Below, piece by piece: positions 1 to 64,000 of a stretch of DNA of 64,000 nt. A program made the position numbers and the translations under genes. Numbering within the stretch: position 1 is the stretch's first letter; each line of letters starts with the position of its first letter. The notes below the pieces were generated by a model. That model worked only from the letters and a program-made list of their open reading frames with translations. It was not told the origin of the DNA and searched no databases. The stretch is from Hormoscilla sp. (GTDB lineage Bacteria; Cyanobacteriota; Cyanobacteriia; Cyanobacteriales; Desertifilaceae), in contig JBFRWI010000053.1 in assembly GCA_051439505.1 (NCBI GenBank), positions 1 through 64,000 on the forward strand, read 5' to 3'.

Positions 1-47
1 AAATGCGATCGCCCAATAACATGTATGAATGCGATCGGGTCTCAGCG

Positions 48-230
48 CCGGGGCACGGCAATAGATATATTTTAGTTTATACCGAAAGGTTATTGATGCC
101 GTGCCCCTACCATACTGGTCGTATTTCCAGTGGGAATGCGATCGCCTGTGGTTATGTAGGGGGTTATGTAGGGGCACGGCATCAGCAGATTATCGGTTCA
201 AGGGAATATCTTTGTACCGCCGTGCCCCGG
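48..230. repeat. Pair of GTAG-type REP-like palindromic elements
   Basis: GGGGCACGGCA...TGCCGTGCCCCTAC (about 48-110) and GTAGGGGCACGGCA...CCGTGCCCCGG (about 167-230). Confidence 0.75.
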
Positions 231-409
231 CTGCGATCGCTTAATTTATCCGTGTACCGATCAAATACGATCGCCTAATAACCTGTATTTTTGCTATTTT
301 CAGTATCCTTAGCAATTTATCTGTAAATGGTGTATTTTTCAGAAATGTTCCCATAGAAGGAACAGCCGTATGATATAATCCAGATATATTCTATGTTAAG
401 AGATCCATA

Positions 410-973
410 ATGGAAAAAGCAAAATTAAGACGATCGCTCCTAAAAACCCGCAATAATATGTCAGTGGAACACTGGCGCGAAAAAAGCGATCGCATCTGTA
501 GCCACCTGCAATCGTCACCTTGGTTTGCGGAGGCCAGAACGGTGCTAGCTTACTTCAGCTTTCGCCAAGAACCGGACCTCAGTCCCCTGTTTACAGATAA
601 CCATACTTGGGGATTTCCTAGATGCGTTGATAAATGCCTTTCCTGGCACCCCTGGCAGCCCGGAGAACCCCTGGAAAAAAATATTTATGGCATTTTTGAA
701 CCCTCGGCTGATTCCCCCACCCTACAGCCCGATGCCGTAGATTTAATCCTCGTACCCGCGATCGCCTGTGACGAACGGGGCTATCGCTTGGGTTATGGCG
801 GGGGTTTTTACGATCGCCTCCTGAGTGCGGACTCGGAATGGTCATCTCATGCTACCATTGGCATTATCTTCGAGGAAGCCTTTTTGCCACTGTTACCTAC
901 AGAAGAGTGGGACCGCCCCTTACAAGCTGTTTGTACGGAAAAAGGTTTGAGGGAAATAATCTCGGATGCTTGA
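410..973 (+). CDS. 5-formyltetrahydrofolate cyclo-ligase
   Basis: N-terminal KAKLRR, YGIFEP, DLILVPAIACDERGYRLGYGGGFYDR signature. Confidence 0.95.
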   Translation: MEKAKLRRSLLKTRNNMSVEHWREKSDRICSHLQSSPWFAEARTVLAYFSFRQEPDLSPLFTDNHTWGFPRCVDKCLSWHPWQPGEPLEKNIYGIFEPSADSPTLQPDAVDLILVPAIACDERGYRLGYGGGFYDRLLSADSEWSSHATIGIIFEEAFLPLLPTEEWDRPLQAVCTEKGLREIISDA

Positions 974-1026
974 TTTGACAACAAGAGGATCCAAGACTTC
1001 TCTGTTAAGCATGGCGGCAGGTAAAT

Positions 1027-1177
1027 TTGTCATTGCGAGGGGGGTACGTAGCGATTGACTTATGCTCAACTGAGTTAACCCCCCGAAGCAATCTCATACG
1101 GGGTGGGGATTGCTTCGGGGGTATCCTGGAGGAGATCCCTAAAATGTTGGTTTGTGTTCTCCCCCTCGCAATGACAA
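1027..1177. repeat. Palindromic REP/MITE-like element TTGTCATTGCGAG...CTCGCAATGACAA
   Basis: Terminal inverted repeats plus internal CCCCGAAGCAATC/GATTGCTTCGGGG stem; half copies at about 10351-10421 and 29444-29516. Confidence 0.85.
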
Positions 1178-1253
1178 GTTATTAACGGAGAAGTATTGCA
1201 AGAATATCTGCCTCTATAATCCATTACCAGAAAAAGTATAAGTAGGTATTGAC

Positions 1254-2690
1254 ATGATAGATTTCAACGAGGTCAGGGCGGAGTTCCAGAGAATTTGGGG
1301 TTATGAGGATTTTCGCCCGCCCCAAGGGGAAATTATTCGCAGTCTCTTGGCACAACGGGATGCTTTGATCGTGATGCCAACCGGTGGGGGAAAGTCGATT
1401 TGCTTCCAACTCCCAGCTTTGCTACAATCGGGAGTGACTCTGGTGGTTTCTCCCCTGGTGGCCCTGATGGAAAATCAGGTTCAGGAATTACGTCAGCTAC
1501 ATCTGCATGGGGCTTTAATTCATAGTGAGTTGTCAACCAGAGATAAGAAAAAAACTCTGCAAGCATTGGAAAAACAACAGTTGCAGTTACTTTACCTTTC
1601 CCCAGAAACCTTGTTGAGTCCCCCGGTTTGGGAACGGTTGTCTCAACCCCATTTGAAAATTAATGGCTTGATTCTCGATGAAGCTCATTGTCTGGTACAG
1701 TGGGGGGAAACTTTTCGTCCCGCTTATCGCCGGTTGGGGGCTGTCCGTTCGGCTTTGTTAAAGTCGAAACCCCCGGGGTCGAAACTCCCGATCGCGGCTT
1801 TCACGGCGACGGCGGACCCGGAGACACAGCAGATTATTCGCCAAGTCTTACAACTGCGCAAACCCCAACCTTTCTTAGTCAATCCCTATCGCGGTAACTT
1901 AAACTTAAAAGTGCAAATTGTCTGGACTCCCCGGGGACGCCGCCAACAGTTGTTAAAGTTTATCCAAGCGAGACGGAAACAATCTGGTTTAGTCTATGTG
2001 AGAACTAGGCGAGATAGCGAGGAACTGGCTGGATGGCTGAGGGAAAGTCACTTGCAAACATCTGCTTACCATGCAGGATTGAGTCCCGAGGAACGCCGTA
2101 CTATTGAAAAGGATTGGCAGAGTGATAAGATTCAGTTTGTTGTCTGTACTTGCGCCTTTGGCATGGGGATAAATAAGCCCGATGTCCGCTGGGTGATTCA
2201 TTTCCACTCCCCTCTGCTATTATCAGAATATGTCCAAGAAATGGGACGTGGTGGCAGAGATGGTAAACCCGCTGAAGCCCTCATCCTGATTAGCGAACCG
2301 ACGGGATTGTTAGACCCGGCAGATAAGCAACGACGGCAGTTTTTTACGGAGAAAATGCGCCAGCAATATCAAAAGGCTCAACAATTGGCTAAAAATCTCC
2401 CCGTTAAGGGCAATGTTGATTCTGTGAAAGCTGAATTTAAAGATGGCCCGATCGCCCTTTCTCTTCTCCACAGCAGCGGACAGCTAAAATGGCTCGATCC
2501 TTTCCATTATAAGATCGATCGCGCGGTAAAAGGGCAGCCATCGGACCAATCCCGGGCCGCCCTCCTAATGGAAAAGTATCTGACAACCCGTGATTGTCGC
2601 TGGAAGTTTTTATTAACGGCCTTCGGCTTTACTCCTGCTGCTAATTATCGCTGCGGTCACTGCGATAACTGTAGCAAAACCAAATCTTAA
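1254..2690 (+). CDS. recQ: RecQ-family ATP-dependent DNA helicase (short form, no obvious HRDC)
   Basis: MPTGGGKS, DEAHC, TATA, AFGMGINKPDVR, QEMGRGGRDG motifs; C-terminal CGHCDNC zinc site. Confidence 0.93.
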   Translation: MIDFNEVRAEFQRIWGYEDFRPPQGEIIRSLLAQRDALIVMPTGGGKSICFQLPALLQSGVTLVVSPLVALMENQVQELRQLHLHGALIHSELSTRDKKKTLQALEKQQLQLLYLSPETLLSPPVWERLSQPHLKINGLILDEAHCLVQWGETFRPAYRRLGAVRSALLKSKPPGSKLPIAAFTATADPETQQIIRQVLQLRKPQPFLVNPYRGNLNLKVQIVWTPRGRRQQLLKFIQARRKQSGLVYVRTRRDSEELAGWLRESHLQTSAYHAGLSPEERRTIEKDWQSDKIQFVVCTCAFGMGINKPDVRWVIHFHSPLLLSEYVQEMGRGGRDGKPAEALILISEPTGLLDPADKQRRQFFTEKMRQQYQKAQQLAKNLPVKGNVDSVKAEFKDGPIALSLLHSSGQLKWLDPFHYKIDRAVKGQPSDQSRAALLMEKYLTTRDCRWKFLLTAFGFTPAANYRCGHCDNCSKTKS

Positions 2691-2771
2691 CCTCCAGCAA
2701 ATCTAGAAATAACCCGTTCTTTAGCTGTCAGATCTAAAATGGTAGCCGAGTTTTTAACCCGGGTAAATACT

Positions 2772-3401
2772 ATGATCTATTCTTTAGCGTCAGAGGCAGT
2801 TGATGAACGAGATTTACGTCAGCTACTGGAAGAAATCTATCAAGAACGCAGTCTCAGCTTTTTCTGTAAAGGTCAAAATATTCCCATGGGCGATCGGGAT
2901 ATCTGGGTAGTCTATCGCGGTGTCGTACAATTGAATGTTATCTATCCCAATGGGGAAGAGGGTTTGCTGGGTTTTGCCGCCGATTATATGCCGTTCGGCC
3001 TGCCTCTAACCGCGATCGATGCCTACTACGCAACTGCCCTATCAGATGTGGATTTAATGCGTTTGACGGTATCGGAGGTGGACCAGTCTCCTACCCTGGC
3101 CCAAAGTATTTGGCGTCAGATCAACCGCCGGTTGCGGCAAACGGAGGCCATGTTAGCGCTAGTGGGTCATCGGCGGGTAAAGGACCGACTCGTGCATCTG
3201 CTGCTATTGTTAAAGGAGGAAATCGGTCAGCCAGTACCAGAGGGCACTCGCCTGAATGTGAAGCTGACTCACCAGCATTTAGCTAATGCGATCGGTACTA
3301 CCCGCGTTACTGTCACTAGGATCTTGGGTGAATTGCGCCAGGAGGGTTGGCTGAATATTTGGCAACGTCATATAATTATTCGGTCTGGCATGAGGGGGTA
3401 A
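2772..3401 (+). CDS. Crp/Fnr-family transcriptional regulator
   Basis: C-terminal HTH LTHQHLANAIGTTRVTVTRILGEL; start could be 2739 or 2772. Confidence 0.92.
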   Translation: MIYSLASEAVDERDLRQLLEEIYQERSLSFFCKGQNIPMGDRDIWVVYRGVVQLNVIYPNGEEGLLGFAADYMPFGLPLTAIDAYYATALSDVDLMRLTVSEVDQSPTLAQSIWRQINRRLRQTEAMLALVGHRRVKDRLVHLLLLLKEEIGQPVPEGTRLNVKLTHQHLANAIGTTRVTVTRILGELRQEGWLNIWQRHIIIRSGMRG

Positions 3402-3659
3402 AGACTAAAGTCTTTACTACGAACGAGGGATAAAATGATCGGGCACGAACTGGCGAAAGAAACCGGGTTGATTCTAAATTTTTCTCATTCATAGCAATAG
3501 GGAGTAGTAGAAACCCGGTTTCTGGACAAGAGCGCGGGGCGAAGCATTTGGGCGACAATATCACTCAGAGATAGACAAATTTACTGCCCAAATGCTAGCT
3601 GCTGCGCAGCCGCTGCGCTAGCGCCCGTGGGCAGGTGAGATGCACCCCCATGAGCAAGC

Positions 3660-3841
3660 ACAGGTGCCAACCAGTGGTTTCTGGGGGAAAAAATTTTTCC
3701 CAAAAGGGTTGACAATGTAATTGGCAGCTATTAAGATGGGAAAAGATAGGTCGCCGGATTGCAGTACCTGGAAAACTTCATATACGGTACTGCGATCGCG
3801 CAGTTTAATTACACTTTGATCCCTGAGGCCCCTATGGAAAC
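3660..3841 (+). CRISPR. Putative orphan CRISPR leader with one degenerate/truncated repeat (no array)
   Basis: Promoter, then GTCGCCGGA...ACCTGGAAAACTTCATATA, then GTTTAATTACACTTTGATCCCTG; layout recalls cyanobacterial leaders preceding GTT..AATCCCT..AGGGATTGAAAC repeats. No second repeat and no cas gene in the window. Confidence 0.45.
3709..3737 (+). promoter_or_regulatory. Sigma70-type promoter
   Basis: TTGACA (3709-3714), 17-bp spacer, TAAGAT (3732-3737). Confidence 0.75.
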
Positions 3842-4046
3842 AATCGAATTCAAGACGAGACCCAAAAACGGGTTCGTAACCATTCCCCCCGAATATTCTG
3901 CCCAGTGGGAAGGCAAAAATATCCGTGTTATCTTATTGGATGATGAGGGAAACTTAGCCAGACCCATGGAACAACCGTCCTTTAAGACCATTTCCCTCTC
4001 TACACGGGGGTTGAAATTTAACCGAGACTCAGCTAATGCCCGCTAA
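3834..4046 (+). CDS. Putative antitoxin of a type II TA pair
   Basis: 70 aa METIEFKT...IRVIL...KFNRDSANAR, GAGG upstream of ATG 3834, overlaps downstream PIN gene by 11 nt. Confidence 0.8.
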   Translation: METIEFKTRPKNGFVTIPPEYSAQWEGKNIRVILLDDEGNLARPMEQPSFKTISLSTRGLKFNRDSANAR

Positions 4047-4443
4047 TATTTTCCTCGACACTAATATCATTATCTACTGCTATTCCCAAGATGAGCAAAA
4101 TAAACAAGCACGTGCTCTAGAATGCGTTAGATCGGGGAGGCCGTGGATTAGCACTCAAGTTCTCAATGAAACAGTTAACACCTTGAGACGGAAATTTTTA
4201 CTGGAATATACTCAGATAGCTGCGGTTGTCGATGAGCTAAAACAACAATTTCAAGTCGCAACTGTATCGATAAACACGATTCAGCGAGCTTTAGAGATAT
4301 CGGAACGATATCAATATAGTTACTTTGACAGTCTCATTATTGCCAGTTCTTTAGAAGTTGGTTGCGATATCCTCTACAGCGAGGATCTACAGGATGGACA
4401 AAACATTGATAGCCAACTTACTGTTGTTAACCCCTTCCTATGA
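4036..4443 (+). CDS. vapC: PIN-domain (VapC-like) toxin
   Basis: IFLDTNII, STQVLNE, SYFDSLIIA, LYSEDLQDG, VNPF motifs. Confidence 0.92.
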   Translation: MPANIFLDTNIIIYCYSQDEQNKQARALECVRSGRPWISTQVLNETVNTLRRKFLLEYTQIAAVVDELKQQFQVATVSINTIQRALEISERYQYSYFDSLIIASSLEVGCDILYSEDLQDGQNIDSQLTVVNPFL

Positions 4444-4616
4444 AAGCTAAACCCAAAGGGTGCATCTCACAATGGCACGGGCGAAGCATTCGCTTATTAA
4501 TCTTTTCGATTTATGTCCATATTTATCTGCCCGAATGCTAGCTGCTGCGCAGCCGCTGCGCAGTGGGCGCAGTGCGCGTAGCGCTACGCCCCTACAGTTA
4601 TTTTTGCAAATATGAG

Positions 4617-5078
4617 ATGAACCCAACCCAAGTGATTGTCGCCTTAAAAACTCCAGAGATTACGCCTCAAGTAAAAGATGTATCTGATGGCGAGCAAATC
4701 CCCAAATTATATGATTATCCAGTTAGAGATTTAACAGATATTTCTATCTATCTGTCGAGAGCAGATGATCTCATAGCAAAAGAAAATTTTGATGCCGCCG
4801 TTTGTGGTGCTGTGTTTATAGCTAAAATAGTGATGCGGACGATCGCAGAACATTACTCAATTGACTTTGAAACCCAAAGTCCCACAGAACTGGCTCTCAC
4901 ATTCTTTGCTTGCGGCTTCCTGACACAGTCAGATTACGAGATCCTGGTAAAAGCAATTGCCATCTCAGACCGCGTGATAGAACAACAAGAGAAAATAACA
5001 GTTGCACAAAATTTTGCAGGCCAAGCTATTCAGGTGGTGCAGCGTCTGTTTGACTTCTATTCAGGGTGCTTCTCATGA
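4617..5078 (+). CDS. Hypothetical protein, helical HEPN-like fold suspected
   Basis: ADDLI..ENFDAAV...MRTIAE...SPTELA...GFLTQSDYE pattern; no R-x4-6-H motif visible. Confidence 0.5.
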   Translation: MNPTQVIVALKTPEITPQVKDVSDGEQIPKLYDYPVRDLTDISIYLSRADDLIAKENFDAAVCGAVFIAKIVMRTIAEHYSIDFETQSPTELALTFFACGFLTQSDYEILVKAIAISDRVIEQQEKITVAQNFAGQAIQVVQRLFDFYSGCFS

Positions 5079-5294
5079 TTCTCTCCTTTCAAATTCAAAT
5101 ATATCGGACGCGATCGCCACCCAACTGACACCCGAAGCAATCTCACCACCTATCATACAGGAGATTCCATCGGGCGGTCAATTGGGTAAGGGGTGTGGTC
5201 AAAATTCGTTGCATCAGGAGGTTGCAGATATTCCCGATCGCACCATTTTGGCCGCGATCGGGTAAGCAATTGATAAATACCAATCCCAATAATT

Positions 5295-5801
5295 TCAAAT
5301 CCAATCTTCACCACCAGGTAATTGAGTAAATTCCTCATCTATGACATCCCGTAAGCTATCATCTGAATGAGAATAAGTCAAACTTATTAGTTGGTTAGCT
5401 GCGTTCATAATCTGAGTCTTGTCCACAATTTCTCGGAGTTGACGTGGTTTATATATGCCATTAGATACTTCCACGCTGGCCTCATAAATAGCATCCTTAA
5501 AAGCCCTTTCCAGATTATCCGTCCATTCCTCCTGCTTAATGTAGTAAGATGTTTTATTATCTTTGAGATTCAGACCTTGAATCTTCAGCACAGAATCTCG
5601 AATTGAAGCCGCCCAGGAATTTGTGAGACGCTGTTCAACTTGGTTTTTAATCAAGTGAATCAGCATTCTGACAAGAAAACTATATATCTTTTGCAAAATT
5701 GCTTTTTTACTCATCTCTTCCAGTTCGTCTACTAACATTAATGCCTCGTCATAGCGACCTGAGAGAATGGAAGTTCTGAGTTCTGCGAGTTCTTGAGTCA
5801 T
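5295..5801 (-). CDS. DUF29-family protein
   Basis: ELEEMSKK...LVRMLIHLIK...TNSWAASI pattern typical of cyanobacterial DUF29. Confidence 0.8.
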   Translation of the reverse strand: MTQELAELRTSILSGRYDEALMLVDELEEMSKKAILQKIYSFLVRMLIHLIKNQVEQRLTNSWAASIRDSVLKIQGLNLKDNKTSYYIKQEEWTDNLERAFKDAIYEASVEVSNGIYKPRQLREIVDKTQIMNAANQLISLTYSHSDDSLRDVIDEEFTQLPGGEDWI

Positions 5802-5949
5802 AATTGTCTTCCTCGTATCACAAATACGATCTTGGTCCGGTGGTAATGGTACATATCTCCCGCAAGCAGAATGACCTGTAGGGGAGAAGCATTACGGCGA
5901 TCGAATAACAATATAAAGTGACAAATATTGTGCCGTAATGCTTCGCCCC

Positions 5950-6097
5950 GGGTGTGGTCAAAAACAGTTGTACGGGGAGATTCTCGCGGGGTGCAGGGCG
6001 AAGCATTTCGAGAGTAAATCTGTCAATTTATGACAAAAATTGTCGCCGAAATGCTTCGCCCCTACAGATATGTATCAACTTTTGTCTAGCCCCACCC
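5950..6097. mobile_element. Degenerate copy of the GGGTGTGGTCAAAA MITE
   Basis: Left end and following ~60 nt match the 23651 copy; right end decayed; no target duplication seen. Confidence 0.65.
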
Positions 6098-6109
6098 TTG
6101 ATGTTATCA

Positions 6110-7183
6110 TCAGACGAGGGCAATTTGAGAGTCATCCCCGATCATAAATCTTAGGGCTTTCGGGCGTCGGGGGGCCAGGGTCAAATGGGCTCGCTGTCCG
6201 ATGACGCTATCAACTATGCGCTGTTCTATTCCCTCAATTTGAGCCCCCTGCAAAATTACGCTATGCTCTAAATCTGTGTCCAGCAACTTGACTCCATCTG
6301 CTATACTACTATAAGGTCCGATAAAGCAATTTTCTATCTGGCAGTTGCTCCCGATCGCGACTGGACCCCGAATAGTCGAGTTAACTATTTTGGTTCCTTC
6401 GCCAATTTCCACTCTCCCGATCGCTTGACTCCGGTCATCAATTTCACCCCTAACAGCAGCAGTCAAGCGGGTATCGAGAATTATCCGGTTTGCTTCTAGG
6501 AGATCGTCTTTTTTGCCAGTATCCAGCCACCAACCATCTATCTGACATGATTCTACCTGCTGTTTTTGATTTATTAATTGTTGAATGGCATCAGTAATTT
6601 CTAGTTCACCCCTGGCAGAGGGTTTTATGGAAGCGATCGCCCCATGAATGGCGTTGGAAAAGAAGTAAATCCCCACCAATGCTAGATTAGAAGGAGGCAC
6701 TTTCGGCTTTTCGATTAACTGCAAAACCCGTCCCCGATCGTCCACCTTCGCAACCCCAAAAGCACTAGGATTAGATACTTGACGCAGGAGAATCAAACCA
6801 TCCAGACCTTGTTCCTGAAAACTCTGCAAAAAGGGGTTAAGGTCATTTTCAATCAAGTTATCCCCCAGATACATGATAAAAGGAGAATCCCCTAAAAAGG
6901 GTTGAGCCACCTTAACAGCATGGGCCAAACCAGCAGGTTCTTCCTGGAGGATATAAGTTATCCGGGCCCCGAAGCGATCGCCCGGTCCCGTTTTCTCCTG
7001 CACTTCCGCCCCCGTTTCCGGACTAATGATAATACCAATATCCGTAATACCGGTTGCCACTATACCTTCAATACCATACCACAAAATCGGCTTATTCGCA
7101 ACAGGAACGAGCTGCTTGGCCCCGGTGTAAGTAAGTGGACGCAGGCGAGTTCCCTTTCCGCCTGATAGAATTAATGCTTTCAT
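6110..7183 (-). CDS. rfbA: Glucose-1-phosphate thymidylyltransferase (long form)
   Basis: LSGGKGTRLRPLT, KQLVPVANKP, PSARGELEITD, WLDTG motifs. Confidence 0.95.
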   Translation of the reverse strand: MKALILSGGKGTRLRPLTYTGAKQLVPVANKPILWYGIEGIVATGITDIGIIISPETGAEVQEKTGPGDRFGARITYILQEEPAGLAHAVKVAQPFLGDSPFIMYLGDNLIENDLNPFLQSFQEQGLDGLILLRQVSNPSAFGVAKVDDRGRVLQLIEKPKVPPSNLALVGIYFFSNAIHGAIASIKPSARGELEITDAIQQLINQKQQVESCQIDGWWLDTGKKDDLLEANRIILDTRLTAAVRGEIDDRSQAIGRVEIGEGTKIVNSTIRGPVAIGSNCQIENCFIGPYSSIADGVKLLDTDLEHSVILQGAQIEGIEQRIVDSVIGQRAHLTLAPRRPKALRFMIGDDSQIALV

Positions 7184-7218
7184 GCTTTTTGGGGAATTGT
7201 GAATTGCTTTGTGAATTG

Positions 7219-8109
7219 CTAATTGTGCGCTTCGCTAATAACTGAAATCACTTCAGGAAGCATTTCCCGCAGTGCATTTCGCCAATGAGGAGGAGGCCCA
7301 CCCAAAACAGAGGAAATTTTGCCAATGTTCAGGACAGAATAAGGAGGGCGGCGTGCGGGAGTCGGATATTCAGCAGTAGTTATAGGAATCACCCGCTGCA
7401 CCTTCAGAGGAAAACCTAACTCTTTCGCGTCGGCCAAAATAGCCACAGCCAAGTCATACCAGCTAGCAAGTCCACTGTTAGTATAATGGTAAATGCCCCC
7501 TGCTGCTTCTTTCGCAATTAAAGAGGCGATCGCCCCTGCGAGATAGCGAGTGGAAGTGGGGCTACCAACTTGGTCGTAAACCACGCGGAGTTCATCCCGT
7601 TGGGCCCCAACTCTGAGCATAGTTTTGACAAAATTGCCAGTGGGACCAGCACCATAAACCCAGGCAGTTCTGAGAATAATATAGTTAACACCAGAAGCTT
7701 GAATCGCCAACTCCCCCTTCAGTTTAGACTCACCATAGGCATTCATGGGATTAGGAGAGTCAGTTTCAATGTAAGGGCAGTTATTATTCCCATCAAACAC
7801 GTAGTCAGTGGAAACGTGAACCAGAGTAGACCCCAAATCTACAGCCGCCTCTGCTATAATACCAGGGGCCGTCCCATTCACCGCGATCGCCCGTTCCGGT
7901 TCCTGTTCCGCCTTATCAACAGCAGTATAAGCAGCAGCATTCACCACCAAATCTGGTTTAATCTCCTGCATTATCCGACGAATATCATCTGGTCGTTCAA
8001 AGTCCACCCTGTCGCGATCGACTCCCGTCACATCACCTAGAGAGGAGAGAGTGGGAGACAATTCTTTACCCAACTGACCGTTAACCCCAAGCAATAAAAT
8101 CCGTTTCAT
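7219..8109 (-). CDS. rfbD: dTDP-4-dehydrorhamnose reductase
   Basis: GVNGQLG, NAAAYTAVDKAE, STDYVFDG, YGESK motifs. Confidence 0.96.
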   Translation of the reverse strand: MKRILLLGVNGQLGKELSPTLSSLGDVTGVDRDRVDFERPDDIRRIMQEIKPDLVVNAAAYTAVDKAEQEPERAIAVNGTAPGIIAEAAVDLGSTLVHVSTDYVFDGNNNCPYIETDSPNPMNAYGESKLKGELAIQASGVNYIILRTAWVYGAGPTGNFVKTMLRVGAQRDELRVVYDQVGSPTSTRYLAGAIASLIAKEAAGGIYHYTNSGLASWYDLAVAILADAKELGFPLKVQRVIPITTAEYPTPARRPPYSVLNIGKISSVLGGPPPHWRNALREMLPEVISVISEAHN

Positions 8110-8654
8110 GGGAACACCTCTGCCGACTTAAAAGGTAACCCAGCTTTATCTTTTCCCGATACTATCGGCGTTTTCCCCGCTAGGGGCCAATCAATTGCCA
8201 AGTCTGGGTCATTCCAAATTATACATCGCTCGTGGTTAGGCGCGTAATAATCCGTTGTTTTGTATAAAAATTCCGCCACTTCCGAGACAACCAAAAAGCC
8301 GTGGGCAAACCCCGCCGGGATCCACAGTTGTCGGTGATTTTCAGCACTCAACAAGCAACCCACCCACTTACCAAAATTAGGGCTGCTTTTTCTGATATCC
8401 ACCGCTACATCGAACACCTCACCCCTAACTACCCGCACCAACTTTCCTTGGGGCTGTTGAATTTGATAATGCAGCCCCCGCAAGACACCCTCCGCAGAAC
8501 GAGAATGATTATCCTGAACGAACTCCACCGACAAACCAGTCTTTTCCGCAAAAACCCGCTGGTTATAACTTTCATAAAAGAATCCCCGATCGTCTCCAAA
8601 GACTTTCGGTTCCAGGATCGACACATCCTTAATATCTGTTGCCTCAATTTTCAT
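8106..8654 (-). CDS. rfbC: dTDP-4-dehydrorhamnose 3,5-epimerase
   Basis: DDRGFFYE, FVQDNHS, GVLRGLHYQ, GFAHGF; 4-nt overlap with rfbD. Confidence 0.96.
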   Translation of the reverse strand: MKIEATDIKDVSILEPKVFGDDRGFFYESYNQRVFAEKTGLSVEFVQDNHSRSAEGVLRGLHYQIQQPQGKLVRVVRGEVFDVAVDIRKSSPNFGKWVGCLLSAENHRQLWIPAGFAHGFLVVSEVAEFLYKTTDYYAPNHERCIIWNDPDLAIDWPLAGKTPIVSGKDKAGLPFKSAEVFP

Positions 8655-8750
8655 CTTGCTTGCTAATTGAAAATTTCAAATTGAAGATTGAAGATTCTTT
8701 ATTCATGTCCATCCTCAATTCTCCATTTTCAATTCTCCATTCTCCATTTC

Positions 8751-10271
8751 CTAACGAACCGTTTCCAAACTGCGGACCTTAGTGTCAAACTTATCCAGCA
8801 AGAGATTCATCACCGTGCGTTTGCGCACCTTAATCCTCGTATTCACCTCCATTCCTGATTGGAGTCGCAGCCGCGTTTGGTTAGGAGGTTCTCCCACATT
8901 AAAGTGCTGTCTTGACAGCTCTATCTTCGCCGGAAACGAATAGTAGGGGCGAATTTGCGTAGGTTCTAACGCATCCGAACCCACCCAGACCAATTTACCC
9001 GGGATCGTGCCAAATTCCGAGGATGGAAAGGACGACACGTCTACTTCTACGTCCATCCCTTCCTTCACAAACCCGACATCTTTGTTCTGGAGATATACCT
9101 TTGCCAACAATTCGTCATTCGGCACGATCTTCACAATCACATCCGTCGCCTGAGCTACAGATTGCGGACCAACTTGCAGATCGAATACCACCCCATCCTT
9201 AGGCGATCGCACTTCTCGGTATCGCAGAGCTTGTCTGGCCTTAATTAGCTCCCCTTCTATTTCAGTCAATCGCTTCTGATTTTCCAGCTTTGCCCGACTC
9301 AATTGGGTATCTATTTCGGCAATTCTTTTTTGGTTTTCCGCAATGCGAGTCAGCACCTCTTTCGCCGAGATATCCCTCGTATTTTGCATCTGTTCTTGGG
9401 CCTGAGAAATTGCCACTTTCAGGCGCTGAATTTCCAGAATTAGCTGCTTAATTTCCGCTTGACGAGACAACACCTCATCTTCCTGACCCAACACCTGTTG
9501 CTTTTGTTGATCGTATCGCAACTGGGCCACTGCTCCTTCCTCCACCAGGGGCTCTAGTCTCTCCAGAGTACTTTGGGTAATGGCCAGTATCTGCTGGGCT
9601 TTTGCTAAACTTTCCCTGGTTGCTGCCAAGCGATCATCTGTTTGGGAAAGTTGCTTTTCCAGTTCTCTGACCTGCAATCTCGCAGCTTCCACTCTACTGC
9701 GATATTCCTCCCGACTCGCTCTTAATAACCGTCGTTGGTTAGCATTGAACTCCCCGCTAATTTCCGCTTCCGGGTCGTACCCGCCAATCTCAGCTGTGAG
9801 AAATACATTTTCATCTTGCAACGCATTTTTCAGCCGCACCAGCGCTACCAATTCTGGAGGACCGCCCTGAGTCCCCCCATGGACCTGATTCTTGTAAAAC
9901 TTGCTTTCTTCTAGCAACGTCTCCCGCAACTTGGTTAGGGACTCGATATCTGCTTCGGGGGCATCTTCTTCAAAGGTAACTAATAGGTCCCCCTCTTTGA
10001 CATATTCTCCGTCTTCAACATAAACTGCATCCACTACACCTGTCGTTGGGGCCTTCACTTCACTTACAGAACCTTCCGGTTCCAATTTCCCCATCGCTGG
10101 GACAGCTTCGTCGATTTTTGCTACCGCTGCCCAGACTATAGCAAAGCTCGTCACCCCCAGCAGCAGCCAGACCAAAACTTGCGACCAGATAATTGGTCGC
10201 TCTAGAATTACCGGTTGTTCGACAAAGGTTTCCGTATCTCTTTTTTTTACTTCTATTTTCTCTGCTTTCAT
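8751..10271 (-). CDS. HlyD-family type I secretion membrane fusion protein
   Basis: N-terminal TM segment, lipoyl-like VEDGEYVKEGDLL, long coiled coil, KDVGFV and LQSGM motifs. Confidence 0.93.
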   Translation of the reverse strand: MKAEKIEVKKRDTETFVEQPVILERPIIWSQVLVWLLLGVTSFAIVWAAVAKIDEAVPAMGKLEPEGSVSEVKAPTTGVVDAVYVEDGEYVKEGDLLVTFEEDAPEADIESLTKLRETLLEESKFYKNQVHGGTQGGPPELVALVRLKNALQDENVFLTAEIGGYDPEAEISGEFNANQRRLLRASREEYRSRVEAARLQVRELEKQLSQTDDRLAATRESLAKAQQILAITQSTLERLEPLVEEGAVAQLRYDQQKQQVLGQEDEVLSRQAEIKQLILEIQRLKVAISQAQEQMQNTRDISAKEVLTRIAENQKRIAEIDTQLSRAKLENQKRLTEIEGELIKARQALRYREVRSPKDGVVFDLQVGPQSVAQATDVIVKIVPNDELLAKVYLQNKDVGFVKEGMDVEVDVSSFPSSEFGTIPGKLVWVGSDALEPTQIRPYYSFPAKIELSRQHFNVGEPPNQTRLRLQSGMEVNTRIKVRKRTVMNLLLDKFDTKVRSLETVR

Positions 10272-10350
10272 TTAGACCTCGGTTGTTAATTGAAAATGGT
10301 GAATTGCTAATAGTCTCTAGCACTTCTCAGATTACTCTGATAATATATCG

Positions 10351-10421
10351 GAGATTGCTTCGGGGGGGGGAACTCATAAAGCCTAAGTTATCTGCTAGTC
10401 TCCCCCCCCTCGCAATGACAA
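10351..10421. repeat. Half copy of the GTCATTGCGAG palindromic element
   Basis: GAGATTGCTTCGGGGGG...CCCCCTCGCAATGACAA matches the right half of 1027-1177. Confidence 0.75.
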
Positions 10422-10510
10422 ATAGGCCATGTTGCTGTACCACATCAATGCATTCGAGATGAGCTATATATCCATTCGCAATTTTCAATTTGCAATTCAC
10501 CATCCTCACT

Positions 10511-13500
10511 TTACAGTTGCGCTTCTTGCTGTTGGAAGAGGCAATAGTAACGCCCTTTGGACGCCATCAATTCCTCATGTTTGCCCTGTTCTGCTAGAGA
10601 ACCCTTATCCATCATGATGATGATATCGGCATTTTTGACTGTAGACAGGCGGTGAGTGATAAAAAACACTGTTTCCCCTGTAAATGCGGATGCCAAGTTA
10701 TTACATACTTGTCGCTCCGAATCGTAATCCAGGGCGCTAGTTGCTTCGTCTAAAATCAGCAGCTTCGGTTTCTGCAACACCGTGCGCGCGATCGCGATCC
10801 GTTGCCGCTGACCCCCTGACAGAGAGGAGCCCCGTTCTCCCACCACCGTATTGTAACCCTGGGGAAGTTCCATAATGAAATCGTGAGCCACTGCTATTTT
10901 TGCCGCCTCAATTATTTCATCAGTAGTAGCTTCCGGTTTCGTCAGGGAAATATTATCCTGCACCGTGCCATTAAATAGCAAAGTATCCTGCAATACTACC
11001 CCAATCTGACGGCGCAGAGAGTAAAGTTCCACCTTGCTAATATCATAGCCATCGATTTTAATCCGACCCGAAGTGGGTTCGTAGAGGCGCTGCAACAGTT
11101 TCATGAGCGTACTCTTACCAGACCCACTCTGACCGACTATGCCCACAAAGCTGCCCTTGGGAAAATCCAAATTCACATTGGTCAGTTGCAGAGGACCGCT
11201 AGTGTTAAACCGGAAAGAGACCTCTTCATAGGTTACGCTACCTTGCACATCGGGCATGGGGATATTATTGCGATTCGCCTCATCCGCTTCTGGGGATGCA
11301 TCTAAGATATCGCTAAGTCGCTCGATCGACAGAGCCGTTTCCTGGAAGTTTTGCCACAGTTGAATCAAGCGCAGCAGGGGACTGGTAACATAGCCAGCAA
11401 TAATCCGAAAGGCGATCAACTTACCTAGGGTAAAGGGATTATCCGATGAAGCTGTCGATAGCACCAGACCTGCACCCACCCAGAGGATAGCCAGACCCGA
11501 AACCTTGTTCAAGAAACCGCTCAAGGCACCTGCCGTGCTGAAAGTCAGCACCGACTTAAAACCAGCACTGATATATTTAGCGTAGCGCTCTTGCCATTGC
11601 CAGCGGGATTTCAGTTCTATATTCTGGGCTTTAACCGTCTGGATCCCCCCTAACACTTCCACCAGGTAACTCTGCACGTCAGCATATCGCTCTGCCTTAT
11701 GGCGTAGCTGACGCCGCACGATCGGGGATACGAACAGGGTCAACAAGCCTAACATGGGCACCACTGCCAGAGCCCAAAGACTCAGCAGCCAGCTATAGTA
11801 AAACATCACCGCGATGTAAACTACAGAAAAGACCGCATCCAGCACCACCGTCAGCGCCGTACCCGTGAGAAACTTGCGGATATTTTCCAATTCGTTAATC
11901 CGACCCGCCAGTTCCCCAACTCGACGGCGATCGAAGTAATTTAGAGGTAGGCGCAGCAGGTGAGATATCACTTCCGCACCCAGACCCAAGTCAATGCGGT
12001 TAGTCGTGTCTACAAACAGGTACGTTCGCAGCCAGGTCAGCAGCCCTTCAAATATGGCCACCCCCAGTAACAATGCCCCCAGTACGTCCAGAGTATCGGG
12101 AGACCGCTGTACCAGAACCTTATCAATAATCACCTGAGTAATTAGGGGATTAGCGAGGCTAAACAGCTGCACGAAGAAAGAGGCAATAAAGACTTGGGTA
12201 AGGATGCCGCGATATTTTTGGACTGCCGGAATAAACCAGCGGAAACCGAATTTTTCCCTTTGTTCCCCAGGAGGAGGTTGGATCAGCAGTACCTGACCTC
12301 GATCGCCCCATATTTCGGCAAAATCACCAGCACGCTTTTTAATCAGCCCCCTTTCGGGCACTGCCATTACCATATTTTTTTCCGTAATCTGGTAGAGAAT
12401 GGCAAAGCTACCTTGCCACTGAATCAGTGCTGGTGCTTTCACGCGGTTTACCGAACTGACTGGCACTTCCACCAGCTGCGCTCGCATACCCATCATTTCC
12501 GCGATCGCCCCACAAGCCTGCATCGATATTTGTCCAGTTCTGTTGAGCTGATCCTTTAAGATTTTCTCCAGGATGTCGCGGCGAAACTTGGCTCCGGTAT
12601 GCTTGCTCAACATGTGGAAGCAAGCTAGGGGGGCGTTTATCGGTCCACCTCCCCTCACGAAGGGAAATCTCGGGACTGGCGCTAGGGGGTCTTGTTCCAG
12701 TTCCGGAGGGCGATCGGGCCCATAGGGAATCTCCTCCAAGGAGCTAATTTCTGCTGTTTCTGGCTCTTGGATAGTGGTAATGGCGCTTGTTTTTTGAGCC
12801 AAGACCAGAGTGCCATTTGACTCTGTCGGACTTTCTGTCGTCACTGGAGCAATACCCGTCCGGGGCAGTTCAGATGGCAATCGCAACCCCAACAATCTCA
12901 ATCCTTTGCTCGGAGGAGAACCCGCGATCGTCAGGGTCTCAATATTTTCTGGAGACAGGGTTTCCAGGGGCAATCTGCTGCCCGTGGTATAATTCCCAAT
13001 GCTGCCACTACTGACTAGCCAAATTCTTTCTGGGTCCAGGGTCGAGAGCAGATCTTTTGTTTGCACCTTCGGCGGCCCTAAATTCACCAATGTCGGATTA
13101 TTCTCCCACACTTGAGCCGATAGTTCTTTGAGATTTACCGTGCCATCCGCCCGCCGCTGCAACTCCAGGCTCAACAATTCAAACAGCTCGCTCATGGAGC
13201 AGCTTTGCTGCAATGCTTCGGCAAAAGCTGGCTCCCGACGCATCAGGTCTAAAAAGTCCTCTGCTGCGATCGTAATGCAAACTACCTCCGTTGAGGCGAT
13301 CGCCGTTTCGCAGGCGATGCCCCGCACCAAACCTGCCCATCCTAGCACTTCACCCGGTCCTGCCAATTTCAAGCTCGCAGGCATTTGCATCCGCTGGTCG
13401 TATCCCAACTGGCGCACCTGTCCCTGATAGACGATCGACACAAAAGCTGGTAGTTTTTCCCGCACCAAAATTGGTTGTCCAATCCTGTAGCGCAACAGCT

Positions 13501-13606
13501 TAAACTTCCCCATCACCTGTTGCAAGGCACTGAGGCTGATTTTTGAGAAGGGAGAAACTTCTCTGATAAACCCTTCTATTTGTGACTGGGATACGGCTTG
13601 GGTCAT
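10511..13606 (-). CDS. HlyB-like type I secretion ABC transporter with N-terminal cNMP-binding-like and C39-like domains
   Basis: GQSGSGKST, LSGGQRQR, LILDEATSALD; six-TM region beginning FFVQLFSLANPL; adjacent to HlyD gene. Confidence 0.94.
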   Translation of the reverse strand: MTQAVSQSQIEGFIREVSPFSKISLSALQQVMGKFKLLRYRIGQPILVREKLPAFVSIVYQGQVRQLGYDQRMQMPASLKLAGPGEVLGWAGLVRGIACETAIASTEVVCITIAAEDFLDLMRREPAFAEALQQSCSMSELFELLSLELQRRADGTVNLKELSAQVWENNPTLVNLGPPKVQTKDLLSTLDPERIWLVSSGSIGNYTTGSRLPLETLSPENIETLTIAGSPPSKGLRLLGLRLPSELPRTGIAPVTTESPTESNGTLVLAQKTSAITTIQEPETAEISSLEEIPYGPDRPPELEQDPLAPVPRFPFVRGGGPINAPLACFHMLSKHTGAKFRRDILEKILKDQLNRTGQISMQACGAIAEMMGMRAQLVEVPVSSVNRVKAPALIQWQGSFAILYQITEKNMVMAVPERGLIKKRAGDFAEIWGDRGQVLLIQPPPGEQREKFGFRWFIPAVQKYRGILTQVFIASFFVQLFSLANPLITQVIIDKVLVQRSPDTLDVLGALLLGVAIFEGLLTWLRTYLFVDTTNRIDLGLGAEVISHLLRLPLNYFDRRRVGELAGRINELENIRKFLTGTALTVVLDAVFSVVYIAVMFYYSWLLSLWALAVVPMLGLLTLFVSPIVRRQLRHKAERYADVQSYLVEVLGGIQTVKAQNIELKSRWQWQERYAKYISAGFKSVLTFSTAGALSGFLNKVSGLAILWVGAGLVLSTASSDNPFTLGKLIAFRIIAGYVTSPLLRLIQLWQNFQETALSIERLSDILDASPEADEANRNNIPMPDVQGSVTYEEVSFRFNTSGPLQLTNVNLDFPKGSFVGIVGQSGSGKSTLMKLLQRLYEPTSGRIKIDGYDISKVELYSLRRQIGVVLQDTLLFNGTVQDNISLTKPEATTDEIIEAAKIAVAHDFIMELPQGYNTVVGERGSSLSGGQRQRIAIARTVLQKPKLLILDEATSALDYDSERQVCNNLASAFTGETVFFITHRLSTVKNADIIIMMDKGSLAEQGKHEELMASKGRYYCLFQQQEAQL

Positions 13607-13881
13607 ATTTTTCTGGCTGAATACTTTTTTCTTTTGGTTTTACTCTCTCCTAGCTAATGGCTTTGAGATCTTGATTTTTTAACTCTTTTCGGCATCTGCC
13701 CACCATTATTTCCCCTTGTTAAAATTTTATCCCCCACTTATTTCCTCTCCACTCCCTTCCCTGCTGACGGCTTGGGTTATTACTTTTTCTCTTTGAGCTT
13801 CCCCACTAACAACTTACATATAATACAACTTACCACCCACTAATGACCATTTACCCTTGAGCGCCTATCGCCCACTACAAA

Positions 13882-14676
13882 CTATCCAACTATACCAGGA
13901 GTCAAGTAAATTGGGGCGTTAGCATCGCTCATGGCCTGGGGCTTTTGATCTTTTCTCTTGATCTGGCCTTTCTTTTGGATCTCTTCCCGGAGCCAGCTTT
14001 CAAACAATTCATCCATCAATTGACGACGCATGCCGTCATCCAACTGAGCTGGGATCGTTTTTTCTAACCTGACAATCACGAACCATTCCCCCAAGTTTCG
14101 AGGCGGCCATAGTTGACCTGGTTGAGAGACCGACAGAATTTTTCCCAATGTCGGATGGGGCTGAGCTATGGGCACCGGACCTAATAGACCCCCCGTATGG
14201 GCTTCCGGTCCCTGAGAATGTTCTCGTGCCAATTCCGCAAAGGACTGTTCTTCTTCTTGGATCCGAAAGTAGATTTCTTGGGCCAGACCGACATCCTTCG
14301 TCCTGATCAGGGAATATACTACCTGATCCAGAGAAGTTTTGCGGGTCAGGTAATAGGATTCCACTTTTTTGCCCCAGTTCGCTTGCTTAAATTTTTCTAG
14401 CAGCACGGGGCGCACCGCGATCGCCTCCAGATCGGCAGATGTCATCCCTTGACTCTCTAACCAAGTCGCCTTTGCTTGAGGGTCGGTTATTTTCAGCTGC
14501 CCTTCCACCGCTTGGATCGCCTGAGACCTTTCTTGTTCCGTACAGGTCACCTCCGCGATCGCCTGGTCGATCAGCAGACCCCGCACCACTTGCGGCATTA
14601 ACTGATAACGAGTTAATAGGGATATGATTTCATCACTTTTTACTACCTTATTGCCAATTTCCAGAATTTCCACCAT
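13882..14676 (-). CDS. PpiC/parvulin-type peptidyl-prolyl isomerase associated with the T1SS
   Basis: VVYSLIRTKD, SFAELAREHSQGPE, GGLLGP; start 14676 or 14697. Confidence 0.88.
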   Translation of the reverse strand: MVEILEIGNKVVKSDEIISLLTRYQLMPQVVRGLLIDQAIAEVTCTEQERSQAIQAVEGQLKITDPQAKATWLESQGMTSADLEAIAVRPVLLEKFKQANWGKKVESYYLTRKTSLDQVVYSLIRTKDVGLAQEIYFRIQEEEQSFAELAREHSQGPEAHTGGLLGPVPIAQPHPTLGKILSVSQPGQLWPPRNLGEWFVIVRLEKTIPAQLDDGMRRQLMDELFESWLREEIQKKGQIKRKDQKPQAMSDANAPIYLTPGIVG

Positions 14677-15522
14677 TTTTTCCCGCGCTTGCAGCAAAAT
14701 CTCTCATATTGGATTTTATATTTTCCCTTGTCGAACTCCCTTTCTTTCCCCGATCGACTCGCCTCCTTTTCCCATGGTATCACCAGTCACTGGCTGCGAC
14801 TGCGGCCCGAGCCGATGAGCACCCGCATTGCAGCCGACTGTCTGAGGGTAGCATAACATTCTTCAATTCCTGTCTGTGGGGGATTGTTGATTGGCGAGCG
14901 AGCACGCGATCGGTCCTGGTCAGCTGGCTCGGCGGTGCTTGGGATCTCCAGCCTTGAGGGCGCTTGGGCCCGGCCCTATGTCTCCTTGCTGACAACTCAT
15001 AGCGCGGATACCAGATGTTCTACAACATCTGGAGGCCCGAATCCCGATCGCGCCCACCCCCGCACTAGATTTTATTGATTGACCGTGGCAATGCCAAGTC
15101 CCGACCCTGGTTCTGCCGGTCCATCCCGCGACTCTTGCTTCTGGGTTGGCTTCCCGATCGGGGGACAACTATCTTTGGCGCTCTCTCTGGTAAAATTTAC
15201 CAGATTGTTGACTTTTCTGGCATCTGCCAAGCCATCAAAATGTTCGGTGGTCGGTCGCCAGTAGATATTCGCCGGTGCGACTACGGATAGCCGCTGCCAC
15301 TTGCGTCCCCGCATTATACATCACAGACATCCTTTTGTCTCCCACGATCGCCCACTATCTGACAATTGGGACCCTTTAAGCTAGCATCAATAGCCACGAC
15401 TCTCAGCCCGCAGCTATTGTGAAGCTATAGCAGTCCCAGGCAGATGGTGCTGGCACATGACAAATCTCGATCGTCAATTAACAATCAACAATTAGCAATT
15501 AACAATTAGCAATTAACAATCT

Positions 15523-16389
15523 ATGGGAATTCTGTTCGCGATCGCCCATTTTTTCAATCCCACGGGACAGGGAAAGCATGCTTCCCAGCGCAAAGATCCC
15601 CGACCCCGCATCCAGGCATTGGCAGTGGCGATCGCCAGCCTGCATCAGGCATTTAGCAAGTCTCAATGTACGATCGATATAGGTCAGCGGGTGGCAGTGC
15701 CAGCAAATCAGTTGCAATCCCATGATATTGATATTGTTATCTGTACCACTGGTAATTATCATTTATTAGATCGTTTACCTTTACCCGCGCATTTCTACAA
15801 ACATCACCCCACTCAGGCCGAACCAATGCTCTTGGGATTTGCCTGTCAGGAGCTATTGCGAGAATCTTTGGGACAATATGATTATTACTGCTTCCTGGAA
15901 GATGACTTGATTATATCCGATCCCTGGTTCTTTATCAAGCTAGCTTGGTTTACCAAAATGACGGGCACAAGGAATCTCCTGCAACCAAACCGCTACGAAG
16001 TTTCTGCCCAGGGTCTCGTTCGCAAAGCCTACATTGATGGGGACTTGGCACCAAGAGTCACGGCACCGTTTCAGAATGTCCGAGAAGAACCAGAATTAAA
16101 AGGTCAAGTGATGGGAACACCAGTAATTTTCCGCCGGGCCCTAAACCCCCATTCCGGCTGCTATTTCTTGAATGGGGCACAGATGGCACATTGGGCAGAG
16201 CAACCCTATTTTCTAGATAAGGATACCAGTTTTGTCGGACCCCTGGAAAGTGCTGCGACCCTGGGCATTATGAAGACATTTAAAATTTATAAACCCGCCC
16301 CATCTAATGCTGGGTTTCTGGAAATTCAGCATTATGGGAACGGGTTTTTGAGTCTGATTGGAGGACAAGTGCGATTGCCTTCATCCTAG
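15523..16389 (+). CDS. Conserved hypothetical protein, possible GT-A-fold glycosyltransferase
   Basis: 288-aa ORF with YDYYCFLEDDL (acidic motif after a beta strand); divergent gene inside the T1SS/RTX locus. Confidence 0.6.
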   Translation: MGILFAIAHFFNPTGQGKHASQRKDPRPRIQALAVAIASLHQAFSKSQCTIDIGQRVAVPANQLQSHDIDIVICTTGNYHLLDRLPLPAHFYKHHPTQAEPMLLGFACQELLRESLGQYDYYCFLEDDLIISDPWFFIKLAWFTKMTGTRNLLQPNRYEVSAQGLVRKAYIDGDLAPRVTAPFQNVREEPELKGQVMGTPVIFRRALNPHSGCYFLNGAQMAHWAEQPYFLDKDTSFVGPLESAATLGIMKTFKIYKPAPSNAGFLEIQHYGNGFLSLIGGQVRLPSS

Positions 16390-16422
16390 CAAAGGTAAGG
16401 TGGGCAGTACACACTCTACTTG

Positions 16423-18033
16423 CTACTCTATCAGATCGAAGTTATTAGAAGTAACAGTATTGGCCTGTACTCCCAGTAATGTCGCCAGAGCAACGTCAAA
16501 GCCAGTGTTATAGCTGGTGCCTAAGCCAGTGTTCTCCAGGTAAATAACTGTATCATTACCAACCTGAGCAGCGCCAATTTGTCCTACATCAGCGGAGCCA
16601 ATACCATCAGCGTTCGCCGCACTGAATTGATCGCCATAGACTACTGGTATCCCGACGATCGTGAAGGTGCGATCTTCGATGACAAGGATATCATTGTTTA
16701 CGTCAAAGGATTGGATGAAGTCAGCTTGCTGTTGAGTAACTGCTCGGGGACTACCCAACAGCGGATCTGCTTCTGTCACGTCCATGAGACTGTAGATAAA
16801 CAGATCTCCAGCATCATCAGCAACTGCTCCAACCTCGTTACCAACCAAGGTGTCACTACCTGCACCTCCTTCTAAAGCATCCTCGCCCAAACCACCAATC
16901 AGGCTATCATTGCCATCTTCACCGCCGATGGCATCGTCCCCATCACCGCCTAGAACTGTATCGTTACCATTGTCACCAAACAGGATGTCAATGTCATCGC
17001 CACCTTCAATACTGTCATTGCCATCGCCACCGAGAACAAAGTCTTCGCCCTCGCCACCTAGAATCGTGTCGCGGCCATTACCGCCTTCAATACTGTCGTC
17101 GCCAATGCCGCCATCAATCAGGTCATCTCCACCTTCGCCCAAGATGGTGTCATCACCTGCGCCACCCTCGATCGTGTCGCCAAAGATGAAGTTTGGGTCT
17201 GGGAATGCTTCATCGCCACCTAATAGAGAGTCGTCGCCATCTCCACCACTGAGGAAGTCGCGACCAGCCAAACCGCCTCGAATTGTGTCGTCGCCTTCAT
17301 CACCAAACAGGTCGTCCTCGCCGTAACCGCCGACAACGCTGTCGTCTCCCTCGCCCCCGAGAAGGGTATCGTTGCCAGGAACTCCTGTCTCGGGATTGTT
17401 AGGATTGTCACTATCTTCTCTGCCGATCGTGTCGTTCCCCAAGTCACCAAAGATGACATCGCTGCCTCCAGTGTGATCCAGGTCTTCGGTGAAGATATCG
17501 ATCAGATCGTCGCCCTGACCGCCGTAGATAGTGTCGCTGCCATCACTACCAAAGATGGTATCTTCACCTTGATTACCTAAGATGATGTCCCGAGTCATGC
17601 TTGGAGAGCCAAACCCAATGCCAAAGGAGGGGTCGTCCCCAACTATGAAGTCATTGCCGTTGTCTCCGTAGATGGTGTCATTGCCCAAATTACCTTCTAT
17701 AATGTCGTTGCCCTGACCACCCCGGATGCTGTCGTTCGATTCACCACCGACAATACTGTCATTGCCTTGATTACCTTGCATGAAGCTGGGGCCACCAAGA
17801 CCCACCATGGTATCGTCACCCTCACCTCCAAACATGTTGGCAGCTTTCCCGGGGACGGTGCCAGTCATGAAGTCATCGCCTAGATCGCCAAAGATATACC
17901 CCTCGACGCCAAACTCAAAACCTAGGGTATCGTTGCCTTGACCCCCTCTGAGGGTATCAAACCCTGTGGGTTCTCCTCTGTTAATCAAAACCGCATCATT
18001 TGGACTCGGGCCGAGTATAATTTCTTCTCCCAT
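16423..18033 (-). CDS. RTX/hemolysin-type calcium-binding secreted protein
   Basis: Dozens of GGxGxDxL/I nonapeptides, very acidic, no signal peptide, C-terminus NNFDLIE. Confidence 0.93.
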   Translation of the reverse strand: MGEEIILGPSPNDAVLINRGEPTGFDTLRGGQGNDTLGFEFGVEGYIFGDLGDDFMTGTVPGKAANMFGGEGDDTMVGLGGPSFMQGNQGNDSIVGGESNDSIRGGQGNDIIEGNLGNDTIYGDNGNDFIVGDDPSFGIGFGSPSMTRDIILGNQGEDTIFGSDGSDTIYGGQGDDLIDIFTEDLDHTGGSDVIFGDLGNDTIGREDSDNPNNPETGVPGNDTLLGGEGDDSVVGGYGEDDLFGDEGDDTIRGGLAGRDFLSGGDGDDSLLGGDEAFPDPNFIFGDTIEGGAGDDTILGEGGDDLIDGGIGDDSIEGGNGRDTILGGEGEDFVLGGDGNDSIEGGDDIDILFGDNGNDTVLGGDGDDAIGGEDGNDSLIGGLGEDALEGGAGSDTLVGNEVGAVADDAGDLFIYSLMDVTEADPLLGSPRAVTQQQADFIQSFDVNNDILVIEDRTFTIVGIPVVYGDQFSAANADGIGSADVGQIGAAQVGNDTVIYLENTGLGTSYNTGFDVALATLLGVQANTVTSNNFDLIE

Positions 18034-18396
18034 TGTTCACTCCATCTCCTTCACTACAATTTGTTGCTGAGACGCATTACATCTTTCTATCTATCGAGGT
18101 TATATACCTCTGTCACCGGATTAGACCGGTAGTTTTGGCGCTGTTGTGTCACTTGACATCTATCATCATCTCATACCTGTCAAGTAACACAGCTGGCCGT
18201 CATCGATACCTACCCAACGGCTGCGATGGTCTGACCGACGTGATTTTTACAGAGCTTATCATATCATCATCACAGGGAAATTTAGCTGTTTCCCGATCGG
18301 GATTAAGAAGTCAAATCAGGTACTCTATACAACTTTGAGTGCAGGGATTTCGGAATCTGGCTACCAAAAAAGGCCATTCGTCTGGTAGCCTGGTGG

Positions 18397-19686
18397 TTAT
18401 TTCAGGGCAAAACCCTTGTTCTGCTTCTTCTTGCCTTTGGCTGCTGGCTTAGATTTCGCCGGTGGCGATACCTGACCGTTGGCCACATCCCGCACCAGCT
18501 GTAGATGTCGCGGTAACAACTTCGCTAGCGCATATCTTTCTAATACTGTCTCCCGGGCCCGCGATCGCAAGTCGGCCATGCGGGTGGGATGGTCCAGCAC
18601 TTCACATACTCGATCGGCTATTTGCTTGGGAGAAAAGAAATCTACCAGTAAGCCATTTTCCCCATCCCGGATTACCTCCCGCACCGGTGGCGTGTCTGAG
18701 GCCACGATCGCGCATCCCACTGACATGGACTCAATCATGGACCAGGATAGGACAAAGGGTCGAGTTAAATAAATATGGGCAGAAGATGCTTGAATTACTT
18801 TTAAGTAAAGGCCATAGGGTAAGGAACCGACAAAATGCACTCGCGACCAATCTAGCTTGACTTTTTCTTGCATGTCTGCTTTGTAAGTCTTGCCATCCGG
18901 CAGGGATTTGCCATAGCATACTCGTTCGGAACCCACAGCTACTACATGACAGCTGGGTCTGCGTTCCAGAAGATAAGCCAAGGATTCGATAAACTGGGGA
19001 AAGCCTCGATAGGGTTCCATTCCCCGGGACACGTAGGTGACAATCTCGTCAACTCCGGATAGATCTAACTCTGGCAACACCAGTTTAGCATCGGGTACGG
19101 GCTGAAAGTAATCTGTATCTACCCCATCATGAATTACGGAGATTTTATCGTGGAATTCTGGCGGAAACTGAGACTTTTGCCACTCGGTGGGGGACAGTCC
19201 CCAGTCACAGGCGTACAGATCTTGCAAGATGGGGGCATTCTTTAAGCGGATGCGACAGAGATCGTCTAGGGTCAGGGGGTCCGCTGGATCGAAGTCGGCG
19301 TCAGATCCTCGGGAATGATAGAACCATTCAAAGAAACACATTAGCTTTGTCTTGGGAAAGGCGTCTTTCATAAATAGGGTCGGCCCCCAACCGGAATGTC
19401 CGTATACTATATCTGGAACAAAATTCATTGATTTGAGTTTTTCGGCGACGCGAAATACTGCTTGTCCTTGCAATACGGCATTTTCTAGAGTCCGGACGTA
19501 ATGATGGGTTTCTGGACGCGCTTCCCGACTGGGGGTATAGACAACCTTTTGCACTCCCGGGATCGCCCATTCTGGGCGTTCGTTTTTGGTGGCAAATACT
19601 ACCTGGTTTTTCGGGTCGCTGCCAAAGGAGGTGGCGAGATGACGAAACTGGGCCGGGAAATTGGGATGTAAAAATAGAATTCTCAT
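18397..19686 (-). CDS. GT4-family glycosyltransferase
   Basis: LHPNFPAQF, GHSGWG, RGMEPYRGFPQF, YLTRPFVLSWSMIESM motifs. Confidence 0.9.
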   Translation of the reverse strand: MRILFLHPNFPAQFRHLATSFGSDPKNQVVFATKNERPEWAIPGVQKVVYTPSREARPETHHYVRTLENAVLQGQAVFRVAEKLKSMNFVPDIVYGHSGWGPTLFMKDAFPKTKLMCFFEWFYHSRGSDADFDPADPLTLDDLCRIRLKNAPILQDLYACDWGLSPTEWQKSQFPPEFHDKISVIHDGVDTDYFQPVPDAKLVLPELDLSGVDEIVTYVSRGMEPYRGFPQFIESLAYLLERRPSCHVVAVGSERVCYGKSLPDGKTYKADMQEKVKLDWSRVHFVGSLPYGLYLKVIQASSAHIYLTRPFVLSWSMIESMSVGCAIVASDTPPVREVIRDGENGLLVDFFSPKQIADRVCEVLDHPTRMADLRSRARETVLERYALAKLLPRHLQLVRDVANGQVSPPAKSKPAAKGKKKQNKGFALK

Positions 19687-19856
19687 TGTTAGTTGTTAGT
19701 TGTTAGTTGTTAGTTGTCAGATTATACAAGACGGGGATGTCCTCACACTAGCAGTGAGGGTACCGGCGACACTCCCCTGTTAGCTGGTGGATGTGATGGT
19801 CGTCATATTGGCCACGGTCCCCCGATCGCTGGTCTGTTCCATAGGCAATTTTATAT

Positions 19857-19876
19857 TATAATGATAATAAATAACA
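19857..19876 (+). promoter_or_regulatory. Possible Fur/Zur-family box
   Basis: TATAATGATAATAAATAAC matches the classical GATAATGATAATCATTATC at 15/19, ~75 nt before ATG 19951; AT-rich context lowers significance. Confidence 0.3.
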
Positions 19877-19950
19877 ATCTCAGATCAGTTGACAGTCAGC
19901 GACATCTTAATGATAAAGTATGACTAGCACAGGACTGAAGAAAGATAATT

Positions 19951-21165
19951 ATGCAACAGATTGAACATTCAGGTAAATTGACACAGGATCAAATTGATGA
20001 ATTAAAAGAAGTATTTGATTTATTTGACGCTGATAGTAATGGTTCTCTAACTAGAGAAGAGTTAGGGAGTGCTATGGGTTCTCTGGGCATGAGTCCAACA
20101 GATGAAGAACTAGAAGCTATCTTCATTAAGACTGATGCTGACTTAAGTGGAACGATCGAATTTCCAGAATTTGCGGAATGGGTGAGTAACAAGGTAGACT
20201 TGACTTCCCAAGATGAACTACGGGAAATATTTTCCCTGATCGATTTAGATGGCAATGGTTCGATCTCCGTCGATGAACTCCGTCAATTGTTGGACTCGTT
20301 GAAGATAAATCTTGAAGAAGATGAACTGACGGCACTCTTTGAAAAAGCAGATAGTGACAAGAATGGTGTAATTGACTACAATGAATTCCTTGAAAGTGAT
20401 GGACTTTGGAGTCAGATTAAGTTGACAGTTGGTATCACCCGTCCCTTTAAGGAAATTCTGAAGCAGTACACCCAACTGGCACAAAATCCTCAAGAGGGGT
20501 TCGGCTCAATTAATCCCCTACCTTATGGTAAAGAAAATGCGGCAAAAATGGGATATGACCTATCGCAACTTCCGGACCAAGTTTGGGAGTCTTCCTGTAT
20601 GTGCGGTAATTCTTTTTCCCTTGGCCCCATTAACAAAGGTGAAACGGTTGTTGATTTAGGATGTGGGGCGGGTGCTGACCTTTGTGTTGCGGCCAGTAAG
20701 GTAGGTGAAACGGGACACGTCATTGGTGTAGATATGACAGCGGCAATGGTGCAGAAAGCACGTGAAAATGCCAAATTATGTAACTTCAATAACATTGAAG
20801 TTATTAAAGCACCGTTTGATATGGCCAAACACGAAGACATTCCCGAAACTGTAGCAGATGTGGTCATTGCAAATGGGACATTTAACTTATCACCTCGTAA
20901 GAAATGTGCTTTTGTACAAGCATATAATTGCTTGCAGCCAGGTGGTAGGTTTTATATGGTGGATGTAGTTCGGCAAGGAAATTCTGAGTCGGAGACACAA
21001 GCAGGGAGTTGGTGCGATTGTGTAGCAGGGGCTATGCCTATTTCCAAAGTGTTAGAACTGATGGAATCAGTTGGATTTGTAGAATGCGAACATGTGGGCT
21101 TCACGGGTTACCGCAATTCTGACTATACAGTGGCAGCTACTTTCCGAGCTAAAAAAGCAGCATAA
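19951..21165 (+). CDS. Calmodulin-like four-EF-hand domain fused to an ArsM-like SAM methyltransferase
   Basis: EF loops DADSNGSLTREE, DADLSGTIEFPE, DLDGNGSISVDE, DSDKNGVIDYNE; then VVDLGCGAGAD, VIGVDMT, DVVIANGTFNL. Confidence 0.88.
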   Translation: MQQIEHSGKLTQDQIDELKEVFDLFDADSNGSLTREELGSAMGSLGMSPTDEELEAIFIKTDADLSGTIEFPEFAEWVSNKVDLTSQDELREIFSLIDLDGNGSISVDELRQLLDSLKINLEEDELTALFEKADSDKNGVIDYNEFLESDGLWSQIKLTVGITRPFKEILKQYTQLAQNPQEGFGSINPLPYGKENAAKMGYDLSQLPDQVWESSCMCGNSFSLGPINKGETVVDLGCGAGADLCVAASKVGETGHVIGVDMTAAMVQKARENAKLCNFNNIEVIKAPFDMAKHEDIPETVADVVIANGTFNLSPRKKCAFVQAYNCLQPGGRFYMVDVVRQGNSESETQAGSWCDCVAGAMPISKVLELMESVGFVECEHVGFTGYRNSDYTVAATFRAKKAA

Positions 21166-21182
21166 TTGTAAGTTTCAGTGTA

Positions 21183-21214
21183 GGACAGGCGATCCGCCTG
21201 TCCGAGGCGTTTTT
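21183..21214 (+). terminator. Probable intrinsic terminator between convergent genes
   Basis: GGACAGGCG-ATC-CGCCTGTCC stem followed shortly by a T run. Confidence 0.55.
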
Positions 21215-21224
21215 TAGTTGTCAG

Positions 21225-22700
21225 TTACATTATCGGTGATTTACAAATCCAGATACAGTCCCGGGGGACCAGTTCGGTTTCTTTGTGGATAATTTCATAA
21301 TTTAGGTGGGTGAGAAATTTTTCCATGATGCTGTCTGTCATGATGGAGAAGGCGGTGCCGTCCCGACGCCCTAAGAGGTTGTGGGGATAGTCGTTGAGGA
21401 ATTTCTGCCACCCGAGGGGAGTGAGGATGTTACTGTGGTGAAATAGACACAGGCGCTTTCCCCGCATGAGTCTGGGTATCTGGGTTAAGTAGTTGTAGAT
21501 GTCTCTTGGTTCTATATGCACCATTGTGTCATAGCAAAAGCAGACATCGATAGTTTCTGAGGCGATGTTGTCTAAGCTTAATCCGTCTAGCTTGATGTAT
21601 GATATGTTTTCGTCCCCTAGCCTGTTTCTGGTTGCTTGCAACATTTGGCTGGAAATATCGGCTACTACTAGCTGTTGACAGTGCTTTAGCAATAATGCTG
21701 CTGTCTTTCCGCCGCCAACCCCTATTTCTAATACGGTATCTGCTTTGTTGATGTAGGGGGCGATCGCCTGCCGTTCTATTCTGGCTTCATATTCTACCAG
21801 ATCCTGGGCGGCCCCGGCATTTTTGCCATTCCACTCATCGCCGATGTATGCTTGTCCGGTACTTTCCCAGGACTGGGCGTAGGCGTCCCACGCCCCCTCG
21901 TAATCTATTTGCGGTGCTGCTTGAGTCATATCTTCGCTATATTCCCAAAAGGTTCTACCCAGATAGCTTGCCAGTTGCTGGTTGTAGGGTTTAAATATAA
22001 AATATTTTTCTAGCATCTGGCGCAGGTGCTTGTCAAGGGCGGTGACTGGATAATCTCCCCCATTGTACTTGCTGTATTGTCCTTGCTGATAGATGGGCAG
22101 GTTCAGGAACTGGAATACTTGACGGACGATCGCGGCTGGGTTAGCGTAGAAGTCTTCGCTTTTGAGTATGAGAAATTGTTCTGGTGGAAAATATTGCATC
22201 CAGTGGCGCAGCTGTTGGATGTATATTCCCCGGGAGAGGTAGCTGTAATGGCGGTGGTTGAAGCTGTGATAGTTTGGATCCGCGATTATTTTCGCTGCTT
22301 CTCCTTCCAGTCTGGCGGACTCTGAGGCGATCGCCTCTTCAAAACTCAGGGACTCGAACCCCAGTCTGACTTCATGATAATAATGGGAAATCGCTCTGTC
22401 TACCGGGTCTCGGAGTAAGCAGATCAATTTTACTTGAGGATACAACTGTTTGAGCCGCTGGGGAACGAGGGGATGGAATATATAGTAAGGACTCGCTTCG
22501 ATCGTCAGCATCTTTTTTTTCGATACTGGGGGAAATTGTGAGGAGTACCACTCTACTCCTTTGTGGAAGTTCAAGTCAAAGAAATGTAACTCTTTTTCTG
22601 CTGCTGGGGCGATCAGGGGATGTTCGATCAGATAGTTGTACAGGGATGTGGTGCCGCATTTTTGCCCCCCGATAATGAGCGAGTCTAGCATAACTGTCAA
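21225..22700 (-). CDS. Sulfotransferase fused to class I methyltransferase
   Basis: GGQKCGTTS (5'-PSB), RDPVDRAISH (3'-PB); C-terminal VLEIGVGGG SAM motif. Confidence 0.88.
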   Translation of the reverse strand: MTVMLDSLIIGGQKCGTTSLYNYLIEHPLIAPAAEKELHFFDLNFHKGVEWYSSQFPPVSKKKMLTIEASPYYIFHPLVPQRLKQLYPQVKLICLLRDPVDRAISHYYHEVRLGFESLSFEEAIASESARLEGEAAKIIADPNYHSFNHRHYSYLSRGIYIQQLRHWMQYFPPEQFLILKSEDFYANPAAIVRQVFQFLNLPIYQQGQYSKYNGGDYPVTALDKHLRQMLEKYFIFKPYNQQLASYLGRTFWEYSEDMTQAAPQIDYEGAWDAYAQSWESTGQAYIGDEWNGKNAGAAQDLVEYEARIERQAIAPYINKADTVLEIGVGGGKTAALLLKHCQQLVVADISSQMLQATRNRLGDENISYIKLDGLSLDNIASETIDVCFCYDTMVHIEPRDIYNYLTQIPRLMRGKRLCLFHHSNILTPLGWQKFLNDYPHNLLGRRDGTAFSIMTDSIMEKFLTHLNYEIIHKETELVPRDCIWICKSPIM

Positions 22701-23021
22701 TTGTTCATTATTGGTTTTTTTGGGATTGTGGTTGCCGAACTTTATGTCTGCGGTTATATGATATCAGACTTTCGTAGTTATTTCGCTCGGTTGTCGCCGG
22801 TGACTGCAACGTAGAATATGTCAGGTATCCCACCGAGTATTGCACGTTCTGTTCGCCAATGCTATCCCACCGGTGGCTTTGCCCGATCGGGTACTGGGCA
22901 TCGTCCCCCATCTCCCCACGCTTTCTCCAGAAACGATCGAGGGTAGCGTTCTATTTGCCAAAACCGATCGTTTGAGGTATGCTAGATAGAGGAAAACACT
23001 CCGATCGTCCACAAAAAACAC

Positions 23022-23231
23022 ATGAAAACTAAAAGCTTTACTGCTATCATTTACAAAGAAGATGATATGTACGTAGCGGAATGTCCAGAAGTAGGCACAG
23101 TTGACCAAGGTGCGACAATAGAAGCAGCCCTGGCTAATCTCAAAGAAGCGACTAGACTCTATCTCGAAGAGTGTCCCATACCTGAAACAACCCCAAGATT
23201 GGTTACCAGCCTAGAGGTTAGTTATGCCTAA
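23022..23231 (+). CDS. hicB: HicB-family antitoxin
   Basis: YVAECPEVGTVDQGATIEAALANLKEA. Confidence 0.9.
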   Translation: MKTKSFTAIIYKEDDMYVAECPEVGTVDQGATIEAALANLKEATRLYLEECPIPETTPRLVTSLEVSYA

Positions 23232-23451
23232 ATTGCCAAGAATATCAAGCAAGGAAGCAATTCGTACCCTAGAACGTTTGGGTTTTTATGAAGCTAGGCA
23301 AACAGGGAGCCATGTTATTCTTAAAAAAACTTTACCAGATGGAGAAATTGTTTGTGTTGTCCCGCTGCATAACGAATTAAAAATTGGTACTCTTAGCGGC
23401 GTTCTCAAACAAGCTAAAGTTACGCCGGATGATTTTATAGCCAATTTATGA
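23224..23451 (+). CDS. hicA: HicA-family toxin
   Basis: LERLGF..RQTGSH, VVPLH.ELKIGTL; overlaps hicB. Confidence 0.92.
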   Translation: MPKLPRISSKEAIRTLERLGFYEARQTGSHVILKKTLPDGEIVCVVPLHNELKIGTLSGVLKQAKVTPDDFIANL

Positions 23452-23650
23452 TGGTTATGCTTTACCCGTTAGACCCGGTTAGACTGAGAAAAAAGAGCGG
23501 CATTTTTGACTGTGAAGAGCGATCGCTCGCTCAGGTGCATCTCACTTTTGACATTCGTAGGGTTGACGTTTGTTACCCAACAAGCGCAAAGCTAACAACA
23601 TCTCGCTACTCATAAAAGCGATCGCTGGTGGGCGGTGCCCACCCTACTAC

Positions 23651-23823
23651 GGGTGTGGTCAAAAACAGTTGGTACGGGAAGGTCCTCGCAAGGTGCAGGG
23701 CGAAGCATTCGGAGAGGATATTTGTCTTTTTCTGACATAATTTATCGCCCGAATGCTTCGCCCCTACAGAGTATACGACAGATGGAAATGCCGATGAACG
23801 ATCAACGGGTTTTGACCACACCC
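23651..23823. mobile_element. Intact MITE, 173 bp, 14-bp TIRs, 9-bp target duplication
   Basis: GGGTGTGGTCAAAA / TTTTGACCACACCC ends; CCCTACTAC at 23642-23650 and 23824-23832. Confidence 0.9.
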
Positions 23824-23866
23824 CCCTACTACTCATAAAAACGATCGCTGGTGGGCGGCGCCCACC

Positions 23867-26800
23867 CTACGTAATAGCGACTTCTTTGGCCATTAAGAGA
23901 TGTTTTTGTAACTGCGATCGATTGTTATACATCCGGCAGACTTTAGCATAGGCTTTTGCGGCCATTTTGTCGGCATTTTCCTCTGATAAGCATTTTACCA
24001 TCGCTGCTGCTAAGGCTTGGGGATCTCCTGGGGGGACTAGGTAGCCATGTTCCCGATCGCCTATCATTTCTACTATCCCATATACTGCCGTACTGACTAT
24101 CTTTAACTCAAATGCCATCGCCTCCAGCAGGACTCTGGGAAATGATTCTTCAAAGCTAGCACATACAAATATATCACTCATGGCATAAAAGTCATAGATC
24201 TCCCGCGTCTCTTCGTAAATCTTCACATTGGGCATGTTTAACTGCTTTAACTGCTTTTGCAGGAAGTTGAAATAGACCTCCTCTGTCGGCGGTCCTACCA
24301 TGATAAAATCTAGATGGGCAAATTCTTTATATTGCTTTGCTAATGCTTCGATCGCCTCTAGAAAGATAAGTTGTCCTTTCCGTTCGCAGATGGTTCCCAC
24401 CAAGGTGATGACCCCGCGATCGCCCCCGAGTCCGTATTTTGCCCGCAACTCCGACTTCGCATGTGCCTGACGGTATGAGTTAATGCGATCGATATCCAGT
24501 CCTCCATGAATGGTGCGGAAATTTCCGCGCACATCCAATTCGTGAAATATTATCCGGGTAGCATCGGCCACGAATACTACCCGCGTGGCATTTGCGAAGC
24601 AATCTCGTAGCAATTCTCCCATAACTTCTGGCGGTGATTCGCCAAAAAATTTCTCTATACTTCTTTCGATATTGCTACTTTCATGAATGTGCCAGATACT
24701 GGACACTTTAAACATCCGGGCTAACTCTACTCCCCAGAAACTTACCATCGTATTACATATTACCAGATCGTACTCGCCGATGTCAAGGCTTTCTCCCAGG
24801 TTTTGCAAGCGCTGGCGATATTGATTTAGATCGGCATCAACGACCTTGAAGTTATCTGCGATAATTTTAACGGGAATATTTAGGGATTCGTAGTTCGATC
24901 GCAAGGGACCATCGGCATCGGATATGACACTTACTTGACAGTCCCCGACAGTAGTAAAGTAGTTAGCAAAGGAGTAGGCCATCAGCGGCGCACCTTCTAG
25001 GTTGAGATTATGGGTGATTAATAGTATCTTTAAGTTAGATATTCTCTCGGCGTGACCGAAATGCAGGGGATCGATCTCCATCTGCATCGCTTTGGTTTCA
25101 TTGTCAATATCGAGATGTACGTTAAAGAAGGGGTCGCGATATCCTGGATGTTTCCTAATTAAGCTAAGATGTTCTCGGGGATTGTAGTCAAGTTTTTTTC
25201 GCGATGCACTCTCTCGATGTATTAAGGTGGCCTGGGGTGTGTAAACAATCCTTTTTCCCAATTCCCACACTCGCAGACAGTAATCTACGTCGTTAAACTC
25301 GACCGCTAAATTTTCGGCGTCAAATCCCCCCACTTGTCGATATATCGCAGTAGATGTTAACATACATGCCCCTGTTACTGCTGAGACATTGCGGGTGGCA
25401 TGGGATAAAAAGAGATAACCCAATTCCTCAAATGGTTGGCGACTGAATAAATGGGCCGCCAGTCCGCCGTTAACGCCGGAGACAACTCCGGCATGTTGAA
25501 TTTTTTGATCGGGATACAGCAATCTCGCCCCTACCACTGCTACACCCTCTACCGTCATCCATCCTACCATTTCTTCTAGCCAACCGGGGCCGATCGCCTC
25601 AATATCGTTATTCAAATGTAGCATCAGGGGAGTATCCACTTCTGCTGCTGCTAAATTCACCAACCGGGCATAATTAAATTTATCATCGGGGCGATCGGGG
25701 CGGAGTACCCTGCATATTTTTTCCCTTTCCAGTTTCTCTAAATACTGCCGCGTTTTTGCTTTCACGGAACAATCATCGACAATGAGAATTTTAACATATC
25801 GCTTGTCTACCGTTTTTTCCAGACTGGCGATACATTTTGCTAAGAGATCGACTCTGTCCCGGGTGGGAATGACGATCGTCACCGGATTTTCTGCTAGGAT
25901 TGAACTATCCCATTGTAACTGATGCAGGCATAATCCCTTATCTTGGAAAATAGCTGGCAAGAATGGTTTCGCCTTTAGTCCCCGGCGGGCGATCGCCTCT
26001 TTTATGGCCCGATCGGCGCTATCAAATACATATTGTTTTTGCCTGCCGTGGGAGGCGGTACTTTCCGGGTGAACTCGCCAATGATAACAAACCTGGGGAA
26101 TATGTCTAATTTTATCATTTGTCGTCTGTTCCGTGACTCGTAAAAATAAGTCTAAATCTTGGGCCCCTTCAAAACCTGTCCGCATCCGCCCCACGCGGTC
26201 AATCAAACTTTTTCTGATGGCTGTCAGGTGATGGGTATAATTATGAGTAATTGCCATTTCCGGACTCCAGACCCCTTTCATTTGACAGTCAAATCTATCC
26301 CCCTTGCCGTCGATTTTATCCTCATCAGTATAGATCCAGTCTACATCGGGATATTTGTTGATGCATTCGGCAACATGCAACAGGGCATCGGGGGATAAGA
26401 GATCATCATGGTCTAAAAAGGCGATAAAATCACCGGTTGCCAGGTCTAAAGCGGAATTAGTCGCGGCGGCAATGTGACCGTTTTCCTGCCTAAAAACAAC
26501 TTTAATTCTCGGGTCGGATGCCTGCCCTTGTTCTAAGATTTCTCGAACATGAGGCATAGTGGAACCATCATCTGCCAAGCAGAGTTCCCATTGGGGATAA
26601 ATTTGGGCGGTAACAGATGCGATCGCCTCCTGGAGAAATTGGGCGGGTGTATTGTAAACTGGGACAACAATACTAATCTTGACAGCTGTGGTTTTCAGCT
26701 TTTCGGCATCTGCTTGCATCCGCGATCGCAACTTGGGAGTCAGGCGATTTATTTCTATCCATCGCTGATAGGGGTCTCGTGTTTGCCAGGGATGAATGAC

Positions 26801-27409
26801 ATCAGCATATTCTACAGCGACGTTAAGTTGTCGGTAGTAGCGGCGCAGATAGCGGATCCAGGCAAGGGGAGACAGGGGCAGACGTCCTTTTTTATAGGCA
26901 ACCCAAGCTTTGCGCGCGGCACCTGATAAAAATAAGTATAGGTTTAAGCTGGGACGATCGTCTTGGACCGGGGCCTCGACTGTCACGACTCGCGTAAAGC
27001 AACAAAGGCGATCGCCATTTTCCAGCATTGCCCAAATCTCAATCTTTAGTTTTCCCGAGTAATTACGGTCTAGGATCGCATTACACTCAAATCCACTTAA
27101 TTCTGCACCAGCAATGTCACGGAAAACTTCAGCGACATCAGGTCTGGCGATCCCATAGGTTATCTGTTCTTCCGGAAAACCCGATCGCACTAGCATCAAG
27201 GCGGTAATTTTCGCCTGTTTGTGCAATACCCATCCCGATACCCCCAGGGTGCCGTTTACATTTTTCTCCATCTTCTGGGGAGATTCTAAATATCCCAGCA
27301 AGTCTCCTGTCGGGATTACCTCTTGCTGTCCTGGTTTAATCATCAATGATTTCAGGGGTTTCAGCTTTTTCTTGACTGCTTTGATTATTTCTTTAATATT
27401 TTTCTGCAT
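23867..27409 (-). CDS. Multidomain glycosyltransferase (N-terminal beta-rich domain, GT2, GT2, GT4)
   Basis: ISIVVPVYNT/FLDHDD, VTIVIPTRD/HLNNDIE/VTGACML, EESFPRVLLEA. Confidence 0.92.
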   Translation of the reverse strand: MQKNIKEIIKAVKKKLKPLKSLMIKPGQQEVIPTGDLLGYLESPQKMEKNVNGTLGVSGWVLHKQAKITALMLVRSGFPEEQITYGIARPDVAEVFRDIAGAELSGFECNAILDRNYSGKLKIEIWAMLENGDRLCCFTRVVTVEAPVQDDRPSLNLYLFLSGAARKAWVAYKKGRLPLSPLAWIRYLRRYYRQLNVAVEYADVIHPWQTRDPYQRWIEINRLTPKLRSRMQADAEKLKTTAVKISIVVPVYNTPAQFLQEAIASVTAQIYPQWELCLADDGSTMPHVREILEQGQASDPRIKVVFRQENGHIAAATNSALDLATGDFIAFLDHDDLLSPDALLHVAECINKYPDVDWIYTDEDKIDGKGDRFDCQMKGVWSPEMAITHNYTHHLTAIRKSLIDRVGRMRTGFEGAQDLDLFLRVTEQTTNDKIRHIPQVCYHWRVHPESTASHGRQKQYVFDSADRAIKEAIARRGLKAKPFLPAIFQDKGLCLHQLQWDSSILAENPVTIVIPTRDRVDLLAKCIASLEKTVDKRYVKILIVDDCSVKAKTRQYLEKLEREKICRVLRPDRPDDKFNYARLVNLAAAEVDTPLMLHLNNDIEAIGPGWLEEMVGWMTVEGVAVVGARLLYPDQKIQHAGVVSGVNGGLAAHLFSRQPFEELGYLFLSHATRNVSAVTGACMLTSTAIYRQVGGFDAENLAVEFNDVDYCLRVWELGKRIVYTPQATLIHRESASRKKLDYNPREHLSLIRKHPGYRDPFFNVHLDIDNETKAMQMEIDPLHFGHAERISNLKILLITHNLNLEGAPLMAYSFANYFTTVGDCQVSVISDADGPLRSNYESLNIPVKIIADNFKVVDADLNQYRQRLQNLGESLDIGEYDLVICNTMVSFWGVELARMFKVSSIWHIHESSNIERSIEKFFGESPPEVMGELLRDCFANATRVVFVADATRIIFHELDVRGNFRTIHGGLDIDRINSYRQAHAKSELRAKYGLGGDRGVITLVGTICERKGQLIFLEAIEALAKQYKEFAHLDFIMVGPPTEEVYFNFLQKQLKQLNMPNVKIYEETREIYDFYAMSDIFVCASFEESFPRVLLEAMAFELKIVSTAVYGIVEMIGDREHGYLVPPGDPQALAAAMVKCLSEENADKMAAKAYAKVCRMYNNRSQLQKHLLMAKEVAIT

Positions 27410-27422
27410 AACTCTCTGGTAA

Positions 27423-29384
27423 TTATTCTCCCTCAGTTGTTAAACCCATCCACCTTTTCACCTTAAACCATCTTTTCCGTAATCGCCAAAACTTGCTAGT
27501 CTCCATAGCAGATATTTCACCTTCACATGCCAGCAGTTTTCCCTGAGTTTGGTCCAACTGCGATCGCGTTTCCGACAGTTGCCTTCCCGTCTCCTCCAAC
27601 TCCAACTTCAACTCTTGCGCTTCTGTCTGCAACTGCTGGTACTGGGACTGGGTTGCTTGCAACTGCGATCGCATCTCTTGCAGTTCCGCCTGAGTCTGCT
27701 GGAGTTTACTGCGATCGCCCGCCGTTTTTTGCAGCAGTTTAACTTGACTTTTCAGACTACCTATTTCCCACCAATCTCGAAAACCCCATTCTTGCGGGGA
27801 GTATGATTTTACATATTGAGACCAAGACCAACTCGGTTCTCCCTGCATTGGTCCCGCCTTAGCATCCAACGCCAGATATAGATCTAATGCTGCCGTCCAG
27901 TATTTTTTGATCAACACCGGTCTATGCGTTTGACCAACTGACTGCCCCAATAGTTCTGGTGCTATTATATCATCTCTTGCTTCAGTTAAATTGATCTGAA
28001 ATTTTTCATTAATTGTCTGGATCAATAGCTGAGGATTACTGACAATTTTGCTGAGGTTAGCTAGCAGACAGCGATCGGGGACGCGATCGTAAAATTCCAG
28101 AATCTTTTGATTATAATGCATCCAGAGTTCCACGGCCTTTTCCGGGTAAGCGGCGATCGCCTCATCCGTCCCCCGGCGGTAAAGGGAGTCAACCACCTCC
28201 CAAGGCGATCGATAGACGAGGAGAAAAATACCATCTGGGAGTAACTGCAACCAGAAGTCCAAAAACAACGTCATCCTAGGATCCTTCCAACCCCAGAGGG
28301 AATGCACTCCCTTTTCCGAGATCAAGTCTTGGGCTATTTTAACATAGCGATCGGCCACAGGCATCTGGGTTTGAAAAGTTAGGCCATCGGCGTCCAGAGA
28401 CTGCGATCGCAGAACCTGCTTGTGAAACTCCACAAAATCTACATCTTCAAAATGGCCTTTATCATTTCCCACATCTACCCCAACTAACCTATCTCCCAAA
28501 TATACACCCGCACTACCGAGGAGAGAAGCCGTCAAAGATGTTCCCGAACGATGCATACCCGCGATCGCCAGCACTTTTGATTCCATTGCCGATCCTAAAC
28601 CATCACTGCCTTTACCTATTATATATAAATCTTGGTGTCCGCACAATCCTTTTGGTCGTCGCTGATAACTTACCTCCCCTCCCGTCACTTGCTGAATCGC
28701 TTTTCTGACAAAGCTTTCCCGCACATAAGTTGTACCATATTCTTGCCCATCCAGGGACTGACTCTCACTCTGGGGGATAAAATGAATTCCCCCTGCCATC
28801 TTACCAGGAAATAGGGTCCAGTCGTGGACGCTGAAAATTAATAATCCCCGATCGGACAGTAAACTATATAGTTTTTGTAGCCAACTAGCAAATGTTTTTT
28901 CCGGAACATGGCTAAAAAAGGAACTTGCCAGAATCACATCAAACCGGTCGGTGGGATGATAATCTTGAGGGTTAGTCGTCGAAACTATGCCATTGACTCC
29001 AAATTGCCCTATTTGAAATTTTACCGCAGCGGCGTCAATGTCCGATACCCAAATTTTGGCAGGGGGCATTTCCTGGATCCCAAAGCGAGTCAAGCGTCCG
29101 TAACCGCAGGCAAAATCTAGGAAAGATTCCAGGCGATCGCATCCTCCCCTGTACCTGACGATTATCTCCCGAACCACATCCATAATCCGACTACCATTTC
29201 TATAGTAGCGCAGGCCAGCTTCTGCCCGATCGCCCTTAGCATTATTTAAGGCATACAGATACATTTCGTCCCGACTGCTAATTCCGGACTTAAATGCTTC
29301 TGGGTCCTTAACCTTCTCTCTAATAAACTCTTGAATAACCGAGTTACCCTCATCTGGATATAATATACCTTCTGACTCCATCAT
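27423..29384 (-). CDS. Methyltransferase-sulfotransferase-coiled-coil protein
   Basis: FLDFACGYGR; AGMHRSGTS, WGWKDPR, RSPWEVVDS; Q/E/L heptads then amphipathic SKFWRLRKRW tail. Confidence 0.87.
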   Translation of the reverse strand: MMESEGILYPDEGNSVIQEFIREKVKDPEAFKSGISSRDEMYLYALNNAKGDRAEAGLRYYRNGSRIMDVVREIIVRYRGGCDRLESFLDFACGYGRLTRFGIQEMPPAKIWVSDIDAAAVKFQIGQFGVNGIVSTTNPQDYHPTDRFDVILASSFFSHVPEKTFASWLQKLYSLLSDRGLLIFSVHDWTLFPGKMAGGIHFIPQSESQSLDGQEYGTTYVRESFVRKAIQQVTGGEVSYQRRPKGLCGHQDLYIIGKGSDGLGSAMESKVLAIAGMHRSGTSLTASLLGSAGVYLGDRLVGVDVGNDKGHFEDVDFVEFHKQVLRSQSLDADGLTFQTQMPVADRYVKIAQDLISEKGVHSLWGWKDPRMTLFLDFWLQLLPDGIFLLVYRSPWEVVDSLYRRGTDEAIAAYPEKAVELWMHYNQKILEFYDRVPDRCLLANLSKIVSNPQLLIQTINEKFQINLTEARDDIIAPELLGQSVGQTHRPVLIKKYWTAALDLYLALDAKAGPMQGEPSWSWSQYVKSYSPQEWGFRDWWEIGSLKSQVKLLQKTAGDRSKLQQTQAELQEMRSQLQATQSQYQQLQTEAQELKLELEETGRQLSETRSQLDQTQGKLLACEGEISAMETSKFWRLRKRWFKVKRWMGLTTEGE

Positions 29385-29443
29385 CTACCGTTATCACTCC
29401 TCCGACACAATACCTCTCAGTACCTCAAGGTTTTGGACATAGG

Positions 29444-29516
29444 TTGTCATTGCGAGGGGGGAAACAACCGCGATCGACTTATGGCAAATTGAGTCAACCC
29501 CCCCCGAAGCAATCTC
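29444..29516. repeat. Half copy of the GTCATTGCGAG element overlapping the wzt 3' end
   Basis: TTGTCATTGCGAGGGGG...CCCCCGAAGCAATCTC matches the left half of 1027-1177. Confidence 0.75.
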
Positions 29517-30894
29517 CCTGTTCCCTGCTATCCCTTGAAATCTTGTCCTCCGACGCGAAACCCAAACTTGCTTCAATCTGAAAGTCGATCGTCCCATTGC
29601 CACATGATTTATCCTCTGATTTTACTCTAAAGATCGCTGCATCTATACAGCGGGCTAAGTAAACGAATTCCCCATCCACCATACCAGATACTCCGGCATT
29701 CAAAAAATAAACTCCCGGGTGCAGCAGGCAGTGAAATCTAAATTTTACGCTTACCACTTGCTCGGCCTCAAAATCCATGATATCATGAAAAGAAGGAGAA
29801 CAGGAAGCCCCTCCCAACTCCAATCCACTGACAGTTTTAATCAGCATGCCAAACCGGACATTCTGGGCGGGCTGCAAAAACTGAACTGCATAGCGGTAAA
29901 GGTACTCGCGACGCCCGACCAAATGATTTACCAGATGACCGGTGGCGATCGTAGTTATCCCGGGATTGATGATTTTCGCCCCTCTGCTAATGTAGGATAT
30001 CGTATTTTCCGGATTTAGGGAAGGATCGTAAAATTCTAGCATATCTTCGGCAATTTTACCATTTATGTGGATATCCTTTGACCCCATCATTATTTTCTTC
30101 TCGCCCAGCAACTTTTCATTAGCTTGGCGGAGTTCTTGCCGTAAGGATGCTACCCGATCGCCCGGGGCATAAATTAACTCCTGATATTTAGAAACGACAA
30201 ACTTAGGAGTGCCCTGCAAGATCAGTTCGCCTCCGTCCAAGAGGATAGCCCGATCGCACAATTCCACGATGGTAGCAGCAGCATGGGAGACAAACAAAAT
30301 CGTTCCCCCCCGATCGCGAAGATCTTGAATGCGAGCAAAACACTTACGTTGGAAAGCTTCATCACCCACGGAAAGGGCCTCATCCACTATCAAAATATCA
30401 GGTTCAGCGCTAGTAGCGACAGCAAAAGCCAAGCGAACGAACATGCCACTAGAGTAAGTTTTAACAGGTTGTTCGAGGAAATCGCCAATATCAGCAAAAC
30501 TAGCTATATCATCAAATTTACTCTCTATCTCCCGGCGACTTAGTCCCAAGAGTTGTCCATTAAAAAAGACATTTTGCCGACCGGTAAACTCCGGGTTAAA
30601 GCCGCTGCCAAGTTCCAAGAGAGCCGAAATTCTTCCTTTGACCTCAACTGTACCCGTAGTCGGCGTGAGAGTAGCAGCAATAATTTGCAGCAGGGTACTT
30701 TTCCCGGAACCATTGCGTCCGACAATACCCAGAGTTTGTCCTTTGGGAACTTCCAGATTCAGATCCCGCAAAGCCCAAAACTTCTGTGCCAAACTTTTAC
30801 CAGGCAGCAATATCTCTTTCAGGCGGTCCGCCGGACGGGCATAGCGCTGAAAGCACTTGGATATTTTCTTTAGTGAAATGGCAATTTCACTCAT
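29494..30894 (-). CDS. wzt: Wzt polysaccharide ABC exporter ATPase with C-terminal carbohydrate-binding domain
   Basis: GRNGSGKST, PVKTYSSGMFVRLAFA, IVDEALSVGD; ~150-aa C-terminal extension with LHPGVYFL. Confidence 0.93.
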   Translation of the reverse strand: MSEIAISLKKISKCFQRYARPADRLKEILLPGKSLAQKFWALRDLNLEVPKGQTLGIVGRNGSGKSTLLQIIAATLTPTTGTVEVKGRISALLELGSGFNPEFTGRQNVFFNGQLLGLSRREIESKFDDIASFADIGDFLEQPVKTYSSGMFVRLAFAVATSAEPDILIVDEALSVGDEAFQRKCFARIQDLRDRGGTILFVSHAAATIVELCDRAILLDGGELILQGTPKFVVSKYQELIYAPGDRVASLRQELRQANEKLLGEKKIMMGSKDIHINGKIAEDMLEFYDPSLNPENTISYISRGAKIINPGITTIATGHLVNHLVGRREYLYRYAVQFLQPAQNVRFGMLIKTVSGLELGGASCSPSFHDIMDFEAEQVVSVKFRFHCLLHPGVYFLNAGVSGMVDGEFVYLARCIDAAIFRVKSEDKSCGNGTIDFQIEASLGFASEDKISRDSREQGDCFGGG

Positions 30895-30931
30895 ACAACT
30901 TGGATTTTATATCTCGTTACCAGGCTCAACC

Positions 30932-31095
30932 GGGCGTGGTCACAAGCAGTTGATAGTCATTTGCCGCCGATAACTGTAGGGGCGACTGGCAATAATTGCG
31001 CAAATGATGACATCACAAGATAGATGTTCGCGCCCGTTTGCAACGCCGGGGCCCCTCGCGAGGTCTCCCCGTACCAACTGTTTTTGACCACACCC
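30932..31095. mobile_element. GGGTGTGGTCAAAA-family MITE, inverted relative to the 23651 copy
   Basis: GGGCGTGGTCACAA ... CCCCGTACCAACTGTTTTTGACCACACCC; no target duplication seen. Confidence 0.75.
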
Positions 31096-31101
31096 TATAA
31101 A

Positions 31102-31798
31102 AACGTTCATCAGAGCGAAAAAACGTTCATTTGGGTTAGACGAACGTTTTTTTATGTTATCCGAATGTCGTGAGGGACAAAATCAACGTTTCTCAGTGTT
31201 ATCCTCACGTTCATCAAGAGGGAATCAACGTTAATCAGGACAAAATTAACGTTTTTTTTATGTTATCCGAATGTCGTGAGGGACGAAATCAACGTTTCTC
31301 AGTGTTAGACCAACGTTCATCAAGAGGGAATCAACGTTAATCAGGACGAAATTAACTTTTTTTATGTTATCCTCACGTCGTGAGGGACTACATCAGCGTT
31401 TCTCAGTGTTATCCTCACGTTCATTAAGAGGGAATCAACGTTAATCAGGACGAAATTAACGTTTCTTTATGTTAGACCAACGTCGTGAGGGACGAAATTA
31501 ACGTTTCTTTATGTTAGACCAACGTTCATCAAGAGGGAATCAACGTTAATAAGGACGAAGTCAACGTTTCTTTATGTTATCCTCACGTCGTGAGGGACGA
31601 AATTAACGTTTCTCAGTGTTATCCTCACGTTCATCAAGAGGGAATCACGTTCATCAAGAGGGAATCAACGTTAATCAGGACGAAATCAACGTATCTTTAT
31701 GTTAGACCAACGTATCTTTATGTTAGACGAACGTTGATTTATGTTAGACAAACCTCCCTTTGGGTTAGACAAACCTCCCTTTGGGTTAGACAAACGTT
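31102..31798. repeat. Satellite array 1: 33 monomers of 20-22 bp (AACGT core) with a 5-monomer (~105 bp) higher-order repeat
   Basis: Monomers start at 31143, 31164, 31185, 31206, 31227, 31248 and so on; five unit types cycle in fixed order. Confidence 0.95.
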
Positions 31799-31864
31799 TA
31801 GATCGGCAATATAAGCGCTTGTAGGATCTGCATCATTAGTACATTATTAAACCGTACCCTGGGA

Positions 31865-32665
31865 CTAGAGGACATCAGCAAAAGCTGGGCGCAGGCGTTG
31901 ATAAACCCAGAATCCACCGGAGAAAATAACGACAGAGACAACAGTGGCGATCGCCCATTCAGCCACATGCTCCACCCGTCCGGTGAGAATCAGGTCGCGA
32001 TAGACCTGAACGATCGCCGCCAGGGGGTTAAGCCAAAGTACCCAGGCCCGCCAAGGTTCGGGAATCACATTAGCAGGATAGACGATCGGGGTGACATAGA
32101 ACCAGAGATTAGTCAGGACCGCCAGGGTTTGGGGCACATCCCGGAGAAATACAGTCAATCCAGCGGCCAAGTAACCCAGACCCACGGTCAGCAACAGCTG
32201 GGGCAACCAGACCAGGGGCAAAAGCCAGATAGTACCATGAAGGGTCTGGGAGAACAAGCCAGTGAAGACAATTAAGGCCAGCATTCCCAATCCACTTTCA
32301 ATAAAAGCCGCAAAAATTGGCACCAGAGGCAGCAAGGCCAAAGGAAAGACCACCTTCTTGACCAAATTTGGCTGCGCGATCGCAGAAGTAGACGCCTGCA
32401 ATAACCCAGTAATAAAGGTCGTCCAAGGCAGCAAGCCGGCGAACAGCCAGAGGCCAAAGGTGAAATTGTTCGCCGGTACGCCAGCCAAACTGAGCTTCAC
32501 CTTCAGGACGATCGAGAAGACATAGGTATAGATCAGCAACTGTGATAGCTGGTTCAACAAAGGCCATAAATTACCCAGAACCGAACCCTTGTATCGGGCT
32601 TCCAAATCCCGCTGCACCAGAGTCAGCAGCAGGTTAGCTTTCGGCGACCACCGGTTATAAGTCAT
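31865..32665 (-). CDS. wzm: Wzm ABC-2 permease
   Basis: RDLEARYKGSVLGNLW, NLVKKVVFP, FLRDV, FYVTPIVYP, LNPL, FADVL. Confidence 0.94.
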   Translation of the reverse strand: MTYNRWSPKANLLLTLVQRDLEARYKGSVLGNLWPLLNQLSQLLIYTYVFSIVLKVKLSLAGVPANNFTFGLWLFAGLLPWTTFITGLLQASTSAIAQPNLVKKVVFPLALLPLVPIFAAFIESGLGMLALIVFTGLFSQTLHGTIWLLPLVWLPQLLLTVGLGYLAAGLTVFLRDVPQTLAVLTNLWFYVTPIVYPANVIPEPWRAWVLWLNPLAAIVQVYRDLILTGRVEHVAEWAIATVVSVVIFSGGFWVYQRLRPAFADVL

Positions 32666-32970
32666 TCCTAGTCAGCACTAATGGTTCGTAGTAAGACACA
32701 CTTTACGGCTTACTGGCTTGAGGACTAAAGTCCTCACTACGAACCTGTACGATCAAATAATGATAAATTTTCAATTATAAACCGTAAATAGGCGGTTGGG
32801 CTTATGAGAGAATTGCTTAGGGGTGAGGTCGATGCCCTAGATCAGAAAGAGCACCGACGACTGGCCGTGTTTCGTCTCGGTGCCCTCACTGGTTCGCTCC
32901 TCACACGGTTCCTACTATAACCCACTTCCAAAGATTTGTCACCCCCGATCGCAATTTTTTTGGATAAATC

Positions 32971-33909
32971 TTAAATTTCGCTGGGAGCAAAAACGCCCAA
33001 AACCTCTGACAGCAACAATTTCAGCATTTTCTGAACTGCTAAAATTAGTCCCAATCTCGCAGTCGCCAACTCCGGTTTCTGGGTTTTTACCTCCCCCCAA
33101 ATCCGACAATCTCTCTCAAAAGTCAGGAAACTCTGACTTAATAACTGGACTAATTGGACAGCGGTGCGGACTTGGGGTAGACGATCGGGACAACAAAGTG
33201 CATCCACCGTTGTTAACAACCGGTCAATCAACTGGCGTTCGGCTGGATGCACCAGTCGTAGTTGTCCCTCGCCAGTGAGCCAGTCAATGGGCCCGATCGC
33301 CCGCCAGAGGAGTGTCGCCGGCGGTGGGTTGGGCTCCAGGGCGATCGACCCCGATCGCTCGCCGTTCCGCAGCAGGGAGCAACAGCGCGCATGAGCATAT
33401 TGCCACAGAAATACATTGGTAGCGAGTAGTTGATTTCGGTCAGACCGGACCAGGCCAACCCACTCGGAACTGATTGGGACTGAGGTTTGTGTAAAAAATT
33501 GCAGCCAATGGGCTAAACTAGAATCTCCCAGGCTCACCTGAATCCAACCAGGACTCGCTACTTCGATAGTGAAATCATCCCCAAAAGCCTCTCGTAACCC
33601 GTATTCCAGATGGGTGACGTATGACTGGGCTAGGTCCAGGGGTCTCAGCTGTCGGGAGCGGGCTAGTCGGAGGGCGATCGCCGACCTGTAGAGGATGCTA
33701 GCACCATCGTCATAACCCTCCCAGACCATAGCCTTGAGGGGATCCCGGTCAGAGGAAGTCCGTGTAATATTCTGTAGGTCGATCGCCTGCAAAAGCCGAT
33801 CGAGTAGCAGACACTTAAAAGCAGGACATGCAGCAGTAGGGAAAACCCTCCGAGTTAATGGCTGTTCCGGGAGACAGGGCCGGGACGTAGAAACCACTGA
33901 TTTACACAA
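32971..33909 (-). CDS. Stand-alone DALR anticodon-binding-domain protein (ArgRS-like, no catalytic domain)
   Basis: PGWIQV, QYAHARCCSLL, ARLGLI, LGVFAPSEI; start uncertain. Confidence 0.8.
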   Translation of the reverse strand: MCKSVVSTSRPCLPEQPLTRRVFPTAACPAFKCLLLDRLLQAIDLQNITRTSSDRDPLKAMVWEGYDDGASILYRSAIALRLARSRQLRPLDLAQSYVTHLEYGLREAFGDDFTIEVASPGWIQVSLGDSSLAHWLQFFTQTSVPISSEWVGLVRSDRNQLLATNVFLWQYAHARCCSLLRNGERSGSIALEPNPPPATLLWRAIGPIDWLTGEGQLRLVHPAERQLIDRLLTTVDALCCPDRLPQVRTAVQLVQLLSQSFLTFERDCRIWGEVKTQKPELATARLGLILAVQKMLKLLLSEVLGVFAPSEI

Positions 33910-34183
33910 AACAATTTTTCCTTGGTCGAGAACAGGTATTTTTTGCTACTCTATTAATGGGACAAATGATGAATAAAAGGCTTCCCAGGGCTATATATAT
34001 CTGGGTAAGTTCTATCCGGTGCCGTGTTTCCTAAAAGACACAACCCCAGACACCGGGCGTTATTTGCCTTCTTTGATTGTAGCTCATTACCCCTTGGAAC
34101 TCTACCGATTTCCGATGGGCGCAGCACTGCCGGTTGTGGGTTAACAACCTTCTATACCATCCTACCTTTACAATTGGTCGCTT

Positions 34184-34894
34184 ATGTTATCACTTTCTCC
34201 AGAATCAGAGACATCTCGGCCCTTTTTAACTTGGCAACGAATTATTGACTGGGCCCAAGAACATTACAGGTGTCGCAATTTTAACAAAGATGATAAAGTT
34301 CCCGTGCGCCCAGGATTACTCTATTTAGTACAACGGGGTGCTGTCCGACTGGTAAGCATTTCCCAAGTCAGTGCCTCTGCTACTAGCACCTCCTCGCGAT
34401 TCACTCGCCATCGAGATAGCGACTGGACCCCAGAAGAATCTTTTTTAGGTTTTGTTGGAGCTGGACAGCCTTTTGAGATTGTAGCACAGTCGCCCTTTAC
34501 TATTCAAAGTTATGCCCATATAGACAAAACCTCTGTGGTGTGGATGTACTGGAACGATTTGGATAACTGGCCTCACTTCCGCCGAGAGGTGATGGATGCT
34601 TTTCGCTATCAGCACCAGCGGAAGCTGTTATGGTTGAGTACCCTGGGACAACGGCGTACTATTGACCGACTCTTAGGATTTCTCACCCTGTTGGTTGAGG
34701 AATACGGCGAATCCTGCGACAAAGGTTATTGTCTGCCTTGGTCTTTAACTCATGCCCAAATTGGTAGCGCCATTGGTTCTACTCGCGTGACTGTTACCCG
34801 CTTGATGGGCAAGTTGCGATCGAAGGGTTTAATCCGCACTGAGGGAGATAATCAGATTTGTTTACCCACCCCTGATAATGCTGACTCTCGGTAA
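34184..34894 (+). CDS. devH: DevH-type Crp/Fnr regulator
   Basis: SRPFLTWQRIIDWAQEHYRCR, DLDNWPHFRREVMDAFRYQHQRKLLWL, LTHAQIGSAIGSTRVTVTR as recalled for Anabaena DevH. Confidence 0.85.
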   Translation: MLSLSPESETSRPFLTWQRIIDWAQEHYRCRNFNKDDKVPVRPGLLYLVQRGAVRLVSISQVSASATSTSSRFTRHRDSDWTPEESFLGFVGAGQPFEIVAQSPFTIQSYAHIDKTSVVWMYWNDLDNWPHFRREVMDAFRYQHQRKLLWLSTLGQRRTIDRLLGFLTLLVEEYGESCDKGYCLPWSLTHAQIGSAIGSTRVTVTRLMGKLRSKGLIRTEGDNQICLPTPDNADSR

Positions 34895-34999
34895 TATTAA
34901 TTGTTAGTTGTCAATGCTCACCTTATCCTGTTAAATGTCGGGTGGGCATTGCCAGCATTACCCACCTTTGCCTCGGGCTACTGGTAGCAGTATCGGCAG

Positions 35000-35344
35000 T
35001 TATTCCCATTCCAGAGTCAACTTAGGCATGAGGCGCTTCAAGTTCTTCAAGGACTTGCCCTGCCAGGGAATGCCTTCAGAGCCTTGTACCAAGATGGTAA
35101 CATTTTTTTTCGGACGTACCTTGATGACAAACTTCGAGAGCATACTGATGCCAGAACTATTGAGAAATTCTAGCTGACGTAGGTCGAGCGTAATCTGCGG
35201 CGGCTCATTCTCAGCCATCTGATTAAGCAACTCGACAATTGGCCTATACTCCTCCATCCCGCTGAGTCGGAGCGAACCAGTAAATTTCACAGTCACAGTT
35301 TCCGATTCGTAACAGATATTGTAGTCTTCGGTTTTAATCTCCAT
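35000..35344 (-). CDS. Slr1659-like STAS-domain protein
   Basis: GSLRL, LDLRQLEFLNSSGISML, WQGKSLKNL. Confidence 0.85.
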   Translation of the reverse strand: MEIKTEDYNICYESETVTVKFTGSLRLSGMEEYRPIVELLNQMAENEPPQITLDLRQLEFLNSSGISMLSKFVIKVRPKKNVTILVQGSEGIPWQGKSLKNLKRLMPKLTLEWE

Positions 35345-35377
35345 TTCCCCTCCTTAGACGTTATTGGCACAAAGAGT

Positions 35378-35959
35378 CTATACAGTCAATTGCACCATTG
35401 TAGTCACGGCGATCACTTCCGGGTCTTTTTGGACAGTCTCAAACTTCCAGCCGATCCTCGCCATATAATCATTCATCATTGTCAGGTAGCCTAGCTTAGA
35501 GGAGGTATTGTTCTCGTCTAGAGCCTGTTGCTCTAACTGACGAATATACAACTCTTCGGGGTCTTCTGTTGTTAACTGCTTGATGTATGCCTGAAATTCC
35601 TGGACTTGTTGAGGATCGACGCTGTTAGCGATCGCGAACACCAGTTGATCGTTCTGCATTTGCAGTCTAATGCTAATGGGGTGTTGCGAGGTAGGATCGT
35701 TAAACTTCATGGCATTTTCTAATAACTCATTAGCAATGTAGCTAACAGCACCTTTAATCTCTGCTTGCCTGTTTTTCTTTGCAGTATCCTTTTCATCGCC
35801 CGGAAAGAATGTTGTCAAGTAGTCACCTAGAAAATCAGCGGACAAGCCATTGTTTCGCCATCTTTGCTTTAGGGGCACCGAACTAGGCGAAAATCCAATT
35901 ATCAAGTATTCCGGACTCAAGGGCATACCTTCAATGAAGTCGCCGAATATTTCAGTCAT
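35378..35959 (-). CDS. Slr1658-like regulator (anti-sigma/HATPase-like kinase)
   Basis: KQRWRNNGLSADFL, YIANELLENAMKF, SKLGYLTMMNDY. Confidence 0.85.
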   Translation of the reverse strand: MTEIFGDFIEGMPLSPEYLIIGFSPSSVPLKQRWRNNGLSADFLGDYLTTFFPGDEKDTAKKNRQAEIKGAVSYIANELLENAMKFNDPTSQHPISIRLQMQNDQLVFAIANSVDPQQVQEFQAYIKQLTTEDPEELYIRQLEQQALDENNTSSKLGYLTMMNDYMARIGWKFETVQKDPEVIAVTTMVQLTV

Positions 35960-35968
35960 AATTCATCC

Positions 35969-36088
35969 TCAAACTCCAACTACCTGTTGCTGGCCGATAT
36001 GCGATCGCACGTCATCTATAACTGCTTGCCTGATTTGGTCAGCCGACCCTTGGCAGCGTTCTCTGACTACCGCACTGTTCTCGCCCAT
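35969..36088 (-). pseudogene. C-terminal remnant of a SpoIIE/PP2C-type phosphatase
   Basis: My translation: MGENSAVVRERCQGSADQIRQAVIDDVRSHIGQQQVVGV*; resembles the SpoIIE tail but lacks DDIT. Confidence 0.6.
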
Positions 36089-36268
36089 ATTGTACTTTAT
36101 GATAGCGGTTTTCACTCTTACGTGAGGTACATCAACGATCCCCGATCCTGATGATTGGCCTATTGTAGCAACAGCTTTGGCGTTCCCACAAGAGGTGAGA
36201 AATCTTTACTTGGGCGATCGTAATACTCCATATACTACAGATGAGAGCATATTGGCCAACAGTATCCG

Positions 36269-37615
36269 TTACCTTAACCCAACCTGTCTCAGACAAGTTT
36301 CAATCAACTCGGCAACTCCTGCCACTGGCAAAATCGGCGTCTCCAACCTTAACTCTAATTCCGCAACCGATCGATCGTCTAAAAACAGAGTATCCCCATG
36401 CTTCAGCATCAAAGATGGCAGCAAAATCCCATCTCCCAAATCTCGTCCTTGTAAACCTTGCAGCAAATCTGCACCCGTCAGCAACCCTGTCACGGTAATC
36501 TCCTGTCCCCAATATTGACTATTTAGGGCCACCAGATTGACCTCTAATCCTGCCACCTGATTTAATTGTTCCACCAGGGGTTGAAATGCCTTTTCGACCG
36601 CATTGCCCACCACCCAAGTATACCGGCGCGGCGGTTCCACAGATGCAATCAATCGTTCATCAGCAATTTCCTGAAATTCTTGAATAAACAGGCGAATTGA
36701 ACCCACACCATTCCCAATTTGGGGATAATCTTCATAATGGGATTCAGGTGGCAATTCTTCTCCAGCAATCAAAAACCACTCATCCGCTAACCAAACGACA
36801 TTAGTTCCCATCTCCTGGCGGAATTCTGCCTGAAGCGCTTGTACTTGTGCGATCGCTTCCCGGGCCTTTTCGGGTGTGACAGGGATTAATTCATCATCAG
36901 GGGGGCGAAACTTAGTTAATCCCACTGGCACCACTGCTACAGATGCTACAGCGGGAATTTCACTTTCGTAGAATGATGCTAAATCTCGCAGAGTTATTTC
37001 CAGATGTTGACCGTCATTAATCCCAGGACAAACAACCACTTGCGCGTGAATTTGTAGCCGTCGTGCTTGAAACCACTCCAACTGTTGTAAAATTAATCCC
37101 GCCCGAGGATTTTTTAGCAAGCGACTTCGCACCGATGGTTCCGTTGCATGGACGGAAACATAGAGGGGAGATAGTCGCATCTGCTCAATTCTCTCCCATT
37201 CTCCCTGGGTAAGATTGGTTAAAGTCAAGTAACTCCCGTAAAGGAAACTCAGACGGTAATCATCATCTTTCAGGTATAAACTTTCCCGCTTTCCGGGTGG
37301 TTGCTGGTCGATAAAGCAAAAAGGACAGCGGTTATTACATTGCATCAAGCCATCAAATAGGGCGGTTTCAAATTCCAACCCTAAGTCTTCATCGTAATCT
37401 TTCTCAATTTCAATTTGATGACTTTGACCCGCAGCATCTAATACTTCTAGTTCCAGGAATTCATCCGCGCACAAAAACTGATAGTCAATCAAGTCCCGGG
37501 GCCGATCGCCGTTAATAGCCACGATCGCATCACCAGATGCAAAGCCAATTTCCGCCGCGATCGATCCGGGCATAACTTTAGTAATCCTAGCAGGACGAAT
37601 AGAAAGATTGCTCAT
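36269..37615 (-). CDS. TIGR03279-family radical-SAM-like protein (PDZ + DUF512)
   Basis: CNNRCPFCFIDQ, KDDDYRLSFLYG, ITVTGLLTG. Confidence 0.9.
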   Translation of the reverse strand: MSNLSIRPARITKVMPGSIAAEIGFASGDAIVAINGDRPRDLIDYQFLCADEFLELEVLDAAGQSHQIEIEKDYDEDLGLEFETALFDGLMQCNNRCPFCFIDQQPPGKRESLYLKDDDYRLSFLYGSYLTLTNLTQGEWERIEQMRLSPLYVSVHATEPSVRSRLLKNPRAGLILQQLEWFQARRLQIHAQVVVCPGINDGQHLEITLRDLASFYESEIPAVASVAVVPVGLTKFRPPDDELIPVTPEKAREAIAQVQALQAEFRQEMGTNVVWLADEWFLIAGEELPPESHYEDYPQIGNGVGSIRLFIQEFQEIADERLIASVEPPRRYTWVVGNAVEKAFQPLVEQLNQVAGLEVNLVALNSQYWGQEITVTGLLTGADLLQGLQGRDLGDGILLPSLMLKHGDTLFLDDRSVAELELRLETPILPVAGVAELIETCLRQVGLR

Positions 37616-37692
37616 TGTTAATTCTTCTTATTGTTCGTAGTAAGGACTTTAGTCCTTACCCTACCGAAGCACTAAAAGCACTAAAGTGCTTA

Positions 37693-38634
37693 CTACAAAC
37701 CAGTTGAGATTTGCCATCCCAGGATCGCCACCCCAAAGATCAGCCGATACAAGATAAAGATTAAGGTACTGCGAGATTGCAGGAAACGAATCAACCAGGC
37801 GATCGCCAGATAAGAGAAAACCCCCGAAGAGATCAAACCCACAATCAGGGGTATGAACCCAGCGCTACCCATGCCATCTTTGAGGACACCGACAAACTCA
37901 ACCAACCCAGCTAAAGTAATCGCGGGAATGCCCAAGAGAAAGGAAAAACGAGCCGCCGTTGCCCGTTCTAAACCCATAAACAACCCCGCCGTGATCGTCG
38001 AACCAGACCGAGAAACGCCAGGGACGATCGCCATTGCTTGGGCCAATCCCATCGTGATCCCATCTTGCATACCCAGCTGCTCAAAATCGCCCTTGCGACT
38101 GCCAATGCGTTCGGCAACACCCAGCAAAATAGCCATCACAATTGAGGCGATCGCGATCGCCGGCAGACTCCGCAGAGGGGAATTATCGTAGTCAGGCACG
38201 AATATTTTAATCAGCAACCCGAAAAAGACGATCGGGATTGTGCCCAAACCAATGCCTAAAGCGATCCGGAAATCCTGGGACTGATAATCCGATTTACCTA
38301 TAGCAGAGACAACCCCCTTGGTCAGTTTACTCAAATCCCCCCAAAAATACCATAGCACAGCCGCAATACTTCCCAACTGAATCACAGCTGTAAAAGCAAC
38401 ACCCGGATCCCCCCATCCCAGGGCCACTGGCACCACTTTCAAATGTGCCGTACTGCTGATCGGTATAAACTCCGTCATCCCTTGCACGAAACCTAAAACC
38501 GCAGCCTGAAATACATTCATCTGCGACATCTGTGAAGGAATTTCTTGACCGATCGCCTTTGTGGGCATCGTCAGTATAGCACTGACAACTGCTACCCCTG
38601 CGAATTTCAGCAATTTCTTTTTAGTAATCGACAT
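37693..38634 (-). CDS. uppP: Undecaprenyl-diphosphatase
   Basis: QGMTEFIPISSTAH, PGVSRSGSTI, ARFSFLL. Confidence 0.95.
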   Translation of the reverse strand: MSITKKKLLKFAGVAVVSAILTMPTKAIGQEIPSQMSQMNVFQAAVLGFVQGMTEFIPISSTAHLKVVPVALGWGDPGVAFTAVIQLGSIAAVLWYFWGDLSKLTKGVVSAIGKSDYQSQDFRIALGIGLGTIPIVFFGLLIKIFVPDYDNSPLRSLPAIAIASIVMAILLGVAERIGSRKGDFEQLGMQDGITMGLAQAMAIVPGVSRSGSTITAGLFMGLERATAARFSFLLGIPAITLAGLVEFVGVLKDGMGSAGFIPLIVGLISSGVFSYLAIAWLIRFLQSRSTLIFILYRLIFGVAILGWQISTGL

Positions 38635-38909
38635 GTTCCCTAAATATTGTTAGTTGTTAGTTGTCAGTTGTTAATTGTTAGCTGTTAATTGTTAGTTCTA
38701 CAATTTACAAGCTACAACTGACAATTTTTGTTGACTTAAGTAAAAACATGCAAGCAATAAATTACTTTTACACAACATCTGGGCGATCGCTCCCCTGCCC
38801 CCACGACCATCACCGGTCCCCTATCCCCAACTGCTGGCTTTTGATGGCAATCATTGCCATATCTGATATATTAAGAAAGATGAAGTTAAGTAAAGAAAAA
38901 TTAAAAGCA

Positions 38910-39635
38910 TTGTTTAACAACAGTTTTTTGTCTTATTTACCGCTGGAGAACTCCTCAGGTGGGAAATTATCTACCCTATTATGGGAAAAAATCGGCAGGG
39001 CTAGGGCTGGGCGGGTTTTCACGGCATCTGTGTTTCTAGTATGTGTGCCAGTATTTTTCCAGGCTCCATTGGTACGGCAACTGCCTTGGTTAAGTTTAGC
39101 AATGACATCTGGCATCGTCGGTGGGAGTATCCATCTGCTGGATCGTCAGTCAACTAGACTGTGGGGAGACTTACTGCTAGGATTTAGTTGGAGTTGGCTA
39201 GCCGGTTCCATATATTGGGGTTGGCTGCGCTGGGAACCCTTGTGGCATTTGCCGGTCGAAGCCATCGGTCTGCCAGTGGTCATCTGGTGTCTTTGGCGTC
39301 GTTGGGCAATGGTAGGAAACCTATTTTACCTGGGTTCTCTATTGGGAACGGCGATCACAGATATATATTTCTATATTGTGGATTTGATTCCCCACTGGCG
39401 TCAGGTGATGCATGTGTCCCCAGAACTAGCAATGCCAGTTCTGCAAAGTGCGATCGCCCAGATCCAGACCCCTTGGGGAATCAGCTGGGCAGTAGTATTG
39501 AGTGTAATTCTCTTAGTTGCCGGGATTTTACCTCTGGGCACCAGGCAGCTACATTGGTGGGCATTTAGCGGAGCTGTCTTGAGTACAATATTAGTAGACA
39601 GTTTGTTCTGGCTAGCCGCCTGCGCGATCGAGTGA
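38910..39635 (+). CDS. DUF3120-family membrane protein
   Basis: VPVFFQAPLVR, AGSIYWGWLRWEPLWHLPVEA, GTAITD; TTG start at 38910 inferred (ORF is open from 38748). Confidence 0.8.
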   Translation: MFNNSFLSYLPLENSSGGKLSTLLWEKIGRARAGRVFTASVFLVCVPVFFQAPLVRQLPWLSLAMTSGIVGGSIHLLDRQSTRLWGDLLLGFSWSWLAGSIYWGWLRWEPLWHLPVEAIGLPVVIWCLWRRWAMVGNLFYLGSLLGTAITDIYFYIVDLIPHWRQVMHVSPELAMPVLQSAIAQIQTPWGISWAVVLSVILLVAGILPLGTRQLHWWAFSGAVLSTILVDSLFWLAACAIE

Positions 39636-39725
39636 TTGCTCCCGAGACAGATGCCCACACAGACCGAAATCTATATTTCAGGATGCATGAAGACTCCCAT
39701 ATTCTTCTTCGACTAAGCCTGCACC

Positions 39726-40703
39726 GTGAGTAAGATCAGCAATCCTCATTTAGTACTTCAGACAGAGTCAGGGAATCGCTATCTCCCCCTGGTTGGCAGT
39801 AATTGCTGGACCATAGGTCGGACCGATGACAACAATTTTGTCCTGCCAGACCCGTGGATTTCCCGCAACCACGCCATGCTGCAATACACCGAGACAGGTG
39901 AATTTTATCTGATCGATCTCGGCAGTCGCAACGGCTCCTTTGTCAATGGACGCCGAGTCGGCATTCCGGTGACCTTGCGCAATGGCGATCTGCTTACCTT
40001 TGGTCAGACACAACTGAATTTCTACAGTCCCTCTGCCCAAAAGGATGATGCCTCTACCAGTCTAGACCATGCAGATTATAACGTCACAGCTACCTTGCAT
40101 GTCCGTCGCTTAATCTCGGTGATGGTGGTGGATATCCGCAATTTTACCGGTCTGACTCAGCAAATGAATGACGCTCTGCTCTCCACCATGATCGGTACCT
40201 GGTTCCGCAATGCTGGGGAAATAATTCGCACCGAAGGTAGCTGGGTGGATAAATATATTGGCGATGCGATCATGGCCGTCTGGTTTCATGGCACCGAAGG
40301 AGTCAACTCAGAAGAGTTGATGAAGGTGTTCGGTGCTCTCAACAAGTTACACAAGATGACTCGGGATTTGGCCGATGACTATCCCGTGCCTTTTCCCTTG
40401 CAGATTGGCTCGGGCATTAATACCGGTTATGCTATGGTTGGCAATACGGGTAGTGGCGATCGCCCAGACTACACGGCCCTGGGAGATACGGTCAATGCTG
40501 CCTTTCGCCTGGAATCTTGCACGAAACAAATTAGTCGAGATGTTGCCCTAGGAAAAACTACCTATCAATACCTCTCCAGCTTTGGCGTGGATCCAAAGAT
40601 GTTCGAGCAGTTTACCGTTAACCTCAAGGGCTACGAGACGCCAACTTTAACCTATGCTTGCTCCTTTATTGAGTTGGATAGTTTTTTGCAAGGCCGGCCC
40701 TGA
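39726..40703 (+). CDS. FHA-domain class III adenylate/guanylate cyclase
   Basis: WTIGR, ISRNHA, DLGSRNG (FHA); DIRNFT, KYIGDAIM, GDTVNAAFRLE (cyclase). Confidence 0.92.
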   Translation: MSKISNPHLVLQTESGNRYLPLVGSNCWTIGRTDDNNFVLPDPWISRNHAMLQYTETGEFYLIDLGSRNGSFVNGRRVGIPVTLRNGDLLTFGQTQLNFYSPSAQKDDASTSLDHADYNVTATLHVRRLISVMVVDIRNFTGLTQQMNDALLSTMIGTWFRNAGEIIRTEGSWVDKYIGDAIMAVWFHGTEGVNSEELMKVFGALNKLHKMTRDLADDYPVPFPLQIGSGINTGYAMVGNTGSGDRPDYTALGDTVNAAFRLESCTKQISRDVALGKTTYQYLSSFGVDPKMFEQFTVNLKGYETPTLTYACSFIELDSFLQGRP

Positions 40704-40801
40704 CTGCCTTCCCGATCGAAAAATTAAATAACACCGATAAAATGAAATAAAATGCTGTAGTCCAGTTAAAATACGCTCAAAAATTAGGTAGGAACGGAAA
40801 G

Positions 40802-41224
40802 ATGAAACGATTAATGCGCTTGTTGCCAGTATTTGTGCTGCTGTTGGCCTGCCTGGGAAATGTGCCCCGGGCCCAGGCGGCTAATTTAACCGAGCTGTTC
40901 TGGCCGTCATCGCCGGTGCTGGTGGCTGAAGCCCCAGTACGCAATGCGGCTGACGATAAGCTAGCAGAGATTAAAGATAAAACCGATTTGAACAACTCCC
41001 CTTTGCAAGCATTTAAAAAGTATCGCGGTTTTTACCCGAATCTGGCTCAGACAATCATTAACTATGCCCCCTACGAGCAGGTAGAGGATGTTCTGAATAT
41101 TCCGGGATTGAGCGATCGCCAGAAAAAAAAGCTGAAAAAGCACTTTGATGACTTCATAGTTACTAAGGTTGCGAAAGAATTAAACCAAGGGGGCGATCGC
41201 TTGAACAACGGCACCTACGATTAA
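40802..41224 (+). CDS. psbU: Photosystem II 12 kDa extrinsic protein
   Basis: Signal peptide, RNAADDKL, DLNN, GFYPNLA, PYEQVEDVLNIPGL, DRLNNGTY. Confidence 0.93.
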   Translation: MKRLMRLLPVFVLLLACLGNVPRAQAANLTELFWPSSPVLVAEAPVRNAADDKLAEIKDKTDLNNSPLQAFKKYRGFYPNLAQTIINYAPYEQVEDVLNIPGLSDRQKKKLKKHFDDFIVTKVAKELNQGGDRLNNGTYD

Positions 41225-41344
41225 GCCTTTATTCCCTCTCGCTCCCGCTGTCATAGCTGACCATTAACAGTTTGTTTACACAGCCGCACTTTCTTCCACT
41301 AAAGACTTTTTGTCCTAGGGGAGCCGGTGCGGCTGTAATTTATG

Positions 41345-41415
41345 GGCTAATGGCTAATTGCTAATTGCTAATGGCTAATGGCTAATGGTTAATGGCTAAT
41401 GGCTAATGGCTAATG
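41345..41415. repeat. STRR-type heptamer tandem repeat (GCTAATG/GCTAATT), about ten units
   Basis: Directly visible; related heptamer runs near 8715, 15476, 19685, 38648, 44252, 53307, 58080 and 61956. Confidence 0.9.
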
Positions 41416-41633
41416 GCACCAGTTGGTTGTTGTTGGCCACACCCGCTAATGACAGTGGGTGCGGCCCACCCCTACTATGTGATTTACTTAAATTAGATAT
41501 ATATTTAAAACCACAGCTAATTCGCTGTGGCTATCTGGTTTATTTTTATTACTTTGAGATCGCACCCGATCGCAACTCTTGCTTTCATCGCCGTTTTACT
41601 CAATTTTCATAGCGCCTTAACCACCAATAGTAA

Positions 41634-41822
41634 CTACTTAATTATTTCGGTGATTTCCGGATATATTGTCCCTGAGTCGGGTTCGCTCTGAACTACTGAG
41701 GCGGCGAATTTATTGACTATGGAAACGTCCTGAAAGTTGTAATGGCCGGAAATTAGAGCTAAGGCGATCGTCAGGCCGATCGCATGCAGGACAGCCGAAC
41801 TTTTCGATAATGAGCCAGTCAT
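41634..41822 (-). CDS. Small hypothetical membrane protein
   Basis: 62 aa with one hydrophobic segment; GAGGTG upstream of ATG. Confidence 0.45.
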   Translation of the reverse strand: MTGSLSKSSAVLHAIGLTIALALISGHYNFQDVSIVNKFAASVVQSEPDSGTIYPEITEIIK

Positions 41823-41917
41823 AGCAGTTGCACCTCAAACGTTGATATATCTGTTATCACATTTTTGTGGCCATTGCTGCTGTGACCGTTCCTTCCCCCT
41901 TCCGTGATTTTTCTCAC

Positions 41918-42862
41918 TCACCTCACCGGTTGTTCCCGTGGGAGAAAGTCGCGCGGTCCCGTATATCCAGACAAATCAGCCAGTTCGGACAAAGGTCGGA
42001 CCCCTGGGTATAATTGGCCGTTGATTTCCCAAGTCGGAAAACCCGCTATCCCCACCTTTTTGCAGAGTTCTGTCTGGGAAGAAAGTCCATCGGGCGCACA
42101 TTCTATATAGTTGAGCATACTGGCGGCCTCCGAACCAAACAGTTGTTTCTGCTCGTGGCAGTGGGGACACCAGTAGGCACTATAATCTTTCGCCCCTACG
42201 CTTTTCAGATGACGCGCTAGCGCAATTTCTGCTGGTCCCGAAGTGGTAGTCACTATTGGCGGGGCCTTTCCGGCTGTGACTGTGGGATTTTGCTCGACTG
42301 TGGGATTATCAACGTTGGCATAGACCCCTAATGCCCCCACGAATGTCACCATACCCACTACAACTCCCGTCAACAATAGCTGGCCGATGTCTTCCCAAGC
42401 GTGACCGATCGAGGTCACGACCAACATGCTTACAGACAATAAAGCTGAGACAACGCAGTAAGGACAGAAAGCTTCAATCTGGAAGGCCATGATATACATG
42501 AGGTAGCCGCTACCCACCGCCATTGCCGTGGCCCCCCCAAACAGCACCAACCAAGTCCAGTCTTCCAGGTTAGAACGCAATTGTTTGTTTTTTTCTGGAT
42601 TAACTAGCAGGGGCGCGATCGCCATGAGGGCCATGGTACTGTAGCCTAAAAGGCCAAATAGGGTTAAGGGCAATCCCAAAACTGTGGCATAGGGACTGGA
42701 AAGGACTTCTTTGCAGCCGGTGGTCGGGCAGAAAGAAGCGGCACTTCCCGTCAGTTCTGCTATTGTCAGAAAGGCTGTTTCTAAGGCTCCGATTGTGGCG
42801 ATCGCCCCTAGCAGCGGACGCGACCAACGATGCATTGGGTTTGTCGAACGACTCCGTTTCAT
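41918..42862 (-). CDS. VKOR-thioredoxin fusion (DsbAB-type disulfide-forming enzyme)
   Basis: FCPTTGC..VLSSPYA, FCPYC, then AYWCPHC, YIEC, GFPTW. Confidence 0.93.
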   Translation of the reverse strand: MKRSRSTNPMHRWSRPLLGAIATIGALETAFLTIAELTGSAASFCPTTGCKEVLSSPYATVLGLPLTLFGLLGYSTMALMAIAPLLVNPEKNKQLRSNLEDWTWLVLFGGATAMAVGSGYLMYIMAFQIEAFCPYCVVSALLSVSMLVVTSIGHAWEDIGQLLLTGVVVGMVTFVGALGVYANVDNPTVEQNPTVTAGKAPPIVTTTSGPAEIALARHLKSVGAKDYSAYWCPHCHEQKQLFGSEAASMLNYIECAPDGLSSQTELCKKVGIAGFPTWEINGQLYPGVRPLSELADLSGYTGPRDFLPREQPVR

Positions 42863-42871
42863 AATCCTCTC

Positions 42872-43381
42872 CTAAAACTCTCGCGATCCCTGGTAGCCTG
42901 ATAGATCGGCTAGTTTTTCCAGAGATTGGGTGCCCCTGTATAATTGGCCTTTGATTTGCCAGGTAGGATATGCATCTATCTGGGCTGCTTGCCAGACCTC
43001 TGCTTGGCGATCCCAATGACCATTAGGCGAACATTCTATATAGGAGATCGCCGCGATCGCCTGTTTGCCAAACATTTGCTTTTGCTGATGGCAGTGATGG
43101 CACCAATATGCGCCATACATCTTGGCTCCTACCTGGGTGAGATGTTGGGCCAGGGCTATTTTAGCAGGACTTGAGGTTCTCCTAATGGGTTTTCCTCTAT
43201 ATCTAGAAGAGGATGCCACCGCCGGCACCCCTACAGTCTTTTCCCATACTACTGTACCGCCCAGGACGATCGTCCCAAGGGCGATCGCGCCTATCAAAAG
43301 AGGAGAAGGTCGTTTCGGACATGGCGAGATTGGTGCGATTCGACAACTATGCTGTTTTAATCTGCCGCGCGGCTTCGACAA
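42872..43381 (-). CDS. Membrane-anchored thioredoxin-like protein, paralogue of the VKOR C-terminal domain
   Basis: IALAQHL..VGAKMYGAYWCHHC..QKQMFG, YIECSP, AYPTW, LADLSGY; start uncertain. Confidence 0.82.
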   Translation of the reverse strand: MSKPRGRLKQHSCRIAPISPCPKRPSPLLIGAIALGTIVLGGTVVWEKTVGVPAVASSSRYRGKPIRRTSSPAKIALAQHLTQVGAKMYGAYWCHHCHQQKQMFGKQAIAAISYIECSPNGHWDRQAEVWQAAQIDAYPTWQIKGQLYRGTQSLEKLADLSGYQGSREF

Positions 43382-44153
43382 ACTGACTGACTCGGATCGG
43401 ATCGATCGGTTGGTCGATTTGACCGTGCCGCTTCAGGGAACTGGAAACTATCACTCCGTCTGCTGCTGCCATCAGGGTAGAAATATTTTCCCAGTTCGCC
43501 CCACTGCCGACGAACACCGGGGTGCCTTTTGCCGCTGCATGTGCTACTTCCAAGTCTGACTGACTCGGCGGGCTGCCGGTTGTCTGGCCGGAGATAATCA
43601 CTCCATCTGCTAAACCCCGCTCGATCGTTTCTTGTACCGCTGCGGTCAAGTTCGGCGTACCCAAGGGCAGAGCGTGCTTGACCAATACATCGGCGATAAT
43701 TTTCACCTCACTGCCTAGTTCTCGCCGGTAGCGCAGCAGTTGATGGGCAAGTCCCTCAATTAAACCTTGGTCCGTGGCCATGACGCCAGTCAGGACGTTG
43801 ACGCGGATGAAGGACGCATTTACACAGGAGGCGATCGCCATGGCACTGCGAGCATCATTGCGCAGCATGTTGATGCCTATTGGCAGACTCACCAAGTTCA
43901 TCAGTCGCATCACTATCATCGTCATCGCGCTCACTACCGCCGGGTCCACCCTCTCCTTGGCAAAAGGCGCATCAAAAAAGTTCTCTACAATGATTGCGTC
44001 TACCCCACCTGAGGCTAATGCCGCCGCCTCTTGCTCGGCCCTCGCTATCACCGCTTTCAGGTCTCCTGACCACCGGGCCGAGGTGGGTAGAGGCTGTAAA
44101 TGTACCACACCAATAATCGGGTGTACTGTGTTAAAGGTCTCAGTCAAATCCAT
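43347..44153 (-). CDS. btpA: Photosystem I biogenesis protein BtpA
   Basis: IIGVVHL.PLP, IVENFFDAPF, GINMLRND, ADVLVKH; start MDLTETF at 44153. Confidence 0.92.
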   Translation of the reverse strand: MDLTETFNTVHPIIGVVHLQPLPTSARWSGDLKAVIARAEQEAAALASGGVDAIIVENFFDAPFAKERVDPAVVSAMTMIVMRLMNLVSLPIGINMLRNDARSAMAIASCVNASFIRVNVLTGVMATDQGLIEGLAHQLLRYRRELGSEVKIIADVLVKHALPLGTPNLTAAVQETIERGLADGVIISGQTTGSPPSQSDLEVAHAAAKGTPVFVGSGANWENISTLMAAADGVIVSSSLKRHGQIDQPIDPIRVSQFVEAARQIKTA

Positions 44154-44289
44154 CTTTATGCTATAGCGTGCGAGGCTCTCTGTGGTCCTCTCATTCTTAA
44201 CCAGGGCGATCGCCCAGCTATCAATATTCTCATGGGACGACCTCCTCAGCAATTCAAAATTCAAAATTCAAAATTCAAAATTATGCAAT

Positions 44290-45678
44290 TCATTTAACAT
44301 CGGCACCCAGAGGTATAGAGATGGAGAACTTCGTTCCCGACCCCGGTTCCGAGGAGCATGTCAACTGACCCTGGTGTTTTTCTACTACAATCTCGTGGGC
44401 GATCGACAATCCCAAACCAGAGCCTTTCCCTACCGGTTTTGTAGTAAAGAAGGGGTCAAACATGCGTGTCTGGACTTCTTTGGGTATCTCCGGACCGTTA
44501 TTACTAATAGTAATCAGCACCGCCCTTGTCTCTTCTACAGGTAATTCAGTTTTGATGGTAATGACTCGCGGTCCTACTTTGTTTTCTAGCGCGTCAATTG
44601 CATTCGTAAGAATATTCATAAACACTTGATTTAACTCGCTGGCATGGCATGATACTAGGGGCAGTTTGCCATATTCTTTAATTATCGCAATCTCAGGACT
44701 CACTTCGTGCAGTCTGTGTTGCAAAATCAGTAAAGTGCTGTCAATTCCAGAATGAATATCGACGGACTTGAGCTGAGATTCATCCAAGCGCGAGAAATTC
44801 CGCAGAGACAGGACAATATCCTTGATTCTCGCGGTCCCCTCCTGCATTGAAGCCAGCATTTTGGGCAAATCTTCTATTAGAAAATCTAGATCGATCTGGG
44901 CCACTGCTGCTTGGATTTCTGCTACTGGATTGGGATAATACTGGGCATATAGTTGTAGCAGGTACAGCATTTCTTGCATGTATTCATTACTGTGGATTAG
45001 ATTCCCATGAATGAAGTTGATCGGGTTGTTGATTTCATGGGCCACACCTGCCACCATTTGCCCTAAACTCGACATTTTTTCACTCTGCACTAATTGCGCT
45101 TGAGTCCGTTTTAGCCTTGACAGGGCCTGTTCCAGTTCTTGAGTCTGTTCTCGCAATAAAGCTTCCGATCGCCGCAGGGCTTCTTCTACCCGCTTGCGTT
45201 CGGTGATGTCAAATCTGATGGCTAAATATTGGTACGGTTTCCCTTTTTCATCCACAAAGGGGACGATCGTGGTATCGACCCAATAATATGTCCCATCTTT
45301 GGCTCTATTCTTGATTTCCCCTTTCCATACTTTACCCCCTTTGATTGTAGACCACAACTGCGCGAAAAATTCTTGGGTATGATGACCTGATTTCAGCACC
45401 TTGTGGGTTTTACCGATCAGTTCCGATCTGCTATATTTGGAAATCTCGCAAAATTTATCGTTGACATCACTTATAATTCCTTTCTCATCTGTGATCGCTA
45501 AGATCGCCGCTCGATCTAAGGCATATTTTACATCTGATAATTCTTTGGCTATTTCCCCTACTCTTTTATCCAGATGTTGGCGCTCCGCGATCGCCTGTCC
45601 GTAGCCCATTATACTGCTTGCATCCAGCTTTGACCACATTGACTGTTCCTGCATCCGAGTTGCTTCCCTCATCTCCAT
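44290..45678 (-). CDS. Soluble PAS/PAC histidine kinase (HK1)
   Basis: PAS VNDKFC...KDGTYYWVDTTIVP; H-box AHEINNP; FDPFFTTKPVGKGSGLGL. Confidence 0.93.
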   Translation of the reverse strand: MEMREATRMQEQSMWSKLDASSIMGYGQAIAERQHLDKRVGEIAKELSDVKYALDRAAILAITDEKGIISDVNDKFCEISKYSRSELIGKTHKVLKSGHHTQEFFAQLWSTIKGGKVWKGEIKNRAKDGTYYWVDTTIVPFVDEKGKPYQYLAIRFDITERKRVEEALRRSEALLREQTQELEQALSRLKRTQAQLVQSEKMSSLGQMVAGVAHEINNPINFIHGNLIHSNEYMQEMLYLLQLYAQYYPNPVAEIQAAVAQIDLDFLIEDLPKMLASMQEGTARIKDIVLSLRNFSRLDESQLKSVDIHSGIDSTLLILQHRLHEVSPEIAIIKEYGKLPLVSCHASELNQVFMNILTNAIDALENKVGPRVITIKTELPVEETRAVLITISNNGPEIPKEVQTRMFDPFFTTKPVGKGSGLGLSIAHEIVVEKHQGQLTCSSEPGSGTKFSISIPLGADVK

Positions 45679-45970
45679 AGCCTTCTCTAGTTCCCTCCTA
45701 TTCTATACTCTCTCTCTTCTGTTCGGTTTGATTTTTACTATTTTTTAGCAATCCTTAAGAAAAATCCTTCTTGAGATATATTTCTTAATAATCTATCAAG
45801 CAATCGTTACAATCTGTAATGTCAACTTACCTTGGGTATTGTACAGTTTGAAATCCTGAGACCCTTATACCACAAGCATCAGCCTTTAGCTGATGGCAAA
45901 AAAGCTAACTGCTAATCAAGCTGCTCAGAGACTTGCGGTTTAATAATGTACCAATGATGGAACTCCTACA

Positions 45971-46640
45971 AACGTTTATATTACTGAATTTAACGTTTAG
46001 TTAGCCTAGCTTAACGTAAGTTTTACGCAAAAACAACGTTTGCTTAGCCTAGCTTAACGTAAGTTTCACCACAATAAACGTTTGCTTAGCCGTTTTTTAC
46101 GTATATTTTCCTCCAATCAATGTTTAATTCGCCGATTTCGACATAAGTCTTACTTTAATTAACGGTTGCTTAGTCTATTCTAACGTAAATTTTACCCTAA
46201 TAAACCTTTAATTAGCCGATTTTACGTATATTTTCCCTTAATCAATGTTTAATTAGCCGATTTTGACATAATTGTTACTTTAATCAAGGGTTGCTTAGTC
46301 TATTATAACGTAATTTTTACGCCAATAAACGTTTATTTAGCCAGTTTTACGTAACTTTCACACCAATCAAGGTTGAATTAACGGATTTTAACGTAAGCTT
46401 CACTCAGTTTAACGTTGAAGGAGCTGATTTTAACGTAAGTTTAACCAACCTCAACGTTTGGTTAGCTGATTTTAACGTAATGTTCACACAAATTAACGTT
46501 TGCTTAGCAGCTTTTGACGTAATGTTTCCCCAATAACAACGTTTGGTTAGCCCAAATCAACGTTTGTTTAACTCAGACAAATGCTCGTCTTGTCCAAATC
46601 AACGCTCGTCGAACCCAGACAAACGCTCTCTACGACTCCA
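45971..46640. repeat. Satellite array 2: 31+ monomers of 20-22 bp alternating as a 42-bp dimer
   Basis: AACGTTTGCTTAGC..-type and AACGTAAGTTT..-type units alternate from 45992 to 46537. Confidence 0.93.
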
Positions 46641-46832
46641 GTCGTGGGTCACAAATCCTGTAAAGGATACATTAACACTACTTGTGACCGGAGTTCATTG
46701 ATTATACCGTCGTTCATTCAAATTGCTATGGCAGATCCGCCGAGATCCTTGTTCTCAGGCACTTTCCCAATGCAAGAATTGATTATATTAGATGTCCATG
46801 AATTGGTTTCACAATTGTGAATTGTGAATTCC

Positions 46833-48884
46833 TTACAGGGGAATAGTAATCATAAACTTGGTACCCTCGCCGGGATGGGACTGGGACTGCAACTTACCCT
46901 GGTGTTTTTCTACCACAATCTCATGGGCGATCGACAACCCCAAACCCGTGCCCTTCCCCACCGGTTTCGTTGTAAAAAAGGGGTCGAACATGCGTCTCTG
47001 GACTTCTTTTGGGATCTCCGGACCGTTATTACTAATAGTAATCAGCACCGCCCTTGTCTCTTCTACAAGTAATTCAGTTTTAATGGTAATGACTCGCGGT
47101 CCTTTTTGGTTTTCTAGGGCGTCAATTGCATTACTAATAATATGCATAAACACTTGATTTAGCTCACTAGCATAACAGGATACCAGAGGCAGGTTGCCGT
47201 ACTCTTTGATTACGGGAATATCGGGACTAACTTCGTGCAGTCTGTGTTGCAAAATCAGTAAAGTGCTGTCAATGCCAGAGTGAATATCTACGGACTTGAG
47301 CTGAGATTCATCTAAGCGAGAGAAGTTCCGTAGAGACAGGACAATATCGCGAATGCGGTTGGTACCCTCCTGCATAGATAGCAGCATTTTGGGCAAATCT
47401 GACATCAGAAAATCGAGGTCTATTTCCTCAGCAGCATCTTGGATTTCTGGCACTGGTTCCCCACAGTATTTTTGATAGAGTTCCAGCATATGCAGCAGGT
47501 CTTGAATATATCCATTGGTATAGGTCAGATTGCCATAGATAAAGTTGACAGGGTTATTAATTTCGTGGGCGACACCCGCCACTAATTGCCCTAAACTGGA
47601 CATTTTCTCGCTCTGTACCAATTGTGCTTGAGTCCGTTTTAGCTTTTTTAAGGCAAGTTGCAGATCTTGAGTCTGTTGTCGGGATTTGGCCTCCGATTCC
47701 CGTAGCGCTGATTCCATCTCCTTGCGGGAAGTGATGTCAAATCTGATGGCTAAGTATTGGTAGGGTTTGTCTTTTTCATCCAGAAAGGGTACAATAGTGG
47801 TATCTACCCAATAATAGCTGCCATCTTTGGCTTGATTCTTGATTTCACCTTTCCAGACTTGGCCTGCTTTAATGCTTGACCACAACTGCTCAAAGAACTC
47901 TGGCGGATGATAACCAGAATTGACGATGCGGTGGGTTTGGCCGATTAGTTCTGAGGAGCTATATTGGGAAAGTTGACAGAATTTATCGTTCACGTAACGA
48001 ATGATTCCTTTCTTGTCCGCGATCGCCACAATGGCCGATATATCTAAAGCATACTGGATATCTGACTGGTTTTTTAGGGTCCGCCGCAGTTCCTCTTCCC
48101 GCTGCTTGCGATCGCTGATGTCACTCTCGATCGCAATAAACTTGACCACCTCTCCCTGGCTGTTCCAAATGGGGGTAATATTCATCATCAACCATAAGGT
48201 AGATCCATCTTGGCGATAGTTAAGTATTTCTCCGATAAATGACTTTTCCTCTCGCAAGGCTTGCCTAATTTCTGCTACTGTTTTCATATCTGTCAAGGGC
48301 CCTTGCAATACAGACCCCGGCTTTTTGCCCCGCATGTCTGATAAGCTATAGCCAGTTATCCGAGTGAAGCCTTCGTTCACCCATTCCGTCAAGCCATCTT
48401 TATCGGTGATAATCACCGCATTATCGGTTTTGCTTGCTACCAGGGATAGCTTTTCTAACTCTGACTCTATCTGCTTGCGCGGAGTGATGTCAAATCTGAT
48501 GGCTAAATATTGGTATGGCTTTCCGGCGTCATCCAAAAATGGGACGATCGTGGTATCCATCCAATAATAGCTGCCATCTTTAGCCCTATTCTTGATTTCC
48601 CCTTTCCAGACCTGGCCTGCTTTAATGCTTGACCACAACTGCTGGAAAAATTCTGGCGGATGATAACCCGAATTGATGATGCGGTGGGTTTTGCCGATTA
48701 GTTCTGAGGAGCTATATTGGGAAAGTTGACAGAATTTATCGTTCACGTAACGAATAATTCCCTGGTTGTCCGTGATGGCCACGATCGCCGCTTGGTCCAG
48801 GGCCCACTTAATCTCGGATAATTCTTTGGTGGTTGCTTGCAGTCTGGCATTTTCATCTTGACTCGGCACTTTATTCATCGCCAC
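46833..48884 (-). CDS. Soluble histidine kinase with three PAS/PAC domains (HK2)
   Basis: PAS1 and PAS3 near-identical; AHEINNP; GTG start overlaps the TAG stop of HK3. Confidence 0.93.
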   Translation of the reverse strand: MAMNKVPSQDENARLQATTKELSEIKWALDQAAIVAITDNQGIIRYVNDKFCQLSQYSSSELIGKTHRIINSGYHPPEFFQQLWSSIKAGQVWKGEIKNRAKDGSYYWMDTTIVPFLDDAGKPYQYLAIRFDITPRKQIESELEKLSLVASKTDNAVIITDKDGLTEWVNEGFTRITGYSLSDMRGKKPGSVLQGPLTDMKTVAEIRQALREEKSFIGEILNYRQDGSTLWLMMNITPIWNSQGEVVKFIAIESDISDRKQREEELRRTLKNQSDIQYALDISAIVAIADKKGIIRYVNDKFCQLSQYSSSELIGQTHRIVNSGYHPPEFFEQLWSSIKAGQVWKGEIKNQAKDGSYYWVDTTIVPFLDEKDKPYQYLAIRFDITSRKEMESALRESEAKSRQQTQDLQLALKKLKRTQAQLVQSEKMSSLGQLVAGVAHEINNPVNFIYGNLTYTNGYIQDLLHMLELYQKYCGEPVPEIQDAAEEIDLDFLMSDLPKMLLSMQEGTNRIRDIVLSLRNFSRLDESQLKSVDIHSGIDSTLLILQHRLHEVSPDIPVIKEYGNLPLVSCYASELNQVFMHIISNAIDALENQKGPRVITIKTELLVEETRAVLITISNNGPEIPKEVQRRMFDPFFTTKPVGKGTGLGLSIAHEIVVEKHQGKLQSQSHPGEGTKFMITIPL

Positions 48885-50287
48885 TACCCTCCAATGGACC
48901 GGTCCCTTACCGTGGTTAATTCTGCTGGGTGCAGGGGAATGCAGATAATAAATTTAGCTCCCTCACCCGGACTAGATAGGCAGGTTAATTGACCCTGATG
49001 CTGTTCTACCACAATCTGGTGCGAGATCGACAAGCCCAAACCCGTGCCCTTCCCCACGGGTTTGGTTGTAAAGAAGGGATTAAATATCTGTTCCTGGACT
49101 TTTTCGGGGATCCCAGGACCATTGTCCGCAATGGTAATTAACACTCCTTCTGGGACTGTTGTTAGCAATTTGGTTTTAATGGCGATCGCTCGCGGTGGCG
49201 GTTGGTTGGACAATGCGTCTATGGCATTGGTCAGTATATTCATAAACACCTGGTTCATCTGAGAGGGATAGCACTCCACTAGCGGCAGCTTGCCGTACTC
49301 TTTGATTATTCTAATCGGATCTCCATCGTCTTGGTGCAGTTGCTTTTGGAGAATCATCAAACTGCTGTCAATCCCCGAGTGAATGTCAACTGCTTTGATG
49401 TCCGCTTCATCCAAGCGAGCGAAGTTCCGCAGAGACTTGACTATCTCGTGGATACGACTTGTCCCCTGGTGCATTGATGAGAGTATGTTGGGCAAATCTT
49501 CCATAATGAAATCCAGATCCATCTCCGCAGCGGCAGATTGGATTTCTAACTCCGGTTCCGGATAATATTTGGCATAGAGTGCCATCATCCTTAGCAAGTC
49601 TTGAAAATATTCATTTGTGTATACTAGATTGCCGTGGATAAAGTTGACAGGATTGTTAATTTCATGAGCAATTCCAGCCACTAGCTGCTCTAAACTCAAC
49701 ATTTTTTCCCGATGCACCAGTTTCGCTTGATTCCATTGTATTTTCTGGAGGTTTAATTGCAGATGTAGGGCTTCTCTGGCTTTTTCTTCTGCTAGCTTGC
49801 GATCGGTGATATCAAATCTGATGGATAAATATTGGTAGGGTTTCCCTTCGTCATCCACAAAGGGCACGATGGTCGTATCCACCCAATAATAGGTTCCATC
49901 TTTGGCTCGATTTTTGATTTCCCCTTTCCAGACTTTCCCGGAATTTATGCTAGACCACAAATCCCGAAAAAACTCTTTGCTATGCTCGCCTGATTTAATT
50001 ATACTGTGGGGTTGGCCGATCAATTCCGAGCGGCTATATTTGGATAGTTCGCAAAATTTATCATTGACGTAACGGATAATGCCCTTGGTGTCCGTGATGG
50101 CGACGATCGCCGCTTGGTCCAAAGCATATTTTAGATCTGATAGTTCTTTGATCGTGCGATCGAGTCTAATCTTTTCTTTTTCACTGATTCTCTCTTGCCG
50201 ATCGAAGGGCGATCGGGCAGCTTCATGATTTTCTTCTAAGTTCGACCACATTATATCCGCTTCATCATAATCTCGTACTGCCTGCAT
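48884..50287 (-). CDS. Soluble PAS/PAC histidine kinase (HK3)
   Basis: Same PAS type; AHEINNP; DNGPGI, FNPFFTTKPVGKGTGLGL. Confidence 0.93.
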   Translation of the reverse strand: MQAVRDYDEADIMWSNLEENHEAARSPFDRQERISEKEKIRLDRTIKELSDLKYALDQAAIVAITDTKGIIRYVNDKFCELSKYSRSELIGQPHSIIKSGEHSKEFFRDLWSSINSGKVWKGEIKNRAKDGTYYWVDTTIVPFVDDEGKPYQYLSIRFDITDRKLAEEKAREALHLQLNLQKIQWNQAKLVHREKMLSLEQLVAGIAHEINNPVNFIHGNLVYTNEYFQDLLRMMALYAKYYPEPELEIQSAAAEMDLDFIMEDLPNILSSMHQGTSRIHEIVKSLRNFARLDEADIKAVDIHSGIDSSLMILQKQLHQDDGDPIRIIKEYGKLPLVECYPSQMNQVFMNILTNAIDALSNQPPPRAIAIKTKLLTTVPEGVLITIADNGPGIPEKVQEQIFNPFFTTKPVGKGTGLGLSISHQIVVEQHQGQLTCLSSPGEGAKFIICIPLHPAELTTVRDRSIGG

Positions 50288-50935
50288 TTTCTCTCCTCAT
50301 CCGTTTTTGAGCTTACCAACTATTTGGGACTTATTTCCCGAATAACTTAGTCACTTCACAGTCGGCCCGCCGGGGGTTCAAACCCAAAGGCTAGAGGCGC
50401 TCAGTCGGTTAAAACCGCACTTAAAATAACGTTCAAAGTAATTGTAACATTTTTTTGATAAAATGGTATAAATATTTTTGTCCACTTGCCGAGCTGTAGC
50501 AGCTCGTACCGCTCCGTAACTATCGTACCGAGCGTGATGGGTATCCAATTTTACCCGATTGCCAAAAACGGGGATGCTCCCCTTGGCGACTTTCTGATTA
50601 GGCTCTTAATTAGACATAATTATGATCGAATAAATTGCTGTAACTGGATATTTATCAAGGATTTCTTAAGGAAGAGCGGAAATGTTCCAGCTGTAAAGGA
50701 ATCTTACCACTAATAGTATTTTCGGCGTTGCACAACTCCACCGATGATAACTAAGCCACGAATTATGGCTTCTACCATTTGGAAAAATTTAGCTACAAAG
50801 CAGATCGTGCTGGCGATGGGCACCAGCACGGTACAGAAGAGATTTGCCGACGGTACTCGCCGGTTACTACAGGGGCGATATTTGTCGGAAATATGCGATC
50901 GCGCTCGTTGTTTGCCGATCGCTGATAACTGAAGC

Positions 50936-52690
50936 TCAAACGGAGCGAACGGAGCCAGAATAGACAAAACCTCGCTGCATATCCAAAGTGACGATCGCCC
51001 CATCTCGAATGATATCCGTGGCTTGGGAAACTCCCACGATCACGGGCACACCCAACCGCATGCCGATCACGGCGGCGTGAGAAGTGAGACTGGCATCCTC
51101 AGTGACTATTCCCGAGGCTTTGCGGATCGCATCGATAAAATCAGCGCTAGTATATTTGGCCACCAAAATTTCTCCGGGGTGGAAATGGGTCACGTCCGTG
51201 CCATTGTGAGCCACCCGGGCCCGACCGCTGACTAAACCCTGACCAATGGCTGTCCCCTGAGCGAGAACTGCGGTGACTATTTCAACTTTAATTAAATTGG
51301 TCGCTCCGGCTACCCCTTGAAGCTCCCCTGCTGTCATCACCACCAAATCTCCTTCCTGGAGCAAATGCTTCTCCTGAGCCACATTTATAGCGGCTTTGAA
51401 AGTTTGACTTGTAGAGGGCAAATCCAATACCAGTAGGGGTTTGACGCCCCAGACTACCTGCAAGCGTCGCGCCACTTCTACATGAGGCGTGACGGCCAGA
51501 ATTGGCGTCTGGGGTCGGAACTTGGAGACATTCCGTGCTGTGCCACCTGTCTTGGTCAAGGTCATAATCGCAGAGGCACCCAGCTGTTCTGCGATCTGGC
51601 TCACCCCTTGAGAGATGGAGTTGGGAATAGACCGCTTGGTATCTGCTTGAGCGTGGCAAGTATGGCTTTCCCGTTCAATTCTGACCGCGATACGTGCCAT
51701 GGTCGCCACGGCTTCCACCGGGTACTGGCCGACAGCTGTTTCGTTAGAGAGCATGACGGCGTCCGTACCATCCAAAATCGCATTGGCCACATCAGAAACT
51801 TCCGCTCTGGTGGGTCGAGGAGAGTTGACCATACTGTCTAGCATCTGGGTTGCCGTAATCACGGGGATTCCCAGTTGATTTGAGGTGACAATCAGTCGCT
51901 TTTGCAGCAGGGGAACGTCCTCAGCGGGCAGTTCCACTCCTAAGTCTCCCCTCGCTACCATCACCCCATCAGATAAGCTGAGAATGGCTTCCATCTGCTC
52001 GATCGCTTCGTGCTTTTCTATCTTGACAATTACTGGCACTTGCTTGCCAGCATTGGCGATGATTTCCTTGATTTCCAGCACGTCTTGGGGGTTGCGCACA
52101 AAGGAGAGGGCTACCCAATCTACCCCTTGATCTAAGCCAAATAGCAAGTCTTTGCGGTCTTTTTCCGTGAGAGCTTTGATTGACAGGTAGACACCGGGGA
52201 AGTTGACTCCTTTGTTATTGGAAAGCTTGCCGCCCACTACCACCTGGCAATGGAGTTGGCGAGCAGTTCTATCTACTTTTTCCACGACCATTTCCACCTT
52301 GCCATCATCTAGGAGAATGGTGGCTCCGGCGGGGACTTCATCTGCTAAGGGTTCGTAGGTGACTGAACTCATCTCTTGGGTGCCCGGTACTGACTCGCTG
52401 GTCAGAATGAACCGATCGCCGTTCGATAGGGCGATCGAGCCCGACTCGAACCGTCCCAAGCGAATTTTCGGACCTTGCAGGTCTTGTAAAATGGCCACAG
52501 GCTGATTTAGCTCAAAGGACAGTTGCCGAATTAAGCGAATGCTGCGTTGATGGTCTTCATGGGTGCCGTGGGAGAAATTTAACCGCAGGGTTGTGGCACC
52601 GGCTTCTATCAGGTCCCGCAATACCTCTGGGGAACTGGTGGCAGGGCCAACGGTGGCGACAATTTTTGTTCGACGCTGGGAATGTTGCAT
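50936..52690 (-). CDS. pyk: Pyruvate kinase with C-terminal PEP-utilising swivel domain
   Basis: RRTKIVATVGP, RLNFSHG, DLQGPKIR, MVARGDLGVE, TATQMLDSM, TSHAA. Confidence 0.97.
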   Translation of the reverse strand: MQHSQRRTKIVATVGPATSSPEVLRDLIEAGATTLRLNFSHGTHEDHQRSIRLIRQLSFELNQPVAILQDLQGPKIRLGRFESGSIALSNGDRFILTSESVPGTQEMSSVTYEPLADEVPAGATILLDDGKVEMVVEKVDRTARQLHCQVVVGGKLSNNKGVNFPGVYLSIKALTEKDRKDLLFGLDQGVDWVALSFVRNPQDVLEIKEIIANAGKQVPVIVKIEKHEAIEQMEAILSLSDGVMVARGDLGVELPAEDVPLLQKRLIVTSNQLGIPVITATQMLDSMVNSPRPTRAEVSDVANAILDGTDAVMLSNETAVGQYPVEAVATMARIAVRIERESHTCHAQADTKRSIPNSISQGVSQIAEQLGASAIMTLTKTGGTARNVSKFRPQTPILAVTPHVEVARRLQVVWGVKPLLVLDLPSTSQTFKAAINVAQEKHLLQEGDLVVMTAGELQGVAGATNLIKVEIVTAVLAQGTAIGQGLVSGRARVAHNGTDVTHFHPGEILVAKYTSADFIDAIRKASGIVTEDASLTSHAAVIGMRLGVPVIVGVSQATDIIRDGAIVTLDMQRGFVYSGSVRSV

Positions 52691-53575
52691 GGCTAGGGCC
52701 CCTCGGGAGTCAAAAGATACAGGCAAGAGATTATCATATCTTATGTCGGTTGTCGTCCGACTTGTCCCGCCTGTCCGTCCGCTGACATCCTCGAAAGATA
52801 AAGAATATGTTAAAAAAGCACAGAAGACTAGATATCTGGTATAAGAGTAAAGGCGATCGCCCTCGGGAAGACGTTCTCATTTGAGTATAACCGGAATGAA
52901 TACGGGGCCATCCCAGCTAGGGGAAGGGCGCGGTAGTTGACAATTATGATTGAATTGGATAAAATGAAAGGCGTTGCACATTGAGGGGATGATACCAATT
53001 TGGTTTGCAAGTGACAATGTGTTTCTCTCTCCCGATCGCGTGCATTTTCTCCATCACTATTTTCAAGCTATCTCTTTTAAGGAAAATATGGCCGGAATTC
53101 CTTTACTACCCGGACTTAAAGTTCCCTATTACACCTTTATCGGACAAAAATGATGAGATAATTTGTCAGTTGTTGGTGGTCAGTGCTTCAGTGGTCGGTG
53201 GTAAGTTGTTAGTGGTTAAGCTGTCGCGCATTGAAATTGCTACGGCCAAAACGCTGAAACCCTTGTTCTCAATGGCTTTCCCCTTCGCGCAGCGTGGCGC
53301 AGCCATATTTTGAATTTTGAATTTTGAATTTTGAATTGCTTAGTGGTCAGCACCATCGACAGACTGCAGGCGATTCGGTCTGTGAGCAAAAATACTTATA
53401 AACCTGACATGCTCCCAAGGTAAAGAATTGTAAAAAAAAGCACTCTTTACTCGATCTGTGGTATGATATGATAGGCTATCGCGCTCTCCGGAAGGCTCCT
53501 CAGGGTTAGATTTCGCCGGAGAAGTATAACCGTAAGACGCGATCGAGCAAGGGAAAGTGAAGTAGGTTGACAAGG

Positions 53576-54223
53576 ATGATAGATAAGAAGAAAATCAAAT
53601 ATGAACCACAAGAAGTTCGTTATCCAACGGCTTTGGAAAAATTGAGCGATATGATTAAGCCTGGAGATGCGATCGCTTTCTCTGGTAAAGGCTTTAATGG
53701 CAAGGTGATTCGATGCTTCACGGCTAGTCTCTACAGCCATATTGCCATTGTTATGGATACAGAGCGTGATTGTACTACCGACGGTCGCATCGCGATCGCC
53801 GAAGCTTCAAGTGACACGAGGTTACCCGATTTTAGAAATGAAAAACGCAAGCCGGGAGTACAAATTCACCATCTGTGGAATTGGATAAACGCTTATCAAG
53901 ATTTGGGACAAGCATGGTGGATACCCTTAGCAGAACCATTAAGCGATTCAGGGGTAAAGAAAATGCAAGATTGGCTGTGGGAAATTCACGATCGACAAGT
54001 GTCTTATAGCTTCAGGAAGTGTATTGGTGCCTGGCTGAAAATTAATCGATATTTCCTCAGTGCGGATAGCCAATATGCCGCGCGACTGTTTTGTTCGGAA
54101 CTGGTGACCAAGGCATTGCAAATTGCAGAAGCGATCGACCCTGCTGTTAGGTCTTATCAACAAATCCCGCAGGAAATTATCAGTTTACCCTGTTTTCAAG
54201 ATCCAATTAAAATAGAAATTTAA
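53576..54223 (+). CDS. Permuted papain-like (NlpC/P60, YiiX-like) protein
   Basis: KPGDAIAF, YSHIAIV (His) preceding LFCSELV (Cys). Confidence 0.78.
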   Translation: MIDKKKIKYEPQEVRYPTALEKLSDMIKPGDAIAFSGKGFNGKVIRCFTASLYSHIAIVMDTERDCTTDGRIAIAEASSDTRLPDFRNEKRKPGVQIHHLWNWINAYQDLGQAWWIPLAEPLSDSGVKKMQDWLWEIHDRQVSYSFRKCIGAWLKINRYFLSADSQYAARLFCSELVTKALQIAEAIDPAVRSYQQIPQEIISLPCFQDPIKIEI

Positions 54224-54718
54224 TGGGATGTAGGGTGGGCATCGCCCACCAAGAGGATAAAATCACTGTGAATTATCGATCTAATTTAACTTGGATAAGT
54301 AAGAAACAATAATTATAGCTAGCCTACTAAATACTCTAAAAACTTAAGGCGTTGCACATTTTTGGGATGATAGTAGTCAATGGTGGCAAATTGCCAATTT
54401 AACATTGAAAATTGAATAAGAGTTATTTGTCTATTTATGGGAATTCATAACTATTTCAATTGACCATAGCGCTCCTGCACGCTCCGGGCCCCCTCCGCTG
54501 CGCGACTGCGTATACGCAATTAGAGATGCACCCATACCCAAAATGTGTCAAGCATCAAAATCTATCAGAAGAAGTATATATTCAGAGATAATAATATATT
54601 GGCAAAAGGGAAAAAATCGTCTAAATTGGAAATATCAAAAGGCGGGGGAATGGCAGAATCTTTGTGTAGGTTACAATTGGAGTTATGAGAAAAAATAGAT
54701 GGGGTGGCGTTGAGAAAA

Positions 54719-56512
54719 ATGGAAAAACAAGAACAGAGTTCGATCGAGCAAGGGGAATGGGGAACAGGTTCTGAGAGAAACCTCCCGATATTAGGATTGA
54801 TTCTTCGCTGGAGCATAGCTAAAAAATTTGGTTACAGCTATGCTCTAGCAATTGCTATCTCTGCGATCGGGACAATGGGGTGATGGGAATGCGATCGCAT
54901 CCCCAAAGGCTAGTTCCAGCATTGGGAAAGACAATCAGGTTTGACTACGAAAGAGCTAAATTTTATAGCTATGTTAATCATGTGAGTACACAAACGGCCA
55001 GACTTAAAAAATTAATAGATAACAATTATAGCGAGTTATTGGCAGCAGAAGAGACCAACTTAAAAAAGTTAGTCAAAAAATACGAAAATAATACAAGCGC
55101 ATATGTTAAGCTAGTCAAAAATCTCTGGGAGCAAATAGATCCTCCTAATGTAAGGGGAGAGAAAATCTCAGCAGCACAGCAGAATGTCTTAGTTTATATG
55201 AGTGGGGAGATAGCTAATAAGATAGATGTTAAGTTCGATCGCCTGTCGGAAAAATTAAACTGGCTGATATCGATAGCTGAAACTCAACACGCGCAAGCAA
55301 GGGCAGACCAGAAAAAAGCCTCGGAACTGCGACTGCTGATAATTGTGGGAAGTATGCTAATGTCGGCGGCGATCGCGACTTTCTTGGCCCTTTATACCAG
55401 TCGGGCGATCGCCAGTCCCCTAGAACAGGTAACGGCAGTTGCCCAGCGAGTTACTACCGATGCTAATTTTCTATTGCGGGCAACTGTGACTACAGAAGAT
55501 GAAGTAGGTTCCTTAGCGATCGCCCTAAATCAGTTGATTCAATGGGTAGGAGAACATACCTATGAATTGGAGCGAAGTCGCGATCGTACAGCGAGTACAA
55601 TCACGCACTCAAGAACTGACCCAGGCATTGCGATCGCTCAAAGAAACTCAAAGTCAACTAATTAAAACAGAAAAAATGTCCAGTTTGGGGCAGATGGTAG
55701 CGGGGATAGCTCATGAAATTAATAACCCGGTAAGCTTTATTTATGGTAATCTCGAACATGCCAAAGAATATACTCAAGAATTGCTAAAGTTACTGGATGT
55801 TTATCAGCAGGAGTACCCGGAACCAACCCCGGTAATTGAAGAGCAAATTGCCGAAAGTGAGATAGAATATCTGGTATAAGATTTGCCGCAATTATTAAAT
55901 TAGATGAAAAATGGAGCCGATCGGATCGAGAAAATTGTCCTTTCTTTGCGGAATTTCTCCCGCCTGGATGAGTCGGAAATGAAAGCAGCAGATATTAATG
56001 AAGGGATTGATAATACCTTGTTGATTCTCAATCACGGTCTGCATCAAAGAATTGTAGTCAACAAGGATTATGTAAATTTGCCCCTAGTCTATTGTTACCC
56101 GGCCCAACTGAATCAAGTATTTCTGAATATTATCGAAAATGCGATCGATGCTTTGTTAGAGTCATCGGGGACGAAAAATCCGCAGATTTACATTCGGACA
56201 GAGAAAAGGGGCGATCGCATGGTAATGGTAACAATTAGGGATAATGGTCCGGGAATTCCAGAGTCGATTATAGACAAGCTGTTCGATCCGTTTTTTCCGA
56301 CCAAAGAGGTCGGAAAGGGAACGGGGATGGGACTGGCGATCGCCTATCAGATTATCGAAAAGCATCAGGGAAAATTTGAGGTAAGTTCCGAAGCGGGAAA
56401 AGGGGCTTCCTTCGCGATATCTATTCCCATTCACCCCGAGGGAAGAAGCGCGATCGCCGGTGGGCGTCCGCAGCAGCAAGGCTCAAAAATTGTCAGAACG
56501 CCAGTAATGTGA
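54719..56512 (+). pseudogene. Disrupted membrane HAMP-domain histidine kinase
   Basis: N-terminal TM frame stops at 54883; frameshift near 55580; stops at 55877-55879 and 55901-55903 inside the kinase core. Confidence 0.85.
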
Positions 56513-56554
56513 TATAGTAATTTGACGAACATGACAAATTAATAAAAGAGTTGG

Positions 56555-58063
56555 ATGAGACGCAGAGCTTGGCTGTACGTCCTAATTTTTTTGTGCGTGC
56601 CGACGGTGGCCATTGCCCAAGAACCGGCAGCAGGTCAGAGTTGGATTGCCAGCATTGATGCTATATTTGCTTCACTTGTGGCAGCCATATTCAGGGTACT
56701 ATTCTTTAGCATCGGCGGTTTCCCCCTGATCGTGCTGTGGCTGATCGCAGGTGGGGCATTCTTCACGCTCAGGATGAATTTTATCAATATCAGGGGGTTT
56801 CGACATGCGCTAGATGTGGTAAGGGGGACTTACGATGACCCTCTTGAGACCGGAGAAGTATCCCATTTTCAGGCCCTAGCGACAGCACTCTCGGCGACGG
56901 TAGGACTGGGGAACATTGCCGGAGTGGCGATCGCGGTGAGTGTGGGGGGACCGGGTGCGGTATTCTGGATGACTATCGGCGGGCTTTTGGGCATGACCAG
57001 TAAATTTACTGAATGTACCCTGGGACAGAAATATCGGATCGTGAAGTCAGACGGGACGATCGCGGGCGGACCGATGTATTATCTGTCAAGAGGTTTAGCC
57101 GAAATGGGACAGCGGACCCTGGGCAAGGTTTTAGCGATTCTATTCTCAGTCTTTTGCCTGGGAGGGGCATTTGGTGGCGCGAATATGTTTCAGGCGAACC
57201 AGTCCTACGGCGCAGTACAGACTGTATTACCTTTCTTGCCTAACTGGCTGTATGGCTTGATGCTCATGATTTTAGTGGGACTGGTAATTATTGGCGGCAT
57301 CAGACGCATTGCCACCGTAGCAGGTACGATAGTACCTGTCATGTGTGGATTGTATGTTTTCATGTCCATCTTCATTCTGCTGACCAATTTTACCGCCATT
57401 CCCGGGGCGATCGGCACGATCATCTCGGAGGCATTTGTGCCCCAGGCAGTAACAGGTGGTATGATTGGCACGATCGTCCAGGGATTCAGGCGATCGGCTT
57501 TCTCCAATGAGGCAGGCATCGGATCGGCGGCGATCGCCCATTCTGCTGCCAGGACTTCTGAACCCGTTCGCGAAGGCATTGTCGCCCTGCTAGAACCCTT
57601 TATCGATACGGTAGTTGTCTGCAACATGACCGCCTTGGTAATTGTGATTACAGGTGCCTATAATAATAGAGAGTTCGAGGCACTGAGGGCAGCCCAAAAA
57701 GGTGCAGAACTGACTGCCGCTGCTTTTGGGACAGTAATAGCATGGTTTCCCATCCTGCTGGCGATCGCTGTCTTCTTGTTTGCCTTCTCCACGATGATTT
57801 CCTGGAGTTACTATGGCGAACGTTGCTGGGAATATCTGTTTGGTGCTAGCAGCTTGATGGTCTACAAGGTATTATTCTTGATCGCTATCTTTATTGGCTC
57901 GGTAACTAAACCAACGACGGTGATAGACTTCAGCGATGCCATGTTGCTAGCGATGGCATTTCCAAATTTATTGGGGGCCTACTTCCTATCTGGTAAAGTG
58001 TTAGCAGACCTCAAGGATTATATGCGTCGCCTGAATGCTGGAGAATTGAGAAGGGAAAATTGA
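56555..58063 (+). CDS. Alanine/glycine:cation symporter (AGCS family), copy 1
   Basis: ALSATVGLGNIAGVA, GGPGAVFWM, GGPMYY, FSNEAG, EPFIDT. Confidence 0.95.
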   Translation: MRRRAWLYVLIFLCVPTVAIAQEPAAGQSWIASIDAIFASLVAAIFRVLFFSIGGFPLIVLWLIAGGAFFTLRMNFINIRGFRHALDVVRGTYDDPLETGEVSHFQALATALSATVGLGNIAGVAIAVSVGGPGAVFWMTIGGLLGMTSKFTECTLGQKYRIVKSDGTIAGGPMYYLSRGLAEMGQRTLGKVLAILFSVFCLGGAFGGANMFQANQSYGAVQTVLPFLPNWLYGLMLMILVGLVIIGGIRRIATVAGTIVPVMCGLYVFMSIFILLTNFTAIPGAIGTIISEAFVPQAVTGGMIGTIVQGFRRSAFSNEAGIGSAAIAHSAARTSEPVREGIVALLEPFIDTVVVCNMTALVIVITGAYNNREFEALRAAQKGAELTAAAFGTVIAWFPILLAIAVFLFAFSTMISWSYYGERCWEYLFGASSLMVYKVLFLIAIFIGSVTKPTTVIDFSDAMLLAMAFPNLLGAYFLSGKVLADLKDYMRRLNAGELRREN

Positions 58064-58119
58064 GAAGGGAGAGCAGTTGGCAATTAGCAATTACAAATTA
58101 GCAATTAGCAATTAGCAAG

Positions 58120-58554
58120 ATGAGTTTATTTAATAAAGAAAGGGTGCTTGTCCCGATCGATTTCTCGGAAGCATCCTTTAATGCGGTGAAGGAAACGCGA
58201 GGATTGGTAACAGAGGCGTCAAATTTGCACATCCTGCATGTGTTGCATCCTCTCCACCAAGGAGAACCAGGAGTGATCTGGAAAACGGTGAATAATGAGA
58301 CGCGCAAACAGCATGTAGAACAGGCATTTTATCAGCGATGCCAAGAAGCAGAATATCAGGGAGTTCATTTTAGCGTCCTGGTGGGAAACCCCAGTGAGAA
58401 AATTATTGACTACGCTAATACAAACGACATCGATTTGATTGTAATACCCTCCCACGGACGCACGGGTATCAGTCGATTTTTCTTGGGGTCGGTGGCGGAA
58501 AGGGTGGTAAGATTTGCCCATTGTCCGGTGCTGGTACTGCGGCGATCGGACTAG
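58120..58554 (+). CDS. Universal stress protein
   Basis: VLVPIDFSE, DLIVIPSHGRTG, LGSVAERVVRFAHCPVLV. Confidence 0.94.
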   Translation: MSLFNKERVLVPIDFSEASFNAVKETRGLVTEASNLHILHVLHPLHQGEPGVIWKTVNNETRKQHVEQAFYQRCQEAEYQGVHFSVLVGNPSEKIIDYANTNDIDLIVIPSHGRTGISRFFLGSVAERVVRFAHCPVLVLRRSD

Positions 58555-58585
58555 GGTGCATCTGATAGAAGCAAAAATAATAACA

Positions 58586-58736
58586 ACTCGTTCAATGTCT
58601 CTGGCAGGGAACGTACCGCCGAGACTCAACCTCGGAGGACAGCTATCAGACCTCCGAGTCCGACGAGTTCGTTGGTTATACCCTCACAGGAGGCAGATCC
58701 TCAAAAAAGCATTTCTAGGCTGAGCCTAGAAACGAG
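58586..58736. repeat. CTCGTT...AACGAG-bounded palindromic element
   Basis: Inverted ends, internal stems CTCGGAGG/CCTCCGAG and TTTCTAGGCT/AGCCTAGAAA; similar start at 30913. Confidence 0.55.
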
Positions 58737-58784
58737 AGTGGAGAGAAACTATTGTTGAGCAAGATGATATTAGATTGTTGGACC

Positions 58785-60239
58785 ATGAATGCCTTGGCGG
58801 CGGTAAAGATTAACGGTTTGCTAGACAGGATAGATGCTGGGGTTTCCCAAGTTTTGGAAGTGCTAAACGATGCGATATTTTTTAGCATCGGCGGGATGCC
58901 CCTGATTGTCATATGGCTGCTTATGGCTGGGGTATTCTTTACCTGGCAGATGAGGTTTGTTAATATCAGGGCATTTAAGCACGCGATCGATGTGGTTCGA
59001 GGAAAATACGATGACCCGAACTCCGAAGAAGGGGAAGTATCTCACTTTCAAGCCCTGGCGATCGCCCTGTCGGCAACGGTGGGCATAGGGAATATCGCTA
59101 GCGCAGCGGTAGCGATCGCCCTCGGAGGTCCGGGGGCTTGTTTTTGGCTCACCGTGGGGGGTCTATTGGGGATGAGCACGAAATTTGTCGAATGTACTCT
59201 GGGTCACAAATATCGCATCATCAAGCCAGATGGCACGATCGTGGGGGGTCCGATGTATTATCTGTCAGCAGGATTAGCAGAAGTGGGACTTCATCGGCTG
59301 GGCAATATTTTAGCTGTAATCTACTCGTTTACGGGCATTTTGGCTATCTTAGTTGCCGTTGCCATTCTCCAGTCGAATCAGTCCCTAGCAGCAGTAACGG
59401 CAATAGTACCATCATTGGCAGATTATGGCTGGATCTATGGGGCGCTCATGGCGGGTTTGGTGGGATTAGTGATTATTGGCGGTCTCCAACGCCTCGCTAG
59501 GGTTGCAGGTGTAATTGCGCCCCTGATGTGCGGCATCTATATCTTGGTCTGCCTGTGGGTGCTGGCGATCCATTTTACCGCTATTCCTGAGGCGATCGCC
59601 ACTATTATCAAATCAGCATTTTCCTTCCATGCAGTCGGCGGGGGTTTCGCGGGGGCATTGATCCAGGGACTGCGGCGTTCGGCTTTCTCTAATGAGGCCG
59701 GATCGGGAACGGCGGCGATCGCCCATGCCGTTGCCAGAACTGACGAACCCGTTCGTGAAGGCATTGTCACCATCCTGGAACCTTTTATTGACACCGTCAT
59801 CATCTGCAACCTGACTGCCTTGGTGGTCATCATTACCGGGGCGTACAATAATCCGGACTTTGCTAACTTCAGCGGTACCCAACTCGCCTCCGCTGCCTTC
59901 GGAGAAGCGATCTCCTGGTTTCCTTACCTGTTGGCGATCGTGATTTTTTTCTTTGCCTTTTCCACGATCATTTCCCAGTATTACTACGGTGAGGTTTGCT
60001 GGGAATATCTGCTGGGCGATCGCAGCGAGACGCTTTTTCAGGTATTATTCTTGGGTTGCATACTTTTAGGTTCGGTAGCGTCTCCCCAGGCAGTGATTGA
60101 ATTCGGCGATGCTCTTTTAGTCGCCTTAGTTTTACCCAATCTGTTGGGGGTTTTCTTCCTCTCCCACCAAGTTGCTGTAGACCTAGAAGATTATCTCAAC
60201 CGCCTCAATGCCAGTAATCTGGCGATCGTGGAGAATTGA
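58785..60239 (+). CDS. AGCS-family symporter, copy 2
   Basis: ALSATVGIGNIAS, GGPMYY, FSNEAG, EPFIDT; start uncertain (58752-58785). Confidence 0.92.
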   Translation: MNALAAVKINGLLDRIDAGVSQVLEVLNDAIFFSIGGMPLIVIWLLMAGVFFTWQMRFVNIRAFKHAIDVVRGKYDDPNSEEGEVSHFQALAIALSATVGIGNIASAAVAIALGGPGACFWLTVGGLLGMSTKFVECTLGHKYRIIKPDGTIVGGPMYYLSAGLAEVGLHRLGNILAVIYSFTGILAILVAVAILQSNQSLAAVTAIVPSLADYGWIYGALMAGLVGLVIIGGLQRLARVAGVIAPLMCGIYILVCLWVLAIHFTAIPEAIATIIKSAFSFHAVGGGFAGALIQGLRRSAFSNEAGSGTAAIAHAVARTDEPVREGIVTILEPFIDTVIICNLTALVVIITGAYNNPDFANFSGTQLASAAFGEAISWFPYLLAIVIFFFAFSTIISQYYYGEVCWEYLLGDRSETLFQVLFLGCILLGSVASPQAVIEFGDALLVALVLPNLLGVFFLSHQVAVDLEDYLNRLNASNLAIVEN

Positions 60240-60360
60240 AGAATTATGATTTTTTGATAATTGCCTGACAGTTATCAAAAAATCTGGAGCCAGCAAAAAT
60301 ATGTTAAGATGAGAGAGAACTGTAAGGAAATAGGCTAGAGAAACGTAACTTGTTCTAATT

Positions 60361-61905
60361 ATGTTAAGATATCCAGACGCGATAATCAGCGATGACAAGG
60401 GTTTACAAGGAAGCATGGAGAGGATTGTTTCCCAAGTTTTAGAAGGAATAAACAATGTAGTGTTCTTTAGCATTGGGGGTATGCCCCTGATCGTGCTGTT
60501 GCTGCTCTCCGCAGGACTGTTGTTCACCTGGCGGATGAAATTGCTCAATTTCAAGGGGTTGAAGCATACGTTCGATATCCTCCGAGGGAAATACTCCGAG
60601 CCAAATTGCGACGGAGAAATCTCCTATTTTCAAGCCATGGCAGTGGGCCTCTCGGGAACGATCGGCATAGGTAGCATCATTAATCCGATAATTGCGATCG
60701 CCATCGGGGGTCCGGGTGCTTTGTTTTGGATGACGATCGGCGGTCTGTTAAGCATGACCACTCAATTTACCGAATCTGTCCTATCCGTAAAATACCGAAT
60801 AGTCAACAATGACGGCACGGTCAGAGGCGGACCAATGTATTATCTGCCAGCAGGTTTAGCTAGTATGGGACGTAAAAAGTTGGGTCGGGTTTTAGCGCTC
60901 CTATACTCATTTATGAGCGTTTGTGCCGTGTTAGTTAGCCTTTCTATTCTAATTTCTAACCAGTCCCTAGCAGCAGTTGCGGCTGTAATGCCAGTGTTGG
61001 CAGATAAGGGCTGGATATGTGGTGTAATTCTGGCTTTGTTGGTGGGAGTGGTAATAATTGGTGGCATCCAAAGCATCTCTAGGGTGGCGGGTGCAATTGT
61101 GCCAGCAATGTGTGCTATCTACCTGTTTGCTTGCCTGTGGGTGCTGCTGACCCATAATGATGCTATTCCTGGGGCGATCGGCACGATTATCTCGGGGGCT
61201 TTTTCCCCCCAGGCAGTCTCCGGTGGATTCTTGGGGATGCTGGTGCAGGGATTTAGGCGTTCTGCCTTTTCTAATGGAGCCGGGTCGGGAATGCCCTCGA
61301 TCGTTCATGCTACGGCTAAAACTTCTGAACCAGTGCGGGAAGCTTTGATCGCCCAGCTCGAACCTTTGATTACCACGGTAATCATCTGCAACCTGACAGG
61401 TTTGGTAATGCTCGTGACTGGGGCCTATAATAATCCGGAGTATGCTGGTCTGGGCGGTACCCAACTCGCGTCTGCGGCCTTTGGCGAAGCGAGCAGCTGG
61501 TTTCCTTATCTCTTGGCGATCGCGGTTTTATTCTTTGCCTTTTCGACCCTGATTTCTTACATTTACTACGGTGAGATGTGCTGGGAATATATGTTAGGTT
61601 CAATTGGTGAAAGGAGCGAGATTGTTTTTAAGCTATTATGCTTGGTGGGGATTTTCGTGGGGTCGATCGCGGCTCCCGATCCAGTGCTGAAATTCGGCGA
61701 TGCTATGTACCTGGCGATAATTTTTCCCAATCTGTTCGGCGTTTACTTCCTCTATAACCAAGTGGGCGCAGACGTGGAAGATTATTTCGATCGCCTGAAG
61801 GCCCAGAAGCAGGAGACCCTTGGCGAGTCGGAACAAGCAGCAGAACCCAAATACCGCATCAACCTGAGTAAAAAGCCGATCGCCGATCGCAGCAATCCTA
61901 GCTAG
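60361..61905 (+). CDS. AGCS-family symporter, copy 3 (diverged motifs)
   Basis: GLSGTIGIGSIIN, GGPMYY, FSNGAG, EPLITT. Confidence 0.9.
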   Translation: MLRYPDAIISDDKGLQGSMERIVSQVLEGINNVVFFSIGGMPLIVLLLLSAGLLFTWRMKLLNFKGLKHTFDILRGKYSEPNCDGEISYFQAMAVGLSGTIGIGSIINPIIAIAIGGPGALFWMTIGGLLSMTTQFTESVLSVKYRIVNNDGTVRGGPMYYLPAGLASMGRKKLGRVLALLYSFMSVCAVLVSLSILISNQSLAAVAAVMPVLADKGWICGVILALLVGVVIIGGIQSISRVAGAIVPAMCAIYLFACLWVLLTHNDAIPGAIGTIISGAFSPQAVSGGFLGMLVQGFRRSAFSNGAGSGMPSIVHATAKTSEPVREALIAQLEPLITTVIICNLTGLVMLVTGAYNNPEYAGLGGTQLASAAFGEASSWFPYLLAIAVLFFAFSTLISYIYYGEMCWEYMLGSIGERSEIVFKLLCLVGIFVGSIAAPDPVLKFGDAMYLAIIFPNLFGVYFLYNQVGADVEDYFDRLKAQKQETLGESEQAAEPKYRINLSKKPIADRSNPS

Positions 61906-61922
61906 TCGGGATAACTATATTT

Positions 61923-62100
61923 GGCGTTGCACAACGACACCGATGATGAGGGCTGCTAATTGCTAATTGCTAATTGTCAATGGCGGGCAATAGAATTGTC
62001 ATTTGTAGTCAGAAATATCTATTTACTCTTTTCAATTAGCAATTAGCCATTAGCAAAATTTAACAATTGGCTGCTATCATCGGTAAAAATGTGCAACGCC
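61923..62100. mobile_element. Intact MITE, 178 bp, GGCGTTGCACA TIRs, 8-bp target duplication
   Basis: GGCGTTGCACA ... TGTGCAACGCC; CTATATTT at 61915-61922 and 62101-62108. Confidence 0.9.
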
Positions 62101-62672
62101 CTATATTTGTTTAGAAATAAGCTGTCTCAATACTTCTCGGTTAGGGAGAAGGGAGAAGGGAGAAGGGAGAACCCGTCAGTGTCTTCACCCTGTGCCCACT
62201 TCTCTCTCCCCACTGCAACTATAGAGCGGCAGGCTGTAACCATAGAGCGGCAGCCCAACGGAGAACTACGAACGCAGCTAGCGAACATCTAATGCCCCTA
62301 ACTCTTGACAGTGAGGAAATGTTTGTCAGTCCACTGTCTACTAATCTTAGGTATAAGTTATTCTAATACAATCTGAAATCTTGCCGATTATGAGGGAAAA
62401 ATTCTCGTAGAATAGCTCTCGAACATCAAAATATCTAAGAACGAAATATACAGATCAATACTTAATTATTTCCATCTGAAATAATTGTCAATCATTAAGT
62501 GTAACAAGAAAAAGGAATAATAGCAAAAGCGGGAGTAGTAGGGGGACTGCACAAGGACCAGTGCTAGCCCTTCGGCTGCGCTCAGGGACCGCCCATGACC
62601 TTTGAAGATGTGTTAGGATGAGAGGGAGCTGTAAGTAAATCGGCATAAGTAAACGCAACTTGTTTTAATACC

Positions 62673-64000
62673 ATGTTAAGATATCCATACGCGATAATCA
62701 GCGATGACAACGGTTTACAAGGCAGCATTGAAACGATCATAACTTGGCTTCAGTCAGGTGTTGAGGAATTTTTAAAAGGCATAAATGATGCAGTATTCTT
62801 TAGCGTCGGGGGCATGCCCCTCATCGTGCCGTGGCTGATATTCGCAGGGGTATTTTTTACCTTGCGGATGAAATTTGTCAATGTTAGAGCCTTTAAGCAC
62901 GCGATCGATATAGTCCGGGGCACATACTCCGATCCAAGTTCGGACGGAGAAATCTCCCATTTTCAAGCCCTGGCAGTGGCCCTCTCGGGAACGGTAGGAG
63001 TAAGTAACATCTTCAATGCTATGATTGCGATCGCCCTAGGGGGTCCGGGTGCTTTGTTCTGGATGACGGTGAGCGGTCTGCTCAGCATGACTACTAAATT
63101 TACCGAATGTACCCTGGCGGTCAAATATCGGACAGTAAGCAGTGATGGCACAGTCAGAGGCGGACCGATGTATTATCTGTCAGCAGGCTTAGCTAGTATA
63201 GGACAGAGGAAGTTGGGTAGGGTTTTAGCTGTCTTATACTCATTCTTGGGGGTTTGTGGGATATTGGTTAGTATTTCTATCCCACAGTCTAACCAGTCCC
63301 TGGCCGCAGTTGCAGTTGTAGTGCCCATGTTGGCAGATTGCGGCTGGATCTATGGTTTAATCATGGCTTTGTTGGTGGGAGTGGTGATCCTTGGTGGGAT
63401 CCAAAGCATCGCCAGGGTGGCGGGTGCGATCGTGCCCCTGATGTGTGGCATCTACATTTTGGCATCCCTGTGGGTGCTGCTGACCCATATCACCGCTATT
63501 CCTGAGGCGATCGGCATTATTATCTCCTCTGCTTTTTCTCCCCAGGCAGTAGGAGGTGGATTCTTGGCGGGCCTAGTACAGGGATTGAGGCGTTCTGCCT
63601 TTTCTAATGGAGCTGGGTCCGGAATGGCAACGATCGCCCATGCTACTGCTAAAACTTCTGAACCGGTGCGGGAAGGTATTGTCGCCCTACTGGAACCTTT
63701 TATTGACACGGTCATTATCTGCAACCTGAGTGGTTTGGTGCTGCTCGTTACCGGGGCCTATAATAATCCGAAGTTTGCAGACCTCAGCGGTACCCAACTC
63801 GCATCGGCTGCCTTTGGAGAAGCGATCGGCTGGTTTCCTTATGTCTTGGCGGTCGTGGTTTTTTTCTTTGCCTTTTCGACGCTGATTTCTTTAGTTTACT
63901 ACGGTCAGGTCTGCTGGGAATATCTGTTGGGTCCGATTGGAGAAAAAAGTGCGATCGTTTTTAAGCTATTATTCTTGATGGGGATTTTCTTGGGGTCGGT
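62673..64000 (+). CDS. AGCS-family symporter, copy 4 (runs off the window; absent from the ORF track)
   Basis: My translation from ATG 62673: MLRYPYAIISDDNGLQG...ALSGTVGVSNIFN...GGPMYY...FSNGAG...EPFIDT. Confidence 0.88.
   Translation, partial: MLRYPYAIISDDNGLQGSIETIITWLQSGVEEFLKGINDAVFFSVGGMPLIVPWLIFAGVFFTLRMKFVNVRAFKHAIDIVRGTYSDPSSDGEISHFQALAVALSGTVGVSNIFNAMIAIALGGPGALFWMTVSGLLSMTTKFTECTLAVKYRTVSSDGTVRGGPMYYLSAGLASIGQRKLGRVLAVLYSFLGVCGILVSISIPQSNQSLAAVAVVVPMLADCGWIYGLIMALLVGVVILGGIQSIARVAGAIVPLMCGIYILASLWVLLTHITAIPEAIGIIISSAFSPQAVGGGFLAGLVQGLRRSAFSNGAGSGMATIAHATAKTSEPVREGIVALLEPFIDTVIICNLSGLVLLVTGAYNNPKFADLSGTQLASAAFGEAIGWFPYVLAVVVFFFAFSTLISLVYYGQVCWEYLLGPIGEKSAIVFKLLFLMGIFLGS

Follow-up and report, generated by a model that had tools for sequence, protein, structure and literature searches.

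Introduction

CRISPR-regulated toxin-antitoxin (TA) pairs and standalone repeat-like regulators exist, and in the CreTA and crlRNA systems, going by the portions of the sources available to us (PMC9458426, PMC8501985, bioRxiv 10.1101/2023.03.03.530964), the regulator lies in a CRISPR-cas locus, its guide RNA comes from one or two repeats and the effector is needed. BoxA elements are described upstream of both CRISPR arrays and rRNA operons in the available part of PMC7862264, which cites Stringer et al. 2020.

The arrays closest to the locus studied here belong to a CRISPR family whose 37-nt repeats follow the pattern GTT...ATCCCT...AGGGATTGAAAC; 41 of 81 genomes in the order have it. The layout of leader and repeat that the earlier note on this DNA had described for cyanobacteria is real in the order: the 11-mer ACCTTGAAAAC stands 40–41 nt upstream of the first repeat in five of the seven leaders first examined, and an exact unit of ACCTTGAAAAC, 45–65 nt and AGGGATTGAAAC is present in 84 of 201 genomes. 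Among the matches listed, leader 11-mer and first repeat together mostly span 77–79 nt, and further repeats follow in 29 of 30 sampled leader-repeat units. In one case, in another genus, a solo leader-repeat precedes a PIN-like remnant; two of the sampled real leaders adjoin housekeeping genes, and a pattern scan gave one Saprospiraceae match. A literature search for the literal string found the leader 11-mer printed in no CRISPR paper.

Here we examine a short operon in a 64,000-nucleotide stretch of Hormoscilla sp. DNA (hereafter the window, in genome G000). We consider it probable that the module upstream of its TA pair is a fossil CRISPR leader with half of a first repeat, reused as the promoter of the pair.

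Results

Layout of the locus

Direct reading of bases 3709–3841 bears out letter by letter what the earlier note had described, i.e., a promoter, an 11-mer and a 39-mer, the end of which coincides with the start codon of the antitoxin gene. All features given here are on the + strand, apart from the dispersed repeats, to which no strand is assigned. A region kept in the copies of relatives (3653..3708) contains an A6T5 tract (3688–3698), UP-element-like, that adjoins the −35 hexamer of a sigma-70-type promoter (3709..3737; TTGACA at 3709–3714, 17 nt, TAAGAT at 3732–3737). The 11-mer ACCTGGAAAAC (3766..3776) is one base off the invariant 11-mer of real-array leaders, ACCTTGAAAAC, and the 26 bases that follow it (3777..3802), the putative 3' part of the leader relic, end in ...GCGCA before GTT, as real leaders do, and hold a small hairpin, CTGCG-ATCG-CGCAG (3790–3803). 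The apparent relic of the first repeat comprises its 5' 22 nt (3803..3824), with GTT as bases 1–3 and ATCCCT as bases 17–22.

At the position expected for the 3' arm of the repeat stand a GAGG ribosome-binding site (3825–3828) and a 5-nt spacer (together 3825..3833), and the final 8 nt of the 39-mer (3803–3841), ATGGAAAC, start at the ATG of the antitoxin gene at 3834. The antitoxin gene (3834..4046) encodes 70 aa and overlaps by 11 nt the gene of a PIN-domain, VapC-like toxin of 135 aa (4036..4443). A terminator-like hairpin with a T-rich tail (4479..4495) lies 3' of the toxin stop codon, its role being uncertain because it falls within a dispersed repeat. Such short repeats flank the cassette on both sides, with one copy on the left (3536..3647), matched by blastn dozens of times elsewhere, on other contigs, and one or more copies, also detected by blastn, on the right (4458..4628).

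Promoter and upstream region

The promoter agrees with the consensus at 10 of 12 positions, and promoter-like sites number 6 in the 1.5-kb region vs. 2.7 ± 1.8 in shuffles; the promoter match alone is not beyond chance. It is the sole promoter-like site on the + strand from 3377 to the antitoxin ATG, and transcription would start near 3744. In the four other Hormoscilla copies 26–27 of its 29 bases are identical, and the region before it (3653–3708) keeps 49–53 of 56 bases in the three copies of genome G002 and 35 of 56 in that of G003.

The stretch spanning the UP-like tract and the −35 region, TTTTCCCAAAAGGGTTGACA, recurs at five other sites of this genome at ≤3 mismatches, three of them upstream of tRNA genes (identified by eye), and it also stands upstream of tRNA-like sequence in G001 and G004. 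In the RNA data, only one run contained any part of the locus, with assembled contigs spanning 4230–4452 and the flanking repeats only; the contigs over 4230–4452 come from a relative (12 differences), and 3664–4229 is uncovered.

Likeness to a CRISPR leader and first repeat

The module aligns colinearly to real leader-repeat units, with the 11-mer at 10 of 11 bases, CATATA, the ...GCA|GTT junction and ATCCCT in register. Scored against such units, the 48-nt segment that follows the 11-mer is equalled by 0 of 4000 random 48-mers of the genome (z 4.6–5.8), and it ranks first among the 112 places in the genome where the 11-mer occurs at ≤1 mismatch (z 5.1), whether 30 or 68 reference units are used; when the segment was fixed at 56 nt and the gap setting changed, the module came only second of the 112. 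None of 4000 random segments scores as well as the repeat half (3803–3824), and 0–1 of 4000 shuffles do; the 3' part of the leader (3777–3802) is equalled by 1–35 of 4000 shuffles of its own letters and 4–40 of 4000 random genome segments. The 17 nt at 3825–3841 are borderline when compared with the 3' end of the repeat (163–218 of 4000 shuffles score as well). Local alignment of 3660–3802 to the seven real leaders was equalled by 8, 2, 6, 1, 20, 0, and 0 of 200 shuffles. A profile built solely from the five Hormoscilla copies placed the best 14 of its 46 matches within 117 kb on real leaders, a partly circular result, given that the loci had been picked by the motif.

Genome-wide profiles that were not anchored on the 11-mer gave the module a marginal E-value, 0.65 with 30 units and 0.076 with 68 (model A), and placed it third in the ranking; a model cut to the part from the 11-mer through the repeat half (model B) did not report it at E ≤ 5, and a repeat-only nhmmer profile missed the half repeat. 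The module also departs from real units in its spacings, since the 11-mer lies 37 nt from GTT vs. 40–41 nt, making the leader 4 nt shorter, while the −10 hexamer lies 28 nt from the 11-mer vs. 21–22 nt in five real leaders (by eye), i.e., 6 nt farther. Over its whole length the span from the 11-mer to the end of the 39-mer (3766–3841) is 76 nt.

The 8-mer ATGGAAAC occurs 227 times in the genome vs. 197 expected and alone is not beyond chance, and neither is ACCTGGAAAAC, exact copies of which occur 14 times in unrelated and mostly coding contexts. The colinear combination of the elements is more than chance. What would be looked for in a leader related by descent is found here, namely the 11-mer at 10 of 11 bases, the leader tail and a near-fixed distance, with the unanchored E-values only at the marginal level given above.

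Several other candidates were set aside. As relics, the C26 site, once top-ranked, has no promoter-like sequence by eye and leads into a convergent ORF, the C183 sites belong to leaders of tRNA type, and a dispersed repeat of ~105 nt matches the leader profile only at E 1.7–4.9. A structured RNA in the 5'UTR was rejected as well (z −1.85, with compensatory change in 0 of 15 predicted pairs), as was a small RNA or attenuator formed by the hairpin at 3790–3803 followed by TTTAATTA, which is speculation and was unreported by the terminator scan. The Rfam CRISPR-DR models do not match 3803–3841 even at E ≤ 10, and no Rfam family reaches its gathering score anywhere in the window.

The 11-mer and stable-RNA leaders

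The 11-mer has relatives outside CRISPR leaders. In this genome exact ACCTGGAAAAC is found in two leaders of tRNA-Asp type, and variants with two mismatches stand 120–152 nt upstream of 16S rRNA in seven of seven rRNA operons examined in G001, G002, and G005; the rRNA operon of the window genome is absent from its assembly. These Hormoscilla rRNA leaders contain GGGGTTGACA, a TTAGAT −10 hexamer, AGGTCGCC and ACCTAGAAAAG, of which AGGTCGCC is common to the rRNA leaders and the module in the window. Since the 11-mer occurs in tRNA leaders and its variants in rRNA leaders, it is probably a BoxA-type element, i.e., a signal for antitermination by Nus factors.

Copies in Hormoscilla relatives

Comparison of the locus in relatives, which the earlier note had proposed, shows a graded pattern of conservation that accompanies the near-complete retention of the promoter. 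The 11-mer is kept at 11 of 11 bases in all four other Hormoscilla copies and the 3' part of the leader (3777–3802) at 21–24 of 26, while the repeat half decays, with 19, 16, 11, and 11 of its 22 bases kept. The stem of the hairpin at 3790–3803 is invariant and its loop variable among the copies, with no covariation. Judged on their own against real sequences, the repeat half of the G003 copy is significant (7–67 of 4000 shuffles as good), as is the 3' leader part of a G002 solo copy (7–42 of 4000), and in the G002 copies the likeness of the repeat half is weak or non-significant (60–267 and 272–397 of 4000).

The module is separable from the TA pair, as two solo copies in G002 illustrate. GAGG is kept in the TA copies of G003 and G002, and the TA genes are broken in both. 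Homology with the cassettes of relatives begins at 3653 (G002) or 3686 (G003) and ends at 4450 (G002) or 4457 (G003); beyond 3653–4457 the window genome has no flanks in common with G002 or G003, and G002 and G003 have their immediate cassette flanks in common. A mobile cassette was considered on this account and rejected, as rearrangement around the dispersed repeats accounts for the flanks equally well.

CRISPR remnants in the genome and the genus

A whole-genome k-mer scan of the window genome gave only the periodicities of protein repeats and tandem repeats and no array, and the repeat pattern of the order family has no occurrence there. Arrays of this family were found in none of five Hormoscilla genomes, and in G000, G002, and G003 the surroundings of the cassette, out to 1.5 kb, are free of repeat remnants. 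Searches for Cas1, RAMP and two Cas6 families gave no match in the window genome, the assembly of which is 93% complete, so that absence from the genome itself is unprovable. In the locus the AGGGATT 3' arm of the hairpin is missing, as is a second repeat, and likeness to a repeat is confined to the 5' 22 nt; nothing in the locus is able to work as CRISPR.

The genus has arrays of another kind, with a repeat ending in ATTAATGGAAAC, which exist only in G001, G003, and G004. In these three genomes ATGGAAAC forms the final 8 nt of the repeat, and G003 has both the arrays and the cassette. The genus arrays were rejected as the source of the likeness, given 14 of 36 bases in register, of which 8 are ATGGAAAC, and 382 of 2000 shuffles that do as well. 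Alignments to their leaders do no better than shuffles, apart from one generic promoter match on the opposite strand, and no copy of the genus repeat, even degenerate, was found in the window genome (best 24/36 anywhere). The genus arrays yield nothing beyond ATGGAAAC, and the order family yields the likeness seen in the anchored tests.

The toxin-antitoxin pair

The gene pair is, as far as its sequence tells, an intact vapBC-like type II TA operon. The toxin contains a PIN domain (PF01850, E 1.5e-13) with the acidic residues D8, E45, D98, and D117 present (by eye). The antitoxin belongs to an unnamed family of ~70 aa with the consensus MxAIEF...FNRxEANER, which has 59 cluster representatives at E ≤ 0.001 and members in 53 of 201 genomes from the order; the same pairing of antitoxin and toxin occurs in G014. 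Examined for a DNA-binding domain of a known class (AbrB, RHH, PHD, or HTH), the antitoxin has no match in Pfam or NCBIfam, nor among PDB sequences with a profile, and its AlphaFold monomer (pLDDT 80, mostly coil) gave no Foldseek match in the PDB.

Modeling of the complex supports binding of the antitoxin to the toxin. The model scores 0.74 vs. 0.15 for the best control. Of 157 solved complexes 116 attain that mark, as do 2 of 215 mismatched pairs. The runs agree on at least 96% of contacts, and partner pLDDT is at least 71. Since VapBC complexes have already been solved, the pass may partly reflect likeness to known structures. In the modeled complex antitoxin residues 47–69 lie on the toxin, adjoining D8, E45, D98, and D117.

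The caution in the earlier note that the ATGGAAAC match might be coincidence holds. The 8-mer encodes Met-Glu-Thr, and the three nearest antitoxin homologs outside the genus start with ATGGAAAC or ATGGAAGC after unrelated sequence; as these homologs start alike without a leader, ATGGAAAC belongs to the antitoxin gene. Nor does the upstream sequence accompany the antitoxin family elsewhere, a possibility that the earlier note had raised against its own proposal: a leader or repeat was found at 0 of 28 loci of the family in other genera, where the upstream DNA is unrelated.

Discussion

The earlier suggestion that an array collapsed and its leader now drives the TA pair agrees with the anchored tests, which are significant, and the promoter probably drives the pair. 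We propose that ~3653–3824 represents the front of a fossil array, made up of promoter, leader with 11-mer, leader-repeat junction and 22 nt of repeat, and that the remaining array and the matching cas genes were lost from the genus. The TA operon would begin 9 nt after the fossil, with its own GAGG and start codon, and the TA pair may have been inserted within the first repeat or have become attached to it. Transcription from the fossil promoter would yield a 5'UTR of ~90 nt and then the TA operon, and should the 11-mer be a BoxA, it would bring in Nus factors and render transcription processive. The C-terminal tail of the antitoxin is predicted to lie over the active site of the toxin.

The same observations can be read as a stable-RNA-type promoter with its BoxA leader, duplicated in front of a TA pair, the likeness to CRISPR being convergence or chance. 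The UP/−35 stretch common to promoters of putative tRNA genes (three of the five other sites at ≤3 mismatches) and to a tRNA-like promoter in G001 and G004, the exact 11-mer in two tRNA-Asp-type leaders, the rRNA leaders with GGGGTTGACA, TTAGAT, AGGTCGCC and ACCTAGAAAAG, and the marginal E-values of the unanchored profiles all favor this origin. We nevertheless hold it to be unlikely, because the part after the 11-mer, which by eye is absent from tRNA and rRNA leaders, scores best against CRISPR units, GTT and ATCCCT stand in the register of the repeat, and neither a tRNA prediction at 3000–5000 nor an Rfam match in the window points to a stable RNA. It is also conceivable that the pair has an ordinary TA promoter and 5'UTR that came to resemble a CRISPR leader by chance, many windows having been read. 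Taken singly the elements are indeed unremarkable (14 copies of the 11-mer, 227 of ATGGAAAC, promoter-like sites common), the genome-wide profile reaches E 0.65 or 0.076, and the arrays and leaders of the genus itself show no similarity (382/2000 shuffles as good). Several colinear blocks at near-right spacings, the anchored rank of 1/112 (z 5.1), a repeat half equalled by 0–1 of 4000 shuffles, the existence of the module without the TA pair in two G002 solo copies and the unrelated DNA upstream of homologous TA pairs in other genera make this explanation very unlikely.

The other suggestion in the earlier note, a coupling of the TA pair to CRISPR processing, is not supported. Under it, Cas6 or another repeat nuclease would cut before ATGGAAAC, so that the antitoxin loses its ribosome-binding site, or the half repeat would give a crRNA-like regulator like those of CreTA and crlRNA systems. 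In regulators of that kind a pseudo-spacer matched to a target promoter is flanked by one or more repeats, within a CRISPR-cas locus that includes the effector. That ATGGAAAC forms the last 8 nt of real repeats in G001, G003, and G004, that G003 has both arrays and cassette, and that CRISPR-regulated TA pairs are known from the portions of PMC9458426, PMC8501985, and bioRxiv 10.1101/2023.03.03.530964 available to us would be in keeping with such coupling. Weighed against the missing 3' arm of the hairpin, second repeat and pseudo-spacer, the failure to find Cas1, RAMP or Cas6 in the window genome, a genus repeat that is absent there (best 24/36), an 8-mer native to the antitoxin gene, the 0 of 28 family loci elsewhere with a leader or repeat and the broken TA genes of G003 and G002, these points leave the coupling extremely improbable.

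Returning to the fossil leader, one may ask whether its reuse is functional, i.e., whether it was captured or invaded by a TA cassette, together with a promoter of stable-RNA type and a BoxA, gives growth-rate- and Nus-dependent transcription and forms part of a recurrent association of array fronts with PIN TA pairs. We regard this extension as distinctly unlikely. The join may then have used the near-identity of the repeat end ATTGAAAC and the antitoxin start ATGGAAAC, and a drop in stable-RNA-type transcription would deplete the labile antitoxin and let the PIN toxin act. If so, the G002 solo leaders and the solo leader-repeat with a PIN-like remnant in another genus would represent a recurrent cyanobacterial association.

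If the fossil-leader reading is correct, a vanished CRISPR array can leave behind a usable promoter and leader, here in front of a TA operon, and the Hormoscilla lineage once had the common CRISPR type of its order and then lost it. It would also draw attention to a highly conserved cyanobacterial leader 11-mer that is shared with tRNA-type leaders and has variants in rRNA leaders. No new mechanism is implied, as the pair is an ordinary vapBC-like one and no CRISPR function is left, and the locus is best seen as a modest curiosity.

Comparison with known systems

Compared with real arrays of the 37-nt-repeat family, the locus has in common a strong promoter, the 11-mer at 10 of 11 bases, a tail ...GCA before GTT, ATCCCT at repeat bases 17–22 and a unit of 76 vs. 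77–79 nt; it differs in lacking the 3' arm, spacers and further repeats, and in being followed by a protein-coding operon. With CreTA, crlRNA and orphan arrays, as described in the portions of the sources cited above, it shares a repeat-like sequence outside an array that adjoins a TA pair, whereas here both toxin and antitoxin are proteins, the locus has a single half repeat, and no cas or effector genes were found.

With BoxA leaders, again as described in the available part of the source, the module shares a short conserved motif between promoter and first repeat, and related motifs occur in stable-RNA leaders of the same genomes; the difference is that the motif, with its putative Nus-factor binding, here stands upstream of a translated operon. 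The pair itself resembles VapBC in its small upstream antitoxin gene overlapping a PIN toxin gene and, in the model, in the C-terminal antitoxin tail placed over the acidic pocket of the toxin. It is set apart from VapBC by an antitoxin that falls in no named family and matches no solved structure, and by a promoter and 5'UTR that apparently derive from a CRISPR leader rather than forming a palindromic operator.

Organization of the Locus

Direct reading of the window finds every element named in the earlier note where that note had placed it on the forward strand: a −35 hexamer TTGACA (3709–3714), a 17-nt spacer and TAAGAT (3732–3737), the leader 11-mer ACCTGGAAAAC (3766–3776), and a 39-mer (3803–3841) whose last eight bases, ATGGAAAC, begin at the ATG at 3834. 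This ATG starts a 70-aa ORF (3834–4046) that overlaps by 11 nt a 135-aa ORF on the same strand (4036–4443), for which the domain search returned a PIN domain (PF01850, E 1.5e-13). We refer to the promoter, leader and half repeat (approximately 3653–3824) as the module, and to the module together with the toxin-antitoxin (TA) pair as the cassette. The window is contig C53 of assembly G000 (6.47 Mb, 232 contigs, 93% complete).

Dispersed short repeats, with dozens of copies on other contigs, bracket the cassette at 3536–3647 and 4458–4628, and a 13-nt inverted pair lies at its edges (GTGAGATGCACCC, 3637–3649; GGGTGCATCTCAC, 4458–4470). A contig from DNA sequencing run X2 joins 3425 to 4474 via 28 other letters at a depth of ~201, similar to that of the locus, and may represent either a form without the cassette or another site with the same flanking repeats. 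Farther along the window, a k-mer scan picked up a tandem array (31146–31584) that repeats every ~105 nt and is not CRISPR-like.

Likeness of the Module to CRISPR Leaders

The repeat family and leader layout that the earlier note had described do exist in the cyanobacterial order. Of the 81 genomes sampled, 41 carry repeats with ATCCCT, 2–10 nt, and then AGGGATTGAAAC, with copy numbers that often run to the hundreds, and ACCTTGAAAAC lies exactly 40–41 nt upstream of the first repeat in five of the seven leaders first examined. The exact unit (ACCTTGAAAAC, 45–65 nt, AGGGATTGAAAC) is present in 84 of 201 genomes and spans 77–79 nt in most matches listed; the corresponding stretch of the window, from ACCTGGAAAAC to GAAAC, spans 76 nt. 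More repeats follow 29 of 30 sampled units. The exception (L073, G048:C8) has no further repeats and is followed by DNA that, by eye, resembles the remnant of a PIN-type toxin gene. In MAFFT and nhmmer alignments the module is colinear with real units, agreeing at 10 of 11 positions of the 11-mer, at CATATA, at the GCA/GTT junction of leader and repeat, and at ATCCCT, which occupies repeat bases 17–22.

Scored against 30 real units, the 48 nt after the 11-mer outscore all 4000 random genome 48-mers (z 4.6–5.8), and shuffles of the module's own letters equal it in 0–1 of 4000 cases for the repeat half and 1–35 of 4000 for the leader tail. Of the 112 genomic sites that match the 11-mer with no more than one mismatch, the module scores highest (5.80 vs. 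−0.27 for the second; z 5.1), a rank repeated with 68 reference units picked by a fixed rule; when the segment was fixed at 56 nt and the gap setting changed, it came second of 112. Unanchored profiles place it third in the genome (E 0.65 with 30 units, 0.076 with 68). With a profile trimmed to the stretch from the 11-mer to the repeat half, the module goes unreported at E ≤ 5, and a repeat-only profile misses the half repeat. With a reverse profile built from the five Hormoscilla copies, the best 14 of 46 matches fall on real leaders, a search that is partly circular because the searched loci had been picked by motif. Taken as sequence evidence, the case that the module descends from a leader plus first repeat is good, if not conclusive. 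The collapsed array proposed in the earlier note is thereby retained as regards leader-repeat descent, on the strength of the anchored rank and z score, and is qualified by the unanchored E values.

A separate ~105-nt dispersed repeat is present at least 40 times in every one of the five Hormoscilla genomes (e.g., G000 C82:18639–18747 and C148:3926–4032); its likeness to a CRISPR leader tail plus repeat start is weak and not significant (profile E 1.7–4.9).

Likeness to Stable-RNA Leaders and Other Arrays, and Lack of CRISPR Function

Genome-wide, the module is outranked by two sites, both exact copies of ACCTTGAAAAC, in two duplicated leaders of G000 (C183:11825–12250, minus strand), which are tandem copies of a promoter plus ~60-nt leader. 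By our own reading the second runs into a tRNA-Asp gene; no tRNA is visible after the first. Two-mismatch variants of the 11-mer lie 120 nt before 16S rRNA in 4/4 operons of the related genomes G001 and G002 and 151–152 nt before it in 3/3 operons of G005, GGGGTTGACA and AGGTCGCC are common to the module and Hormoscilla rRNA leaders, and the module's UP/−35 stretch is found again before what we read as tRNA genes. BoxA elements are described as preceding 16S rRNA genes in a passage of PMC7862264, which also cites Stringer et al. for BoxA conservation upstream of natural CRISPR arrays. Because of these occurrences and this description, we take the 11-mer to be a probable antitermination signal of the BoxA type. 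It also follows from the presence of the 11-mer and the UP/−35 stretch in stable-RNA leaders that promoter and 11-mer alone cannot separate a CRISPR from a stable-RNA leader; the two are told apart only by the 48 nt after the 11-mer.

The genus's own arrays offer another possible relative. Real arrays and RAMP genes are present in G001, G003 and G004, with a 36-nt repeat ending in ATTAATGGAAAC that has no copies in G000 or G002. Alignment to these arrays finds no likeness beyond ATGGAAAC: in register the candidate repeat matches 14 of 36 positions, 382 of 2000 shuffles equal its alignment, and more than 27,000 genomic positions reach at least 17/36 matches to the sister repeat. The leaders of these arrays show no likeness to the candidate, and Rfam assigns 3803–3841 to no CRISPR repeat family. 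We therefore reject the sister repeat, with only ATGGAAAC in common and so many equal shuffles, as the candidate's relative. The arrays with this different 36-nt repeat adjoin RAMP genes at L028 (G003:C6) and L042–L050 (G001, G003, G004), and the cas-adjacent sister array has its own promoter ~20 nt before the first repeat. Searches found no Cas1 in G001–G004 and no Cas6 in G001, G003 or G004.

Coupling of the TA pair to CRISPR processing, which the earlier note had offered beside the collapsed array, finds no footing in G000. A whole-genome k-mer scan found no CRISPR array, there are no ATCCCT-family repeats, and searches of the 93% complete assembly for Cas1, RAMP and Cas6 returned none. The half repeat lacks the handle and also the hairpin 3' arm, as that note had observed of the arm. 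The 17 nt at 3825–3841 are borderline repeat-like (163–218 of 4000 shuffles as good) and include the GAGG ribosome-binding site and native start codon. ATGGAAAC starts the nearest homologue of the antitoxin outside the genus (G014) and ATGGAAGC those in G156 and G079, all three with unrelated upstream sequence; judged from these homologues, ATGGAAAC is a native part of the antitoxin gene. With no 3' arm or handle, no match to the three Cas components in the 93% complete assembly, and ATGGAAAC native to the antitoxin, processing of this kind is unsupported. Among antitoxin-family loci in the order, 2/30 match the leader profile at E ≤ 1, both from Hormoscilla; because none of the 28 others does, a link to CRISPR is not a feature of the antitoxin family in general. 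No further repeats lie within 1.5 kb of the cassette in G000, G002 or G003, no ATCCCT-family arrays were found in five Hormoscilla genomes, and the single family-pattern match in each of G002, G003 and G004 is one conserved sequence. One Cas6-type ORF persists in G002, and no array lies within 20 kb of it. We conclude that no CRISPR function is left at the locus. The lone Cas6-type gene of G002 is surrounded by five group II intron domain matches (L022, L023; G002:C1:6590000–6629999).

Copies in Related Genomes

The cassette (3653/3686–4450/4457) is also found in G002 (88% identity) and G003 (92%), two genomes that share their immediate flanks with each other; no flanks beyond it are common to G000 and these two genomes. 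G002 carries two more promoter-leader copies alone (window 3641–3811), 500 bp apart and with no TA pair after them, the first of them standing where a PIN gene, complete in G000 at C33 and C67, would begin. These solo copies lie at L009 1501–2166 (G002:C1:6364586–6365251) with six tandem 21-nt units between. A covariance model of 74 transcribed bases recovers just these five copies, in 3/14 genomes of the family, and when the genomes of 185,579 species were scanned for the exact pattern, only Hormoscilla matched, plus one Saprospiraceae hit. The other four copies keep the 11-mer at 11/11 and the promoter at 26–27/29 positions, and 19, 16, 11 and 11 of the 22 bases of the repeat half. Shuffles as good as the repeat half number 7–67 of 4000 in G003, 60–267 in the G002 TA copy and 272–397 in the solo copies; for the leader tail of a solo copy the number is 7–42.

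The Toxin-Antitoxin Pair

The 70-aa antitoxin matches no Pfam or NCBIfam family and belongs to a real family of 59 cluster representatives (E ≤ 0.001), present in 53/201 genomes of the order, whose alignment has conserved termini (M-x-A/T-I-E-F and F-N-R-x-E-A-N-E-R). Its family profile matches no solved structure by sequence, and the monomer model has a pLDDT of 80, yet is mostly coil; Foldseek found nothing with it. The modelled complex with the PIN protein scores 0.74 (best control 0.15), a mark reached by 116/157 solved complexes and 2/215 mismatched pairs, although likeness to the VapBC complexes already known may contribute to the score. Runs have at least 96% of contacts in common with partner pLDDT of at least 71, and place antitoxin residues 47–69 on the toxin beside residues 9–10, 44–45, 97–98 and 116–117, which flank acidic residues that visual inspection assigns to the PIN active site. 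As a prediction, the modelled complex supports binding of the toxin by the antitoxin. The gene pair is a vapBC-like type II TA system with an antitoxin from an unnamed family, and it would presumably operate as an ordinary vapBC pair.

The pair is intact in G000 and pseudogenised by in-frame stops or frameshifts in L002 (G003) and L003 (G002), the G002 copy having a GTG antitoxin start; TA fragments alone survive in G001 (L004) and at a second G002 site (L012). Two more antitoxin-family members occur in G000 (C217:14047–14274 and C101:13536–13655).

Proposed Mechanism and Comparison With Known Systems

Alongside the observed sequence likeness, gene pair and conservation pattern, we propose that the fossil promoter would start transcription near 3744, giving a ~90-nt leader that may carry the BoxA-like signal. 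Translation of the operon would begin behind GAGG at the ATG at 3834; the 11-nt overlap would presumably couple the toxin, whose PIN site the antitoxin tail would block. The arrangement may have arisen by insertion of the TA pair into the first repeat, or by joining via the near-identity of ATTGAAAC and ATGGAAAC.

A literal-string search of one paper library found no CRISPR paper printing the 11-mer. The locus lies outside the CRISPR-array and CreTA/crlRNA classes because defining features of these classes were tested and not found in it. Its closest likeness is to the common cyanobacterial array leaders, by descent only.
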